This document shows positions 1-64,000 of a stretch of DNA of 64,000 nt, one piece after another. This DNA comes from Selaginella moellendorffii (taxonomy: Eukaryota; Plantae; Lycopodiophyta). Position 1 is the first letter of the stretch. Each line of letters begins with the position of its first letter. The stretch spans positions 2,397,839 through 2,461,838 of the forward strand of contig NW_003314267.1 in NCBI RefSeq assembly GCF_000143415.4. The letters run 5' to 3'. The notes beneath the pieces were generated by a model that was not told where the DNA came from, did no database searches, and was given only the letters and a program-made list of their open reading frames with translations. A program made the translations under genes and the position numbers.

Positions 1-220
1 AACCATGGTTTCATGTTTGAAGCTTTCTAGTTTTAGAGTTAAGAGAGCTCGTGTACTGATGCTGAATGCATCGCAAGGTTTTGCAGCAGTTCTTCTTGCA
101 GTATGTACTTTAGGACTAAAGATCTTTGTTCCTTTTCTTTTGAAGTTGCTCCTCGATTGCTGTTCTAAACTTTGTTTTTTGGGTGTTCCTCCTGGTTTCT
201 TGCCTTCGTTTCTTATACAG

Positions 221-1127
221 GCTATGATGAGAATGGTGGCGATGAGGCGCAGCACCAGCAGGCACAGCAGAATCCAGCGCTGGCCGGGCTTCCACCGCCT
301 CCTGGCGAATATGTAAGTTGCTTTACGTCTCCTATATATCTAGTGTTTAAACTTGTAGAACTGGTTTTCATAGGTGCAAGCCGCGTATCCATATTCGGAC
401 CCCTTCTTTGGTGGTATGATGGCGGCGGCGTATGCAGGCCAGGGCTTAGTAAGCTATAGAACTGTGGATTTGTTGGATTCAAGGTTGAGCTTTTGTGGTT
501 TGTTTGTTTCGCAGGTCCAACCTCATGTACTTGGGCTCCAGCAAGCTCGCATGCCACTTCCAACGGAAATTCTCGAAGAAGAGCCGGTTTATGTCAATGC
601 GAAGCAGTACCACGGCATCCTTCGCCGCAGGCAAAGCCGAGCGAAAGCCGAGTCGGAGAACAGACTGATCAAAACTCGCAAGGTTGGCAATCTTAGAAAA
701 ACTCTTTGTTTCGTTTTTCCTTTTCTTTCTTTTCTGATCAAACTTTGGAAACTTTGAACAGCCTTACCTACACGAATCCCGGCATCTCCACGCCTTACGG
801 AGAGCTCGAGGCTGTGGGGGCAGATTTCTCAACAAAAAGACCAACAAAGACAGCGAAACCGAGACAACGATGACAAACGTGACATCTAACACTTCCACCG
901 GCAGCCGCAACCGCAACACCACCAACATCAACGCTCCCAGCAATCGATCTGAGAGCTTATCATCGGTAACCACAGGAAACCTGGAAGCGAGTAACGCCTA
1001 CCATCACGTAATGGCATTCTCGAACGGCCACCATAGCTTGCAACAGGACTCGCAGCTGTTCCACGCTTCGGCATTCCATCCCATCTCCGGCGATGAAGGA
1101 GTCCAAGCAGTGGCAGCAATGCAATGA
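221..1127 (+). CDS. NF-YA: Nuclear factor Y subunit A (CCAAT-binding HAP2 family); 5' exon(s) not resolved
   Basis: GT-AG exons 221-312, 374-448, 515-682 and 762-1127 encode [25 protein letters not shown]...[23 protein letters not shown], the NF-YA signature. Confidence 0.95.
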
Positions 1128-1647
1128 GAAGAGATCCATCCAACTTTCGAGAAGTTCGACGAAGACTGTCTCTGAGCTGCGCTAAGAAGAAGGAAAAAAG
1201 AAAGAAAAAGAAGAAATGAGTGTCAAGTTCTAGGAAAACGTAGAGAAGAGAGGAGGAGTTTAGTTTGATCCTTTTGTTGTGGCGTGTATAGATTATTGAC
1301 GCAAGCACAACACGATGGTGATTATTTTATGCTGTGTTTGCGATTCCACTTGGCAGCCAGGAACTTTGTCTAGTTTTTGGTACGGACGCTCTCTTCTACG
1401 GCGCTTCGTCTTCCTAGGTCAGAGTCAAAAATATCCATCTAGTATTTGAAACTATTTTCTTCAAAAAAAATTTCAAAATTCATTTTTTTAAACGAATAAA
1501 TTATTTCTAAACCTTTATGTATGACGTGTAAGAATACGGGATAAAAAAGAAATTCCTTTGCACGTTTTTTTCCAATTCCCAAAACAATGCACCTTTATCT
1601 TACAAATCCGTATTGGAACAAAGTTCCTCTCAAGCTTCCGTCAAGTT

Positions 1648-4419
1648 TCATCTCCCAATCAACGAATGCGGGGCAGACGAAGTCCCGGACGACTGCGAGG
1701 AGATCGAGAACGCAGTCGAGGAGGAGGTGGCGGTCGCGCTGCCAGACGAGGAGGCGGCGGAGGAATCCATCGCCACCTTGGGTGGCGGCGGAAGCAGCAC
1801 CGCCAAATTCCCCTCCAGCATTTGCACCACCTTACTCATCACCGGCCTCGCACTGGCCACGTCCTGTATACACCAAAACGCCGCCTTCACCACCCTCTCC
1901 AGCTGCACGCCGTCAACGTCCGCGCGGTACATCCGCTCGTCCACCGCGCCCTCGAGCCGCCCGGCCTCGAGCTCCCTGTAAAGGTAAGCCGGGTACCGCT
2001 GCATGCCGCGCGGTACCGCGCGGCACGTGTCGAAGTTGCGCCGCCCGCCCACCAGCTCCAGCACCACCATGCCGTAGCTGTACACGTCCGACTTGGCGGT
2101 AATGGGCATATTCGCCAGCCACTCCGGCGCCATGTAGCCACGTGTCCCGCGCACAGTGGTCAGGTTGCGTGCGTTGCCCTCGTCGATGAGCCGCGCCAGG
2201 CCAAAGTCCGAGACCTTGGGTGCGAAGCTATCGTCCAGGAGGATATTCTCTGGCTTGAGGTCGCAGTGGACGATTGGCTCGCGGCATTCCTCGTGGAGAT
2301 AGGCGAGAGCCCTAGCGGTGCCCAGCGCGATCTTGAATCGCGTCGGCCAGTCCAGCGATGGCCGCGCTCCCTGGTAAGAATCGTCCTCGTCTTCGCCGGG
2401 CGCGAGTGGTCTTGACGATGTCGATAAGCTGGTGGATGTAGTGGCGCTGGATCTTGCCTCCTGGGCGCCAGATCGTGAGAGATTGCTGGATCGCGACGGC
2501 AATGCTGCTGCCTGGCCTCCAGACTTCGAAATATCGCTGGATTGCAACGAGAATGGCCGCGACGCGTCGCTGGATTGCAATGCTGCTGCCTGGCCTCCAG
2601 ACTTCGAAATATCGCTGGATCGCAACGAGAATGGCCGCGACGCGTCGTTGGATTGCCAGGATCTATCTTGGCCCCATTCCAGGTCGTGGTCGTGGTGGAA
2701 GAGGAAGCGATCCAGCGATCCATTGGGCAGGAACTCGTAGACGAGCAATCGCGTCTCGGCTCCCTCGGCGCAAAATCCCACCAGGCGCATCAGATTCATG
2801 TGGTGCGTGCTCCCGATCGTCGCTACCTCGGTCCGAAACTCCTTCTCCCCCTGGAAAATCCCCTCGAGCTTCTTCACGGCTATGGCGGTCTTGCTCACAG
2901 GGAGCGCGATGGATCCCTTGTACACGGGGCCAAATCCTCCCTCGCCAATCCTCGTCTGGAAGTTATACGTCGCGTTCTGGAGCTCCTTGTACGTGAATCT
3001 CATCGGCGCGCCAGAGGCATAGTCCAGGATGGCGTGCCGCGCGGCTTCCTGGACCCGTCTCGAGTACCGCCGGCGGTACACCGCCCATCCCACCGCCAGC
3101 TCCGCCAGCACCAGCGCCGCCACTGTGACGCCCACGGCAATGCCGATTGCCCGCCCCTGATTCGACGATCCCGGCTCTGACAAGACCGATGTGGGTGGAG
3201 AATTCGCGGCCGAGGTACACACCTTGAGGAAGGCGGTGGATCGGATCGAGGGCGACGAGTAGCCGCTCATGGACGTGGATCGAAACTGGACACAGTGGCC
3301 GGATCCATCGTTTGGGACGAGGCAGCCAAAGCAGCTGGAATCGCCGCGGCAATTGCTCGTGCACTGCTCGCTGTTGCTGTTCGATGTCACGGTGGATCCA
3401 CTCTCGAGCCAAGCGGTGAAGTTCGTCGCGATCAGCTGGTTGCTCTCGGTGGCACAATCGCTGGCCACATTCCCGGTGTTGGTGCATCCAGCGTTACGCC
3501 GGCTGGGATCCACGAAGCCCAGCCCAGTCGGGCAGTCGCATACCGTGCGGTACACCAGCGGTGCCTGGGACGCCACCGCGCGGTACGAGCATATGCCGTA
3601 GTTGCCACAGTAGTTGTACACCTGGCACTGGTCAGACACCGCCTGCCACCGCGCGGACCATACCGCCTCGATTAGAGTGTACAGCCGGAGGTTGCCATCG
3701 TCGTCCAGCGTGAGGCGGCGGCTTTGCCCTGGCCCATAATCCTCCGGGAAGAACTGGCGCACTGTGGAGGTGGCGTTGAGATTGAGCACGCCATTGACAT
3801 CCACCACCGCATTCGTGGGAATCGAGGAATTTCCATTCCCATCGGTGTCGCTGCTCCAGTACTGCGCGCTTCCCCAGCGAAGCGTGAGATTGCCCGATTG
3901 ATCCATGGCGAGGCTGTAGCCGCCGGCGCGCGAGGTGAGATTGCGGCCCCTGGAGAGGAATTGGCCGGGGAGGAGCGTGCTGCTGGGATGATCGAAGCTG
4001 CTCCACACGACCTGGCCGCTGGAGTTCCGGAGCGCGAGATTACCTGATTCTTGGAGCTGCCCGGACGAAGCCCCAGTGGCGCCGCTCGTCCACGATGTGA
4101 TGCTGGCGCCGTCGCGCACCGCCAGGGATCCATCGCTGGAGAGCTCGAGGATTGCGCCGGGGCGTGACGCCGGGGCGGCAGTGTCCCACACCAAGACTTG
4201 CTGCGGATCCGCGCGGTACCAAATCCCTAGCTCGAATTCCCCGGGGCTGCGCGGCGATGGCGCAAATCCGAGGGAGAAGCTGCCGCTGGAGACCGATGTT
4301 GCCGCGCCCGCGGTGGCGATCGTTTGCCCTGACGCGAATTGGTCCTGCGCGAGAGAGGAGGGGAGAGAAGAAGAGATCCAGAGTATGGCTATGGCGGAGG
4401 AGAGGAGAGCATCCACCAT
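1648..4419 (-). CDS. G-type (bulb) lectin S-domain receptor-like Ser/Thr kinase, intronless, 923 aa
   Basis: Signal peptide, B-lectin (VWSSFDHPSSTLLPGQ), EGF/PAN cysteines, TM helix and kinase motifs GEGGFG, VAVKK-like IAVKK, HCDLKPEN, DFG, GTRGYMAPE, SDVYSYG. Confidence 0.96.
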   Translation of the reverse strand: MVDALLSSAIAILWISSSLPSSLAQDQFASGQTIATAGAATSVSSGSFSLGFAPSPRSPGEFELGIWYRADPQQVLVWDTAAPASRPGAILELSSDGSLAVRDGASITSWTSGATGASSGQLQESGNLALRNSSGQVVWSSFDHPSSTLLPGQFLSRGRNLTSRAGGYSLAMDQSGNLTLRWGSAQYWSSDTDGNGNSSIPTNAVVDVNGVLNLNATSTVRQFFPEDYGPGQSRRLTLDDDGNLRLYTLIEAVWSARWQAVSDQCQVYNYCGNYGICSYRAVASQAPLVYRTVCDCPTGLGFVDPSRRNAGCTNTGNVASDCATESNQLIATNFTAWLESGSTVTSNSNSEQCTSNCRGDSSCFGCLVPNDGSGHCVQFRSTSMSGYSSPSIRSTAFLKVCTSAANSPPTSVLSEPGSSNQGRAIGIAVGVTVAALVLAELAVGWAVYRRRYSRRVQEAARHAILDYASGAPMRFTYKELQNATYNFQTRIGEGGFGPVYKGSIALPVSKTAIAVKKLEGIFQGEKEFRTEVATIGSTHHMNLMRLVGFCAEGAETRLLVYEFLPNGSLDRFLFHHDHDLEWGQDRSWQSNDASRPFSLRSSDISKSGGQAAALQSSDASRPFSLQSSDISKSGGQAAALPSRSSNLSRSGAQEARSSATTSTSLSTSSRPLAPGEDEDDSYQGARPSLDWPTRFKIALGTARALAYLHEECREPIVHCDLKPENILLDDSFAPKVSDFGLARLIDEGNARNLTTVRGTRGYMAPEWLANMPITAKSDVYSYGMVVLELVGGRRNFDTCRAVPRGMQRYPAYLYRELEAGRLEGAVDERMYRADVDGVQLERVVKAAFWCIQDVASARPVMSKVVQMLEGNLAVLLPPPPKVAMDSSAASSSGSATATSSSTAFSISSQSSGTSSAPHSLIGR
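2501..2656. repeat. 78-bp in-frame tandem repeat (2 copies) inside the kinase domain of the RLK
   Basis: aatgctgctgcctggcctccagacttcgaaatatcgctggat... starts at 2501 and again at 2579; it encodes a 26-aa Ser-rich unit. Confidence 0.9.
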
Positions 4420-4616
4420 TCTTTCTTCCTCCTCGTGCTCTCACTCGAATTCCATGGTGATGATCGACTTACGTTAGGCTATTGTATGTAGCTTGTCGCG
4501 ATACACATTCAAAGACTTTGGGCAGCAGCGCGTTTTTGTCTCATTTTTTTTCCGTTCGTTCACACCTTTGATTGATAAATGAAGGTTTAGGGCTTTTCGG
4601 GTTTTAGGGTTCTTCG

Positions 4617-5914
4617 ATGCCGGGATGGAGGGCGCACTGCCCGGGGCGATTCCGTGGCCTGCGCCGTGGAAGCTTCGTATCGCTGGCTGGAGCAATCAAC
4701 CCGCGAGCGACGAATGCGCTCCATTTTCATCGATTTTGCGTCAGATGCGTGTGGACACACAACGAGGTCTGTTCGAGTGGGATGGCTTTAGTCCAATCTA
4801 GCACGGTCCGAATGCAAGCAATCCCCGAAGGAAGAGCTTTTTCTGTTTTAGCAGGGCGATTGGAAGCCCACGCGATTGAAATGGAGGATTGTGGTTTCGT
4901 ATGACGGCACTCGTTTCTCTGGTAACACTTTTATCTCTCCTCGGTTGCTTGTCTCGGTGATCGAGAGGTTTGATCTCAAGGGTGGCAGTACCAGCCGGAT
5001 TTTCCAACCGTCCAAGGATTGATCGAGGATGCACTGACAAAGCTAACGCGTTACACCCGAGAAGAGCTCCTCATGGCGGCCGCAAGTAGGACGGATGCTG
5101 GAGTTCACGCTCTGGGCCAGGTAAGTTCATCCTCTTCTTCTCTTCGATCTTTTACAACTACTTTCTCTATCTCTCTCCAGGTCGCGCACTTCCATTCTCC
5201 TGCTTGTATCGGCGACTTGAGCCGGATCCATCGGGGCCTAAACGGCACGCTTCCTCACGAGATTCGTGTTCGTGAAATCTCTCCAGCGAAATCTAGCTTT
5301 CACGCCCAGGCTTGTGCTCGGACAAAGAGGTACCAGTACAAACTTTTCGTGGCTCCAGTCATGGATCCACTCTTGCGCTTGTACGCGTACCACGTACCTG
5401 AGAGGCTCGACGTTGCTGCTATGGCGGAAGCTTGCGGCTACTTCGTTGGGAAGCACGACTTCTCGACGTTTAGCAACTCATCGACGCTCCGGCCCCTGCA
5501 AAATCCCGTTCGAGAGATCTTGCGTTTCGAACTGCTGGAGCAGGCAAGCTTGGTTTCGTTTGCTCAAGAATCGGCTTTTAATCTCTTCTCTCTTGTGGCA
5601 GGGTCCAGTTCTTTGCTTCGAAATCGAAGGCACGGGATTCTTCCACAAGCAAATAAGAAACATGGTTCGTTTTCTCTTCACTTTCTTCTTGGATCTCAAA
5701 TTCCTTCGTGGAATTTCGTCAGGTGGGATTGATCGTTGCGATTGGCAAAGGAGAGCACCAGGCTCGAGTGATTCCAGAGCTCTTGGCTATGAAAGATCGC
5801 CAAAAACTAGCTAGAGTTTCTATCACTGCTCCCTCCCGAGGACTCACGCTTGTCTCCGTCCACTACGACCAAAGCGATCTTGACTTGCCGGAAAATCTAC
5901 TGTGTAGAAAGTAA
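4617..5914 (+). CDS. tRNA pseudouridine synthase A (TruA family), multi-exon; start uncertain
   Basis: KWRIVVSYDGTRFSGWQYQ, ASRTDAGVHALGQV (catalytic Asp), GKHDFSTF, GTGFFHKQIRNMVG, TAPSRGLTL; short introns including GC-AG 5544-5601. Confidence 0.92.
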
Positions 5915-6246
5915 AACGAAGAATATGCTTCGACTTTTTGAAAGTTCTTGACAATCATGGTTAGAAGGCGCCATTGAAGAGCGCCAGCGTCGCAACCCAA
6001 TTCACCCCTTCTCGATGCAGCCATGAAGTAGCGCCTGGCTGGAAGGTTGTTGGGGCTGATCGCGAGGATTGTTCTTCTTCTGGAATCGAAATCGACATCG
6101 CCCTCGACATCAGATGAATCGATCGCTACTCTCGACGAGCTTCCAGGGGAAGGAGAAGATGCTGACGAGCGAGACGAGCACTCCAGCGCTTCTAGCGGTC
6201 CAGAGGAGATCTTGCCTGAGATTGACAAGGGTATTGGCTGGAGCGA

Positions 6247-6393
6247 TCATATTGGCGGGGTGAGGATGGCGAGCACGATGCTGATCGTGGCGATGATCAG
6301 TGCCGCCAGCACCGATAATGGGAGAGCTGGATCGTAGATGACGACTGTGGCGAACGTCACAGCCAGGCCCACGAAACTAAAGGCCGCCATCAT
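6247..6393 (-). CDS. Putative 48-aa hydrophobic peptide, or a longer ORF broken by a TGA
   Basis: MMAAFSFVGLAVTFATVVIYDPALPLSVLAALIIATISIVLAILTPPI*; the same frame stays open after the TGA to 5863. Confidence 0.3.
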   Translation of the reverse strand: MMAAFSFVGLAVTFATVVIYDPALPLSVLAALIIATISIVLAILTPPI

Positions 6394-6397
6394 CAGC

Positions 6398-7015
6398 GGG
6401 AAGATGGGTTGGTTGATCGCGCTGGGAGTGCGTGTATCTCGCGAATTCTGGAAGAAGCAGTAGATCTGGCATACAAATTCGAGGGAGGAGAGAAAAAAAA
6501 ATCGAGCGCAAACGAGAACTTCCGAAATATCCTCGAAAAGAACTTGGCTACTCCCTTTGTGTGCAATCCTCTACTACGTGCGGTTTCTAGATCTCCATCA
6601 GACACAGAGATTCCTGTAGTTCTTACGTAGTGCATGTCGCCTATCACTATCACAAACGAGCCAAGGTGTTAGATCCTCAGGGGGTTTCTGGAAAGATGCC
6701 GACTGGGCCACGGCCTGGAGCAGCTCGTCCAGCCCCCTAGCCGTATCTCTGCAGCTTCATTCCTGGGAACTGGTTGATCATTTATGGTACAGGATCAGTG
6801 GTGGCTTGTTTGACGAGACATCAGCTATCTACAAACACGTTTCCGAATGGAAGGTGTTCTTCTGAGACATTCAACTTGGGTGACGATGCGGCTGGGCGCT
6901 GGACCGCTTTCGGGGATGGCTTTGTGTGACAGCCAGGCTTTGCTTGTCCTGCTCGGGACGATCGGACCTGAGAAAGGAAGAATATGCCGCAAAATGGCAT
7001 TGCATCGAAGGTAGT
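6398..7015 (+). pseudogene. Degenerate paralog of the F-box gene at 44878-45954
   Basis: Collinear similarity by eye (ctttgtgtgcaatcctct, ttcttac..gtgcatgtcgcc, ttctggaaaga..gccgactgggcca, gacattc.acttggg.gacga.gcgg.tgggcgctgg, cagccaggctttgct, aggaagaatatgcc) with many indels and stops. Confidence 0.8.
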
Positions 7016-7985
7016 TATTGTAATTCGAAGAGAAAAGCTCCACGTCTATATAACGCTCGTACGGATGGCTTTCTAGATCGTGACTTAGGATCTCAAACTC
7101 TTGGAATTTAGATAAGCATTTGCAGCGGACGAGGACAATACAAGACCGACTTCCTTTGTTTCTAAGCTATGATCTTCATTGTCCCGAGCGATTGCTAGTC
7201 TTCACATGGTCAACTTTTGTTGAAGTGTTTCCTGGTTGTTTAGACTGAGACGCTGTGCAAGATGGAAGAGTGTGGAACCAATTGTGGCCTAACTGCCGAG
7301 AACTGAAATCTCGGCATAGAAACAAGCTTTGAAAGGTCGGAGGAGAGACTACAGGAGCAGACTTGGTATAGATTTAGATTCGGACAGGTCCAACCAGCCT
7401 CAAATATCAAGTTCAAGGGTATCTGATGTGTTCGTGCTTGATCACAGTGTACTCCAAGTTTGAGGCAAGCCACAATCAAGAGCTCGGGTGGCAAAGCCGG
7501 ATCTACTTTCCTGGAACGCGGATATCCGGCTACGTCGACAATGAGGTTGCTCTAGAACTCTTATGAGGTGGGCGCCCTCGGTACTCTCGGCCCTGGCATC
7601 CACAGAAGCTGGAGAAACAATCGGTCTCGCTGGAGATTCGTACGGAAGACGGTGGATTGCGAACGAAGTGACGTGAATTGCCACCTTCTAAAAGTGTGAT
7701 CAAGCTGGAGTCTTCCTTAACATTCTCTACTCCATCCTTCTAGGGAGTTGCGTAGTTCCCGCAGACGACACGTACACCAGCCATTTACCACATATGCATA
7801 TGTTACGTATTAATACAAGTAAGCCGCAGCGAAGTGTTTATTTGTAGCGTATTTACTCAAAGTAAGTAAAAATGGTTGACGCGAGGCAATATCAGGTGGA
7901 AACACAATAAGACAGATTTTTCTTTCCGTCATTTCTCCAGGATCCGTCCTCTCTGTTGTTTTCACCCCCTGCATCTCTAGATAGA

Positions 7986-8957
7986 ATGCCGAGGAGCAAG
8001 CAGCAGGCATCGCGGGCATCGTCCGTGTCTGATCAGATCGATCAGGAGCGCAGGGAGATGCGCCTGGAGATTAAGGCCTTGCATGTGCATCACAGAAGTA
8101 TCTTTCTCTCTCTCTCTTTGCTCACCTCGATCGTTTGTTTTCGTTTTGCTGCTTGCAAGCACACTGACATAGCAATCGTTCTTCCGTGCAAGGTCAAAGG
8201 AATAACATCAATATCTCTTCGGAGCCAGCGCCGCCGAGGCCCGTAGGCGTGCAGCAACGATGGGAGCCAAACAGCTACCAGCTGCAAATCTTGGAGGAGT
8301 TCTACGCCAAAGCGACGCCACCATCGCCGGAGAACATCGCCAATATAGCCGAGCTCGTCGGCCAGGTCGACCATTCCAAAGTGTACTACTGGTTCAGTAA
8401 CAAGAAGTCCCGCGAGAAACGCAAGCGCCGCCGCCTTGAGGAGGCCGGCGCATCCGCCTCTTCCTCTCCTGCGTTTTCCGCCATCGCCACCACCGCCGCT
8501 GCTTCATCCGGTAAATTACCTCGCGCGCCGCTTCAGAGGAAGAATGGATCATATCTTTCTCTTTTTCTCTCTCTTTTGGATCCATCCCATCGTTCTTTCT
8601 CCTGATCGAGAAGTCTGAGAGCAAGCAGCCGTACCATTTTTTTTCTGTGCAGGGTCGGAGCAATCGCACCATCAGTCGTACGCTGACCAGATCGTGAATG
8701 ACGGTAGTTTTCTCCCAGGTAAGCTCCTTGGATAGTTCCTTCACGAGCTCTTTTTTTTCTTTTTCTTCAGATGCGTGCCTGTTTGAAACCAACGTGACGC
8801 TGGAGCAGCCACGAATCGTAAGTAAGACGAAGGAGGGATATGCCTGACCATATTCTTTTTTTGTTTCTAGATTCCGTCGCACGAAGAAGAATCGCCATTG
8901 CAGTTGAGTCTCGGTTGGAGCTTTGCCAACCTGGACGAGCACTGGGAATTCTCATGA
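7986..8957 (+). CDS. Divergent WUSCHEL-related (WOX-like) homeobox protein
   Basis: Exons 7986-8097, 8193-8510, 8771-8817 and 8871-8957 (3' exons tentative); RWEPNSYQLQILEEFY...PSPENIANI...VYYWFSNKKSREKRK; C-terminal LQLSL. Confidence 0.8.
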
Positions 8958-9710
8958 TCCATTCTTCAAAAAGAATTGTTGATGATATCTTAACCAAATC
9001 TTTTTTATCGTTGATCCAGTGTTTTGATAGATCGGACTCTAAGACGGTTGTCGCCGTTAGGTGATCCGGCTCTGGCCATGGAGTTCGTCTTCAATTGTGG
9101 CGCTGGCGGTCGATCTTGACATCGATAACATGCAGCAGGCTTCCAAGGCGGCGATTATATTTGCTACTGATGATTTGCATGTCTTTGCTTGCACTGTAGG
9201 GAAATGGAAACTAGACGATTATCGAAACGTCCTTCTAAGTAGCACATTCTGGCCGAAGATCTAGACAGGCACCGCTGAAAGACAAAACATTCTGAGACAG
9301 TGTGTTTCATGCTGCACGTGGTGTCATTCGATCATATGTGAGGTTAAACTGTTGTGGTATTCTTTCAAGGCAACCAAGTGCTTGAGACCATGCTCTACTT
9401 GGACAGCATTGATTCCAGCAAAGATCTCTGTCCTGCTAGATTTGAAACGTTTGCTTCTGTTTCTAGGAAGTTCGGCATTCCAAGGCATAAAGAACGCATG
9501 GAGCAGCTGGAAGATCACCCCTGGAATTCTTCATGATCCATTCTTCTGAAATGTTGAGGTATGCCATATTCTTCTGCAAATCTTTTTTCCACCACGTTCA
9601 AGGTGACTATGTCGGTGCAGTTGAAGATCCGGTCGCTAGCGAGCATGGCGGGATCTTCCTCGCCGAAAGCTTTAGATTCACAACCTTTACAACGTTGAAA
9701 AAGTCGGCTT

Positions 9711-9997
9711 ATGCTTTATTTCGTTAAAGTGGAACTTATTCAGTAAAGTGGGACATTAATTAGCATGTGTCCACATGCCATTTCCTAGTACTTAATTAAT
9801 ATTTATTAATATTTCTATCAGTTTTTTAATTTATTTTTTATATTTCACAATATTATAACACAAAATCATATGAAAAGTTTTTAATTTATAAATTATAAAG
9901 CTAAAACTTTAATTTTTTATTGTTGTTATAAAAATGGCATGTGGCCACACACCATAAGTGGGATAATGAAAAGTTCCACTTTAACGAAATAAAGTAT
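9711..9997. mobile_element. MITE, 287 bp
   Basis: TIRs atgctttatttcgttaaagtggaactt / aagttccactttaacgaaataaagtat, inner inverted pair ccacatgccattt / aaatggcatgtgg, AT-rich non-coding core. Confidence 0.85.
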
Positions 9998-10499
9998 GCT
10001 TCTATGAGTTTGAGAGCTTAAAACAACAGTAGCAACCTGAAAGTTTGCTCAGCTCAAAAAGAATCGAAGCTCCTGGGATCCAGCTGCTGGCTCTTGATCC
10101 TGTCAGTTGGGCTTGGACAACAACGCACAGTCGATTTTTCCGAATGACAAGTTTGTTGCGAGGCAAGCTACCGCCTTTTCTCTCTGGTTTGAGTGCTTAC
10201 GTTTCCACAGAGGCGAGATATGCAAGCAAAGGCCATTGAGAAACACCTCGAGTTCTCAGATGAAACTTCGAGCAAAGGTACGACAAGTATGAGAACAAAT
10301 TTCACAAGCGCATCATGCTCAAGAAATGTCTCGCTTAAGAAAGATTTCGTTTGAAAATGCCATCACCTGGGTTGGTTCTCGACTCTTGTACCTCACACAG
10401 CTCCATATTGTGCTTTAGATGCCTCGTTAAGGGATCACTAAAACTTGCAGCAGTGGTGGTGGCAAAAGTGTTGATGATCCTGAGTAAATGTTGCAAGAT

Positions 10500-10830
10500 A
10501 GGGGAATGAAAAACTTCAATCAAGACGGATATAACTGTCGGCTCCAAAGACGTAGTTAAATCCCACCAGATGCTTGTCAAGAATGAAAGTTCCCCCACTC
10601 AAGCTTTTCACAGACAATCGCTATAATAAAAAAAACGAACAATTCATCAATGAGAACTATGGAGAAAGTCATGCAATAGCAAAGCCATGTCCTGCTGAAG
10701 CGCAATGTTTTTCCACATGATTTAGCAGTGACTCAAATCATCCCCAAACTTGTTATGGTATCACTATGATCAGTCATGACGACTTTGCAGCAGCCAATCC
10801 TTCTACCCAAATGGCTAAGCAGTCCTGCAA
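10500..10830 (-). pseudogene. Fragment of a METTL21-like (methyltransferase_16) gene
   Basis: Broken frames read GCCKVVMTDHSD, KIMWKNIALQQ, EKLEWG and GFNYVFGAD; the 5' side is truncated by the retroelement. Confidence 0.5.
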
Positions 10831-10870
10831 ACCAAAGAAGTGTTAGAAAAATGAGAAAGAAGAGAAAACA

Positions 10871-13800
10871 AGTTGAAACTAAATTGAAGGTCATAAGATA
10901 CTTATATTGGTACAAAACCTTTTCATAGACAAAGTTATAGTATTAGTACTAACACTTTAATCTCAAATAATTAAGTTGGACATCACCATATTCAACTGAA
11001 GCATAGGGCCACCAAAATTAAATCAAAATTAGTGAGAGCTCACTATTTTTATAGAATTTAACAAAATGCAGATTGCATAGAGTTTTAAAAAATGCAAAAT
11101 GCAATTTACCACCTAAAAAAAAGTATAAAGGTCACTTTTCTAAAAAAGCACAATAGCCATTTTTACATCAACTCCAAACTTTATCCAACTCAATTATCTT
11201 AACCCCAAAAGTTAGTATCCCTTTTAGCTTGTATCATACAAACTATATACTAAACTTTAGGCTAATTGAAGTCAAATATAACCTTTCACTAGTTTGTATT
11301 AACTTACAAAAATGGAATGGTTTTCAAGAAAAATTATTAATAGGTCAGCCATTGGAAAAGCCTAAGAAAATTTATGGAAAATTTCCATCATAGAGAAAGA
11401 ATGACTCATAGTCTAGGAATATAAACTTTTAATACTCAACTAACTTCTTCCTACCTAGAACTTTACATAGGTTCACTTCAATATGAATTTTCATGACCCA
11501 ATATATTGAACATCATGCCCATATTTTTTACATCCAACACTGACATTCGCAAAATGTAAAATGAATATTCAATACTTGATAACAAAGACCATATCTTCAG
11601 ATATCCACATTGCACTAATACTTTTCTTCAACCACTTTCAAGATCCAATGTGAAGTTAAAACACTATTAAAAAAAATGATATAAAAAATCAAAATCTAAG
11701 AAAAATTCCTCATCACTCGAAATAACAATGCCACTTCCACTAACACAAGTGTTAGCGATGTCAATACCTCAACTACATACTTTCTCTATCTAACAATTTA
11801 CTTTAAGTGCTAATGAATAAACTAATAAGCTATAGCATGTGAATGTTATAACCTTTTCCAACACTTTAATAGGCAACCCTTCCAAAACCAAAGTACCAAT
11901 ATAAATTTAGTATATCATAAATCACTTTTGAGAACTTAGTCAAAGCTACTTTAATGTTACTATTTGCAAGTGGACTAACTTCACTATCAACCACTTTGGG
12001 GTTAATCATCATTTAACTATATTCACTATCATATGGATATGATATAAAAATCATAATGACTTGATTATCAATTAAGCAACACCACGAGCAAACCCATATT
12101 GTTACTTCAAAAGTTTATGTGAGTATCAAGTGCCAACTCAATTCGATAAAATGCAATATAAATGCCACACCCCACCAATAGAGATTTACAATAATGAATA
12201 TATTAACTTTTGGTCATAATAAGAACAAGTTTATGCCACTCTCCTTCCAACCAAACTCAAAACTAATCATACACCAAGCTACTCAAGGAGCAATAGCAAG
12301 ATTCCACAAAAAAGAATTGAGCATTGCAACCCAAATCTTCAATAGTAAGCATAGATAAAATGGTTTAGCACTTCACTGCTATCCATCCCATAACCCACCA
12401 CTTGTAATACCATTATAACCAATATATATCAAGATAGGGACTCTTTATTGTATAATGTGAATACGAGCAATGAGTTAACACTTCGTTGTAAATTATTTCT
12501 CCAAGAAGAGAAGATGATTTACGAGTTTGATCCTTTATCCTTGATAACTTTCTTTTCGGACCCTACTTTGACCAAACCTCAAACTTGCTTTCACACTACC
12601 TTCAATCCAATCTAAGAAAATTTATGAAAGAGCATGGCAATAACTACTTGAACCAATAAACTAATCCTTATAGTCTTGATTGATCCACTCATAATCATGT
12701 CTAGGAAGGACCCACTAGTGCCGTAGTTACAAACTAGTCTATTTGCCACTTATAGCAAACCTAGGGAAGGTTTACTTTTACCCACGATACATGGAATAAC
12801 TCATAGAACCACTGATAGGCTAATATTAATCCTGCCAACTCAAAGTGTAACCTTGAGTTGTAATGTGCCTCACACATGAGTCAACAGAACATCTCAATCC
12901 ATCTTATGAGCCCAAACACAAGCTTATACAATATCATACAAAAGGTAACCAAAATCTATACCCAAGGAATGAATACAAAGTCATAACACCCAAATGTGTA
13001 CTTATTTGAATCATCATTTTCATCTTTGCATATGCAACGAGATTAGTTGCCTAATCTCATTGGATAGTACTCATAGTGATTTATCATATGATAACCATGA
13101 AACAAAACCTAAACCTTTCATCTGCCATTTGTCACATGCCATGTGCCATATGCCATATGTCCAAAGAAAGTAGAGTGGAACTTGAATCTCAAGGCCTTGG
13201 GCCACTGAATGAAGGAACAAAGCCAAACTCCTAAGTATGGAGCCAAGGAGCGTTAGAACCAGAGCACAAAGTGACTCCCGAGTGTATAACTCAAAGAGTG
13301 AAGGGACAAGAGCACAGAGCCACTTAGAACAATCTTATAGCATCCAACATCCAATACCAAGACCAGCACACATCAAGGAGTTAAACATAGTCTAGTGTTA
13401 TTTTAGCATATTGGTGGCTTAATGCGAGTCCACCAACTAGCATGGTGTGGAATTTGGGCTTAGACCTAAGCCAGACATAGAACAAAGACAAACACGCAAG
13501 TGGGAGTTAAACTATGCCTTAGGTTAGCTAATCATGCTCAACCTACCCACTATCCCTACTATACATTTGGGACACCCCCTTCCTCCTTTGAGGAATATAT
13601 GCTTTAAGCTTTCACCCTTAGCCATCCTTAGTACCAAAAGTTAAGTCTCTAGGACTAACTTGAAACTTATTAAGTATAAAATGGTGCTAGTTTGTGAATT
13701 TGGGCATGGGACAAACATTATTGTGTTCAGGACAATCTTTACATTCCGTAGATATGCCAAATTGGTAAATCTAGACACTTTCCATAAATAACAATTGGGA

Positions 13801-14130
13801 CCAAACAAAACTAACACAAGGTGCATGATAGCGAGGGTGTTTGGTAGACACGGTAAGTTATTATCTAGCAAATATTAAGGGACCAAACTCAATATTGCAA
13901 GGGTTACCAACACTAATAAGTGCAAGTCAACGAATGAATTTCTCTAACCAGGTCATGTTTGACTAATAGGACTTAGGAATTCTGTCCTTATGCTCATATG
14001 GTCAAGTGCACATGTGAAGACCAATTTCTCAACTAGCTTAGGTGAAGACTGAAGAAGGGATCAACAATATCGACTTCCTGCCATTGTAGCAGTAAGGAAA
14101 GAATATCCAAAAGGACTAGCTGACAGATAA
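10871..14130 (-). mobile_element. Truncated, older inverted copy of LTR element B (LTR about 13075-14130 plus internal region with Copia RT/RNaseH remnant)
   Basis: Reverse-complement similarity to 30064-33858 and 36810-37930; + strand reads IGSLQYEFS*PNI and HIFRY near 11470-11610. Confidence 0.8.
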
Positions 14131-16876
14131 TTTCCACTATTTCAATCAATTATACCAAACTTTTATTTAGTTATTTTATAGTCATCAAGTCTTACAACTC
14201 ATTATTAATGCTTTCACACTTCTATTAACATTTGGTCAAAGCACTTAAATCCCTTACCTTCCAATTTAGACTATGCTAATCCTATTTCTATTGGCAAGGG
14301 GTTTTCATAAACTAGTCAACTTGACCTCTAGACATTTCCTCTTCAGATACTTTATATCTCTACACTATTGATTCTACAAGCCTATCCTCACGACACATCC
14401 CACTTATGTCTAAGTCTTTGCCAAGACCATAATAATTGTTTCTTATGCTAACTACTGTTTAACACTACATTATAGTGTTCACACATAACTCTTCGTAAAA
14501 GTTACTTTCTTTTGTGAACACTTTTTCACAAATTTAGTATGCCATCTTCTACTATCAATGAGATACTTATTATTTTCATATTTGGATCTCATGATCCTTG
14601 TAATCCTTCACTAGGTACAACACACTTTAGTTTAATATATTTCTTCTAAGCAATTGGGATCATCTTTTAACTCTACTGAGTTATCTAGCTTTTAGACTTT
14701 GTTAATCTGATGACCTAGAACGTCCTTGCCTCATGATTACTTTTGAGGTGTTACCACACTTGAATACAACCTTTTGTATTTATATCTTATTCAAAAAAGT
14801 CATATTTATTCTGATACTTAATTATTTTTTTTTCTATGTGGGTTACTTTTGCCTCTTAGAACTATCCTTCTACATCATAAGAATGCTAACTCATCCTCTA
14901 AATACACCCTCAACTCCTTGGATGGTTCTATTGATTAAAGGTAACCTTAACTACCATTGCAAGGATATATGTTCTCATCTATATTTGACCTCTTATGGTC
15001 ATCAATTCCACTCTCTAATTCTTGAGCACCATTCCTAATCATATGAGCATAATTTTATGACTCTTTTATTGTTTAGGAGTTTTATCATTTTTGTGATCCC
15101 AACTATAGTTGTTTACCACAAATATATTATCTAGTTTGCTAAATCAAATATTTATATGGATTATATCCTCAACTTTTTGAGAAAATCTTTTTACTATTCC
15201 TAATATCCCAAGGTTATTCCCTTATTAGCCCCTTTTTATCCACCACATTACCTATATGTTCACATATGAATTAAAGTGGAGAGCTATACCTTCCAAATAT
15301 GCTACTCCTCAAGGATAGACTCACTTTTAGGACTTTCCAATATTAATATCAAATGGTGATATACTTTACTATCAATAAGAGTTAGACTAAAGAATAATTC
15401 CAATACCAAATTGTAAGTGACCAAATTTTTCATTCAACTTTAATCACTTAAGCATGCCTTTGACATTTTGAAAAAGTCTTACTTATATCCTCTATAAGTC
15501 CTTATCTGCATTGGGGTACTTGCTTACCCCTAAATATGATTTCAAGATCACATTAGCTTTACATTTAGTCCAAGTGCTCTATGTGTTTAGTCTCATTTTC
15601 AAGACCCAAAGGTACCCTTGACAATGTGAAAGTTATTTCTATTTACCCTTGTCTCATTAGTAGTTTAAAACCACCCACAATATGGTCCCATCTTTTTGTG
15701 ACTAGGCCATCCATCTATAAGTGGTCATCTTATGACAATATCTTAGCATCTTTAGGATGGCCCAAGACATAAGGAACACCACCCCCCCCAATATCCCTTT
15801 TTTGATCTCCACTAAATTTCTTTCCGTCCATAGCAATGCTCGCTAACACCATTATTAGTGTTGGGCTCAAAGGATTATCCACTAAGCCCCACTAACCTTT
15901 AGGACTTCCTCACTATATAACCATACCCTTGGTAACCAAGCAAGGAGACCACTCTTTTTTCTTTCTATGGTTTGGGATTTTAAGATGACATTTCAAAACA
16001 CCGTAGCTTAATGCAAGCCATATGGGTACTACCCCCACTTTCTACCACTAGAGTGCCACAACTTATGTGGCTAAAGTGAGGTTTCGATAAGCCACACAAG
16101 GTATCCAAGTAGATAATGCCACTCACACTTGGATTGGGTGCATCAACCATTTGTTCTCTTGAGGGAGCTAAAGTTAGCTTTTGAACACTTCACCAAGTTA
16201 CCCTATTTATCCATCCGTATTCACTTTGGTTTTATTATCACTCGCCATGTGGGTGTAGCCTTCCTTAATCACACTAGCTGTTCCTAGCTAAATTGATTCC
16301 ACTAAATATTATCTCACAAAAATTCACCAAAACCCTTAGGGTCTGAGAGACAATTGCTTGGGCTTTCACCCTGGAACTCAAACTCAAACTCAAACTTGGA
16401 CTTAGACTCAGAATCAGACTCGGTCTCAGACTGGGTCTCAGTCTCAGTCTTAGTCTCAAACTCCTTCCCAAACTCCTTTTCAGACTTCATCTTGGATTCC
16501 TTCTGGGACTTCAACTTGGACTCCTTCTTAAACTCCATCTCAGACTCTTTCTCAAATTTCATCTCGAACTCCTTCTTATATTCCTTCTTAGAATCTCAGC
16601 CATTTTGAACTCCATCTTGGGCATGATCTTGATAATTCCGCATGTCACAACACTCATTATGTGTTGGTGATTCTCTTGTCCCCTTTTCAAGACTCACTCC
16701 TCAATCACTTTATGCTTGTTCTTTGAACACTTCTTTGGGAGTTTCACTCTTGCTCTCAACTTTCCAAGTTAAAATTTTTAGTTCAAACATGTTATGCTTG
16801 TTTGGCTTTTGTTTTGGCCATTACCACATGGCATACTTTGGGCTCCACTTTGAGACTAAAGAAATTGTGTCTTAGA
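14131..16876 (-). mobile_element. Truncated older copy of Gypsy element A (5' LTR 15412-16876, PBS, gag-region remnant)
   Basis: Reverse-complement similarity to 22607-25700, including the degenerate 12-bp array at about 16370-16640 and the LTR/PBS junction (ccaataccaaattgtaag). Confidence 0.85.
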
Positions 16877-16899
16877 TTTAGAGACTTCCAACCTCATGA

Positions 16900-19000
16900 C
16901 TAGAGCAGTGATCAACTGAAATAAATCTGTAGGAATAAATTGGAGGCAGCCAAATATTAAGTCTTGGAGACAAGATATTGGCTTCTAGTGGCTAAAACTA
17001 GGGGAAGATACTAAATACTTTGGGATTCAGGTTGATACTAAGTTTTAAGATGACATCTTGCTTCGGAGGATAAAAATGTCAATTCAGAAATGTGCTCCTA
17101 GAAACTCAGCTTCCTAGTGAGAGTGGTTGTGGCCAAGAGCATCATCCTACCTAGCATTTAGTACCACCTTTTGATCTAGCACATTCTTAAACACACTCTT
17201 AGATAGGTATGCATGATGGTATGTAAATATGTGTGGCAAAGTATGCTTGTTATAGGGAGAATTATGGTGAAAGTTGCCTAACAATCCACAATACATTTGT
17301 GAGTTTTGGGAGGATTCGGAATCATTGATTTGAGTGACATGGCAAAGGCACTATGATACAAAATTCTCCTAATGTGCCTTCAACCAAGTAATCAATTGTG
17401 AAGACTTATGTTTAGGGTAGAGTCTACTGATGATCTGGCCTAGGCATTACATTGCGAGACAATGGGTGGAGGATTTGCTTTTTGTTGAAGGGCCAAACAA
17501 ATGGTCAAGGGAAGCATGTTGGTCCAAGGGATTCTGAGATTGTGAAGCAAGTTTCCAATTCCAAGTTTCCAATCAAGAGATGTCAAGTGGGGCTATAGAT
17601 TGGCTAAACTAGCCTCTATTCTTTAATAATTTCTTCAAAGCAGATGGTAAGACATTGAGCAGGTACACTATATGGAAAAAGCTACACTTGAGGCTTTCAA
17701 ATTGGTGGGGGTGTTGAACAAAGACATGAGGAAGACAACAAGGCATATGCAAGTCTTTAACCCAAGACAGTGGAGGAAGGTTCACCTAAACCTTCTTTGC
17801 ATCATCCAAGTAGTGAGCGAAGGAAAGAAGGGGAAACCTTAGCCAAGGCAATGTCTCAAATCTATAGATATTGTGGCTATACAGCATGACATGGAATTGG
17901 ATGGGGAACAAGTTAGACTAGGAGCATGGACACAAGGAGGATGGCAATATGGAGGTGTGGTTTATTGTATCTCTAGAACATAATATTAGTTATCCCTTTT
18001 TGGTTGTGAGAGGTGGTATGTTGCTGTTGGCATGCCAATAGTGACAGATGATGAAGTCAAGGGGAGGATTTGAGTGGTAAGTGGTAGTTATTCAATTGAT
18101 GGTCATGCCTAAGGGGGGATGGCATACTCAGGTAGTGGTGATAGCAGCTGATTGAGCATCTAGACTAAGATCCCTTAACATGGAAATAAATAGCAAAGAG
18201 CTTCTTCTCATTTAAAGTCAATGAAGCACAAAATGGTCTCTTGACAAGCAAAGAGGAGGTCTATAGAGAGAACCCCAAGCTATGGAAGAAGTGGATCTAG
18301 CAAAGAGTCAAGGCAAACCAAGTGGTGGACAACATACTTACCTTCTAGAAATTACCAATATAGAAGAAGGTTAAGGCCACCTTTTGGTTGGTGGTGACCG
18401 ATAGGCTACTAGTGGGACAATGGTTTCAAGATGGAGCATGTTGACAGTGCATGGAGTTTGGCAAACTAGTGTGGCATGTTCTGTGGGAATGTAATGTGGC
18501 AAAAGAGGTATAGCAATAGATTCTCAAGATGACATAAGAATTAAAAGACATTTGAGAGTTCAAAGTTGTTCTTTACTAGTTCGAAGGAGTAAGAGGTTTG
18601 GGTAATGGTCCAGCTTGGAAATGCATTCAGTGTTGAGGATGGCATGGATGGGGTATGTGAGTCTGGTGAGATATGACAAAAGCTAAAGTTGGCATGTTGG
18701 TTTGGGAGGTGATGGGCCATAAGTGTTGGGATAAAGAGTGACAAGAGTGTAAGCACTTTGGGAGGTGTATAATCACTATCATTTTGATAGACAATAAGTG
18801 AGGATATATGTGGTGGTGGCCTTATGGTGGAGACTTATTCTTACAGCTATGCACCTCCATTATGCCATCTTGAAAGAATGGGTGAAACCTAATTGACTTA
18901 GAGGGGTGGAAGAATAGATGGCTCCCATGTTTTGAGAGAGTGGACAACAATAAGATTCACTAGCAGTGGTGCCTCCTTGACTCTGTTTTACATTTGGCTC
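16900..19000 (+). mobile_element. Decayed L1-type LINE (RT C-terminus and zf-RVT)
   Basis: Interrupted frames KYFGIQV, KLSFLVRVVVAKSIIL, KVA*...GGFGIIDL..MAKAL, FWLVVTDRL...C*QC...HVLWECNVAKEV. Confidence 0.8.
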
Positions 19001-19289
19001 AAGGGGGGGAAGATTTGGATATCAATATGATCTGAAAGAGATGACCATGACAGCTTCTACTTCAGGATTAGGATTAGTTGAGACGCAAGACAATCACATA
19101 GGTAACTTGTTGAGAGGGTAGGACATTTAATTTTTGTATTAGTCCCATTGGGATATAAGGAATGTATATACATGTTTAACTAGACCACTCACTCTTGTAT
19201 ATAAGCTAGAGTTTTGGGCTAATAGGATATACACATTTTTATATTTCATACATTTATAGTAATATTTTATATTTATATTTTTAATGTTT

Positions 19290-19310
19290 TATATATATAT
19301 ATATATATAT
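19290..19310. repeat. (TA)n microsatellite
   Basis: About 10 TA units. Confidence 0.9.
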
Positions 19311-19335
19311 TGATATAAGCAATCAAAAGATTTTA

Positions 19336-20203
19336 TTATGGAAAATTCTTTAATACTTTATTATCATTTGAACCAATTATATATACAAATCCATCATCAT
19401 CCACAGATAGTATTGTTGATTTACAACTTTGACAATTAATATCTATAGACCATATGTCTACATCTTTATAATCTTTTATTACTAATTTTCTTGTCTCTAA
19501 AAGTAACCAGCAATCAATATCTTTGTTAGTGGTCAGACTTTCCCATAAAATATGCATTCTCTTCCATGTTAACACTAAATTACAATTTTCCTGAAGAGTT
19601 AATTCATAATATCCATTTGGAGAAACTAGTGAATTCAACTTGAGTAAATAGGATCCTATCTCAAATTTTTCACCACTCATAAGTGTAGACCTGTAAATCC
19701 AAAAATTATTAACAGCTGTATTTATATAAGTTTTATTATTATTCACAGCGATACTCATAGGGTTATATCTTCTAGCATTTAATAGTTTGTATTTTATAAT
19801 CCAAAGTAGCAGCTATAAGACCATAATTTCCCACTCGAGCTTCTTTTAAGATATCAAATAAAAGCTGATTAAGTTTTCCAATAATTTCTTCTCCTGATGC
19901 CCCTATCCCTGTCTGTCTCCATGCCATATTACACATCCCATTAGGATTTTTACTGTATATCCATATGGTAATTTCAATAACTTTATTTGATAAAGAAAGA
20001 GTTTCAGTCCAAGTAAATGCATTATAGTATTTATATGTTTCTTCGATTTTAGTATCCATCATATCCACTAAAAACTTTCCAATTTCATTAATATCACTTC
20101 TAGTAATAAAACCATAAAGTGTAAGAGCATCCCAATTTACATCTGCTTGAACAGTCAAATCTGCTAATCTGAGAATCACTATTAGAACAATAGCTACCTT
20201 CAT
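19336..20203 (-). CDS. Secreted protein with an unknown N-terminal domain plus a C-terminal bulb-type (GNA) lectin domain, split by one frameshift (ORFs 19772-20203 and 19336-19758)
   Basis: Signal peptide MKVAIVLIVILRLADLTVQA; B-lectin pattern LVSPNGYYELTLQENCNLVL...LWES...LVIKD....IWS...LSVDDDGFVYI; the second frame is open upstream through KYKLLNARRYNPM, overlapping the end of ORF1. Confidence 0.7.
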
Positions 20204-20353
20204 GGAAAATACACAGAAATGTCCAAATAAAATAATTACCAGCTAATTACCATCAGATATAATATTATAAATGTACTAAAATCACTATTACAAGACTGTG
20301 GACCATTAGCTTCATATAGTGTATCGCATGTCTTGCAGCTAATAAAACAATTT

Positions 20354-21453
20354 TCATAGGGGAAGCTTTAGTTTCTTCTTCCTTTTCTCATCAACTGTGT
20401 CGTTATAGCTGTCATTGGAGTGATCCGAGAAGGTTGACAAGCTCTCGCCCGCACTCACGAATTCGACAAATGCCTCGGGATCAGTGACCTTGATCACCTC
20501 AGAGCTGATGCCCAATGAAGAATTGCAGCTCAGCATCGCATCGTCACTGGTGCTAGAAGAATAGCTTACGTTGCAGTTGTTCCTGGCGACCGAAACGTTC
20601 CTTAAGACCATGTTCATGGCTCGAGGAGGTGGCATGAGCACCCTTGCGGCTGACTCTCGTCTCTGGAGAAAACCAAAGACAACCAAAAGCAAAAGAGAAT
20701 GTTGTGGAATTTTCACTGAAAAGATTACCTCCCTATGCTGTGGAGCAACATCTGTGTCTCTTGAGGCATCATCCCTGTCATCTCCTGGCCTAAAAGAATG
20801 AAACGAAGTGCTACTATAAACTTGAAAGCATGGAAAAAAAATACCTTGGACTTCTGTCTGTCCACTCATCATGCATGTATGCTTGTATAAAAGATTTTGA
20901 ATTTGCACATGCCCACCACAGATCATAGGAGAAACTGATCCCTTGAGAGTCTCTACTTATAAGTGGGGATTATTAATGTAAAGCAGTGTGTCATGTAACC
21001 CAGCAGCAAAGCACATGGCTACAATGCCCTGGGATTCTTAATTCCTCTCGGAGTCACTTTCACAACAGCACACAATGCTACTACTTGAGGAGGAGAAAAG
21101 GGAAAAAAGAAGAAAAAACCATGCACTCACAAACAACAAGAAGGAATGAATTTCAACAAGAAGGAGTGAGATGGCGATGGTGATCCGAAATATTTTGGTG
21201 CTCGAGCTCTGCAATTACCAAGAGGAGGAGGAGGATTATCATCGGGCTTAGCGCCACCGCCGGTGCCCCCTACCCCGCGATCACCGCCTTCGCCATTGCC
21301 ATCGCGATCGCCCCGGCTGAGCCACGCCGTCAAGAATGCCGCATTGGCGGCCCGGGGCATGGACAAGCGCCTGGAGAGAAGATCGCCGCTGGTGCTCGAG
21401 AGGAACGACGATGCGGCACGGCGAAGGACACTGCTACGGCGATGGATTCCCAT
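20354..21453 (-). CDS. Orphan 3-exon protein of about 200 aa, Ser/Gly/Asp-rich with a basic C-terminus
   Basis: ATG 21453; phase-compatible GT-AG junctions (PPLG|gtaat, ccag|GDDRDD, QHRE|gtaat, ctccag|RRESA); GC-rich exon 1; ends KRKKKLKLPL. Confidence 0.55.
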
Positions 21454-22837
21454 GGAGAGAATTTCATAGGCGCAGAAAGCTACGCGACCGATCGATCGAT
21501 GGAGTGGGCTCGCTAGAAATATTTTGCCTCTCTCGAGTGACACCTGTCCAGGCGTCGTATGACGAAGACAACGTACTTTTGCTTCCCTGTTCGCCACGTG
21601 GCAAAGCCATAAACCCTAATGGCGGCGGCAGCGGGGCATCTCGTTCCATAGCCACTCGCAGTCGCAGTGACGATGCAGCTAAATTCAGACCTGGCAATCG
21701 ATCCCCGGAAGAACAGCCTCGAATCGTGAGAGAATCACTTGGAGCTCGTTCTTGGCCTCCGCCCCGAGGCCATGACAGCGGGCGCTGGTCGCTGCAGCAA
21801 CTCTTATTTTATAATAATTATTTGCTGTATAATAAGAATCAAGCTTAAATGTTCCTTTAATTAATCCTAATTAATTAGCTATGTATATGATATAATTAAT
21901 AAAAAATATGAAAATGATTAATATACTAAGTGAGACCTCCATCATGTCAACATGATGATTTACATGACCTTTTTGGCATCACATTATACAAAGAAATAAC
22001 TATTTGTTTATATTAAATTTAATTGAACTTTTGTAATGGAGCTTAGGTCCATTAATTGGTATAAGTATACAGTTTCACATAAAGATTGTTCTGAAAAAAA
22101 GAGTTCTTCCACCAAAACTAGTCTATAAAAGTTTGAGGAAGGTACAAGTCAAGTTTAGTAAGAGGATACGAAATTAGTGAAAAATGCGAAAAAACAAGAC
22201 ATGAAAGTGGTATAATTTAAATAATTAAAAAGAATTATTCAAGAGGTAATCATAGGGTTTAAATATAAGAGAAATGACTTATGAATAAAAGTGCATCCTT
22301 TTTTTCAATCGATTAAGGGTATTGAGATATTTGGGATTAAGCATCTCTGAGTTCAAATTAAAAAATTTATATTTGGTATCAAAGAGGTTTTATATTCAAC
22401 TTTATTGGTTAGTAGAGGAATCACACCATATGTTGAGATTAACATATAGAATTAAAAGATATTCAAATTAAAAATTAATTATTTTTACATTCTTGTCGCA
22501 AATGTGACTTCGGGTATCGAAAGTTACCTATCGACCAATCCTTACAGACATTCTTTCCTTACAACTATGATGGCAGGAGGTTAGTATTATTGGTTCCCTT
22601 TATCAGTGTGAGACACAAAATCCCTAGGCCCCAAAGTGGAGCCAAAAGGGTGCCACGTGGTAGTGGCCAAAGCGAAAGCCAAACGAGCGTAACACGTTTG
22701 GACTAAAAGCTCCGACTTGAAAGGTTGAGAGCGGGAGTGGAACTCCCAACAAAGGGCTCGAGGAACAAGCATGAAGCGAGCAATAAGCGAGACTCCAAAA
22801 AGGGACCCAAAAAGACCAACACATGACACGTGGAAGT

Positions 22838-23362
22838 GTCCGAAATGGAGTCCAAGATGGACCCAAGTTGGAGTCCGAGATGGAGTCCGAGGTGGAGTCT
22901 GAGATGGAGTCCGAGATGGACCGAGACAGAGTCCGAGATGGAGTCCGAGGTGGAGTCCGAGGTGGAGGCCGAGATGGAGTCCGAAGTGGAGTCCGAGATG
23001 GAGTCCGAAGTGGAGTTCGAGATGGAGTCCGAAGTGGAGTCCGAGATAGAGTCCGAAGTGGAGTCCGAGATGGAGTTTGAAGTGGAGTCCGAGATGGAGT
23101 TCGAGATGGACCGAGACGGAGTCCGAGATGGAGTTTGAGATGGAGTCCGAGATGGACCGAGACGGAGTCCGAGATGGAGTCCGAGATGGAGTCCGAGAAG
23201 GACCCGAGATGGAGTCCGAGGTCGAGACCGAGACCAGGACCGAGACCGAGACCAAGACCGAGACCAGGACTGAGGCGGAGGCGGAGGCCGAGGCCAAGAC
23301 CGAGCCCGAGTCCGAGTCCGAGTCCAAGTCCGAGTCCGAGTCCAAGTCCGAGTTCGAGTCTG
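22838..23362. repeat. 12-bp/6-bp minisatellite (GAGATGGAGTCC / GAGACC / GAGTCC) in the 5' LTR of element A
   Basis: Directly visible tandem array; followed by three 20-bp ggccagtttggcccaggaaa units at about 23451-23530. Confidence 0.95.
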
Positions 23363-26300
23363 AGAGGGTGAAAGCCCAAAGCGTTCGTCTCCCAGACCCT
23401 GGGGGGTTTGGTGAGCTCCAAAAGTATAGTAAGGGGGAGGACTGCAGTGGAGCCAGTTTGGCCAGGAAAGGCCAGTTTGGCCCAGGAAAGGCCAGTTTGG
23501 CCCAGGAAAGGCCAGTTTAGCCCAGGAAGGCCAGACCTAGTGTTGGGTGATGAACTGACCACTGAGAAGTCCAAGACTAGAGTGAATACAGACCGACAAG
23601 CGGGGTAGCTTGGTGAAGTGTTCAAGAGCCGGCTCTAGTTCCCTCGGGAGATCGACTAGCCGATGCTCCCAGTCCAAGTGTGGGTGGCACTACCTACTTG
23701 GATACCAGGCGTGGCTCAATGGAACCTCGCTCTAAGCCCATGGCTAGAGCACCCAAGGGCGGAAGGCGAGGAAAGTACCTAGGTGGCTCGCATAAGGCCA
23801 CGGTGTTCCGAAATATCGTCCCAAAGGCCCAGACTGTGGAAAGGAAGAGGAGCAGTCCTCTGGGGTGTGACCAAGGACACGGTCGTGTGGTGATGAAGTC
23901 CCAGAGGACCGTGGGACTTAGTGGTCGGGCCTGTGGGCCTCGATCCAGTGGCAGTGTTGGCAAACACGGCCAAAGGCAAAAAGGGACTTAGTGGGGGCTG
24001 GCAGAGGGATATTGGGGAAGGTTGTTCCCTTTGTTGGTGGGCATCCTAAAGATGCTAAGGAGTGGATCTGGGATGACCACTCATGGATGGTTGGCCCAGT
24101 CTTGGAGAGACAAGATTATGTTGCAAGTGGTATTGGACTACCAGTGCAGCAAAGGTGATTGGGCATGGCCTTAGCATAACAGGCTGCTATGTCGGTGGTA
24201 CCTTTGAGTGTCGGTCATGGGATCAGACATATGGAGTACTTGGACCAGGTGCAAGTGTTGAGTGGCATGAATGCCATTCTTGGGGCTAGCAAGTCCCAAG
24301 TCCTGAATTGGACTTATGGAGGTTGTGAATGAGACTCCTCCAAATGGTCGGAGGTGTGGTTAAGTGACTAAAGTAGAATGGAAAAATTAGTCGCTTACAA
24401 CTTGGTATCGGAGCTGTTCCTTAGTCCGACTTTTATTGGTGCTCAAGTATATCACCATTGATGTTGGCATCGGAAGGTCCTAGGAGTGGGCTTATCCTTG
24501 AGGAGTAGCATGTCGAGAGGACATGGCTCTCCACTCAAGTTCATGCGTGAACTTCGGCACAATGTGGTGGATAGAAAAGGGGCCAATAATGGAACGACTT
24601 TGGGATCTTGGGAACAGTATAAGGTTTCCTCAGAGAGCTGAGGATGTGATCCAAATGAGTGTTTGACGCAACAAACGGGCTAACGTAGTTGTGATAAACA
24701 ACTATAGTTGGGATCACGGGAAAGATAAAAACTCCAAAGCAATAAAGGAGTCACAAGATTATCCTCATATAGTTGAGGTTGGTGCTCATGAATGTGAGAC
24801 CAGAAGTAATGACTATGGGAGGTCAAATACGGAAGAGGGCTCAAGTCCTTGAAATGGTAGCCGGGGCTACCTTTGATAAATGCTGGAACAACCCAAGGAG
24901 TTGGGGGGTGTACTTAGAGATGAGTTGGTATTCTCATCACATGGACAAGTAGTCCTAAGGGGCAAAGGTTGCCCTAGAGAACAAAATCAAGTGTCAGAGC
25001 AACACTTGTGAAAATAGTCCTTGTGAGTGAGGACATAAATGCAAGAAGTGTATTCCAATGAGCTAGTGCCCGACAAGTAGGACCTTACGGGTCTGTGTAT
25101 TAACCAAGTCCAAAACTGTTGGATGACTCAAGTAGAGTCAAAGAATGGTCCTAAAGGACTGATGGAAGCATTTGGATTGAAGTGTGTGGTACCCCATGAA
25201 GGATGGGGGGGATCATAGGATCCAAGGATGAGAATAGAGGGTATTTCATCGATGGCAAAATGTGCCATGCTAAAGTCGTGGGAAGGGTGTTCCCAAAAAA
25301 GAAAACAACTTTGAAACAAAGTTGTGTGTGACCTCTATGGTGCAGTGCTAACGGATGGTTGGCATGAGAAAGAGTGGTATTGATCTTGGCAAAGACTTAG
25401 ACACAAAGAAGAAGTGTTATAGAGGTAGCCTCGTGGAGCCGATGGTGTGGAGACACCAAATGTGCCAAGGGGTGATACCTTGAGGCTATGTTGGTGAGTT
25501 CATGAGAACCCCTTGCCAAAGGAATCCCAATGGAAATGGGAATGGCATAGCCTAAGTTGCAGAGCATGCAGTTGGAGTGTGGTGACCCAGATAATGATGG
25601 AGGTGTGAAAGCACCAGCAATGAGTTGTAGGACTTGACAACTATGAGGCAACTAAGAAAGAAGTGCAAAATAATTGGTTAAACGGGTAGAAGGTAGCTAT
25701 CCAAGCCTTCTTAATGGCATAAGGAAATTGAATATACCCTTACGGGGGATAAGTTGCTTATGTTGCGATATAGTAAGTCAATGTCATGAAAGAAAATATT
25801 CATTGTCAAGGAAGCCGTCATTGGGACACCTGAACACTCTAGAACACCAGGAGGTGGTGTTTGATGTCGCGAGGGCAATAGATAAGGCCGAAGGGACTAA
25901 GTCCCTAGCGAATGATGGATAGAAGGTGCTATCCAAATGTCCAAGGTGGCAGAGACAGGAGAAGACTGTCTACTCGAATTGGACAAAGCCAAAAATGGAA
26001 TTTTGGCAAGACTAGCGATGGGCATGTAAAGGCCCATAAGCAACAACATAATCTCGGTGTGTGGGATTATAGAGTAAGTACGAGCGAAGCACTTAATCCA
26101 TCGAAGGCATACCTGGATTGAGGAACCACTCCCTAGGCTATCGGGTAGGTCATCCCTAAGAATACTTGCTAAGGCATGATAGAAAGTGCAAAGCTATCCT
26201 CCTGGTCTGGAGGAGAATGACCGAAGGAAAGGTGTGAAGCCAAAAGCAAGAAGTATGGGGGTAGAACCAAACCATAGGAATCGAAGGGCATAACCAAGGT

Positions 26301-28699
26301 TGGTTATGCCAGTTGGGAGTGGAGAATCAAGTGGGGGCTCGAGGGTGTTGCCGCTAGCAACCGTGATGCCATGGAGAGTCTAAAATATGGAATTGTCCAT
26401 GTTAAACTATATGGTAATTGGAAAGCTTGCAAAAAGGGAGGCCTTAGCAAGCTAAGGGACAGAATTCCTTCAAGGTTCCCAAAGATGATTCTAGGTAGTT
26501 TAGTACCTAGATAGGCCAAGCATAAATGGTTCAAAGAACGCGCGAAATCAGAGTGGCGCAGTAGAAGTGTGGTCTTGAAGCTTGCCATGAGGCAAGGCTA
26601 TCAAGGTTAGGGAAGTAGTTCCCGAGTGTTCAAAGAGAGGGCTTTGAACAAAAGTCAATGCTCAACGGCTTTCACGCTTGTGCAGGAACCATGTTACAGT
26701 GGTCAGAGGACTTGCCAAAGCGAAATTAGCAAGTCAGGGGAACAAATACCCTAGTTGAAGGTGATAACTTCAAAAAGGGTGGGCCATGGGGCCAAGCATG
26801 GAGGAGTCCATGCATGATCATAGACTTGTCAAGTAAGAGGACTTGGCAGTGTGGAGGAACTAGGTTCCTAAGCTGTGATCTATAGTGCGCGTTGAGTATA
26901 AGTTGGTGCACCGGCGTGGGGAGTCACGCCAGGCATCCTGGGTGATGCCGTCCGTAGAGTTCGAGTCCCGACCCTTTAGTGCTTGGGTTCGAGTCCCAAC
27001 TCACTAGGGCGTGGTGATGGTTTGGAATATGAGGACACTCATTTTTCGGTGGTCATAGACTCTCAGTGTGGAGACTGGTTTGGGCACACCGCCAAGCGAG
27101 GGATGCCTCGGAGTTGTGATGCACCGTTAGATTGCTTAGTGTGGCTCAGCATATGTAACTTGAACAGTTGGTGCCAGTGGCACCAAGGACGTGGTGAATG
27201 AGATGGGGACACCCAGTCTCAGTTGCTATGGACCCTTGGTCGGAAGGGCTGGCTTGGGTGCACCGCCAAGTGTGGGGGATGCCCCCGGGGTCGTAGTTAA
27301 CAAGTTAAAGGTTTGGAAGACCTAGTACCTATTGGCAAACCTGTTAAGGTGCCGAGGTGAGATCACTAGGTGATCTTGTGGCTAATAAGGACAAGGTCCT
27401 TGTTTGGGCTAAGGAATAAGGTTCCTAGTTCAAAGTGTTGATTTGCACTATTGATGATGGTGTGGCTTGGTCAAGGTGACCAAGTGGGAAAAGCATATTA
27501 GGGAAATGAGCTATGTCATTGCGATGGCATAGTGTGTCCAAGGCAAGTAGTGTCTAAAGAGACCTATAGGAGGGTCACAAAGTTGGGTCGTGAATAGAGC
27601 CCACAACAGAAGATGCTAAAGAGACTTACTAGGGGTGAACACCCTAGTCTTGGCAAAGTAGAGCCTTTGCTATGGAATCAAAAGAATACCTCAAGGAGGG
27701 AGGCAGAGATTCAGTGTTGCTTGGTGCAACAATCAACGGATAGGAGCAAAAGATGAGTGGCCAAGATAGGGCCGTGGAATCCCTTGGAAGGAATCCAAGT
27801 GACAAAGTTAGGCGAGAAACAATAATGTGTTGCACGCTAACAAATTGCGGGAAAGGAAGTGTGTTTCCAAGGATGGATTCCGAATTGCTCCGATTTGGCG
27901 AAAGTGGAAGCTCCAAGGGAAGGAGCGGTAAGGTAGCCAAATGATAAGGCCATAGACAGCCCTAGCACAAAGTATGATAAATGGAACTTAGTGCCCAAGG
28001 TGGCACGAAATAGAAGAGAGGATGAGGGTGCCCTCAAGTAAAGAACTTCCTAGGATAGGAAGTGGAGTTGCACAATATGTGCAATGCAAGGTGTTGGAGA
28101 CACCTAGGAAAATTGACTTCAAGAAGTCAAAAGTAAACGTTCCAAAGTGCAAAGGTTATATCGATGAAAATTGAGACTACTCAAGATGGAGTAGTGGGAT
28201 TGAGATAGAGTCGGTGTCTCTAACAAGTTTAGCGAGAACTAAACCAATAAACAAAAAGAACCACCACAAGTGGTCCAATCAGTCTCTAAGTTGGAGAGAC
28301 TATCCTCCTTAGAGGATGGACAAGGCATGGTGAGCCTTCGGGGTCAAACCATAGACAAATATTGGCCAGGTGCCAAGGATGGGAATGGTAATATCTGCGG
28401 GTGTTACTTTATAAAAGGGTTTACCGTTTGATGAGGACATCGAACTTCGTTTATGGGTGGTGGAGTTGTGAGACACAAAATCCCTAGGACCCAAAGTGGA
28501 GCTGGAAAGGGTGCCACGTGGTAGTGGCCGAAGTGAAAGCCAAACGAGCATAACACGTTTGGACTAAAAGCTCCGACTTGAAAGGTCGAGAGCGGGAGTG
28601 GAACTCCCAACAAAGTGCTCAAGGAACAAGCACGAAGCGAGCAATAAGCGAGGCTCCAAAAAAGGGACCCAAAAAGGACCAACACATGACACGTGGAAG

Positions 28700-29065
28700 T
28701 GTCCGAGGTGGAGTCTGAGATGGAGTCCGAGATGGAGTCCGAAGTGGAGTCCGAGATGGAGTCCGAGATGGACCGAGACGGAGTCCGAGATGGAGTCCGA
28801 GGTGGAGTCCGAGATGGAGTCCGAAGTGGAGTCCGAGATGGACCGAGACGGAGTCCGAGATGGAGTCCGAGATGGACCCGAGATGGAATCCGAGATAGAG
28901 TCCGAGAACGACCCGAGATGAAGTCCGAGGTCGAGACCGAGACCGGGACCAAGACCGAGACCGGGACCGAGACCGAGACCGAGACCGGGACTGAGACCGA
29001 GACCGAGGCAAAGGCCGAGACCAAGCCCGAGTCCGAGTCCAAGTCTGAGTCCGAGTTCGAGTTTG
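28700..29065. repeat. Shorter version of the same minisatellite in the 3' LTR of element A
   Basis: Same units, fewer copies. Confidence 0.95.
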
Positions 29066-30532
29066 AGAGGGTGAAAGCCCAAAGCGTTCGTCTCCCAGAC
29101 CCTGGGGGGTTTGGTGAGCTCCAAAAGTATAGTAAGGGGGAGGACTGCAGTGGAGCCAGTTTGGCCAGGAAAGGCTAGTTTGGCCCAGGAAGGCCAGACC
29201 CAGTGTTGGGTGATGAACTGACCACTGGGAAGTCCAAGACTAGAGTGAATACGGACTGACAAGTGGGGTAGCTTGGTGAAGTGTTCAAGAGCCGGCTCTA
29301 GTTCCCCCGGGAGATCGACTAGCCGATGCTCCCAGTCCAAGTGTGGGTGGCACTACCTACTTGGATACCAGGCGTGGCTTAACGGAACCTCGCTCTAAGC
29401 CCATGGTTAGAGCACCCAAAGGTGGAAGGCGGGGAGAGTACCTAGGTGGCTCGCATAAGGCCACGGTGTTCCGAAGTGTTGTCCCCAAGTCCCAGACTGT
29501 GGAAAGGAAAAAGAGCAATCCTTTGGTATGGTGGCCAAGGATACGGTCACATGGTGAGGAAGTCCCAGAGGACCATAGGACTTAGTGGTCAGGCTTATGG
29601 GCCTCGATCCAGTGGCACTGTTGGCAAACTCGGCCAAAGGCAAAGAGGGACTTAGTGGGGACTGACAGAGGGATATTGAGGAAGGCTGTTCCCTTTGTCG
29701 GTGGGCATCCTAAGGATGTTAAGGAGTGGATCTGGGATGACCACTCACGGATGGTTGGCTCAGTCTTGGAGAGACAAGACTGTGTTGCAAGTGGTATTGG
29801 ACTACCAGTGCAGCAAAGGTGATTGGGCATGGCCTTAGCGTAATAGACTGCTATGTCGGTGGTACCTTTGAGTGTCGGTCATGGGATCGAACACATGGAG
29901 CACTTGGACTAGGTGCAAGGGTTGAGTGGCATGGATGGCATTCTTGGGGCTAGCAAGTCACAAGTCCTGAATTGGACTTATGGAGGTTGTGAATGAGACT
30001 CTTCCAAGTGGTCGGAGGTGTGGTTAAGTGACTAAAGTAGAATGGAAAATTTAGTCGCTTACAATCAGCCCCTCTTGTTCAAGTGTTAGTTTACTGGGCT
30101 TAGCAACTGTACTTAGCTAGATGGACATAAGGTAGGAACTCCTATGTGTTTCTAACTAAACATACTCAGTCTGGCTCTTAGTTCTCTTTTGCTCTGTCTT
30201 GCATTGGCTTGATAAGAACCCTTGCGTATTGAGATTAGTCCCTCAATATCACTGGATGATAGCTTACCGTGTCTGCTAAACACCCTCATTATCATGCCCT
30301 TTGTGTTAGTCTCATTTCGGTACCAAATACTATTTATAGAAAGTGTTTAAATTTACTCATTTGGCATATCTATGGAATGTAGAGATTGTCTTGAACACAA
30401 TGGTGTTCGTCTTGTGTCCAAATTCGCAATCTAGGGGCATTCCATATTTAGTAAGTTTTGAGCTTGTCCCAGAGACTAACTCTTGATACTAAAGGAGACT
30501 TGGGGTGAAAGCCGAAAGCGTGTGTTCCTCAA

Positions 30533-31480
30533 GGGGGGGGGGGGGGGGGGGTTTCAAATGTATAATAAAGATAATGGGTAGGTTGGGCATGGCCAACCAA
30601 CTTGAGGCATAATCTAGCTCCCACTTGTGTACCTGTCCTTATTCTGCGTGTAGCTTGGGTCTAAGCCCAAGCTCCACACCATATTAGCTAGTGGAGTACC
30701 CATGTCCTCGCATTAGGCCACCGGTATGCCAAAATAACACCAGATTCTGTTTGGCTTTGTTTTACATACTAGTCTTAGCATTGAGATCTTAGATGCTCTA
30801 GGATTGTTCCAAATCGCTTCATGCTCCTATCCCTTTGCTCCTTGAGTTGTATGCTCGAAAGTTGCTCTATTGTCCGATTCCGTCACTCCTTGGCTCTCCA
30901 TACTAGGAGTTTGGCACCATTCCTTCATTTAGAGGCCCAAGGCTTTGAAACTCAAGTTTCACACCATTGTCCTTTACACATGGCATGTGGCACGTGGCAC
31001 ATAGGGGGGGGCTATGGGAGGTTCCAAATGTATAGTAGGGATAATGGGTAGGTTAGGTATGGCTAACCAGCCTAAGGTATAATCTAGCTCCTGCTTGCGT
31101 GCTTATCCTTGTTTTGCATCCGGCTTGGGTCTAAGCCCAAGTTCCACACCATGTTAGCTGGTGGAGTACCCATGTCCTCGCATTAAGCCACCGGTATGCC
31201 AAAATAGTGCTAGACTCTGTTTGGCTCCATTTTACGTGCTAGTCCTAGCATTGGGATCCTAGATGCTCTAGGATTGTTCTAAGTTGCTTCATGCTCCTGT
31301 CCCTTCGCTCATTGGGCTGTATGCTTAGGAGTTGCTCCGTGGTTCGGTTCCGTCACTCCTTGGCTCCATGCTAGGAGTTTGGCACTGTTCCTTCGTTTAG
31401 AGGCCCAAGGCCCTCAAACTCGAGTTCCACACCACTGTTTTTTGGACACGTGGCATGTGGCATGTGACACGTGGCACATG
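30533..31480 (+). repeat. About 470-bp tandem duplication inside the 5' LTR of element B
   Basis: Two diverged copies, each starting at a G-run + ttcaaatgtata and ending gtggcacat; the 3' LTR has one copy. Confidence 0.85.
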
Positions 31481-34400
31481 GAGGGTTTAAATTCCACTTT
31501 GTGGTTATCCTATGGTAAATCACTATAGGATAAAGGGTAAAAATTACATGCATTACATTTGGTATTAGAGAATGAGTCTCAGCGAGTATTATTCAATGAG
31601 ATTAGGCAATTAGTCTCATTACATACGCAGAGATGAAAACGATGATCCAAGTGGGTACATGTTTTGGTGCAAAGGCTTCGCAATCGTTCCTTGGGTATAG
31701 ATTTGGTTACCTTTTTTTACCTTATTAAGTGAGTTTGCTCTTGGGCTCATAAGAAGGATTCAGATGCTCTGTTAGCACAAGATTGTGCTTGGGCTCATGA
31801 ATGAGGCACATTAGTACAAGTTTGCGCTTGGGCTTGTGAGTGAAGCACATTAGCAACTCAAGGTTACACTTTGAGTTGGCAGGATTAATATTAACCTATT
31901 GGTGGTTACTATGAGTTCTTCCTTGTACCCTAAGTAAAAGTAAACCTCCCTTAGGTTTGCTATAAGTGGCAAATAGGCTGGTCTGTAGCTGTTTAGCATG
32001 GCACTAGTGGATCCTTCCTAAGCATGATTACAAGTGGATCAACCAAGATTATAAGGATTAGTCTATTGGTTTAAGTAGTTATTGCCGTGCTCTCTTATAA
32101 ACTTTTCTTAGATTAGACTTAAAGTAGTGCAAAAGCAAGCTTAAGGTTTGGTTAAAGATGAGACCGAAAAGAGAGTCATCAGGGATGAAGGATCAAACAC
32201 GTAAATAATTTTTTCTTCTTAAAGAGATGATTTGCAACAAGGTGTTAACTCATTGCTCATGTTCACATTATGCAATCAAGAGTCCCTACCTTGATGCATG
32301 TTAGAAATGATGATTTTACAGGTGGTGAGTCATGGGGTGAAGCGCTATACTATTTTGTCTAGGCTTACTATTGAAGACTTGGGCTACAATACTCAATTCT
32401 TTTTTGGGGAACCTTGCTATTGCTCCTTAAGTAGTTTGGTGTTAGATTAGTTTTGAGTTTGGTCGAAAAGAGAGTGGCATAAGCTTATTCATGTTGTGAA
32501 CAAAAGTTAGTGATGTTAGGTGTTGTAAATCTATATTGGTGGAGTGTGGCATTTATGTTACATTTTGTCGAATTGAGTTGGCACTTGATATGCACATAAA
32601 CCTTTGAAGTAATGATATGGGCGTTGCTTATGGTGCTACTTAATAGATGATTAAATCATTGTGATTTCTTATATCATATCCATGTGATAGTGAGCAATGT
32701 GTTTATGAAGTTGCTTGGTTAAATGATGATCAACCCCAAAGTGGTTAATAGTGAAGCTAGTCTACTTGCAAAGTAGTAACATTGTAGTAACCTTGACTGG
32801 TTTCTCAATAATGATCTATGATATGCTAAACTTAAGTTGGTACCTTGTTTCCTTGAAGATTTGCCCATTGAGGTGTTGGAAAAAGGTTATATCTTTCATT
32901 TGCTATAGCTCATTGGTAAATTTGTTGCACTTGGAGTAGATTATTGGATGAAGAAGGTGTGTAGTTGAAGCATTAACTTTGCTAGCACTTGTGTTAGTGG
33001 AAATGGCATTATTATTTCAAGTGATAAGAAGTTTTTCCTTGGAACTTGATTTTTTATGTCATTTTTCTTGTTAGTGTTTTAGCTTCACATTGAATCTTGA
33101 AGGTGGTTAAAGAAGAGTGTTAATGCAATGTGGATATCTAAAGATATGGTTTTCGTAATCAAGCCTTGGATAGTCATTTTGCATTTTGTGGATGTCAATG
33201 TTGGATGTCGAAAAATGGGCAAAAATGTTCAATGCTTAGACACTATTGGGTCATGAAAATTTGTGTTGAGGTGAACCTATATGAAGTTAGTAAGAGGAAG
33301 TTAGTTGAGTCTTGAAAGTTTGCATTCCTAGATTGTTTCCCTAAGATGGAAAATTTTCCACAAATTTTTTTAGACTTTTCCAATGGCTAATCTATTGATC
33401 ACTTTACTCAAAACTCATTCCATTTTCAAAAACCAATACAAACTAGTGAAAGAGTTGAAGTTAACTTTAGTTAACTTAAACTTTAGTAGATAGTTTGCAT
33501 GATGCAACCCAAAAGGGATGCTAACTTTTGGGGCTAAAGAAATTGAGTTGGATAGAGTCTGGAGTTGGTGTAGAAAAGTGGTATTTACGCTTTTCTAGAA
33601 AAGTGACCCTTGCACCTTTCTTCTTTAGCGGTGTGCTTGGTGGTAGGTTGCATCTTGTATTTTATTAAAACTCTATGAGAGTAGTGAGCTCTTACTGATT
33701 CTGGCTTGGTTTTAGTGGTCCTACACCTTGGCTAAGGATGGTGATGTCCAACTTAGTTGTTTGAGTTTAAAATGTTAATACCTGTACTATAGCTTATCTA
33801 AGTGGAGGTTGTGTACTAATATAAGTTCATCTCATAGTCTTCACTTTAGTTTCGACTAAATATTGATTATGCATAGTTAGCCTCTTCAAGGCATGCTTAG
33901 AGCTATTGGTTAAATGCATTAGTGAGCTTATTGCGGTTGAGTTAGATTCGAGTGGTCATTTAGTTCGTGCTTGTCCATGAACTTTTATCTAGTACCTAGG
34001 TATTACGTTTATATTGGACAAGTATATAACTCGATGGCACGAGTTTAGTGTTTGGTTCTTGTGAAGGCAAGTTGAAAAGTGATTGTTAGTTGCTTTGGAC
34101 TAGTGATTGCTTGTAGACTTTGTCGAGGACTATTGACACTTGCTTCACTTGAAGAAGATTTATCAGTGATGGGTTTGCTTCACTGGATAGTGTTGCGGAG
34201 GATTGTGTTGTTAGACTTACATGGGTTTTCCATATTGGCATGTCGACTCTACCTCTGTCGATATCGTTTGGTTGTGTTTAGTTTGTAATGTTAAATTTCA
34301 TTGAGTCTTGGATATAGCAAATCACTCCTTGATGATGTGTTATCTAAAACTAAGTATTGTTGAAGAATTAGTCTCAGATATTGAGTAAAGTATCTTCGAC

Positions 34401-34910
34401 TTTGGTTAACTTGGTTGCTAAAGAGCTTTGAGTGGTGATTCACTCTTACTTTCTATTAGTTTTGTTTTGGTGTTAATAGCATTGAAGTGATGCTTTGTCG
34501 TTGATATTGTTGATATTGAAATTCAAGTGAAATTAGATGTCTTTCCATATGATTGATATTGAGTTTCATTAATCTCGATGAAGATCGTGTTGATGATTTA
34601 GCTGTAACTTTGTGTTATTAGCATTTATGCATTTGCTAGTTAGCAACTATATTGACGTTCAAACAAGCTGAGTGACAAATTGAGTTAGTTGTGTTCTAAA
34701 CGAGATTATTTAGTAAGGGTTGAGCTTTAAGCTTTTCCTTGAAAAGTGATTCAGTCGTGGACAATGCTAACTCTACAACAGGAAGAGTTAGTGATTGATA
34801 TTAAAATGTTTGAATCTTTATTGGATTTAAGATAAGATATATTGATCATTGATGATTCTTCTTATACTTTTTATTAAGTGAGTTACATCTTGCTATAGAT
34901 AAATTCATGA

Positions 34911-35505
34911 AGGATCAATTAAATGATCACTTATTGAGCATAACTTCGTAGTGTTTGGCTTTTGGATTGATGCAAACATGCCCTTCATTAGCTTTAGCAT
35001 TATGAAATTTAGTTTATGGATGTGTTGAGGAGGATATTAATGGTTGAACCATAATTCTTCTTTGGCATTGAAGTTAATTCATGCGAAACTCGTGATCATT
35101 TTTAAACAAGACTTAGTTATAAGCTTTTTTGAGTTTTTGGTTCCTTGAGTTTTATGCTCATTATTCCATTTGTTAGAAGTTGTTGGGGAAGGTATGTTAA
35201 CTCCTTAGGATCGATTAGATGATCATTTGTTGAGCATAACTTCGTAGTGTTTGGCTTTTGGATTGATGCAAACATACCCTTCATTAACTTTAGCATTATG
35301 AAATTTAGTTTATGGATGTGTTGAGGAGGATATTAATGGTTGAACCATGATTTCTTCTTTGGCATTGAAGTTAGTTTATGTGAAACTTGTGATCATTGTT
35401 AAACAAGACTTAGTTATAAGCTTTTTCGAGCTTTTGGTTCCTTGAGTTTTATGCTCATTGTTTTATTTGTTAAAAGTTGTTGGGGAAGGTATGTTAACTC
35501 CTTAG
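34911..35505 (+). repeat. About 296-bp tandem duplication inside element B
   Basis: aggatc.att..atgatca...gttaactccttag starts at 34911 and again at 35207. Confidence 0.9.
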
Positions 35506-38500
35506 CTTTGATGTTGAAGTTAGTATTTGCATCTGGTAATCATTGGTAATGATTGACTATCATTTAAGATAGTTGATTATTCTTGTCAAAAAGTTTTGTT
35601 TGATTATTGTTGATCTAGAATGATTTGCCATTCTTTAGGATGGTGAATTCTTTTTTCGACGATGATTATGTATGTCTTTGTTAATGGGATGATTGATGAT
35701 CTTTCATAATAGTTAGTTATTCTCTTTGATGGTTTATGGTTTTTTGCATTACCACATGGATTGGTCTCTTGGGTTTGAGATATGAGTAGGATGTTGTTGA
35801 CGCTTGCTTAAGCAACTTTAGTTCCTTGGTATTATTGACTATGATCTATTGAAATTGGCTAGTGTGATAGTTAGCATGCACAAGTGTTTATTAGTTTTAC
35901 CACATTCATTCTATTTTGCTGATTGTTGCTATAGTTGGTTTCTATAGATTGGATGTTATTTCCTTTGGGTGATATATTCGCGAGTATTATATTTGCTAGT
36001 CAATGATACTTTGTGTTCTTTTAGTTGTCTTTTGTAAATTGTTTTGCATGCTATCTAAATTCTTTCATAGTTATGTGTTATTATTGAGTTTTCTCAATGA
36101 TACACTTGCTATTGAATTTTGTTGGATAGTAAATTCTATGTTTTCCAATTATAGTGATCTTGGTGGTTCCTGTACTCTAATACTGATTTATCAGATGATA
36201 ACTTACTTGGAATACTCTTGTGTTCTAATCTAAGCTTTATTCATTGATAATTAATTCTCTAAGATATCATTGTTTATAACTTTGATATTGTCCATCTATT
36301 AATTTTTGAGTTTGGGCCAGTATAAACTTTGTGTGCATGGTGAAATTTCTAGTCATGGGGTAGCTACTATTGATTGGTCACATAACCTACCTCTCTGTCG
36401 ATCTATCTTATTTCGTTAAAAGGGCGTGACTATGTAAACAACTCTAACAATAGTCTATCTAAACCTTACTAACGGGTTTGGTTTCTTTACTCAAGAGGGT
36501 TGGGGCCTCTGGCTTCTCTTTCTATGTCCCTACAGGTAGGGGCGTATCACACTTTTGTAAGCTAGATGACACCTAGAGCGGCAAGGGTGGCTAACTCCAT
36601 TGGTCATTTCTTTGTCGGCGACAGCCGGAAGGTGTCTGAGTTGGTAGCACATCCACGTTAGAAAAAGAAGTTACCTTAACTCATTTAAGTTGGTGCATTC
36701 CTCACATAGTGTGAATATCGTAAACTTTTTCTGGAGTTGTTTCCTTGGCAGTATTCTAGATTAGAGTATGCATCAACAAAGACGTCAATCTTCCCTAAGG
36801 GGGAAGGAGTGTCGTGAATGTGATTTTGGGCATTGAAAGTTATCTATTGGCCAGTCCTTACGAACACTCTTTCCTTACTGCCATGATGGCAGGTGGTCAG
36901 TATTGTTGGTTCTCTTTATCAGCCCTCTTGTTCAAGTGTTAATTTACTGGGCTTAGTAGCTGTACTTAGCCAGATGGACATAAGGTAGGAACTCCTATGT
37001 GTTTCTAGCTGAGCATACTTGGCCTAACTCTTAGTTCTCTTTTGCTCTGTGTTGCACTGACTTGACAAGAACCCTTGTATATTAAGATTAGTCCCTCAAT
37101 ATTGTTCGATGATAGCCTACTGTATCTACTAAACACCCTTGCTATCATGCCCTTTGTATTGGTCTTATTTCGGTCTTAAATATTATTTATGGAAAGTGTC
37201 TACATTTTCTTATTTAGAATATCTACGGAATGTAGAGATTGTCCTGAACACAATGGTGTTCGTCCCATGTCCAAATTCGCAATCTAGGGACATTCCATAT
37301 TTAGTAAGTTTCAAGCTTGTTCTAGAGACTAACTCTTGATACTAAGGGAGACTTAAGGTGAAAGCCCAAAGCGTGTGTTCCTCAAGGGGGGGGGGGCATA
37401 TGGGGGGTTTCAAATGTATAGTAAGGATAGTAGGTAAGTTGGGTATGGCCGACCAACTTGAAGCATATTCTAGCTCCCGCTTGTGTACTTGTCCTTGTTC
37501 AGCGTGTAGCTTGGGTCTAAGCCCAACCTTCACACCATGTTAGCTGATGGAGTACCCATGTCCTCGCATTAGGTTACCAGTATGCCAAAATAACACCAGA
37601 CTCTGTTTGGCTTTGTTTTACATGTTGGTTTTAGCATTGGGATCCTAGATGCTCTAGGATTGTTCCAAATTGCTTCATGCTCTTATCCCTTCGCTCTTTG
37701 AGTTGTATGCTCAGAAGTTGCTCCGTTGCCTAGTTCCATCACTCCTTGGCTCCATGCTAGGAGTTTGGCACCATTCTTTCATTCAGAGGCCCAAGGCTCT
37801 GAAACTCAAGTTTCACACCATTGTACTTTACATGTGGCATGTGGCACGTGGCACATAGAGGGTTTAGGTTCCACTTCATGGTTATCCTATGGTAAATCAC
37901 CATAGGATAAAGGGTTAAAACCACATGCATAATGATTATAATTTTCAAGTACACTTTGGTTATAGATATTTTATTGATCCAAAGAAATTCCATCTTCAAA
38001 ATACTAAATGTGTTCAAACATGATTGATCATACTTGAAACTTGGATTGCAATGGCAAAGTAATCACACCAGATGTTGAGATTAACATATAAAATTAAAAG
38101 ATATTCAAACTATAAATCAATTATTTTTACATTTTATAGTGATTATAATTTTCAAATACACTTTTGTTATAGGTACTCTATTGATTTTTAAAAAATCCCA
38201 TCTTCAAAATACTGAATGCGTTCAAATATGGTTGATCATACTTGAAATTTGGATTGTAATAATAATTTTAGAGATTGTAGTTATTCACAAAAAGTTTACA
38301 TAGTGAACTAAAATTTCTTAACTCCTAAGTGACAACAAGTTTAACAGGTTTAGAGTGAAAATTTTTCAAAATAAAAACGTGGGGTACAAGTATATTACAT
38401 TATAAACTTCAAACATTTTATAATTGAAATTGAAAAACTTAAATAATGGCCAAAGTTATATCTATTTTTCCTTCTTATTGATATGTTTTTTTTTACTGCC

Positions 38501-40669
38501 TTGAAAACCACTAACTTATTTGAATATGTTCTATGAATAACAGCATATATTACAATGTGTATAAAAAAAATTAACGATCAATGGTTTGAAAAAAAAACCT
38601 AGAGTATTACTCTAGAGATTAAAATTAAATTTCACTTCTCTCAAAATATTTTATTAAGTTTAACTTGTGAAGTGAAGATTATTTATATAATTACTGGTCT
38701 AATTTTTATTTAGTAGTGTAATGAATATTAGTTAATATATAATGATTTTTATTGAATTAGTTCTTGAACTTACATATATATGCAACATGGAAGACGAAGA
38801 TGACTTACCAGATGATGGAATTCACTTTTCTAATGATGTAAATAATAAAAATGGTAGTAGCTCTGAAGAAAATGATAAAGAAGAAGTTATTGACGCATTG
38901 AATATATCATTAATTTATATTAATTTTCTATATATTTTAGGTAAACCTGTAGGGGTAGTGGATATACCTAGAATATGCTTAGATATTTTAGGATACTACT
39001 ATCTATCAATCAGTTGTTATTCATTTAGATTAATTTTGTATTTATAATTTATAAACTTTTCTAAACACTTTCTAGTATATTTTAATTTATTCTATGATCT
39101 AATAGGATATATTTAATAAGATTAATCTTATGTTTATAATTATAAACTTCTATTTGATAAATTATAAAAAAACACTACTATTAAGCAAACCAAGCATGGC
39201 TGCATTCAACATGTAGAAAATTATTTAAAATGTCCACTAGTAAGTGATAGCTACTTTTTATAAGTTTGTTTAAGTTTTTAATTTATAGCAAAAAACTTAG
39301 TCTGGATTTTCTACTCAAAACTCCTCAACACAAATTAACTATAGTGTTAGACTTCTGTTAACACCTCCACCTATAAAGCTTTGGTGTACTTTCTCTTAAA
39401 TATGTCGTTCTCACACACAAAAAATCTCTTTAATTTAAGTGGTTAATTAAATTTAGATTCAGATAATATCTTAGATGATGAGATTAAGGAATCTTTGTGA
39501 TTCTAGCAGGAGAATCGGCAATCCAGAGAGCTTGGACGAGTTCAAGAAAATCACCAGCAAAACAAGGAAGTGAAAAGTTTTTGGGATAACAATCCAAAAT
39601 TTTGGAAGATTGAGGCATCATAAACAGTAGACTCTTGAGGATAAAAGGCAAGGGTGGCATGATGGAGGTTAAGTTAAGCTTCACCTAAAGAACAATTATG
39701 ACCCTTTGGTATTAAGAAAAAGTTTCCATCTTATTTAGAAAGCAGAGAGTGTTCTTTGAGAGAAAGTTTATGAACAATTATAGTCCATTGGTGTTTTTAA
39801 GCTTGTAGTAGTGTTGGAGGAATGTCTAGAGAGGATTCTGAGGTCATGGGAGGAAATCTTAAAGTTGTTCATGATTGGTTATGGAAACACAATGAATTAG
39901 AAGTCTTGAGAGAGATCTCTAGTGAGTTGGAGTGACCAAGAGCAAGTCCTAGTGCAAGAAAGAGCTCATCACTTTTGTGGGCAAGTTGGGTCATTAAAAA
40001 TTAGACTAGTGGTGTTCCCAGATATGTTTGAGAACAAAATAGTGCATGAGAGAGAGGGCATTTTTATTATGGCTGAGAAGTTATAAGTAAGAAAAATTCA
40101 CTAAAGAATCTGTGTACAACATAAGAAGTTAAAAGTAAGAAAGATTCACTAGAGACGTGGCATCTCTTTGGTGCTACAAGTTGGTGGCAGGCTACAAAAA
40201 GGCCCTTGGAGCTGCAATTGATAAGCCAAACGAGCTCAAGAGCATTCAGGGCAAGAAGAAGAAGAAGAGAGAAGAGGAGAAGTAGCCCAAACTGGACGTG
40301 CCATGTGGATTACAACTAACTTGAATTGTTAATACCCACCCTAAGATGAAGCTATAGGATATATTTATCCTTGTCTTTGTCATTTCCCTTGTTCTTATGT
40401 GTGGCCCTAATGGCAAACTCCACGAAAACCAGCAAGAGGCAGGTGTGTCAAGAAGATGCTCCAGCAGGGCACTGACGACCTGGAGCCAGAGCATGCTAAA
40501 GGGAGGTGAGGCGGTTGCAAGCAGCAACGCCCGCACGCGATCGTCCACGACAGGCACCAGCCAATTCACCCATTAGCCCAGGAATTCGGCCCATATAAAC
40601 AGCCATGGTCATTCATTTCCATCTCTAGACTCATGAATTGTACGATGATCTTTGTGAATACCCAGAGCG

Positions 40670-42594
40670 GGTATTTGGCCACCGTTAAAGAGATGTAAGA
40701 GTCCTTGCCTGATCAACACGTGGTGGCTTGGACGGTGATCGTGCAAGCTTACGGTTGCCAAGGCTCTCCTTCCTTGCTAAGAACATCTTTAATAAAATCC
40801 GAAGAAGAATCCAGTGTCGTGGAGCGTGATGCTCTTTACATATGCCGAGAATGGGCAGTTTGACGAGGCCGTGAAGGTCTGTGTCCTGCGCAACTCTCAC
40901 GCAAGTTTACAATTTGGGTGATCTCGGCCGCGCCAGGAGCGTGTTCGAGAGCATGAAAATGCACAGTTTGGTTTCCCCATGGTGTTACAACTGAGCAGTG
41001 GAAGTCTTCCAGCTTATGAATCTTGAGGGCGTCAAACCAGGTGACGTTCCGGAGCGTCTCGTGCCCGAGGGGTTGGAACACATCAGAGCACAGAACTCTG
41101 AGTGCCAAGGACCTCGTCAACTTGATGCCATTCCTCCCAGAAGTCGTGATCTGGATGTCGCTGCTGGGAGCTTGGCGCCTCCACCGCCATGCCGATTGTG
41201 CCGAGCGATCTTCAAGCTGGAGCCTGGCTACACGACTGCCTACGTCGTTTTCTCGAACATGTGCTCGTCGATCGGGAGGAGGGACAAGGTCTCGATGATC
41301 TGGAACCTCATGAAGTCGAGGCGAGTGAGAAAACTTCCGGAGATCAGCAACATCGGCAGTGAAGTTCACAGTTTCGTAGTGGGGGATCTTTCGCATCCTC
41401 GCAGCAAAGACAACTTCGGGGAGCTCTAGAGGCTGGCCGCTGGTTATGTTCCTGACACGAATGAGATCTTGTACGAGGTTGGCGAGGAGCAAAAGGAGGA
41501 GCTGCTGCACTACCACAGCGAGAAGATGGCTGTGGCTTTTGGATTGATCAGCACGCAGCAAGGGTTGCCGCTGAGGATCATCATGAACTTTTGGGTGTGT
41601 GCGCTCAGCTATCAAGTTTGTGTGAGGATGTAATACATCCGAGATCACCGTACGGCTGAAACACGTGGTAACACATGGTGGATCTGGAGAGTCACGACTC
41701 TCACCTCTGTATGTATAACAATGATGATATTTGAGCGAGAGAGTTTTTCTCTTCTTCCTTGGTTTACAACATGGTATCAGAGGTCAGGGATTAAATCTTG
41801 GGCTGAATGGAGCAGGAAGAGGAGGAAGACGATGAGCCCCCTGATCTGGAGCGGCTGTGAATTGCAAATATCAAGATGGAGGTTTTTTTGTTTATTTTGT
41901 CTTGTGCAGGCAACCCTAAAATGGAGGCGGTTCTTAATTGGGACTGGCCTGGATTTGAATTGGAAGGGTTGTGGCATTGCTTGCTACCGCTGGAGACGAT
42001 CTGATGCCCCTACTGCTACAAGGGAAGGCTTCCTTGGGCTGGAGATTTTCTGATGCTGCCAAGAGGCTTCTGTTCTTCCTGGGAATTGCTGTGTGCAAGG
42101 GCCTTGAGGCTGATGGAGAGATCACATTTGAGGGGGGGAGATGGAACAAAATGCTGGTTCCTGACAGGTCCTGATACAAGCTGGGCTGTGTGCAAGCTTG
42201 GGTACCTTGGAACGTGCTGCTATTGTTGTTCAACACCACAAGATGCTGATTTCGTGAGCTCAGCTTTTCTTGGCTGAGTGGGGGGAGTGAGATAGGTTTC
42301 TCAGTGGTTTAGCATTAGTTTCTTTTTTCTGATCCAGCCATCGCACGCTGATCTCGGCTGAGTGGGGGTGTGAGGATGTAATACATCCGAGATCACCGTA
42401 CGGCTGAGACACGTGGTGACACGTGGAGAGTCACGACTCTCACCTCTGTATGTATAGCGATGATGATATCTGAGCGAGAGAGTTTTTTCTCTTCTTCCTT
42501 AGTTTACAACAGTTTGGTGGGACGATCTATAACTGTGACAGACGCTAGTCGGCTCCATCGCTTGAGCACGTGCTCTTGCGGAGATTACTGGTGA
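40670..42594 (+). pseudogene. PLS-class PPR-E-DYW pseudogene interrupted by a TRIM
   Basis: VVAWTVIVQAYG, VSWSVML, WMSLLGAWRLH, VHSFVVGDLSHP, GYVPDT, HSEKMAVAFGLI, then after the insertion ...CSCGDYW*; frameshifts and stops. Confidence 0.92.
41621..42511 (+). mobile_element. TRIM (terminal-repeat retrotransposon in miniature), 891 bp
   Basis: TG...CA LTRs 41621-41771 and 42369-42511, PBS tggtatcagag 41772-41782, PPT gagtggggg, TSD GTTTG on both sides. Confidence 0.95.
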
Positions 42595-42765
42595 CTTTGC
42601 TCGGCTCGTTCGAGAGACGGATGCGAGTGGAGGAGCCCATGAGCAATTTTCTAGCATTGAGGTAGAGTTCCATCTTTGCTTTTCTGGTCGCTTCATGGAA
42701 TGCGAGGGACAAGCTTGCAACGAATCCACAACTAAGGAGAAAAGAATTTTATAAACGGGACAATC

Positions 42766-43419
42766 TCAAACAAAGTTGGATCGGACTTGGTTGATGCTAC
42801 GCTCGCCCAAGAAGAACGTCTTCTCGAGCACCTCGTCCGGGACCTCGGGTCGGGATCCAAACATGGATCTGGCAATGAACTGGATTCCGGGAAGCTGGGA
42901 GTTGAGAATGGCGATGATCTTGGCATTGGTACGTCCTACGTTCATCTGCCAGTGGATCAATCCGCGAGGAATCACCATGACTTCTCCCCTGTTCATCACT
43001 CGAGCAAACAGACGATTATCCGCTGTGACGATGGCGGCGTAGACGGTCCCTTCTTCTACGTAGACCATCTCCGAGGCTCTGGGATGGGTGTGTGGAGGGA
43101 TGATTCCTTCGGGGAGAAAGTCGAGCCTAGCGATGGAGAGACCCAAAGTGTTGAGGCCTGGAAATCTCAGCACAGTTCCAAAGATGGCACCTGAGCTGTT
43201 GATGTTTGTGGTGTTGGAGGAGTTGACGATTCCGCTGTAGATGAAGTCGTCGACCGTGACTGCGGAGGCGTTCCTGCATGGGAATCCATTGATCCCGGGG
43301 ACAACGTTGAGATCTCCAATGCAAAAGTCCTGGAGTGGATCTGGATCGGATGAGACTACTGTCCACACGAAGAATGAGAGCAAAGCAAATGAGAGAGCGT
43401 GAGATCTGGACACAGCCAT
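42766..43419 (-). CDS. Germin-like protein (cupin)
   Basis: Signal peptide, SDPDPLQDFC, FPGLNTLGLS, PPHTHPRASE, PRGLIHWQ. Confidence 0.97.
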   Translation of the reverse strand: MAVSRSHALSFALLSFFVWTVVSSDPDPLQDFCIGDLNVVPGINGFPCRNASAVTVDDFIYSGIVNSSNTTNINSSGAIFGTVLRFPGLNTLGLSIARLDFLPEGIIPPHTHPRASEMVYVEEGTVYAAIVTADNRLFARVMNRGEVMVIPRGLIHWQMNVGRTNAKIIAILNSQLPGIQFIARSMFGSRPEVPDEVLEKTFFLGERSINQVRSNFV

Positions 43420-43869
43420 AGTCGATCAAGAGGGGAGAAATCTTTAATTGGAGACGAGGATCGCTGGATTTATGATGAACCGTTGCCTTGAATGATATAT
43501 ATACCTCGAAAATGTGGTCGTGCGCGTACACACTAATTTGGAAAGCCGAGCGAGCCACCATGTTGGAACACCGAGTTTCAATCAGCGAAAATCACTTTTG
43601 AATGTATGCCGTCAGATTGTTTTAAATCGGACGGCTGTATATGAAAGGGCTAAACGAGAAGATGGATTCTAGGGTTTTGGATGAGCACTGAGGAAGCAGC
43701 AGCATTTCTCATCGGCAGTAATTATTTTGATCGATCGAGGTAGCTTGGGTCTTTCGCTAGAAACGTTTCGTGAGCATGGTGCATAGAAATCTTGATCATC
43801 AGCGGCATTGTCTCATAGTGTTCGATGGCGACCAGTGTGGATATTCGTCTCAGGCATTGCTTTTGGTTG

Positions 43870-44110
43870 TTCGCGGTAGCCGTGGCTGTGGACATGTTTG
43901 CCAAGTGTGGGAACTCAGATCAGGCACTGATCTTCGATAGCATGGCTTTCCATGACGTGCTCTCGTGGAATGCACTCATGCAAGGATGGCAAAGAAGACT
44001 TTGCTCTCGATCTCTTCTCGCAAATCCAGACATCTCAAGAAGCTACGCCGGACGCGCGGACTTTCATCGCGGCTTTGATGGCGTGCTCGCAAAAGCAGCG
44101 AAAGAAGATG
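43870..44110 (+). pseudogene. PPR fragment
   Basis: VDMFAKCG...IFDSMAFHDVLSWNALMQG, then a frameshift to ALDLFSQI...PDARTFIAALMACS. Confidence 0.75.
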
Positions 44111-44169
44111 TCAATTGGAGTGTCGCAAGTCGAAAAAGCTGGATTTGAGTTTTTTAGCAAGTGCGCTGG

Positions 44170-44352
44170 CCAGAATTTTCTAAGAACTAGAGCTTTCTCA
44201 TTAGTATCTTACAAGGCGCAAAGAAGAACAATGCACGAGGAAAGAAAGAAACTTTCTAGCTAACATCGAAAGACCTGAAAGAACTTCTTCGATGCAAATG
44301 GGTATTTTGCGCACCCCGCGGGCATATTCTTCCTTCCTCACGGACGAGCAAA
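44170..44352 (-). repeat. Inverted copy of the F-box gene 3' end/3' UTR (partner 45940-46127)
   Basis: ccagaattttctaagaactagagctttc...gcgcaccccgcgggcatattcttccttcctca.ggacgagcaaa is the reverse complement of 45940-46127 with small indels. Confidence 0.92.
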
Positions 44353-44877
44353 TCTCATTCATTTAGAATAGTATTATCATATTGCGGTTTAGACCCTCTC
44401 TAAGCCCGACGCAAGATGAGCATCAGTGATACCTCCGCAGCTACCTTAGTGATTTCTTCTTGGTGGCAAGAAACCCGTCCATATAACTCAATGTTCCCGT
44501 CTGTATCTCACGTATGTAAATATCCATTATTTCTTTGGGCGTGATCAATTCTTAGTTCTTACACTCTACTATCGAAGGAATTCTGCAATGTGATCCACGA
44601 GAATCTGGAATCTACGAGCCTTACAGTTGGTAAAAAAAAAAAAAAGAATACGAATTTACCAATGAACCAATATATACCAGAATATACTCTCTAAGCCTGG
44701 TAACAAATCCAAACGATACATGTCAGAAATGTGTACGGGTGCACTCTAACAGAATTTTGTGATCATGGGGACTTACGATGGATCGAGGCTGTCCAAACAC
44801 TTGCGATCCATCCTGTCCGTCCAGCACATCTTCGTGCTTCCTGAGCGCGCGAGCGTGGAGAGCTCGCCAGGGGGACG

Positions 44878-45954
44878 ATGGCCGGCAGTGTGTGGGCGAA
44901 TTCGAAGCTCATTGCGATCGGCTGTGCTGCTCTCGCAGCAGCGCTTGCGACGTCGTTCTGGGCATTGATCCCGCGCATGCGCAGGCCCAGGAAATCCAAG
45001 ATCGATCGAGACGACTTGCCGGTGGAGGTCTGGGCCAAGATCCTGGGGAAGATGACTCCCAGGGAAATGATTGCGAGCAGGGGGATCTCCAAGCTGTGGC
45101 GCGTGGCGGTGGATCAAGAGCTCTCGACACGGCTGTGGATTGTGGAAGAATCCAATGGCAGGGTCCGGGACTCGCGCGGCCCGGCCTTCGATTGCGTGAT
45201 CGCCAGCATGAGATCCTTGCTGCCGTCGTGGGCGACCACCCAGAATCTAGGACGCTACCTCTTCTCTGGAGTTCCTGGATCGTGGAACAGCAGCTCTCGA
45301 GGCCTCGTAGTTGGTTCTTGCGAAGACGAAGCTGGATCATACATTCTCTTTGTGGGCAATCCTCTGCTGCGATTGTGGGATAAGCTGCCGGATCCGGATC
45401 TTGGCGACATCTCCGGTCTCTACGTCTCCATCGAGCACAAGAGCGACTCCTCTGGTTCTTACTCGGTGCATGTCGCCGATCCCGGCCACCAACGAGCCAA
45501 GAAGCTGGATTCCCACGAAGGTTTCTTCTGGAAAGAAGAAGCCGACTGGGCCAAAGCCTGCTCGTTCCACCAGGAGCTCCGCCAGCCGCCCAGAAACGTC
45601 CCTCCTTTCCCAGCGGCTGCGACCAGAGCGCGCGTGGATCCGAATGCGGCGACGAGTGTGCGGTTCCGCTCGCTCGCGCTCGCCAGGAAATCGCGGGGTA
45701 ACGATTTTGAGCTTTGGGAACTGGTTGGTGGTGCGTGGTCCAGGCTCGGTGCTGGCTCGTACGAGCTGGATTTCCTCCTGAGCGGCCTCTGCGACGACGA
45801 TTCCGACTGGAAGGCGTTCTTCGGCGACAAGTTGGTGGTGCTGAAATGGCTACAGTTTGTGGCGACATTCGACTTGGGCGACGACGCGGATGGGCGCTGG
45901 CACGATTTGGAAAAGGCCTGCTTTGTGTGGCAGCCAGGCTTTGCTCGTCCCTGA
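44878..45954 (+). CDS. F-box protein with an N-terminal hydrophobic anchor, intronless
   Basis: LIAIGCAALAAALATSFWALI followed by DDLPVEVWAKILGKMTPREMIASRGISKLWR; FVGNPLLRLWDKLP resembles plant F-box-associated regions. Confidence 0.8.
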   Translation: MAGSVWANSKLIAIGCAALAAALATSFWALIPRMRRPRKSKIDRDDLPVEVWAKILGKMTPREMIASRGISKLWRVAVDQELSTRLWIVEESNGRVRDSRGPAFDCVIASMRSLLPSWATTQNLGRYLFSGVPGSWNSSSRGLVVGSCEDEAGSYILFVGNPLLRLWDKLPDPDLGDISGLYVSIEHKSDSSGSYSVHVADPGHQRAKKLDSHEGFFWKEEADWAKACSFHQELRQPPRNVPPFPAAATRARVDPNAATSVRFRSLALARKSRGNDFELWELVGGAWSRLGAGSYELDFLLSGLCDDDSDWKAFFGDKLVVLKWLQFVATFDLGDDADGRWHDLEKACFVWQPGFARP

Positions 45955-46180
45955 GGAAGGAAGAATATGCCCGCGGGGTGCGCAAAATACCCAAAGTGGG
46001 CATTTGCATCGAAGAGGTCTTTCCATGTTAGCTAGAAAGTTTCTTTCTTTCATCGTGCATTGTTTTTCTTTGCGCATCATCGCGCCTTGATACTAATGGG
46101 AAAGCTCTAGTTCTTAGAAAATTCTGGAATCTAGCTGATATAATGCTATACACTACCCTAAAGACAGGCAATTAGGGTTT

Positions 46181-48958
46181 ATGGTCAGCGATGGAGGCCT
46201 GCGAGAGAGGACGCGCAACATCTGTATCCTCGCCCACGTCGATCACGGCAAGACGACGCTGGCGGACCATCTCATCGCCGCCGCCGGCGATGGCGTCGTC
46301 CACCCCAAGCAAGCGGGTAAGCTTCGCTACCTCGACTTCCTCGACGACGAGCAGCAGCGCTGCATCACCATCAAGAGCGCCTCCATTGCCCTCCGCTACC
46401 GCGATCACGCCATCAATCTCATCGACTCGCCGGGGCACATCGATTTCTGCGGCGAGGTCTCCACGGCAGTGAGGTTGAGCGATGGAGCGCTCGTTTTGGT
46501 GGATGTTTGCGAGGGAATCCACGTCCAGACCCACGCTGTGCTCCGCCAGGCATGGCTGGAGAGGGTGGCGCCGTGCTTGGTGCTCAACAAGGTGGACAGG
46601 CTCGTCACGGAGCTCAAGCTCTCGCCGCTCGAGGCCTACCGGAGAATGGAGCGGATCATCGCCGAGGTGAACGGCATTGTCAGTGGCTTTCGATCCGAGA
46701 GCTACTTCTTCCGCGACGGAGAACAGCACGAAGAAGAGAGTGGTTTTGCGGACTTCTCTCCGGTGGCTGGGAATGTGGCCTTTGCGAGTGCTCTGGACGG
46801 GTGGGCTTTTAGAACACACGATCTTGTGGAAGTTTGCGAGATAAAGCTGGATCACTGTGTGACTGCTCGGGAGCTGGAAGAGAAGCTATGGGGGGGCTTC
46901 TTCTTGGTAACAGAGGACAAGAAACACAAGATTGTGTCCGAGCAGGAGCTTCCAAACGGGGCCAAGACCGCTGCCCCCAACACGAGGAAGCCTCTGTTCG
47001 TGCGACTTGTCCTGGAGAGCTTGTGGCAAGTTTACTCGTCGCTAGAGAAAGTTGGCGACGAGTCGGCAAAGATCCTGAGCAAGGTGATCAACGTCATGAA
47101 GCTCTCGGTTCCAGAGCGAGAGCTACGAAGTGGAGGCAGGGCGTCTCTCCAGGCCGTGATGAGCCGATGGCTTCCACTCTCGGACAAGCTCCTCGACATG
47201 GTTGTCCAAGCTCTCCCGGACCCGGCTCGAGCACAGGCTTACAGAAGCAATCACTTACTCCCGCCAAGAGCAGCGTCGTCTTTTTCGACCCTGATCAGCC
47301 CGAGCCAGCAGCAACTTCTCGACGAGATTGAGCATGCACGAATGTCGGTAAAGAAGTGTGATGACAGCCGCGGAGCTCCTTGTGTGGTTTACGTTTCCAA
47401 GATGTTCGCGGTCCCGGCTTCGATGATTCCTCGTGGTCGAGGAGATGAAGAAGACGAGTGCTTCTTGGCATTCGCGAGGGTGTTTAGCGGGGTCCTTGTT
47501 GCTGGTCAGAGAGTCTACGTGCTCTCGGATGTCTACGATCCAACCGTGGATACGGACAAACGGAGCTTTGAGGTGGCGACTGTCACGGCTCTCTACGTGA
47601 TGATCGGCCGAGGACTCAAGCCCGTGGACAAGGCAGCGGCTGGAAACGTGGTGGCGATCCAGGGACTTGGGGAAGAGGTTCTCAAGACGGCGACACTTAG
47701 CTCATCTCCAAACTGCTGGCCACTCGCGGGCTTAAGTTTCCAGGCGGCTCCGATAGTGAGGGTGGCGGTGGAGCCGTCGAATCCTGCGAACTTGGCACAG
47801 CTTTTGAAGGGACTCAAGCTTCTCAACCGCGCCGATCCCATGGTCCAGGTGACTTTCTCGAGCACTGGTGAGTACGTGCTCTCAGCAGCAGGCGAAGTTC
47901 ATCTCGAGCTCTGCGTGAAGGAGCTGAGGGAGAGGTTTGCTCGCGTGGAGCTTGAAGTCTCGGCTCCTCTGGTAGCATTCCGAGAAACCATTGACGACGA
48001 CAGTGCGATCACGAGCGAGCGATCGGAGGAAGAAGAACAGGAAGAAGGAAGAAAGGAGAGATGCGTGAGCTTCACCACTCCAAACCGCAGGTACACAGGA
48101 AGTGTTGAGGTTTGGAGGCTGCCAAGCTCGGTGCTGGAAGCCATCGAGAGCTCGGGCCTCGTCAAAACCGGCAAGGAGACTTGTTGCTCCGAGACTCTGG
48201 CAGCTCATCTTCTCGCGAATGCAGCAACAAAGAGGGAGCTCTTGGGCGAAATCATCTGGTCGTGCTGTGGAGCCAATCTCCTCGTTTCATCGCCGGAGCT
48301 CCTGCAAAGCTGTGGCAGCGAGGAAGACAGTGCGAGCCTGGAGAGCAGCATCGTGACGGGCTTTCAGCTGGCCTGTACCGCCGGTCCGCTGTGCAAGGAG
48401 CCACTGTGGGGACTGGCCTTCAGGATCAAGGTGGCGACTTGCAGCAATGCTGGCCATGGTGGCGTTGAAAACTCGGGACAAGTTATCAAGGTGATCAAGG
48501 AGGCGTGCCTGGAAGCAGTGGCGAAGAGAAATCCCAGGCTTGTGGAGGCGATGTACCTGTGCGAGGTGAGCACAAGCTCCTTGTTCCTGGGACAAATGTA
48601 TGGAGTTTTGGCGAGGAGGCGGGCGAGGGTGGTGAAGGAGGAGATGGCGGAAGGGAGGGACGTGTTTGCGGTGGTAGCGTTTGTCCCCGTGGCGGAGAGC
48701 TTTGGCCTGGCGGAGGAGCTGAGAAAGAGGACGTCTGGAGCGGCCAGCCCCCAGCTGCGGTTTAGTCACTGGGAAGTAGCCGAGGACGATGGAGATGATG
48801 GACTGGAGATGGGAGCTTTTCCAGAGAGGGACGAAGAACAAGGAGGGGGATTTGCGAAGCGGTTGATTGACGCAGTGAGGAGACGAAAGGGATTGGCTGT
48901 CAAGGAAAATCTTGTGAGGCATGCCGCGAAGCAAAGAACCTTGGCTAGAAAAGTCTAA
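46181..48958 (+). CDS. EFL1: Elongation factor-like GTPase 1 (EFL1/RIA1), intronless
   Basis: ILAHVDHGKTT, DSPGHIDF, NKVDR, GLKLLNRADP, GPLCKEPLWG, C-terminal VRRRKGL...HAAKQRTLARKV; lacks the eEF2 diphthamide loop. Confidence 0.93.
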   Translation: MVSDGGLRERTRNICILAHVDHGKTTLADHLIAAAGDGVVHPKQAGKLRYLDFLDDEQQRCITIKSASIALRYRDHAINLIDSPGHIDFCGEVSTAVRLSDGALVLVDVCEGIHVQTHAVLRQAWLERVAPCLVLNKVDRLVTELKLSPLEAYRRMERIIAEVNGIVSGFRSESYFFRDGEQHEEESGFADFSPVAGNVAFASALDGWAFRTHDLVEVCEIKLDHCVTARELEEKLWGGFFLVTEDKKHKIVSEQELPNGAKTAAPNTRKPLFVRLVLESLWQVYSSLEKVGDESAKILSKVINVMKLSVPERELRSGGRASLQAVMSRWLPLSDKLLDMVVQALPDPARAQAYRSNHLLPPRAASSFSTLISPSQQQLLDEIEHARMSVKKCDDSRGAPCVVYVSKMFAVPASMIPRGRGDEEDECFLAFARVFSGVLVAGQRVYVLSDVYDPTVDTDKRSFEVATVTALYVMIGRGLKPVDKAAAGNVVAIQGLGEEVLKTATLSSSPNCWPLAGLSFQAAPIVRVAVEPSNPANLAQLLKGLKLLNRADPMVQVTFSSTGEYVLSAAGEVHLELCVKELRERFARVELEVSAPLVAFRETIDDDSAITSERSEEEEQEEGRKERCVSFTTPNRRYTGSVEVWRLPSSVLEAIESSGLVKTGKETCCSETLAAHLLANAATKRELLGEIIWSCCGANLLVSSPELLQSCGSEEDSASLESSIVTGFQLACTAGPLCKEPLWGLAFRIKVATCSNAGHGGVENSGQVIKVIKEACLEAVAKRNPRLVEAMYLCEVSTSSLFLGQMYGVLARRRARVVKEEMAEGRDVFAVVAFVPVAESFGLAEELRKRTSGAASPQLRFSHWEVAEDDGDDGLEMGAFPERDEEQGGGFAKRLIDAVRRRKGLAVKENLVRHAAKQRTLARKV

Positions 48959-49691
48959 TAGCCCATTTTCTTTCGAATATTTGGAAGATTCGTTTTTGAA
49001 AGATACCAAATAATCCCTAACCCTAAAATTGGAGCGCAAAGTTCAGTCACGTAGTGGTAGCCACAGACTTTCAGGCAGCAGCAGCAGCGCAAGAGCAGTA
49101 GTTAAGTAGCGCGAGCAGAAAGTAGCAGAGTGAGTAGTAGAAGCACGTAGGTAACGAGACATAGCACGATAGAGTTAGATAGTAAGGAAGACTGGGAACG
49201 AAGAACAGCAGTGAGACGAAGTGAAGAATTAACAGTCAGATAGCAGGGGACCAATCATTCAGGGCGAAGCACTCCTCGGCTGGATTCCACCACTTCATTG
49301 AAATGGTGGCGGGAAGAAGAGCTCCAATCTTTGTAGTTTTCTTTTTCTACACTTGTAAATATCCATTCCAAATCTATAGTCTTTCAAGTTCGTGATCGCC
49401 CCCTTTCGTGATTAGCTTTGAAAAAGAAAATAAATGGAGATCCGATTTTTGGCCATTGTTTGATGAGGCCATGCCACTTTTGCTGATCACGAGTGACGAG
49501 CTCATGAAGTAAACATTGGCTAACAACCGGCTGCGACCGTATAAAGTCATGCCAAGCAAAGCGCGCCTCCACGCAAAGACCCCCTTTGACAAAACACTTC
49601 TCTCTGCCAAGAGCTTCTTTTTTATTTAGCTAGTGGCTAGTGATCTTTTCCTCGTTGTCATTCTAGCTCTGTGGATCATACGGGCCGAGCG

Positions 49692-50802
49692 ATGGCAAGA
49701 AATCTTCGCAGCTTCGCCGCGTTTCTTGCGATTTTCTTGACGTTTTTAATCCACTCGAGCGGTACTGCACTCATTGCTTGAACTGATCATTCCATCCAAT
49801 TGAGCTCTCTTCTTATGAAACTCTTTTATCTCTTTGCTTTCGTGCTTGTTTAGATGCTTCTGATCGAGAGTATGACTACTCCAACAACAGCCCGCGCGGG
49901 CCGCAGCGATGGGCGAGCCTCCACCGATCGTGGACGCTGTGCAGCTCCGGCTCACTCCAGTCGCCCATCAATCTCACCAAAGAGACGGTCTTGCGCGACA
50001 AAACCCTGCACAAGCTCGACTCCAATTACAACTCCACTGCCATCGCTACGGTTCTGGACTGGAAAGAGGATGTGGTCGTAAGTTACACTCCGAGATCTTT
50101 GATCTTTGATCTTCGATCTTCTCCTGGGAAATGATATACTTTGTTTTCTTTGTTCCAGCTTAACTTCCCAGACAATGCTGGTGATTTGATGATCAACGCG
50201 ACCCAGTACAAGCTAGTCCAGATCCGTGTCCACTCGCCCAGCGAGCATATGCTGGAAGGAAAAACGTAAGCTTTTCTCTTCGGAAATGAAATGAAATTTT
50301 GGTTTTTCTCTTGAAAAGGTTTCCTGCCGAAGTCCATCTCGTCCATAACAGCACTGACGACTCCAGCCGCATTGCGATCGTAGCATTCTACTTCAAGCTC
50401 GGGCGTCCAAACACTTTCATTGGCCAGGTAGGAATATTTCATTCTTTCTTGGATTTCTATTCAAAATATTTACAAAATAATCAAACTGATAATATAAGGT
50501 GATCGATGCACTCAACTCCACCCAAAACTTGGGCGAGCTCAACCCAACGCTACTCAAGATGGTGGGCAGGCCGTACTACCGCTACTCGGGCTCGCTGACC
50601 AGCCCACCCTGTACGGAGGGCGTTGACTGGTACGTGGTCAAGAAGAATCGCCGCATGTCCGTTGACCAGTTCCAGTTCATCCACAGCTATGTCAACGTAA
50701 GTCAATCACAGTGAAGTTCTTATTAACTTTTTTACTCCATAGGGAAGCAACGCAAGGCCCATGCAGCCTGCCAATGGACGAGAAATCGAAGCTTATAAAT
50801 AG
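49692..50802 (+). CDS. Secreted alpha-carbonic anhydrase-family protein, probably lacking one Zn ligand
   Basis: Six exons; signal peptide, GPQRW, QSPINL, QIRVHSPSEH, AEVHLVH, YYRYSGSLTSPPCTEGVDW, NARPMQPANGR. Confidence 0.92.
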
Positions 50803-51122
50803 TATAAGAATTACGTGAACAAGAATATACCATGTACGTCATAAAGAATATGCCCAGGAATATAAAAGAAGGCTTGCCCCACCGTACAGTGCTTGCGTGT
50901 TCCAACGGCCGCGCCTGTTAAAATTTGAAAATCCGGGAGAGGAGAAAGAGATTAGGTCTTTCTTCTCTCCTCTTTCTCCCGATCGATCCATCCACGATGC
51001 GACGCCGCCTCCAAATCCACTCGGCCGGCCAGTTGGGCTGAAAGGATGCGCGGCGCGGCGCATCGAGAAGCGAGGTGATTGATCCCTTCTTTGTAGCCCC
51101 GAAGAACCATACCATCGCGGCC

Positions 51123-52825
51123 ATGGCGAGCTTGAGCGTCTCCGGCCTGGCGCTGCCGCAGTGCGCCTCCATGCTGCGCGAGAAGCAGCGGATGTGCTCC
51201 GGGAATTGCAGCACCAGTGGATCCAGCGGCGGCAGCGCTAGCGGCAGGCGGAGTTACAGCACTAGATTCGCATTTGGAGGAGGAGGAGGAGCGTCATCGT
51301 CGTCAGTAGCGAGGAGAGATTGGAGGCCTGTGCAAACTAGAAGAACAACAGCCACCACCGTCACCATGACACTGGGAGGAAGCTTTGATACCTTTCGGGA
51401 CAGTGGTGGAGCACCGCCCACGCGTTTCCAGCGAAGTGGATACCTCCTCGGCCAGCCCTTGAAGAGCCTGGATCCCGGCTTGCACCTCGGCCCGGAGCTT
51501 CCACGCCTCCACCAGCGGAAGGGTCCTTCGTTCCTCAAGCCTGGAAGAATCGGAGTTAAGCGAGAGAGCAGCGATCCGGATGGAACTTACGAGACCACCA
51601 AGAAGGAGGTGACCAAGGCGGCGAAGCGGCTCAAGGACGACAAAGGTGGCGGCACGGGCAGGATCGCCGTCTACTTCGTCTCCTGGTGGGGGCTCAACAT
51701 CATCTTCAACGTTTACAACAAGAAGGTGCTCAACGTTTACCCGTTTCCGTGGCTCACCTCCGTCATGGCGCTCTTCGCCGGGACCGTCATCATGCTCGGC
51801 TCGTGGATGACGGGATGCATCCAAGCTCCCGACACGGACATGCAGTTCTGGCAGAATCTCTTCCCTGTAAGAACCAAAGAACTCATTAGTCAGTCCACGA
51901 ACTTGAAGTAACGAAACCAAAGAGAGCGTAGGAACGAACTCACCTTGAAAGCTTTTCAGGTGGCAGTGGCGCATTCCATTGGACACGTCGCTGCGACCAT
52001 CAGCATGGCGAGGAGTGCTGTGGCCTTCACGCAGATCATCAAGAGCGCGGAGCCCGCGTTTAGCGTGGTGCTGTCGCGACTCTTCCTCGGAGAAAGGTAT
52101 CCTCTTCCCGTCTACTTATCACTCCTGCCAGTCGTTGGAGGTTGCTGCTTGTCCGCCGCCACCGAGCTCAACTTCGACATGATAGGTACTTTCTTCTTCT
52201 TCGCTTGCCTCTTTTCTTCGACTTATCGAGCTCCTGTTTGTCACAGGTTTCTTGGGAGCCAACATCTCCAACGTTGCCTTTGTCTTCCGGAACTTCTTCT
52301 CCAAGAGAGGCATGAGCAAGAAGGTCAGCGGCCTCAACTACTACGGCTGCCTGTGCATCATGTCTCTGGCCATCTTGACGCCCTTCGCAATCGCCATAGA
52401 AGGCTTTCACAACTGGAACGTTGGCTGGCAAACTGCGTCTCGAGCAATCGGTCCCCCATTCCTCTGGTAACGTTGGTCACTTCCAAACTTGAGACTCTGC
52501 CTTCCCCGTCGTTCTTTCTTTCTCACGCCGTCCGTCTGCTAACCAGGTGGGTGATCGCACAGAGCGTCTTCTACCACTTGTACAACCAAGTCTCGTATAT
52601 GTCGCTGGACCAGATATCTCCGCTGACTTTCAGCATTGGTAACACCATGAAGAGAGTTTCTGTCATTGCGGCGTCCATCTTCATCTTCAAGACGCCGGTG
52701 CAGCCTGTGAATCTGATTGGTGCAGCCATTGCGATTTTTGGAACCTTCTTGTACTCACAGGTAGACAAAAGCTTGTTCGCTGTGAACTCCCTCACTGTTC
52801 TTTTCCTTTGCAGGCAAACAAGTGA
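51123..52825 (+). CDS. GPT: Plastid glucose-6-phosphate/phosphate translocator-like protein (TPT family)
   Basis: Transit-like N-terminus; YFVSWWGLNIIFNVYNKKVLN.YPFPWLTS, FTQIIKSAEPAFSV, YHLYNQVSYMSLDQISPLTFSIGNTMKR. Confidence 0.9.
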
Positions 52826-53026
52826 AAAATAGCTTTTTTCAGCCGTGCTACAAGAGAGAATGAGAGAAGATTGAAAGTGTACCTGTTTTTTGAGACTTCG
52901 CAGGGAGAATGCATTGACGCTGATCTGTTTTGTTCGAGACAAACTGTTACTGTTATCGCATTGCAAGTGTTAGCTGTAATTAAAAAATATAGAAAGATCG
53001 TCAGTAGCCAGACACGCGTGAATTTC

Positions 53027-53818
53027 TCACAAGGGAAGCAGCAACACGGGGCAAGGAACGAATTCTGCAAGGAGGTTCCCATCAATGTGCTTGGAATGAA
53101 TGCATTCCATGCTGAGAACGACCAAGTCTAGCCCCATGTCATCCGCAACTTCTCCTATTACCACTGCTGCTTTCTTGCCTTCTCCAATCTTTTCCAGCAT
53201 CCCATAGTCTTGGATTCCTCCTACAAAAGAAAAATGTATCACAAGTTTACCAATGAATATCAATCCCAACCTTCTTCCAGGTGCCAGCGAATTGTTTGAA
53301 GTCTCTGCTCGTAGTCTTTCTCCTTTTTCTCCTCATCAATCACTGCAGCCACGGCAAATTCATAATGGACGTGATGGACCCAAACAAAAAACGAAGTTAC
53401 GTACCCACAACTGTGATCTTTGCGCCATACTTCTTCGCTAGAGACGTAGCTGTTGCCGCGGCCTACAAAAAGAAAAACAAAGAAAGAAACAGCACTCAGA
53501 ATCAATCAAAGAAAAAAACTGAGTTTTTGCAACCTGACGAGTCGAATCCGACAGATACGGGTTCTTATCGATGATGGGCAGTAGAACATGTTGAAACTCT
53601 TTCGCTATTGCTGGAGCTCCGTCTGCATTACAGTGAATCGGCAACTCGAGAGACAAACAAGAATCCGACTTACCAGTAGCACTACTGCTGCACCGAGCCA
53701 CCCGAAAGCGTTGAGGACGAATCGAGTAGCATCTAGACCGATTTGCTGGGGCCTGGAACGAAAAGCAAGACAAAGAAGAAGAGGTTGAAAGGCCGATCCG
53801 GCTGATGTTGCTCATCAT
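53027..53818 (-). CDS. Universal stress protein (USP)-domain protein, probably plastid-targeted
   Basis: Ser-rich transit-like N-terminus; FQHVLLPIIDKNPYLSDSTRQ, IGEVADDMGLDLVVLS, LLAEFVPCPVLLLPL; several short introns. Confidence 0.85.
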
Positions 53819-53971
53819 CGTCGCCCAAAACCAAGGAAGAGAAACCAAAACCCACAAAGTCCACTTGGACAGTAGCTAGGGCTTTCCAGACTCTTCCCCT
53901 TCCTAAATCCTGCTTCCTGCCTAGCTATGGAAACTAAAACCAGTGTAAACTAAAATTGAATTTCCCTGTCC

Positions 53972-55656
53972 CTAAGAGAAGCTTGCTTCCTGTGCTATCC
54001 TTCTAACTTCATCCACCTGGGAAATGATCGCATCTGTGCTTTCGATCGGTACCTCTACTGCTAATTGCAAGCTGTGTCTGATGATGCTGCTTGACGTTGT
54101 CGTCGTTTTCTTTTTGCTGCTACCCGGTGTGGTCTTCTTCGCAGACCCTGGCTTTGGTGGCTTGCCTCTCGGCTTCTTTTCTGCGGCTTCTCCCGGGGAG
54201 TTGGACTTGCTGTGGCCGTTTCCATTTCCTGCTTCCTGACCACCCGCATCAGTCTCCTGGTGGGAAAAAAACAAGGCAAACTTTTGAGAAAGAACGAGAT
54301 CAATTAGACATGGAGGCACCTGTTTCAGAGGTTCCATCTGCAGTCTCCCGCCTGCTGCTGCTGCAATCGCTGCCACTGCCTCCATTTCGTGGGTACCGGC
54401 AAAAGGAGCGGCCGACATCGGCTGCGGAGGCGTATGGTCCTTCCAATCCGTGATTGGGAATGCAAAGTCCGGACCGAAGTTGAATCGAACCGTGCAGTTT
54501 GGCTCGTTCGGAAGCGTGTACATTGAAGCAGCAGGAAAGTACCGTCCTGCGTAGATATCTTTGTAAGCACAGCCCTGGTACACACCGTTTCTAAAGAACA
54601 CAATCTCGCCTCCTGAAAACAGAAAGCACCAAGACGTCGTTACGAAACGGTGAAAAGAAACAAGAGTCGATACAAACCAGGCAAAGGCCTGAGAGGCTCC
54701 TCTTTCGTCTCGGCAGTGTAAGGCAAGCCTTTGAAGCTCACAATCTCCGGTGGCTTTGGAGCAAGAGCAGCACCATTCGGCAAGTTGATGTAGAAGCCAA
54801 TCGTGTCACCTTCAATGTAGGCTTCTCCATAAGGCTCCCTGAGCGCTGCATGGACTTTACTCCCTTCCAGGTCCCGGTAGCCATATCCATGACTGTCGTA
54901 TCCAACCGGAGCCTGGACATCACCCTTCTGCGTACACCACCCAAGCCGCGTGTGCCCAGTCTTCCCCAAGTGCTCCACAGTGATCTCAAAGTACCAAGCT
55001 CCTTCCACAACACCCCGAGTAGCTCGGACCATCCGGTACCCTTTGATACTCCCAGCCGAGAGCTGGTCGGCGCTGAGCTCCACCTTCTCGGCCTTCTGGA
55101 GCTTGGAGAGCAAAACTGGCAAGTCCGGCCCATCCTCGATCTTGGGAACCACGGGACTGAGGTAGACCGAGTTCTCATTCTCCAGAGCTTTCGCCTGTGT
55201 CTTGCTGCCCCCCTTTTTGCTGCTCTTCCTCGTCGTGCTCTTGCTCCAAACGTTTGTGTTTCTCTTCTTTGGCTTCTTCGCTGCCGCCGCGGATGCCCCC
55301 TCGTCCCCCTGCTTGCGTTTCTGGCTCACCTTTCCCTTCTTCTTGTTGTTGCCTCCCTCAGCAGCTGGAATCTCCATCTCTGGAGTCTCTGGCGCTGGAG
55401 TCCCGGGGGCGGCCTCCTCCTCCTCCTCCTCATTCCCATCCCCACGATTCACATTCTCGATCGGCACTGCGTCGGTAGCATCCGGAGTGGAATTTGGATC
55501 CCTACTCACCCCTTCGTCGTCATCGCCCGCCGCATTCGGGCTGTTGTTGTTGTCATCGTCGTCGTCGCCGAGCCGGAGCGATGGAGTGCGATCCTCGTCC
55601 TCCATCTCCTCGTCGCCGCCCTCGCCCTGCTCCGCGAGCTCCTCCTCCATCGTCAT
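53972..55656 (-). CDS. ASH2R: ASH2L/TRAUCO-like COMPASS subunit (SPRY domain)
   Basis: Acidic N-terminus, [59 protein letters not shown]; 3' exon structure tentative. Confidence 0.93.
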
Positions 55657-55737
55657 CACCTAAAACCCTAAAAATATTTTCACGCGAATATGCCCAACGA
55701 ATAATCTTACTCCGGGAAAAGGAAAACTCTTCGTGCT

Positions 55738-56224
55738 CTAGCTCTTGAGCCTCTTGGCGAATCGCGCGATCACTTGGAACTCGTCCAGATGCTGTGACAA
55801 GAAGAGATAGAAACGATCGATTAGTGGAGCGCTTGGCTGTGGGGCTTGCCTGTTGGGACGCGAAATGTCGGATCACGGCTTCTAGCAGCTCCTCCTTGGA
55901 AGAATTGGGGCTAACAGGCTGCAAGAAAATCAGGACGCCAGAAAGAGAAGCGATCGATCGATGCGTACGAGTTTGAAGTGGCGCCGGTACCGCCTCAGCG
56001 CCGCCGTCTCCAGCTTGCTCAGATCCACAATCTGATCCAAGAAATATCCATCGATGATTGATCGATCGATCGAAAGAGGGAGAGAAAGAGGAGAAAGAAG
56101 ATAAAAATCTATCGATCGATCAGAAAACTCTCACCGTTTCTTGCCGAGATCCCGTCGCTGCTGCTGCCGCTCTTGGATCAATGTGAGTGGACGATCGCTT
56201 CTCGGAGGAGGATTTCGCGTTCAT
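55738..56224 (-). CDS. 91-aa SAP30 Sin3-binding-domain protein (SAP30/AFR-like)
   Basis: Exons 56135-56224, 55969-56031, 55850-55918 and 55738-55791, all phase 0 (third intron GC-AG); VDLSKLETAALRRYRRHFKL..SPNSSKEELLEAVIRHFASQQHLDEFQVIARF. Confidence 0.88.
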
Positions 56225-56347
56225 GGAACTGGCGATGGATCGAAATCTTTCGCTAGGGATATTCGAGCGATGGAAGGAAGAAAGGGGTATATTTTTGGGC
56301 TTGGCCTTGTTTGGATTTTAGGGATTGGATTGGGGAAAGGAGGAAGG

Positions 56348-56934
56348 ATGCTGATCGAGGCGGACGTCTACGAGGATTACATCCTTTGCGACAAGCAGCG
56401 AGCTGGCGGCGATGATGGCCGCGACCGCGGTGATGACGATCGCGCCTCCCAATCATGCGTCGTCGATCCTCCTCCTCCAGCGCCGGCGCCAGTGATTCCC
56501 GAGAAGAAGGAGGCGGTGGAAGAAGAATCGCAGAGCGCCGCCAAGATCATCGATGCCGCGGCGGCACTGCGATGGATGCAAGAGCTCGGCCGCGATTACA
56601 AGGCGTATCGGCTCCAGAGCCTGGGATTTCTCGTCCTTAGCACCGTGCTCTTCGCGGCTCTCCTGGCGATCGTCGTGTGGCAGCACAACCAGATCCTCGT
56701 CTTGAAAGAGGTAAGTCTCTAGAAATTTTTTCTTTCCTCCATCGATTGACTGATCGATCCGATCGCTTTGTTTTCCAGAGGGTGGAGTATCTCTCCCAGG
56801 CGGCGTACATCCAGGAGACCCCCATCACGATCTCCCGCCCGCGCTGCACGACCCTCTTCCCGAGCTCCCTGTGCGAGACCAGCAAGGAGCTGCTAGGGCG
56901 CTTGCGATCGCGCTTGATCAACGAGTTTGCCTAA
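56348..56934 (+). CDS. Unknown single-pass membrane protein, two exons
   Basis: MLIEADVYEDYILC...; TM LGFLVLSTVLFAALLAIVVW; intron gtaagt 56711 to ttccag 56778 in phase; alternative ATG at 56270. Confidence 0.65.
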
Positions 56935-57050
56935 ATTCTCTAGAGATTTCCAGCGATTTCTATCCCCCCGATAGAAATCGAGAGAGCTTCTTCTTCATTG
57001 TCACTCTCACATACATTGTCTAAATTCCGTTTTTCTCTTTCCGCAAGTAC

Positions 57051-57218
57051 TCACTCTTTGATCTGATCGCGCTCGCGCTCGCGCTCCCGCGACAGCATCA
57101 TTGGCGAATTCCTGTCGGGCTGCCGATTGACGAAGATCAAGTAGCCAGTGACGCCCAGCACGATCGCGGTGAAGATGTAGAGCCCTCGCGTATTGAGCCG
57201 CGTCCTTCGATCCTCCAT
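57051..57218 (-). CDS. 55-aa single-pass microprotein (below the ORF-track cutoff)
   Basis: MEDRRTRLNTRGLYIFTAIVLGVTGYLIFVNRQPDRNSPMMLSRERERERDQIKE*; preceded by aaccctag/ttaggg telo-box-like motifs; GC-rich codons. Confidence 0.55.
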   Translation of the reverse strand: MEDRRTRLNTRGLYIFTAIVLGVTGYLIFVNRQPDRNSPMMLSRERERERDQIKE

Positions 57219-57527
57219 CGCCTAACCCTAATTCTAGGGTTCGTGAGCAACTAACGGCTGGGATGCAACCCCCGACAGCCATCCGACGGGCACGATTCAA
57301 CCACCCAACAATAGAAATATTTCTTTTAATCAGTAAAAAAAATAAAAATAGAGAGAAATTTACAACCATCCGACACGAGAGCGCTCGGCCTCGCCAATTC
57401 GGACCCTTTTTTGGTTTGGCTGTTTAGCTGTTCTTCGTCTTTGATCCAGAGGAATAAATGCGATGCGTGAGGAGAAATCGGGGAAATCGGGAAGAAAATC
57501 GAGAAGGGCAGCCGAGAAATCGATTGA

Positions 57528-58508
57528 TCAGTAGAGAGATTGAGAAGAGGAAGAAGAATCGGGGGAGGAGGACGAACTGGGCGATGAATTGGAGGAGATG
57601 GGCGGAGAGGAGGCCGATCGTCGAGTCTGCCTGGTGTTGTAGGAGTAGCAGTGGAGGCATTTGTGAGCAACAATGTGAAATGGTACCTCGGAGGATCCAC
57701 CGCAATCGTTGCACAGGATCCACACCAGCTTGTTGCGGTAGGCATCGGGCATGGGCGTGGCGGCGATCTCCTGATCCAGCCTCTCCCATGCCGAGCTCAT
57801 GTCACACACCGACTTGGAACACACCGGGCACGAGAACTGCGCGTGGAGGGTCATCTCGCGGAGGCACTCGCTGTGGATGGTGTGGCCGCAGCGCAGAACC
57901 GTGATGTCGCTGATGGAATCGAAGAGGTAGTCGAAGCAAACCGGGCAATTGTGGTGCATCGAGTTCTCCACGCACGAATGCCCCTTTTGGAGCGCCACCG
58001 CGTAGCAGCAGCCACACTTGTCGCAGTGGAAGAACTTCTCCTGCCCGCCGACGCGGCAGATGCCACACGAATCGCAGTGGAACTGGCCCTTGCTCACGTC
58101 GTCGTCGAAGAAGCGGCAGATCGAGCAGTAGTAATCGCCCATGGAGACGCCGCAGCCGGAGCAGACCTGGTGGACATCCTGCTCCAATCCACACAGCGAG
58201 CAGATGACGCGCTCTACCTTGTGCCGGGGGAGGTCGTGGCGCTTGGAGGGATCGGCCTCGTTGGCGTTCATGGCCTCGTTGTGGCAGTGGCGGCAATTGA
58301 AGATCCCATTGCAGCAGGGAGCCCGGATCAAGCAGCGCCGGCGGTAATGCGCACAGCCATACTCCATCACGCCCTCCTTGAGCGCCCGGATCTGCTCTTC
58401 CACGCCGCGCGCCAGGGATTCCTGGCTGAAAACCTCCGCCGCCGTCGCGATCTCGATCTGGTGCGACAGCGTCGAATGCAAGCCGGATTCCACCACCGCC
58501 ACGGACAT
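57528..58508 (-). CDS. CHY zinc-finger/RING E3 ligase (PIRH2/MIEL1-like), intronless
   Basis: [65 protein letters not shown]. Confidence 0.96.
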
Positions 58509-60202
58509 CTTGGAAATCTTGGCGCTCCTCTCACTGGACTGGATCAAACCCTAGCCCCCATCCGCCATAGCCAACAAGAACAAAACAGCCGGCCACATAT
58601 ATAGGGCAACGGGGATCGAGGGAAACTGTTTTTGTGGCATTCCGATCCGGAATCGTGAACAGATCCGACGGTCAGGATGGCGCCGTTCCTGCGGCGCGGG
58701 ATTTATGTCCATCGAACGGTTACGGCTTCTGTCCCTTTGTTCGTTGGGCGGTTGAGATTTGTCCTAGGGCAACTTGGCATGATGATGGGATAGAGTAGGC
58801 CATTTTAGATCTCGTCTGATTGGCCGTTACGATCGCCAATCACTCGCCATTTTTTTTTTTTGCAGCATTTTTACTTTTCTTCGGATTTACGAGCGAAGCA
58901 AGAAAAAGCAGTCTTTGCTTGCCCCGTCTCATTCATAAAGAACATTGAAGAGGGAAAGAAAACGCTCAATCGCGATTCCATCCTTCTGGATTAATCTTGG
59001 AATCTCTACCTTGGATTGTAAAAGGAATAATTCGTGAGGGCCCCGTAACCTTGTACATATTGGGAGACCTAGGCCTAGTCTAAGTAAAAATGCGGTGGAG
59101 TCCCACCCATCCACGCTCGCTTCCTTATCTCGCAAGGAACGGCGGCGGCGGGTGTGGGACACGCCGCGGCGTTAAATGCCCCACTTTGGCATTTGCCCCC
59201 ATCGTGGGTCGTGTGATCAGCTCAAAGCTCTGCCCAATCCACGAACTCTCCAAGATTCTATCAGATCGATCCATGGAAGAATAGGGTTTTTAATCTTCTC
59301 TAGAGAACATGCTCTACGCAAAGATCAAGCAGTCAGGCGTGTCGGGAATGCCCAGACAAGCGCCAGACAAAAAAGCTAGGGCTTGTCTCCAATCCCCCAT
59401 TCTTGCACTGGAATATCCTCCAGTTACAAGAATATTCTCGTGGTCGACAAACGAGGTCGTCGTTACGAAACAAACCTCTCCCAAAACGGACGAAAAAATC
59501 TTCCTTCTCGGCAGCGAGTACCTCTTCTTTTTTTTCTTTTCTTCCTTTTGTCCCGACTCCTTCCTCGGGAACTTCCAAACGAGAAACGCTCCAATTGCTT
59601 GGCTTGCTTGCTTTGATTTGCTTCCTTGGCTGGCTTTTCTCCTGTCGATCGATCTAGGTAGCGGCGGCGCCAAGGGTCGGGTCTTGGGAGAGCTTTTCCT
59701 TTTCTTCTTTTGCTTCGAATCTCTTCACTGTTCCAAAGTCAATCTCTTGTCCCACAAGAAACGCAGCGGTGGTATAGCTAGTGGCGTGGAACACGCCGTT
59801 TCTTCAATGACTAGCTAGCTTTGCGTGTATCCTGTGAGAAAGACCCGTCTCTCCACTGCGCTATGCCACCACCAAGTTCCACGAACTCTTCGTCTTCATC
59901 TTCTTCTCTTCCTCCTCTCCTTCCCAAATCCAAATCCCAATCCTGTGTGTCTCGTCTATCCATCTATATCTGTTGTTTCTTCGCTGTTTGTTTGTTGTGG
60001 TGTAAAGATCCCAATGCTTGTGAAAAGTGTGAGAAGACACATCCCACTCCTCGGGGATTCCTTCCAAAATACTCCTGTTTTTTTCCTCCTCCTGCCTTGT
60101 TCCCTGTATCTTGCTAAAGAAAAACGGTGCCAGACCAGAGTTTGACCCGTTCGTCCGTCTGGTTCTTCTTTGTCGGCGCCACAACGAACTCCTCCTTGTT
60201 TT

Positions 60203-61207
60203 CTAGTCGTTGCTGTTGCTGCTGCTGTTGCTCGAGTGGCTGTCGTTGGCAGTGTTGCTGGTCGCAGCAGCGGCCGTGGGCGGAAGAGATGGCGGTCTCT
60301 TTGTCTGCCTGGTGTTGAAAGAGCCGCAACCGGGGCACTTAAGCGCGAAAATATGAAACGGTACCTCGTCTTTGTGATTGCAATCGTTGCACAGCATCCA
60401 CACCGTCTTCCCCCTCAGGGCCTCCGGCATGGGAGTGGCAGCAATCTCCTTGTCTAGAGTTTGCCAGTACTCGGACAAATCCAGCACCGACCTGGAGCAC
60501 ATAGGACAAGTGTACCTCGAGTGCAACCGCATCTCATTGAAGCAGTCGGCGTGCATGGTGTGGCCGCACTGGAGCACGGTTATCTGCTTCACGGAGTCGA
60601 AGAGGAACTCAAAGCACACCGGGCAGTTGTGGTGCATTGCTCGCTCCACACAGACGTGCTTGCCTTGGAGAGCCACCGAGTAGCAGCAGCCACAACGGTC
60701 GCAGTGGAAGAAGTTGTCCGCTCCTCCAACGCGACAAATGCCGCATGCGTCACAGTGGTACTGGTGCTTGTCCGTGTCGTCGTCGAAAAGGTTGCACTTT
60801 GAGCAAAAGTAGCTCCCCATGCACACTCCACAGCCTTCGCAAACTTGCTGCACGTCTTGCTCCGTGTCGCACAACAAGCAAATGACCCGCCTTACAGACT
60901 CGCGACGGATTTGGTGCCTCTCGCGAGGGTCAGCCTCCTCGCCCTTTGCTTCGTTGTGGCAATGCCGGCAACCAAAAACCTCGTTGCAACACGGAGCTCT
61001 GATACGGCACCGCCGCCTGTAGTGCGGACAACCATACTTCCTGCGACCCCTCTCGTTTTGTTCTTCTTCCCTCTTATCTTCTACCTGCTCCCCATCCTCC
61101 TGCTGTTCCATCCCCGTTCTAGAAACTAAGGCCTCGGTTCCATTGCTCGTTCCAGATTCCACCGAGCAACTGAGATCCCAGGGGACACGCCTGTCCAGCT
61201 CCTCCAT
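60203..61207 (-). CDS. Second CHY zinc-finger/RING E3 ligase paralog, intronless
   Basis: [53 protein letters not shown]; ATG 61207 follows a probable 5' UTR intron acceptor. Confidence 0.95.
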   Translation of the reverse strand: MEELDRRVPWDLSCSVESGTSNGTEALVSRTGMEQQEDGEQVEDKREEEQNERGRRKYGCPHYRRRCRIRAPCCNEVFGCRHCHNEAKGEEADPRERHQIRRESVRRVICLLCDTEQDVQQVCEGCGVCMGSYFCSKCNLFDDDTDKHQYHCDACGICRVGGADNFFHCDRCGCCYSVALQGKHVCVERAMHHNCPVCFEFLFDSVKQITVLQCGHTMHADCFNEMRLHSRYTCPMCSRSVLDLSEYWQTLDKEIAATPMPEALRGKTVWMLCNDCNHKDEVPFHIFALKCPGCGSFNTRQTKRPPSLPPTAAAATSNTANDSHSSNSSSNSND

Positions 61208-61645
61208 TCCACCCGGCGAAGAAGCAGAAAACTTCAGTGTTGGCGACGCAAGTTCCCAGTGCGGCTGAAAAGAAAAGAAGAAACGAATCACTCCCAAGGA
61301 AGCAAGAGCGGCCGAACTTGCAAGCACGCAAAAAATCTTACTCAAAGGCTTGCTTGCCTGTCCGTATCCAAGGGCCAGGATTCTTACTCGTAGCGGTCGA
61401 CCGACACTGCTCTGACACGTCAAAAGATAAAGACGCTACGTTGACAATAGAGAAAACGTGAACGAGCGCTCTCCACCACGGAACAAAGGAATAAGATAGA
61501 GAGAGGAAACGTTGTACATTTGAAGGCCATAAAATACAAAGGATGGATGACACGGTTCCAACTCCTGAAAACACACATCCACCGGATAAAAACCATCACG
61601 ATGCCACCTAACTTAAGCTCGAGCCTTACCTAATTTCCACGAGTC

Positions 61646-62961
61646 TCAGTCATCATCCTCACCCTCGGAATCTGTAATGTTTCCACCAGTTGATGAAAAC
61701 GGAGAAAAGAACGATCCTAGAAAAGAAAAACTGTACTCTACCTGAGCGAACATCGTCTCCGATAACTCCAGCCCGTATCTGCTTGACGATCATTCGGTAA
61801 ATAAGTACCCACCAGTAGATGTGAAGTACAAAAAGACTGATGAGTAAGGTATTCGTTACGTAGTAGTAAATTGGCCCGTAACCTCTATGTAGATGAATGT
61901 TGATGGCTTTGATGGACAAGTAGCTGTCGTGGATGACACGGAAACACCAGTGAAAAGCTTGAACAACTAGCAAAGATCAGATACTGCTTACCTTGTCCCC
62001 CAAATAACCCAGACTGGGAAGTAAATAAGCCGCAAGAGCACCCACGAAAGAGCAAACAAGCCAAACAGGACATCTGGAACAACACGGACTCCCGCATATT
62101 TTGACATCTTGGCCAGCTCCAAGAAAACATCACTCGCATCATGTAGTGCGAGCACGACGCATCCTATCCGAGCAAATCTGCTTGCACCAAAATAAAGCAC
62201 CACGAACTTGACAGGCTCCACGAGAATATTAAAAGAACCAACCTGGTCCAATACGAAAACGAAATCAAGCCAAAGGTTGCCACATGGTGGGTCATGCTCA
62301 CTCCGAAATCCTTTCTTCGCGTTTCCCAAAAGATAAGAGCAAATATGCTGTAGGCATAGAATCCCGCCGCAAAAGCATACAGGAGCTTGAGCTTCACCCT
62401 GGAAAAAAAGAAACAAAAATGAAGATCAGTACGAGAAACACTGTTCCAACTAGAAACTAGTTAAAGATCAAAGAACAAAACTCTAGAACTTGTTCCAGAA
62501 AAATCAAAGAACTCGAAAAACTTGGAAGGAAAAGAAAACCTCTTACTTGATGGTTTGATTCGGCCACGTTTGATCCCCGGGTCCGACCCAAATGCTGTAG
62601 CTATCGGTCAGCCAAGTCTCGTTATAAGTCACATATAGCGCAAAGATCTCCGCGGTGGTGTAATAAACGCATTTCCAGCCCGACTCTTTGAATTTAATCT
62701 GTGTCTTCCTCAGCGCGTCCCTATCGGCGTCGCTCAGCTTCCTCAACTTGGACTCGTGCGTGCCAAACACCGATTTCCTGCTCAATTTCTACGCGAGCGA
62801 GCTCAAATCTGCCAGAAATCCGCATTGCCGCTTACCTCGAGCACGAATCGATCCAAGAAGAAGCGGCAAACCGGGAATCCTATCGCGAATATCGGCGCCA
62901 GCGTCACAAGATCCCAAAAGGAGGGATCGATCTCCCTGTTGAGCTGCCGGGCGAGCTCCAT
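61646..62961 (-). CDS. LOH: Ceramide synthase (LAG1/LOH, TLC domain)
   Basis: [64 protein letters not shown]; six exons. Confidence 0.95.
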
Positions 62962-63140
62962 CGCCGCGATTCTCTGGGAGAGAAAGATTAGGGCGGCACA
63001 ACGGTGACAAAATATTTCTTTTATCGCGAGTCCGTTAGAATCTTAAAGGCAGGATCGTACATTTTCGGTACACTCGTACGGCCCCGCCCTATATGACACA
63101 AAAAAGCTCGTTCGTGTAGTTCTTCGTTCTTCGCGTTTTC

Positions 63141-64000
63141 TTACTTCCATTTCTCTCGGAGCTCCTTTCTTTGCGACAGCACCATGCTCACGGCGATGGC
63201 CACCACCAGCACCACGATCGTGATGAGCAGCAAAGCGTAGCTAAAGTCCTCGGTGAGCGAGTCGTAAGTTCGCGATGGCGCTGTTCTCGTGAAGAACAAA
63301 TCGATCCCGTAGGCGAATACCAAGCACGTCGATTCTAGCCGAGCAGGGACGCTGATGATCCCCCGGAGTTCCTCCACTCGAGCCGCGTGTGTGAGATACG
63401 ACTGCCAAGAACACGGCCTTTAGAACAGTCCCGAAAAGCAAACGACGCAAACCTGTGGAAAAACTGGGAGACCCTCGGAAAGAGGAATCACACCTTCCTC
63501 CCTTTCCATGGGAGTCGGATCCGCGGACCTGCGTGGATCCAAAAACCGCTTGTCCAGAGCGATTACCTGCGGGAAAACGATCTAAAGTTCGTCCAAACTC
63601 CATCAAAGTTGCTCGCTCACCTGGTTTCCTATAGTACCAACGAGTATTTGCTTTCCCGTGATGCCTCTTGCAGTGAACGTAACACTCATTGTCCTGACTG
63701 TGGACGGGAAAAAGTAGCTCTGTCCCTTAACTTCCAAGTTGCGTGGTGAGAACGACGAAAACGGGACGCTGGCGTTGTAGCGTCCCAGCATTAATTGAAG
63801 CACATCTTTCCCGTCCTGCGTGCGAAAAGAAAGTCAAGAAAAAACTCTCCTTTCAAGCTCAACTTGTCAAAAAAGACGTTACCGCGGATTTGTCATAAAC
63901 TTCCAACACAGACATCTCGTGACGGTGGTTGCGCACATTGAAGTAGCAATAGACAACCCAGTTCTCGCTGAAAACCTGTTGAGAAATCCATCAGCTCTTG
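63141..64000 (-). CDS. EMC1: ER membrane protein complex subunit 1, 3' part
   Basis: ENWVVYCYFN, GITGKQILVG, LDPRR, LESTCLVFAYGIDLFFTRTAPSRTYDSLTEDFSY + TM + LREKWK*. Confidence 0.93.

Follow-up and report, generated by a model that had tools for sequence, protein, structure and literature searches.

On the minus strand of the window (the whole stretch of 64,000 nt of Selaginella moellendorffii DNA that was analyzed), a small SAP30-like gene lies head-to-tail with an ASH2R/TRAUCO-like gene in a densely packed part of the genome, and RNA exists in which the ASH2R coding sequence is spliced to no less than the final SAP30 exon with its stop codon. The reading adopted here, held with roughly even confidence, is that of two separately translated genes with overlapping transcription units and a read-through isoform formed by intergenic splicing. 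The locus does not represent an obligate bicistron such as those of green algae. RNA carrying both genes is a possibility, and ASH2R seems also to be expressed on its own.

The RNA evidence consists of assembled de Bruijn contigs from four runs (X1, X2, X6 and X7), which cannot reveal starts, ends, strand or single molecules. The SAP30-like gene has four exons spanning 56224-55738 on the minus strand, with an ORF of 276 nt and a product of 91 aa. Exon 1 (56135..56224) begins with the ATG at 56224 and is preceded by a probable 5' UTR of 87 nt without ATG (56225..56311); contig record 3 of X1 spans 56135-56311. Intron 1 (56032..56134, 103 nt, GT-AG) contains an ATG at 56051, a pyrimidine-rich patch and clustered GATCGATCG motifs. 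Exon 2 (55969..56031), in which the SAP30_Sin3_bdg domain begins, is followed by intron 2 (55968-55919), whose length of 50 nt agrees with the preliminary description, exon 3 (55850..55918), intron 3 (55849-55792, 58 nt, GC-AG) and exon 4 (55738..55791), which ends with the TAG stop at 55740-55738. All three introns are represented by spliced joints in the RNA contigs, at 56031/56135 in X1 and X2, at 55918/55969 in X1, and at 55791/55850, with CT..GC ends, in X2.

The identification of a SAP30-domain gene, made earlier from the letters of the DNA, was borne out by these joints, by the four-exon model and by a profile search, in which SAP30_Sin3_bdg (Pfam PF13867) matched the 91-aa product with 72.9 bits (E 2.6e-20; gathering cut-off 22.2 bits) over profile positions 1-53 of 53, that is, the whole domain. 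Over its full length, the product aligns with the Sin3-binding region of small plant SAP30-like proteins (PF13867 only, about 63-156 aa) and is 56-77% identical to those of Closterium, Tasmannia and further transcriptomes. It is 2-3 residues shorter than its relatives at two places and lacks the internal methionines that many of them carry (HFMSQ, GFMQAAK). A look-up of the exact 91-aa product in the contig collection gave no match.

The ASH2R/TRAUCO-like gene (53972..55656, minus strand) encodes 518 aa in three exons (55656-54678, 54612-54320 and 54256-53972), the splice joints of which are present in the RNA contigs of all four runs. Its earlier assignment to ASH2R was upheld by a SPRY domain (38.2 bits against a cut-off of 26.3 in the profile search) and by 517 homologues matched at E <= 1e-10, named TRAUCO or Set1/Ash2 subunit ASH2; the best of them are plant ASH2/TRAUCO proteins, with 73% identity to Diphasiastrum. 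The ASH2R stop is separated by 153 nt from the ATG (53818) of the next gene on the same strand, a USP-like body with a transit-peptide-like N-terminus (53027..53818, the coordinate 53027 being taken from a fused GenBank model), which served as a control for contig chaining. On the opposite (plus) strand, contigs of a divergent gene begin at 56322-56324.

Exactly 81 nt separate the SAP30 TAG, which ends at 55738, from the ASH2R ATG at 55656, as had been claimed. This gap is short, yet no outlier in its neighborhood, where annotated CDS-to-CDS gaps of 57, 102, 180 and 194 nt occur within the same 21 kb. The proposed donor, GGA|GTAAGA at 55710, is used in the RNA contigs, and the gap does contain a spliced intron; its length and acceptor, however, differ from the proposal. 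The intron measures 43 nt (55668..55710, minus strand, GT-AG) and ends at an upstream AG (tttttag|GGTTTTAGGTGATG), while the proposed 51-nt version was seen in the RNA contigs of none of the four runs. The joint lies at 55666/55710 (cut +1) in X2 and X6, with an equivalent joint in X1, so that the splice was found in three independent studies. Splicing leaves a first spacer part of 27 nt (55711..55737), of which X1 shows an allele that is 6 nt longer and likewise without ATG, and a second part of 11 nt (55657..55667), in which a TAG, 6 nt before the ATG, lies in the ASH2R frame. The spacer thus has 38 nt after splicing and not 30 nt. A fusion protein or stop-codon read-through was rejected as an explanation because of this 38-nt spacer and the in-frame TAG. 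The proposed 51-nt intron would have put both ORFs in one frame with 30 nt between them.

Two further elements fall within or beside the gap intron. Within 440 nt downstream of the SAP30 stop, the only AU-rich hexamers resembling a poly(A) signal are AAAATA and AATATT, and both lie inside the 43-nt intron. Telo-boxes sit close to plant transcription starts; one of them (AAACCCTA, plus strand, 55663-55670) straddles the gap-intron acceptor, 7-14 nt before the ASH2R ATG, and a second is found about 40 nt before the ATG of the neighboring CHY-RING gene.

RNA contigs from all three studies with the gap splice join SAP30 exon 4, stop codon included, to the ASH2R coding sequence. The X2 contig contains every exon of both genes, correctly spliced, as expected of a bicistronic message. 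The X1 contig contains SAP30 exons 2-4 and ASH2R, and in X6 a contig of 166 nt joins SAP30 exon 4 to the ASH2R start (contig record 9, 55710-55794 joined to 55666-55586). The contigs join both ORFs, but they also chain other neighbors, and a single molecule is more than contigs can reveal. The piece 53674-54255, which chains ASH2R to the USP-like gene, is unbroken in all four runs, a pair which cannot use leaky scanning since ASH2R has 27 internal ATGs, and the X2 contig extends to 56452, inside the CDS of the divergent gene on the plus strand.

Such chaining, together with the frequency of short CDS-to-CDS gaps nearby, is what would be seen if the two genes made separate mRNAs, the SAP30 transcript ending after the gap splice or in ASH2R exon 1, the ASH2R transcript starting in the SAP30 gene, and the assembler chaining the overlap so that both ORFs never share a molecule. 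The lack of contigs for SAP30 exons 1-3 in X6 and X7 points the same way. Against this stands X1, in which SAP30 is expressed and yet neither an intron-retaining form of the gap nor a separate SAP30 3' end was assembled, the depth of the gap bin being fully covered by the spliced contig. Poly(A)-like hexamers are likewise confined to the spliced intron, and, with the gap donor just 27 nt past the SAP30 stop, transcripts that reach the donor are probably spliced into ASH2R. Wholly separate mRNAs are regarded as possible, but less probable than overlapping units with a read-through isoform.

Overlapping units would include a start of ASH2R's own within the SAP30 gene. In X6 and X7, ASH2R was assembled at contig means of 16.8x and 22.6x, and SAP30 exons 1-3 were without contigs; the depth over these exons is wholly due to a 31-nt cross-match to a paralogue. 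Holes in contig cover prove nothing, so the absence of the SAP30 exons from these two runs is only suggestive, but it argues against an obligate bicistron. In X1, SAP30 exon 1 is covered at about 10-20x against a contig mean of 98.8x, which also speaks against an obligate bicistron; these depths are per-contig means taken over ASH2R and the downstream gene and were used for bin arithmetic only. Expression of ASH2R is not exclusively polycistronic on the evidence of X6 and X7, weak as holes in contig cover are. Together with the telo-box at the ASH2R start, the X6 and X7 contigs suggest monocistronic ASH2R transcription. The preliminary description had held that its model would fall if ASH2R had an independent start inside the SAP30 gene while SAP30 was polyadenylated before the ASH2R CDS and no reads spanned both ORFs. 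An internal ASH2R start fits X6 and X7; early polyadenylation and a lack of spanning RNA do not fit, as spanning contigs were assembled and a separate SAP30 3' end was not.

The earlier model itself was that of an obligate or main bicistron, in which both proteins would come from one capped transcript and leaky scanning, bypassing the weak SAP30 AUG, would fix the proportions of a Sin3-HDAC partner and a COMPASS subunit. Green-algal bicistronic loci use leaky scanning (PNAS 2025;122:e2417695122; PMC11892635), with medians of 291-600 nt for ORF1 and of 40-183 nt for the spacer; by Iso-Seq these loci yield only polycistronic transcripts, and they are both conserved between species and supported by proteomic data (PMC11892635). 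The resemblance to this published pattern that had been noted holds for a short ORF1 (276 nt), a short spacer (38 nt spliced, 81 nt unspliced), AUG depletion and a weak first start (PMC11892635). No AUG occurs in the 87-nt leader, and none occurs in any frame over the 311 nt of spliced RNA from the SAP30 ATG to the ASH2R ATG, in agreement with the ATG-free stretch of about 300 nt described before; in the unspliced RNA the sole ATG between both starts is that at 56051 in SAP30 intron 1. The SAP30 start has a weak Kozak-like context (gttccATGa, T at -3 and A at +4). The ASH2R contexts are better, with gtgATGa (G at -3) at 55656 and acgATGg (A at -3, G at +4) at 55650, so that the weak SAP30 start and the stronger second ASH2R ATG were both recovered as claimed, as judged against the general plant consensus and not a matrix specific to Selaginella.

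The probability that 311 nt lack any ATG comes to 0.0045 with the ATG density of ASH2R itself, to 0.0115 with mononucleotide shuffling and to 0.02-0.05 with random stretches of this length from the window; it rises to 0.16 by codon shuffle, which takes the lack of internal Met as given. The depletion is thus modest (P about 0.005-0.05) and could be due to chance, or it could merely reflect a requirement that the ASH2R leader be free of AUGs. Internal ATGs number 3, 3 and 4 in three SAP30-like transcripts from other species, a contrast that favors a bicistronic role for the present gene; these three transcripts carry no ASH2R downstream, which does not.

Comparison with other land plants gave no sign of a conserved pair. 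With six SAP30-like proteins as tblastn queries, the 10 kb upstream of ASH2R gave no SAP30-like match in either Diphasiastrum complanatum or Marchantia polymorpha, where only chance-level matches (E >= 0.08) were returned by a search of limited sensitivity, the SAP30 domain being split over short exons. The synteny proposed as a check is therefore absent from these two genomes, and the SAP30-like/ASH2R pair appears, from such comparisons, to be particular to the S. moellendorffii genome among the land plants compared. A 'Rosetta stone' fusion of SAP30 and SPRY was found in none of the best 150 relatives, the top long matches being a triple-SAP30 protein and an unrelated repeat protein. Literature searches linking SAP30 with ASH2R returned no paper, and those on Selaginella polycistronic transcripts or Iso-Seq returned nothing on the SAP30-ASH2R locus. 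The locus thus differs from the green-algal loci in that ASH2R expression seems to do without the 5' exons of SAP30, in that the gene order is not kept in two other land plants, and in that its translation side is putative. An obligate or main bicistron is for these reasons considered highly doubtful.

A second class of transcripts offers a closer likeness. In Arabidopsis, read-through transcripts were reported from 271 loci, of which 158 show intergenic splicing (Kurihara et al. 2022, Commun Biol; PMC9768141); these RNAs increase in upf mutants and their second ORFs are rarely translated (PMC9768141), a further point against an obligate bicistron here. As in that set, a splice joins the first gene's 3' region to the second one's 5' region (the 43-nt intron of X1, X2 and X6), it would take out the signals for termination in the first gene, and the second gene, ASH2R, may also be transcribed alone. 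The Selaginella locus differs in its gap of just 81 nt and intron of just 43 nt, and in an AUG-free ORF1 of 91 codons with a weak start, not reported for the Arabidopsis set. Long reads, CAGE and dependence on nonsense-mediated decay (NMD) were demonstrated for the latter (PMC9768141), whereas the present locus is known from assembled contigs.

The Arabidopsis precedent, with its 271 loci and the rise in upf mutants, also raises the prospect that read-through at this locus is unproductive: ribosomes would stop at the SAP30 TAG, the RNA would pass to nonsense-mediated decay, and ASH2R protein would come from its own mRNA only. The 1.7 kb of sequence downstream of the SAP30 stop, and the position of two ASH2R introns more than 1 kb past it, are compatible with this fate. 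Neither a complete absence of AUGs nor a weak first start would be expected in a mere by-product, modest as the statistics are. Unproductive read-through is viewed as possible, but less probable than overlapping units with a read-through isoform.

Under the preferred reading of overlapping units with a read-through isoform, transcripts from the SAP30 promoter would read on into ASH2R, and the gap splice would take out the sole AU-rich element of poly(A)-like character that follows the SAP30 stop. The outcome would be an RNA of bicistronic form resembling the 'intergenic splicing' read-through transcripts of Arabidopsis. Most ASH2R mRNA would probably arise from a separate start for ASH2R within the SAP30 gene. 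In the long form, a share of the scanning ribosomes could pass the weak first start and, with 311 nt free of AUGs, get as far as the AUG of ASH2R; to judge from the letters of the RNA, leaky scanning would be permitted. A stronger proposal, which is thought distinctly improbable, is that of a working vascular-plant bicistron, in which gap splicing and leaky scanning would yield ASH2R, the COMPASS subunit, along with a microprotein that binds Sin3-HDAC, while the choice between splicing and termination would tune the output of the two. That one mRNA might set the ratio of HDAC-complex to COMPASS subunits is, at this point, a matter of pure inference.

Green algae offer well-documented cases of functional bicistronic nuclear mRNAs; for land plants there are very few, chiefly CDC26-TTM3. 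The CDC26-TTM3 bicistronic transcript shows deep conservation, from algae as far as Arabidopsis, and has been demonstrated by experiment (cited in PMC11892635 and PMC9768141). Like it, the present land-plant pair encodes a small regulatory protein upstream of, and on one strand with, a larger one; unlike it, the SAP30-like/ASH2R pair is seen in this genome only and is a putative bicistron. If the bicistronic proposal were true, the locus would be a second, lineage-specific case, from a lycophyte, that joins two chromatin regulators, and it would show that leaky-scanning bicistrons are able to arise anew as a genome becomes compact. The locus would also offer a compact natural setting in which to study whether a transcript is spliced across the gap or terminated.

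The annotation of the locus is affected on the ordinary reading as well. In GCA_000143415.2 the SAP30-like gene is without annotation, and the ASH2R model has 653 aa and is fused to the next gene downstream. The genome's own SAP30-like and ASH2R proteins were accordingly absent from the protein matches within the length ranges searched, the former being unannotated and the latter represented by the fused model. A conserved SAP30-like microprotein gene is thus missing from the S. moellendorffii annotation, and the annotated 653-aa ASH2R model is a false fusion with its downstream neighbor.

The SAP30-like gene lies on the minus strand and consists of four short exons (56224-56135, 56031-55969, 55918-55850 and 55791-55738) encoding a 91-aa product, of which residues 37-90 match the Pfam profile SAP30_Sin3_bdg over its full length (72.9 bits, E 2.6e-20). 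Scaffold GL377571.1 of assembly GCA_000143415.2, identical to the window across the 10 kb compared, carries no gene between 56270 and 55656, and the SAP30-like gene is thus unannotated. The stretch is contained in 20 public runs, of which four from four studies (X1, X2, X6 and X7), all available as assembled contigs, were aligned on 53400-57100; GT-AG joints in all four show that the contigs are RNA. Spliced joints were found for all three SAP30-like introns (103, 50 and 58 nt, the third GC-AG), including the 50-nt second intron as first described, and the stop codon, TAG, ends at 55738. Each of the four runs also has an abundant contig of >3 kb that matches the locus only over the 31 nt at 56000-56030, a stretch coding for a portion of the conserved SAP30 motif, and differs beyond it; this contig probably represents a longer and more highly expressed paralogue of the SAP30-like gene. 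Outside the window, the 431-aa protein P0133 has SAP30-like domains in a tandem array of three, which is unusual for the family. Twelve copies of the palindromic motif GATCGATCG lie in the window (0.35 expected), 7 of them in SAP30 introns 1 and 2 (55951-56121); the motif could be an internal-promoter cis-element or a mere microsatellite-like (GATC)n.

The neighboring ASH2R/TRAUCO-like gene, on the same strand, has three exons (55656-54678, 54612-54320 and 54256-53972) and encodes, from the ATG at 55656, a 518-aa protein with a SPRY domain. Proteins named ASH2 or TRAUCO are among its relatives, and the best match is a hypothetical protein of the lycophyte Diphasiastrum (73% identity). The GL377571.1 model at 55656-53027 (minus), a 653-aa SPRY protein fusing ASH2R to the downstream USP-like gene, is contradicted by the RNA: in contigs of all four runs, 53674-54255 is continuous, with the ASH2R stop at 53972 and the gap of 153 nt both preserved, which makes ASH2R and the USP-like gene separate ORFs. 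Contigs of all four runs also chain ASH2R to the USP-like gene, a pair that cannot use leaky scanning because ASH2R contains 27 internal ATGs.

Exactly 81 nt separate the SAP30-like stop from the ASH2R ATG, as originally reported. The annotation of the surrounding 21 kb includes CDS-to-CDS distances of 57, 102, 180 and 194 nt, so the region is compact and a gap of 81 nt is short for it without being an outlier. The intron proposed within the gap is real and spliced from the predicted donor at 55710, but it is 43 nt long (55710-55668) rather than 51 nt, the acceptor AG lying 8 nt upstream, and the spliced spacer is 38 nt instead of 30 nt. The 43-nt joint was found in X2 and X6, and in X1 on a divergent allele with a spacer 6 nt longer; the 51-nt version is absent from the contigs of the four runs. 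In the spliced spacer, a TAG in frame with ASH2R stands 6 nt ahead of its ATG and excludes a SAP30-ASH2R fusion protein or a stop-codon read-through protein. The 43-nt intron is the only part of the 440 nt following the SAP30 stop in which AU-rich poly(A)-like hexamers were found. The telo-box AAACCCTA spans the intron acceptor at 7-14 nt ahead of the ASH2R ATG. Since plant telo-boxes typically lie near transcription starts, its position mildly favors a nearby ASH2R start; the window holds 7 telo-boxes (2.0 expected).

In X2, a single 3978-nt contig contains all SAP30 exons, the gap splice, the entire ASH2R and the downstream gene; the corresponding 3611-nt contig of X1 covers the same genes but, for SAP30, only exons 2-4, and in a 166-nt contig of X6, SAP30 exon 4 and 27 nt beyond it are joined to the opening 71 nt of the ASH2R CDS. 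There is therefore RNA in which the ASH2R start follows SAP30 sequence that comprises at least exon 4 with its stop codon. Contigs merge overlapping transcripts, so a joined contig is no proof of a bicistronic mRNA; that of X2 extends to 56452, into the CDS of the divergent gene on the plus strand. The bin-by-bin depth table shows no contig over SAP30 exons 1-3 in X6 and X7, the small depths there exactly matching the 31-nt paralogue cross-match, while both runs give a complete ASH2R assembly (contig means 16.8x and 22.6x). SAP30 exon 1 contigs of X1 reach 5-15x against a long-contig mean of 98.8x. Holes in contig cover prove nothing in themselves, and these data are only suggestive of ASH2R transcripts starting inside the SAP30 gene. 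Such a start, combined with SAP30 polyadenylation before ASH2R and no joint reads, had been named as refuting a spliced bicistronic locus with leaky scanning; the start is suggested by X6 and X7, but a separate SAP30 end was not seen in X1. In that run SAP30 is expressed, the spliced contig accounts for the entire gap-bin depth, and the assembly contains neither a SAP30 form that keeps the intron nor one with an end of its own. Entirely separate mRNAs that only overlap are a tentative and less probable reading. Overlapping transcription units, with a read-through isoform of bicistronic form and an independent ASH2R start, are given about an even chance. The preliminary description is partly confirmed: its genes, gap and AUG depletion stand, with intron and spacer lengths corrected.

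From the SAP30 ATG to the ASH2R ATG, the spliced RNA contains no ATG in any frame over 311 nt, as had been noted, and none occurs in the 87-nt SAP30 leader, whose extent is suggested by the X1 contig; the sole ATG between both starts in unspliced RNA lies in intron 1 (56051). The probability of such absence in 311 nt is 0.0045 at ASH2R's own ATG density, 0.0115 by mononucleotide shuffle, 0.02-0.05 for random 311-nt stretches from the window and 0.16 by codon shuffle, the absence of internal Met being given. Internal ATGs number 3, 3 and 4 in SAP30-like transcripts from three other species, and two positions that are Met in many relatives are Ala or a short deletion in the 91-aa protein. On these grounds the depletion is real but modest, and alone it is not compelling after thousands of windows scanned; an AUG-free ASH2R leader overlapping the SAP30 3' end would explain part of it. 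Judged by the general plant start consensus, which is not Selaginella-specific, the SAP30 start (T at -3, A at +4) is weak and the ASH2R starts (first ATG, G at -3; second, A at -3 and G at +4) are adequate to strong, in line with the earlier assessment.

The anatomy of the locus matches the green-algal bicistrons to which it had been likened in its short ORF1, short spacer, AUG depletion and weak first start (PMC11892635). However, in long-read data those bicistrons occur exclusively in polycistronic form, and they are conserved between species and have proteomic support (PMC11892635), and neither exclusivity nor conservation was found at SAP30/ASH2R. In Diphasiastrum complanatum and Marchantia polymorpha, the 10 kb upstream of ASH2R contain no SAP30-like sequence; ASH2R is absent from the SAP30-like transcripts of the three other species, and the 150 best-matching relatives of the 91-aa protein include no SAP30-SPRY fusion. 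An obligate bicistron of the algal type, for all its likeness in anatomy, is accordingly improbable. A literature search found no paper treating SAP30 together with ASH2R, and nothing beyond the adjacency supports the idea that the locus sets a ratio between HDAC-complex and COMPASS subunits. Arabidopsis read-through transcripts with intergenic splicing are a closer match: among 271 read-through loci, 158 have an intergenic splice removing the first gene's termination signals, and the second genes have their own starts as well (PMC9768141). Nonsense-mediated decay degrades those read-through RNAs, and translation of the second ORF is rare (PMC9768141). Unlike that class, SAP30/ASH2R is extremely compact, with an AUG-free, weakly initiated ORF1, features that would, unusually, permit translation of ORF2.

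The divergent plus-strand gene (56270-56934, 198 aa) has its annotated start at 56270, 46 nt from the SAP30 ATG; its RNA contigs begin at 56322-56324, making an ATG near 56352 the more likely start. SAP30-side contigs end at 56311 and plus-side contigs at 56322, and this spacing of ~10 nt suggests a putative, very tight bidirectional promoter between the two genes. Two tandem minus-strand CHY/RING zinc-finger (MIEL1/RZFP34-like) genes with ~59% mutual identity lie at 57528-58508 and 60203-61207, the proximal one with a telo-box at 58546-58553, ~40 nt before its ATG. Coding-region indels between runs and window, allelic or strain-related, are located at 54122 (3 nt), 56403 (9 nt), 56450 (3 nt) and 57067 (6 nt), all multiples of three and accompanied by many SNPs. 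Selaginella moellendorffii has two divergent haplotypes, with which these differences are consistent.
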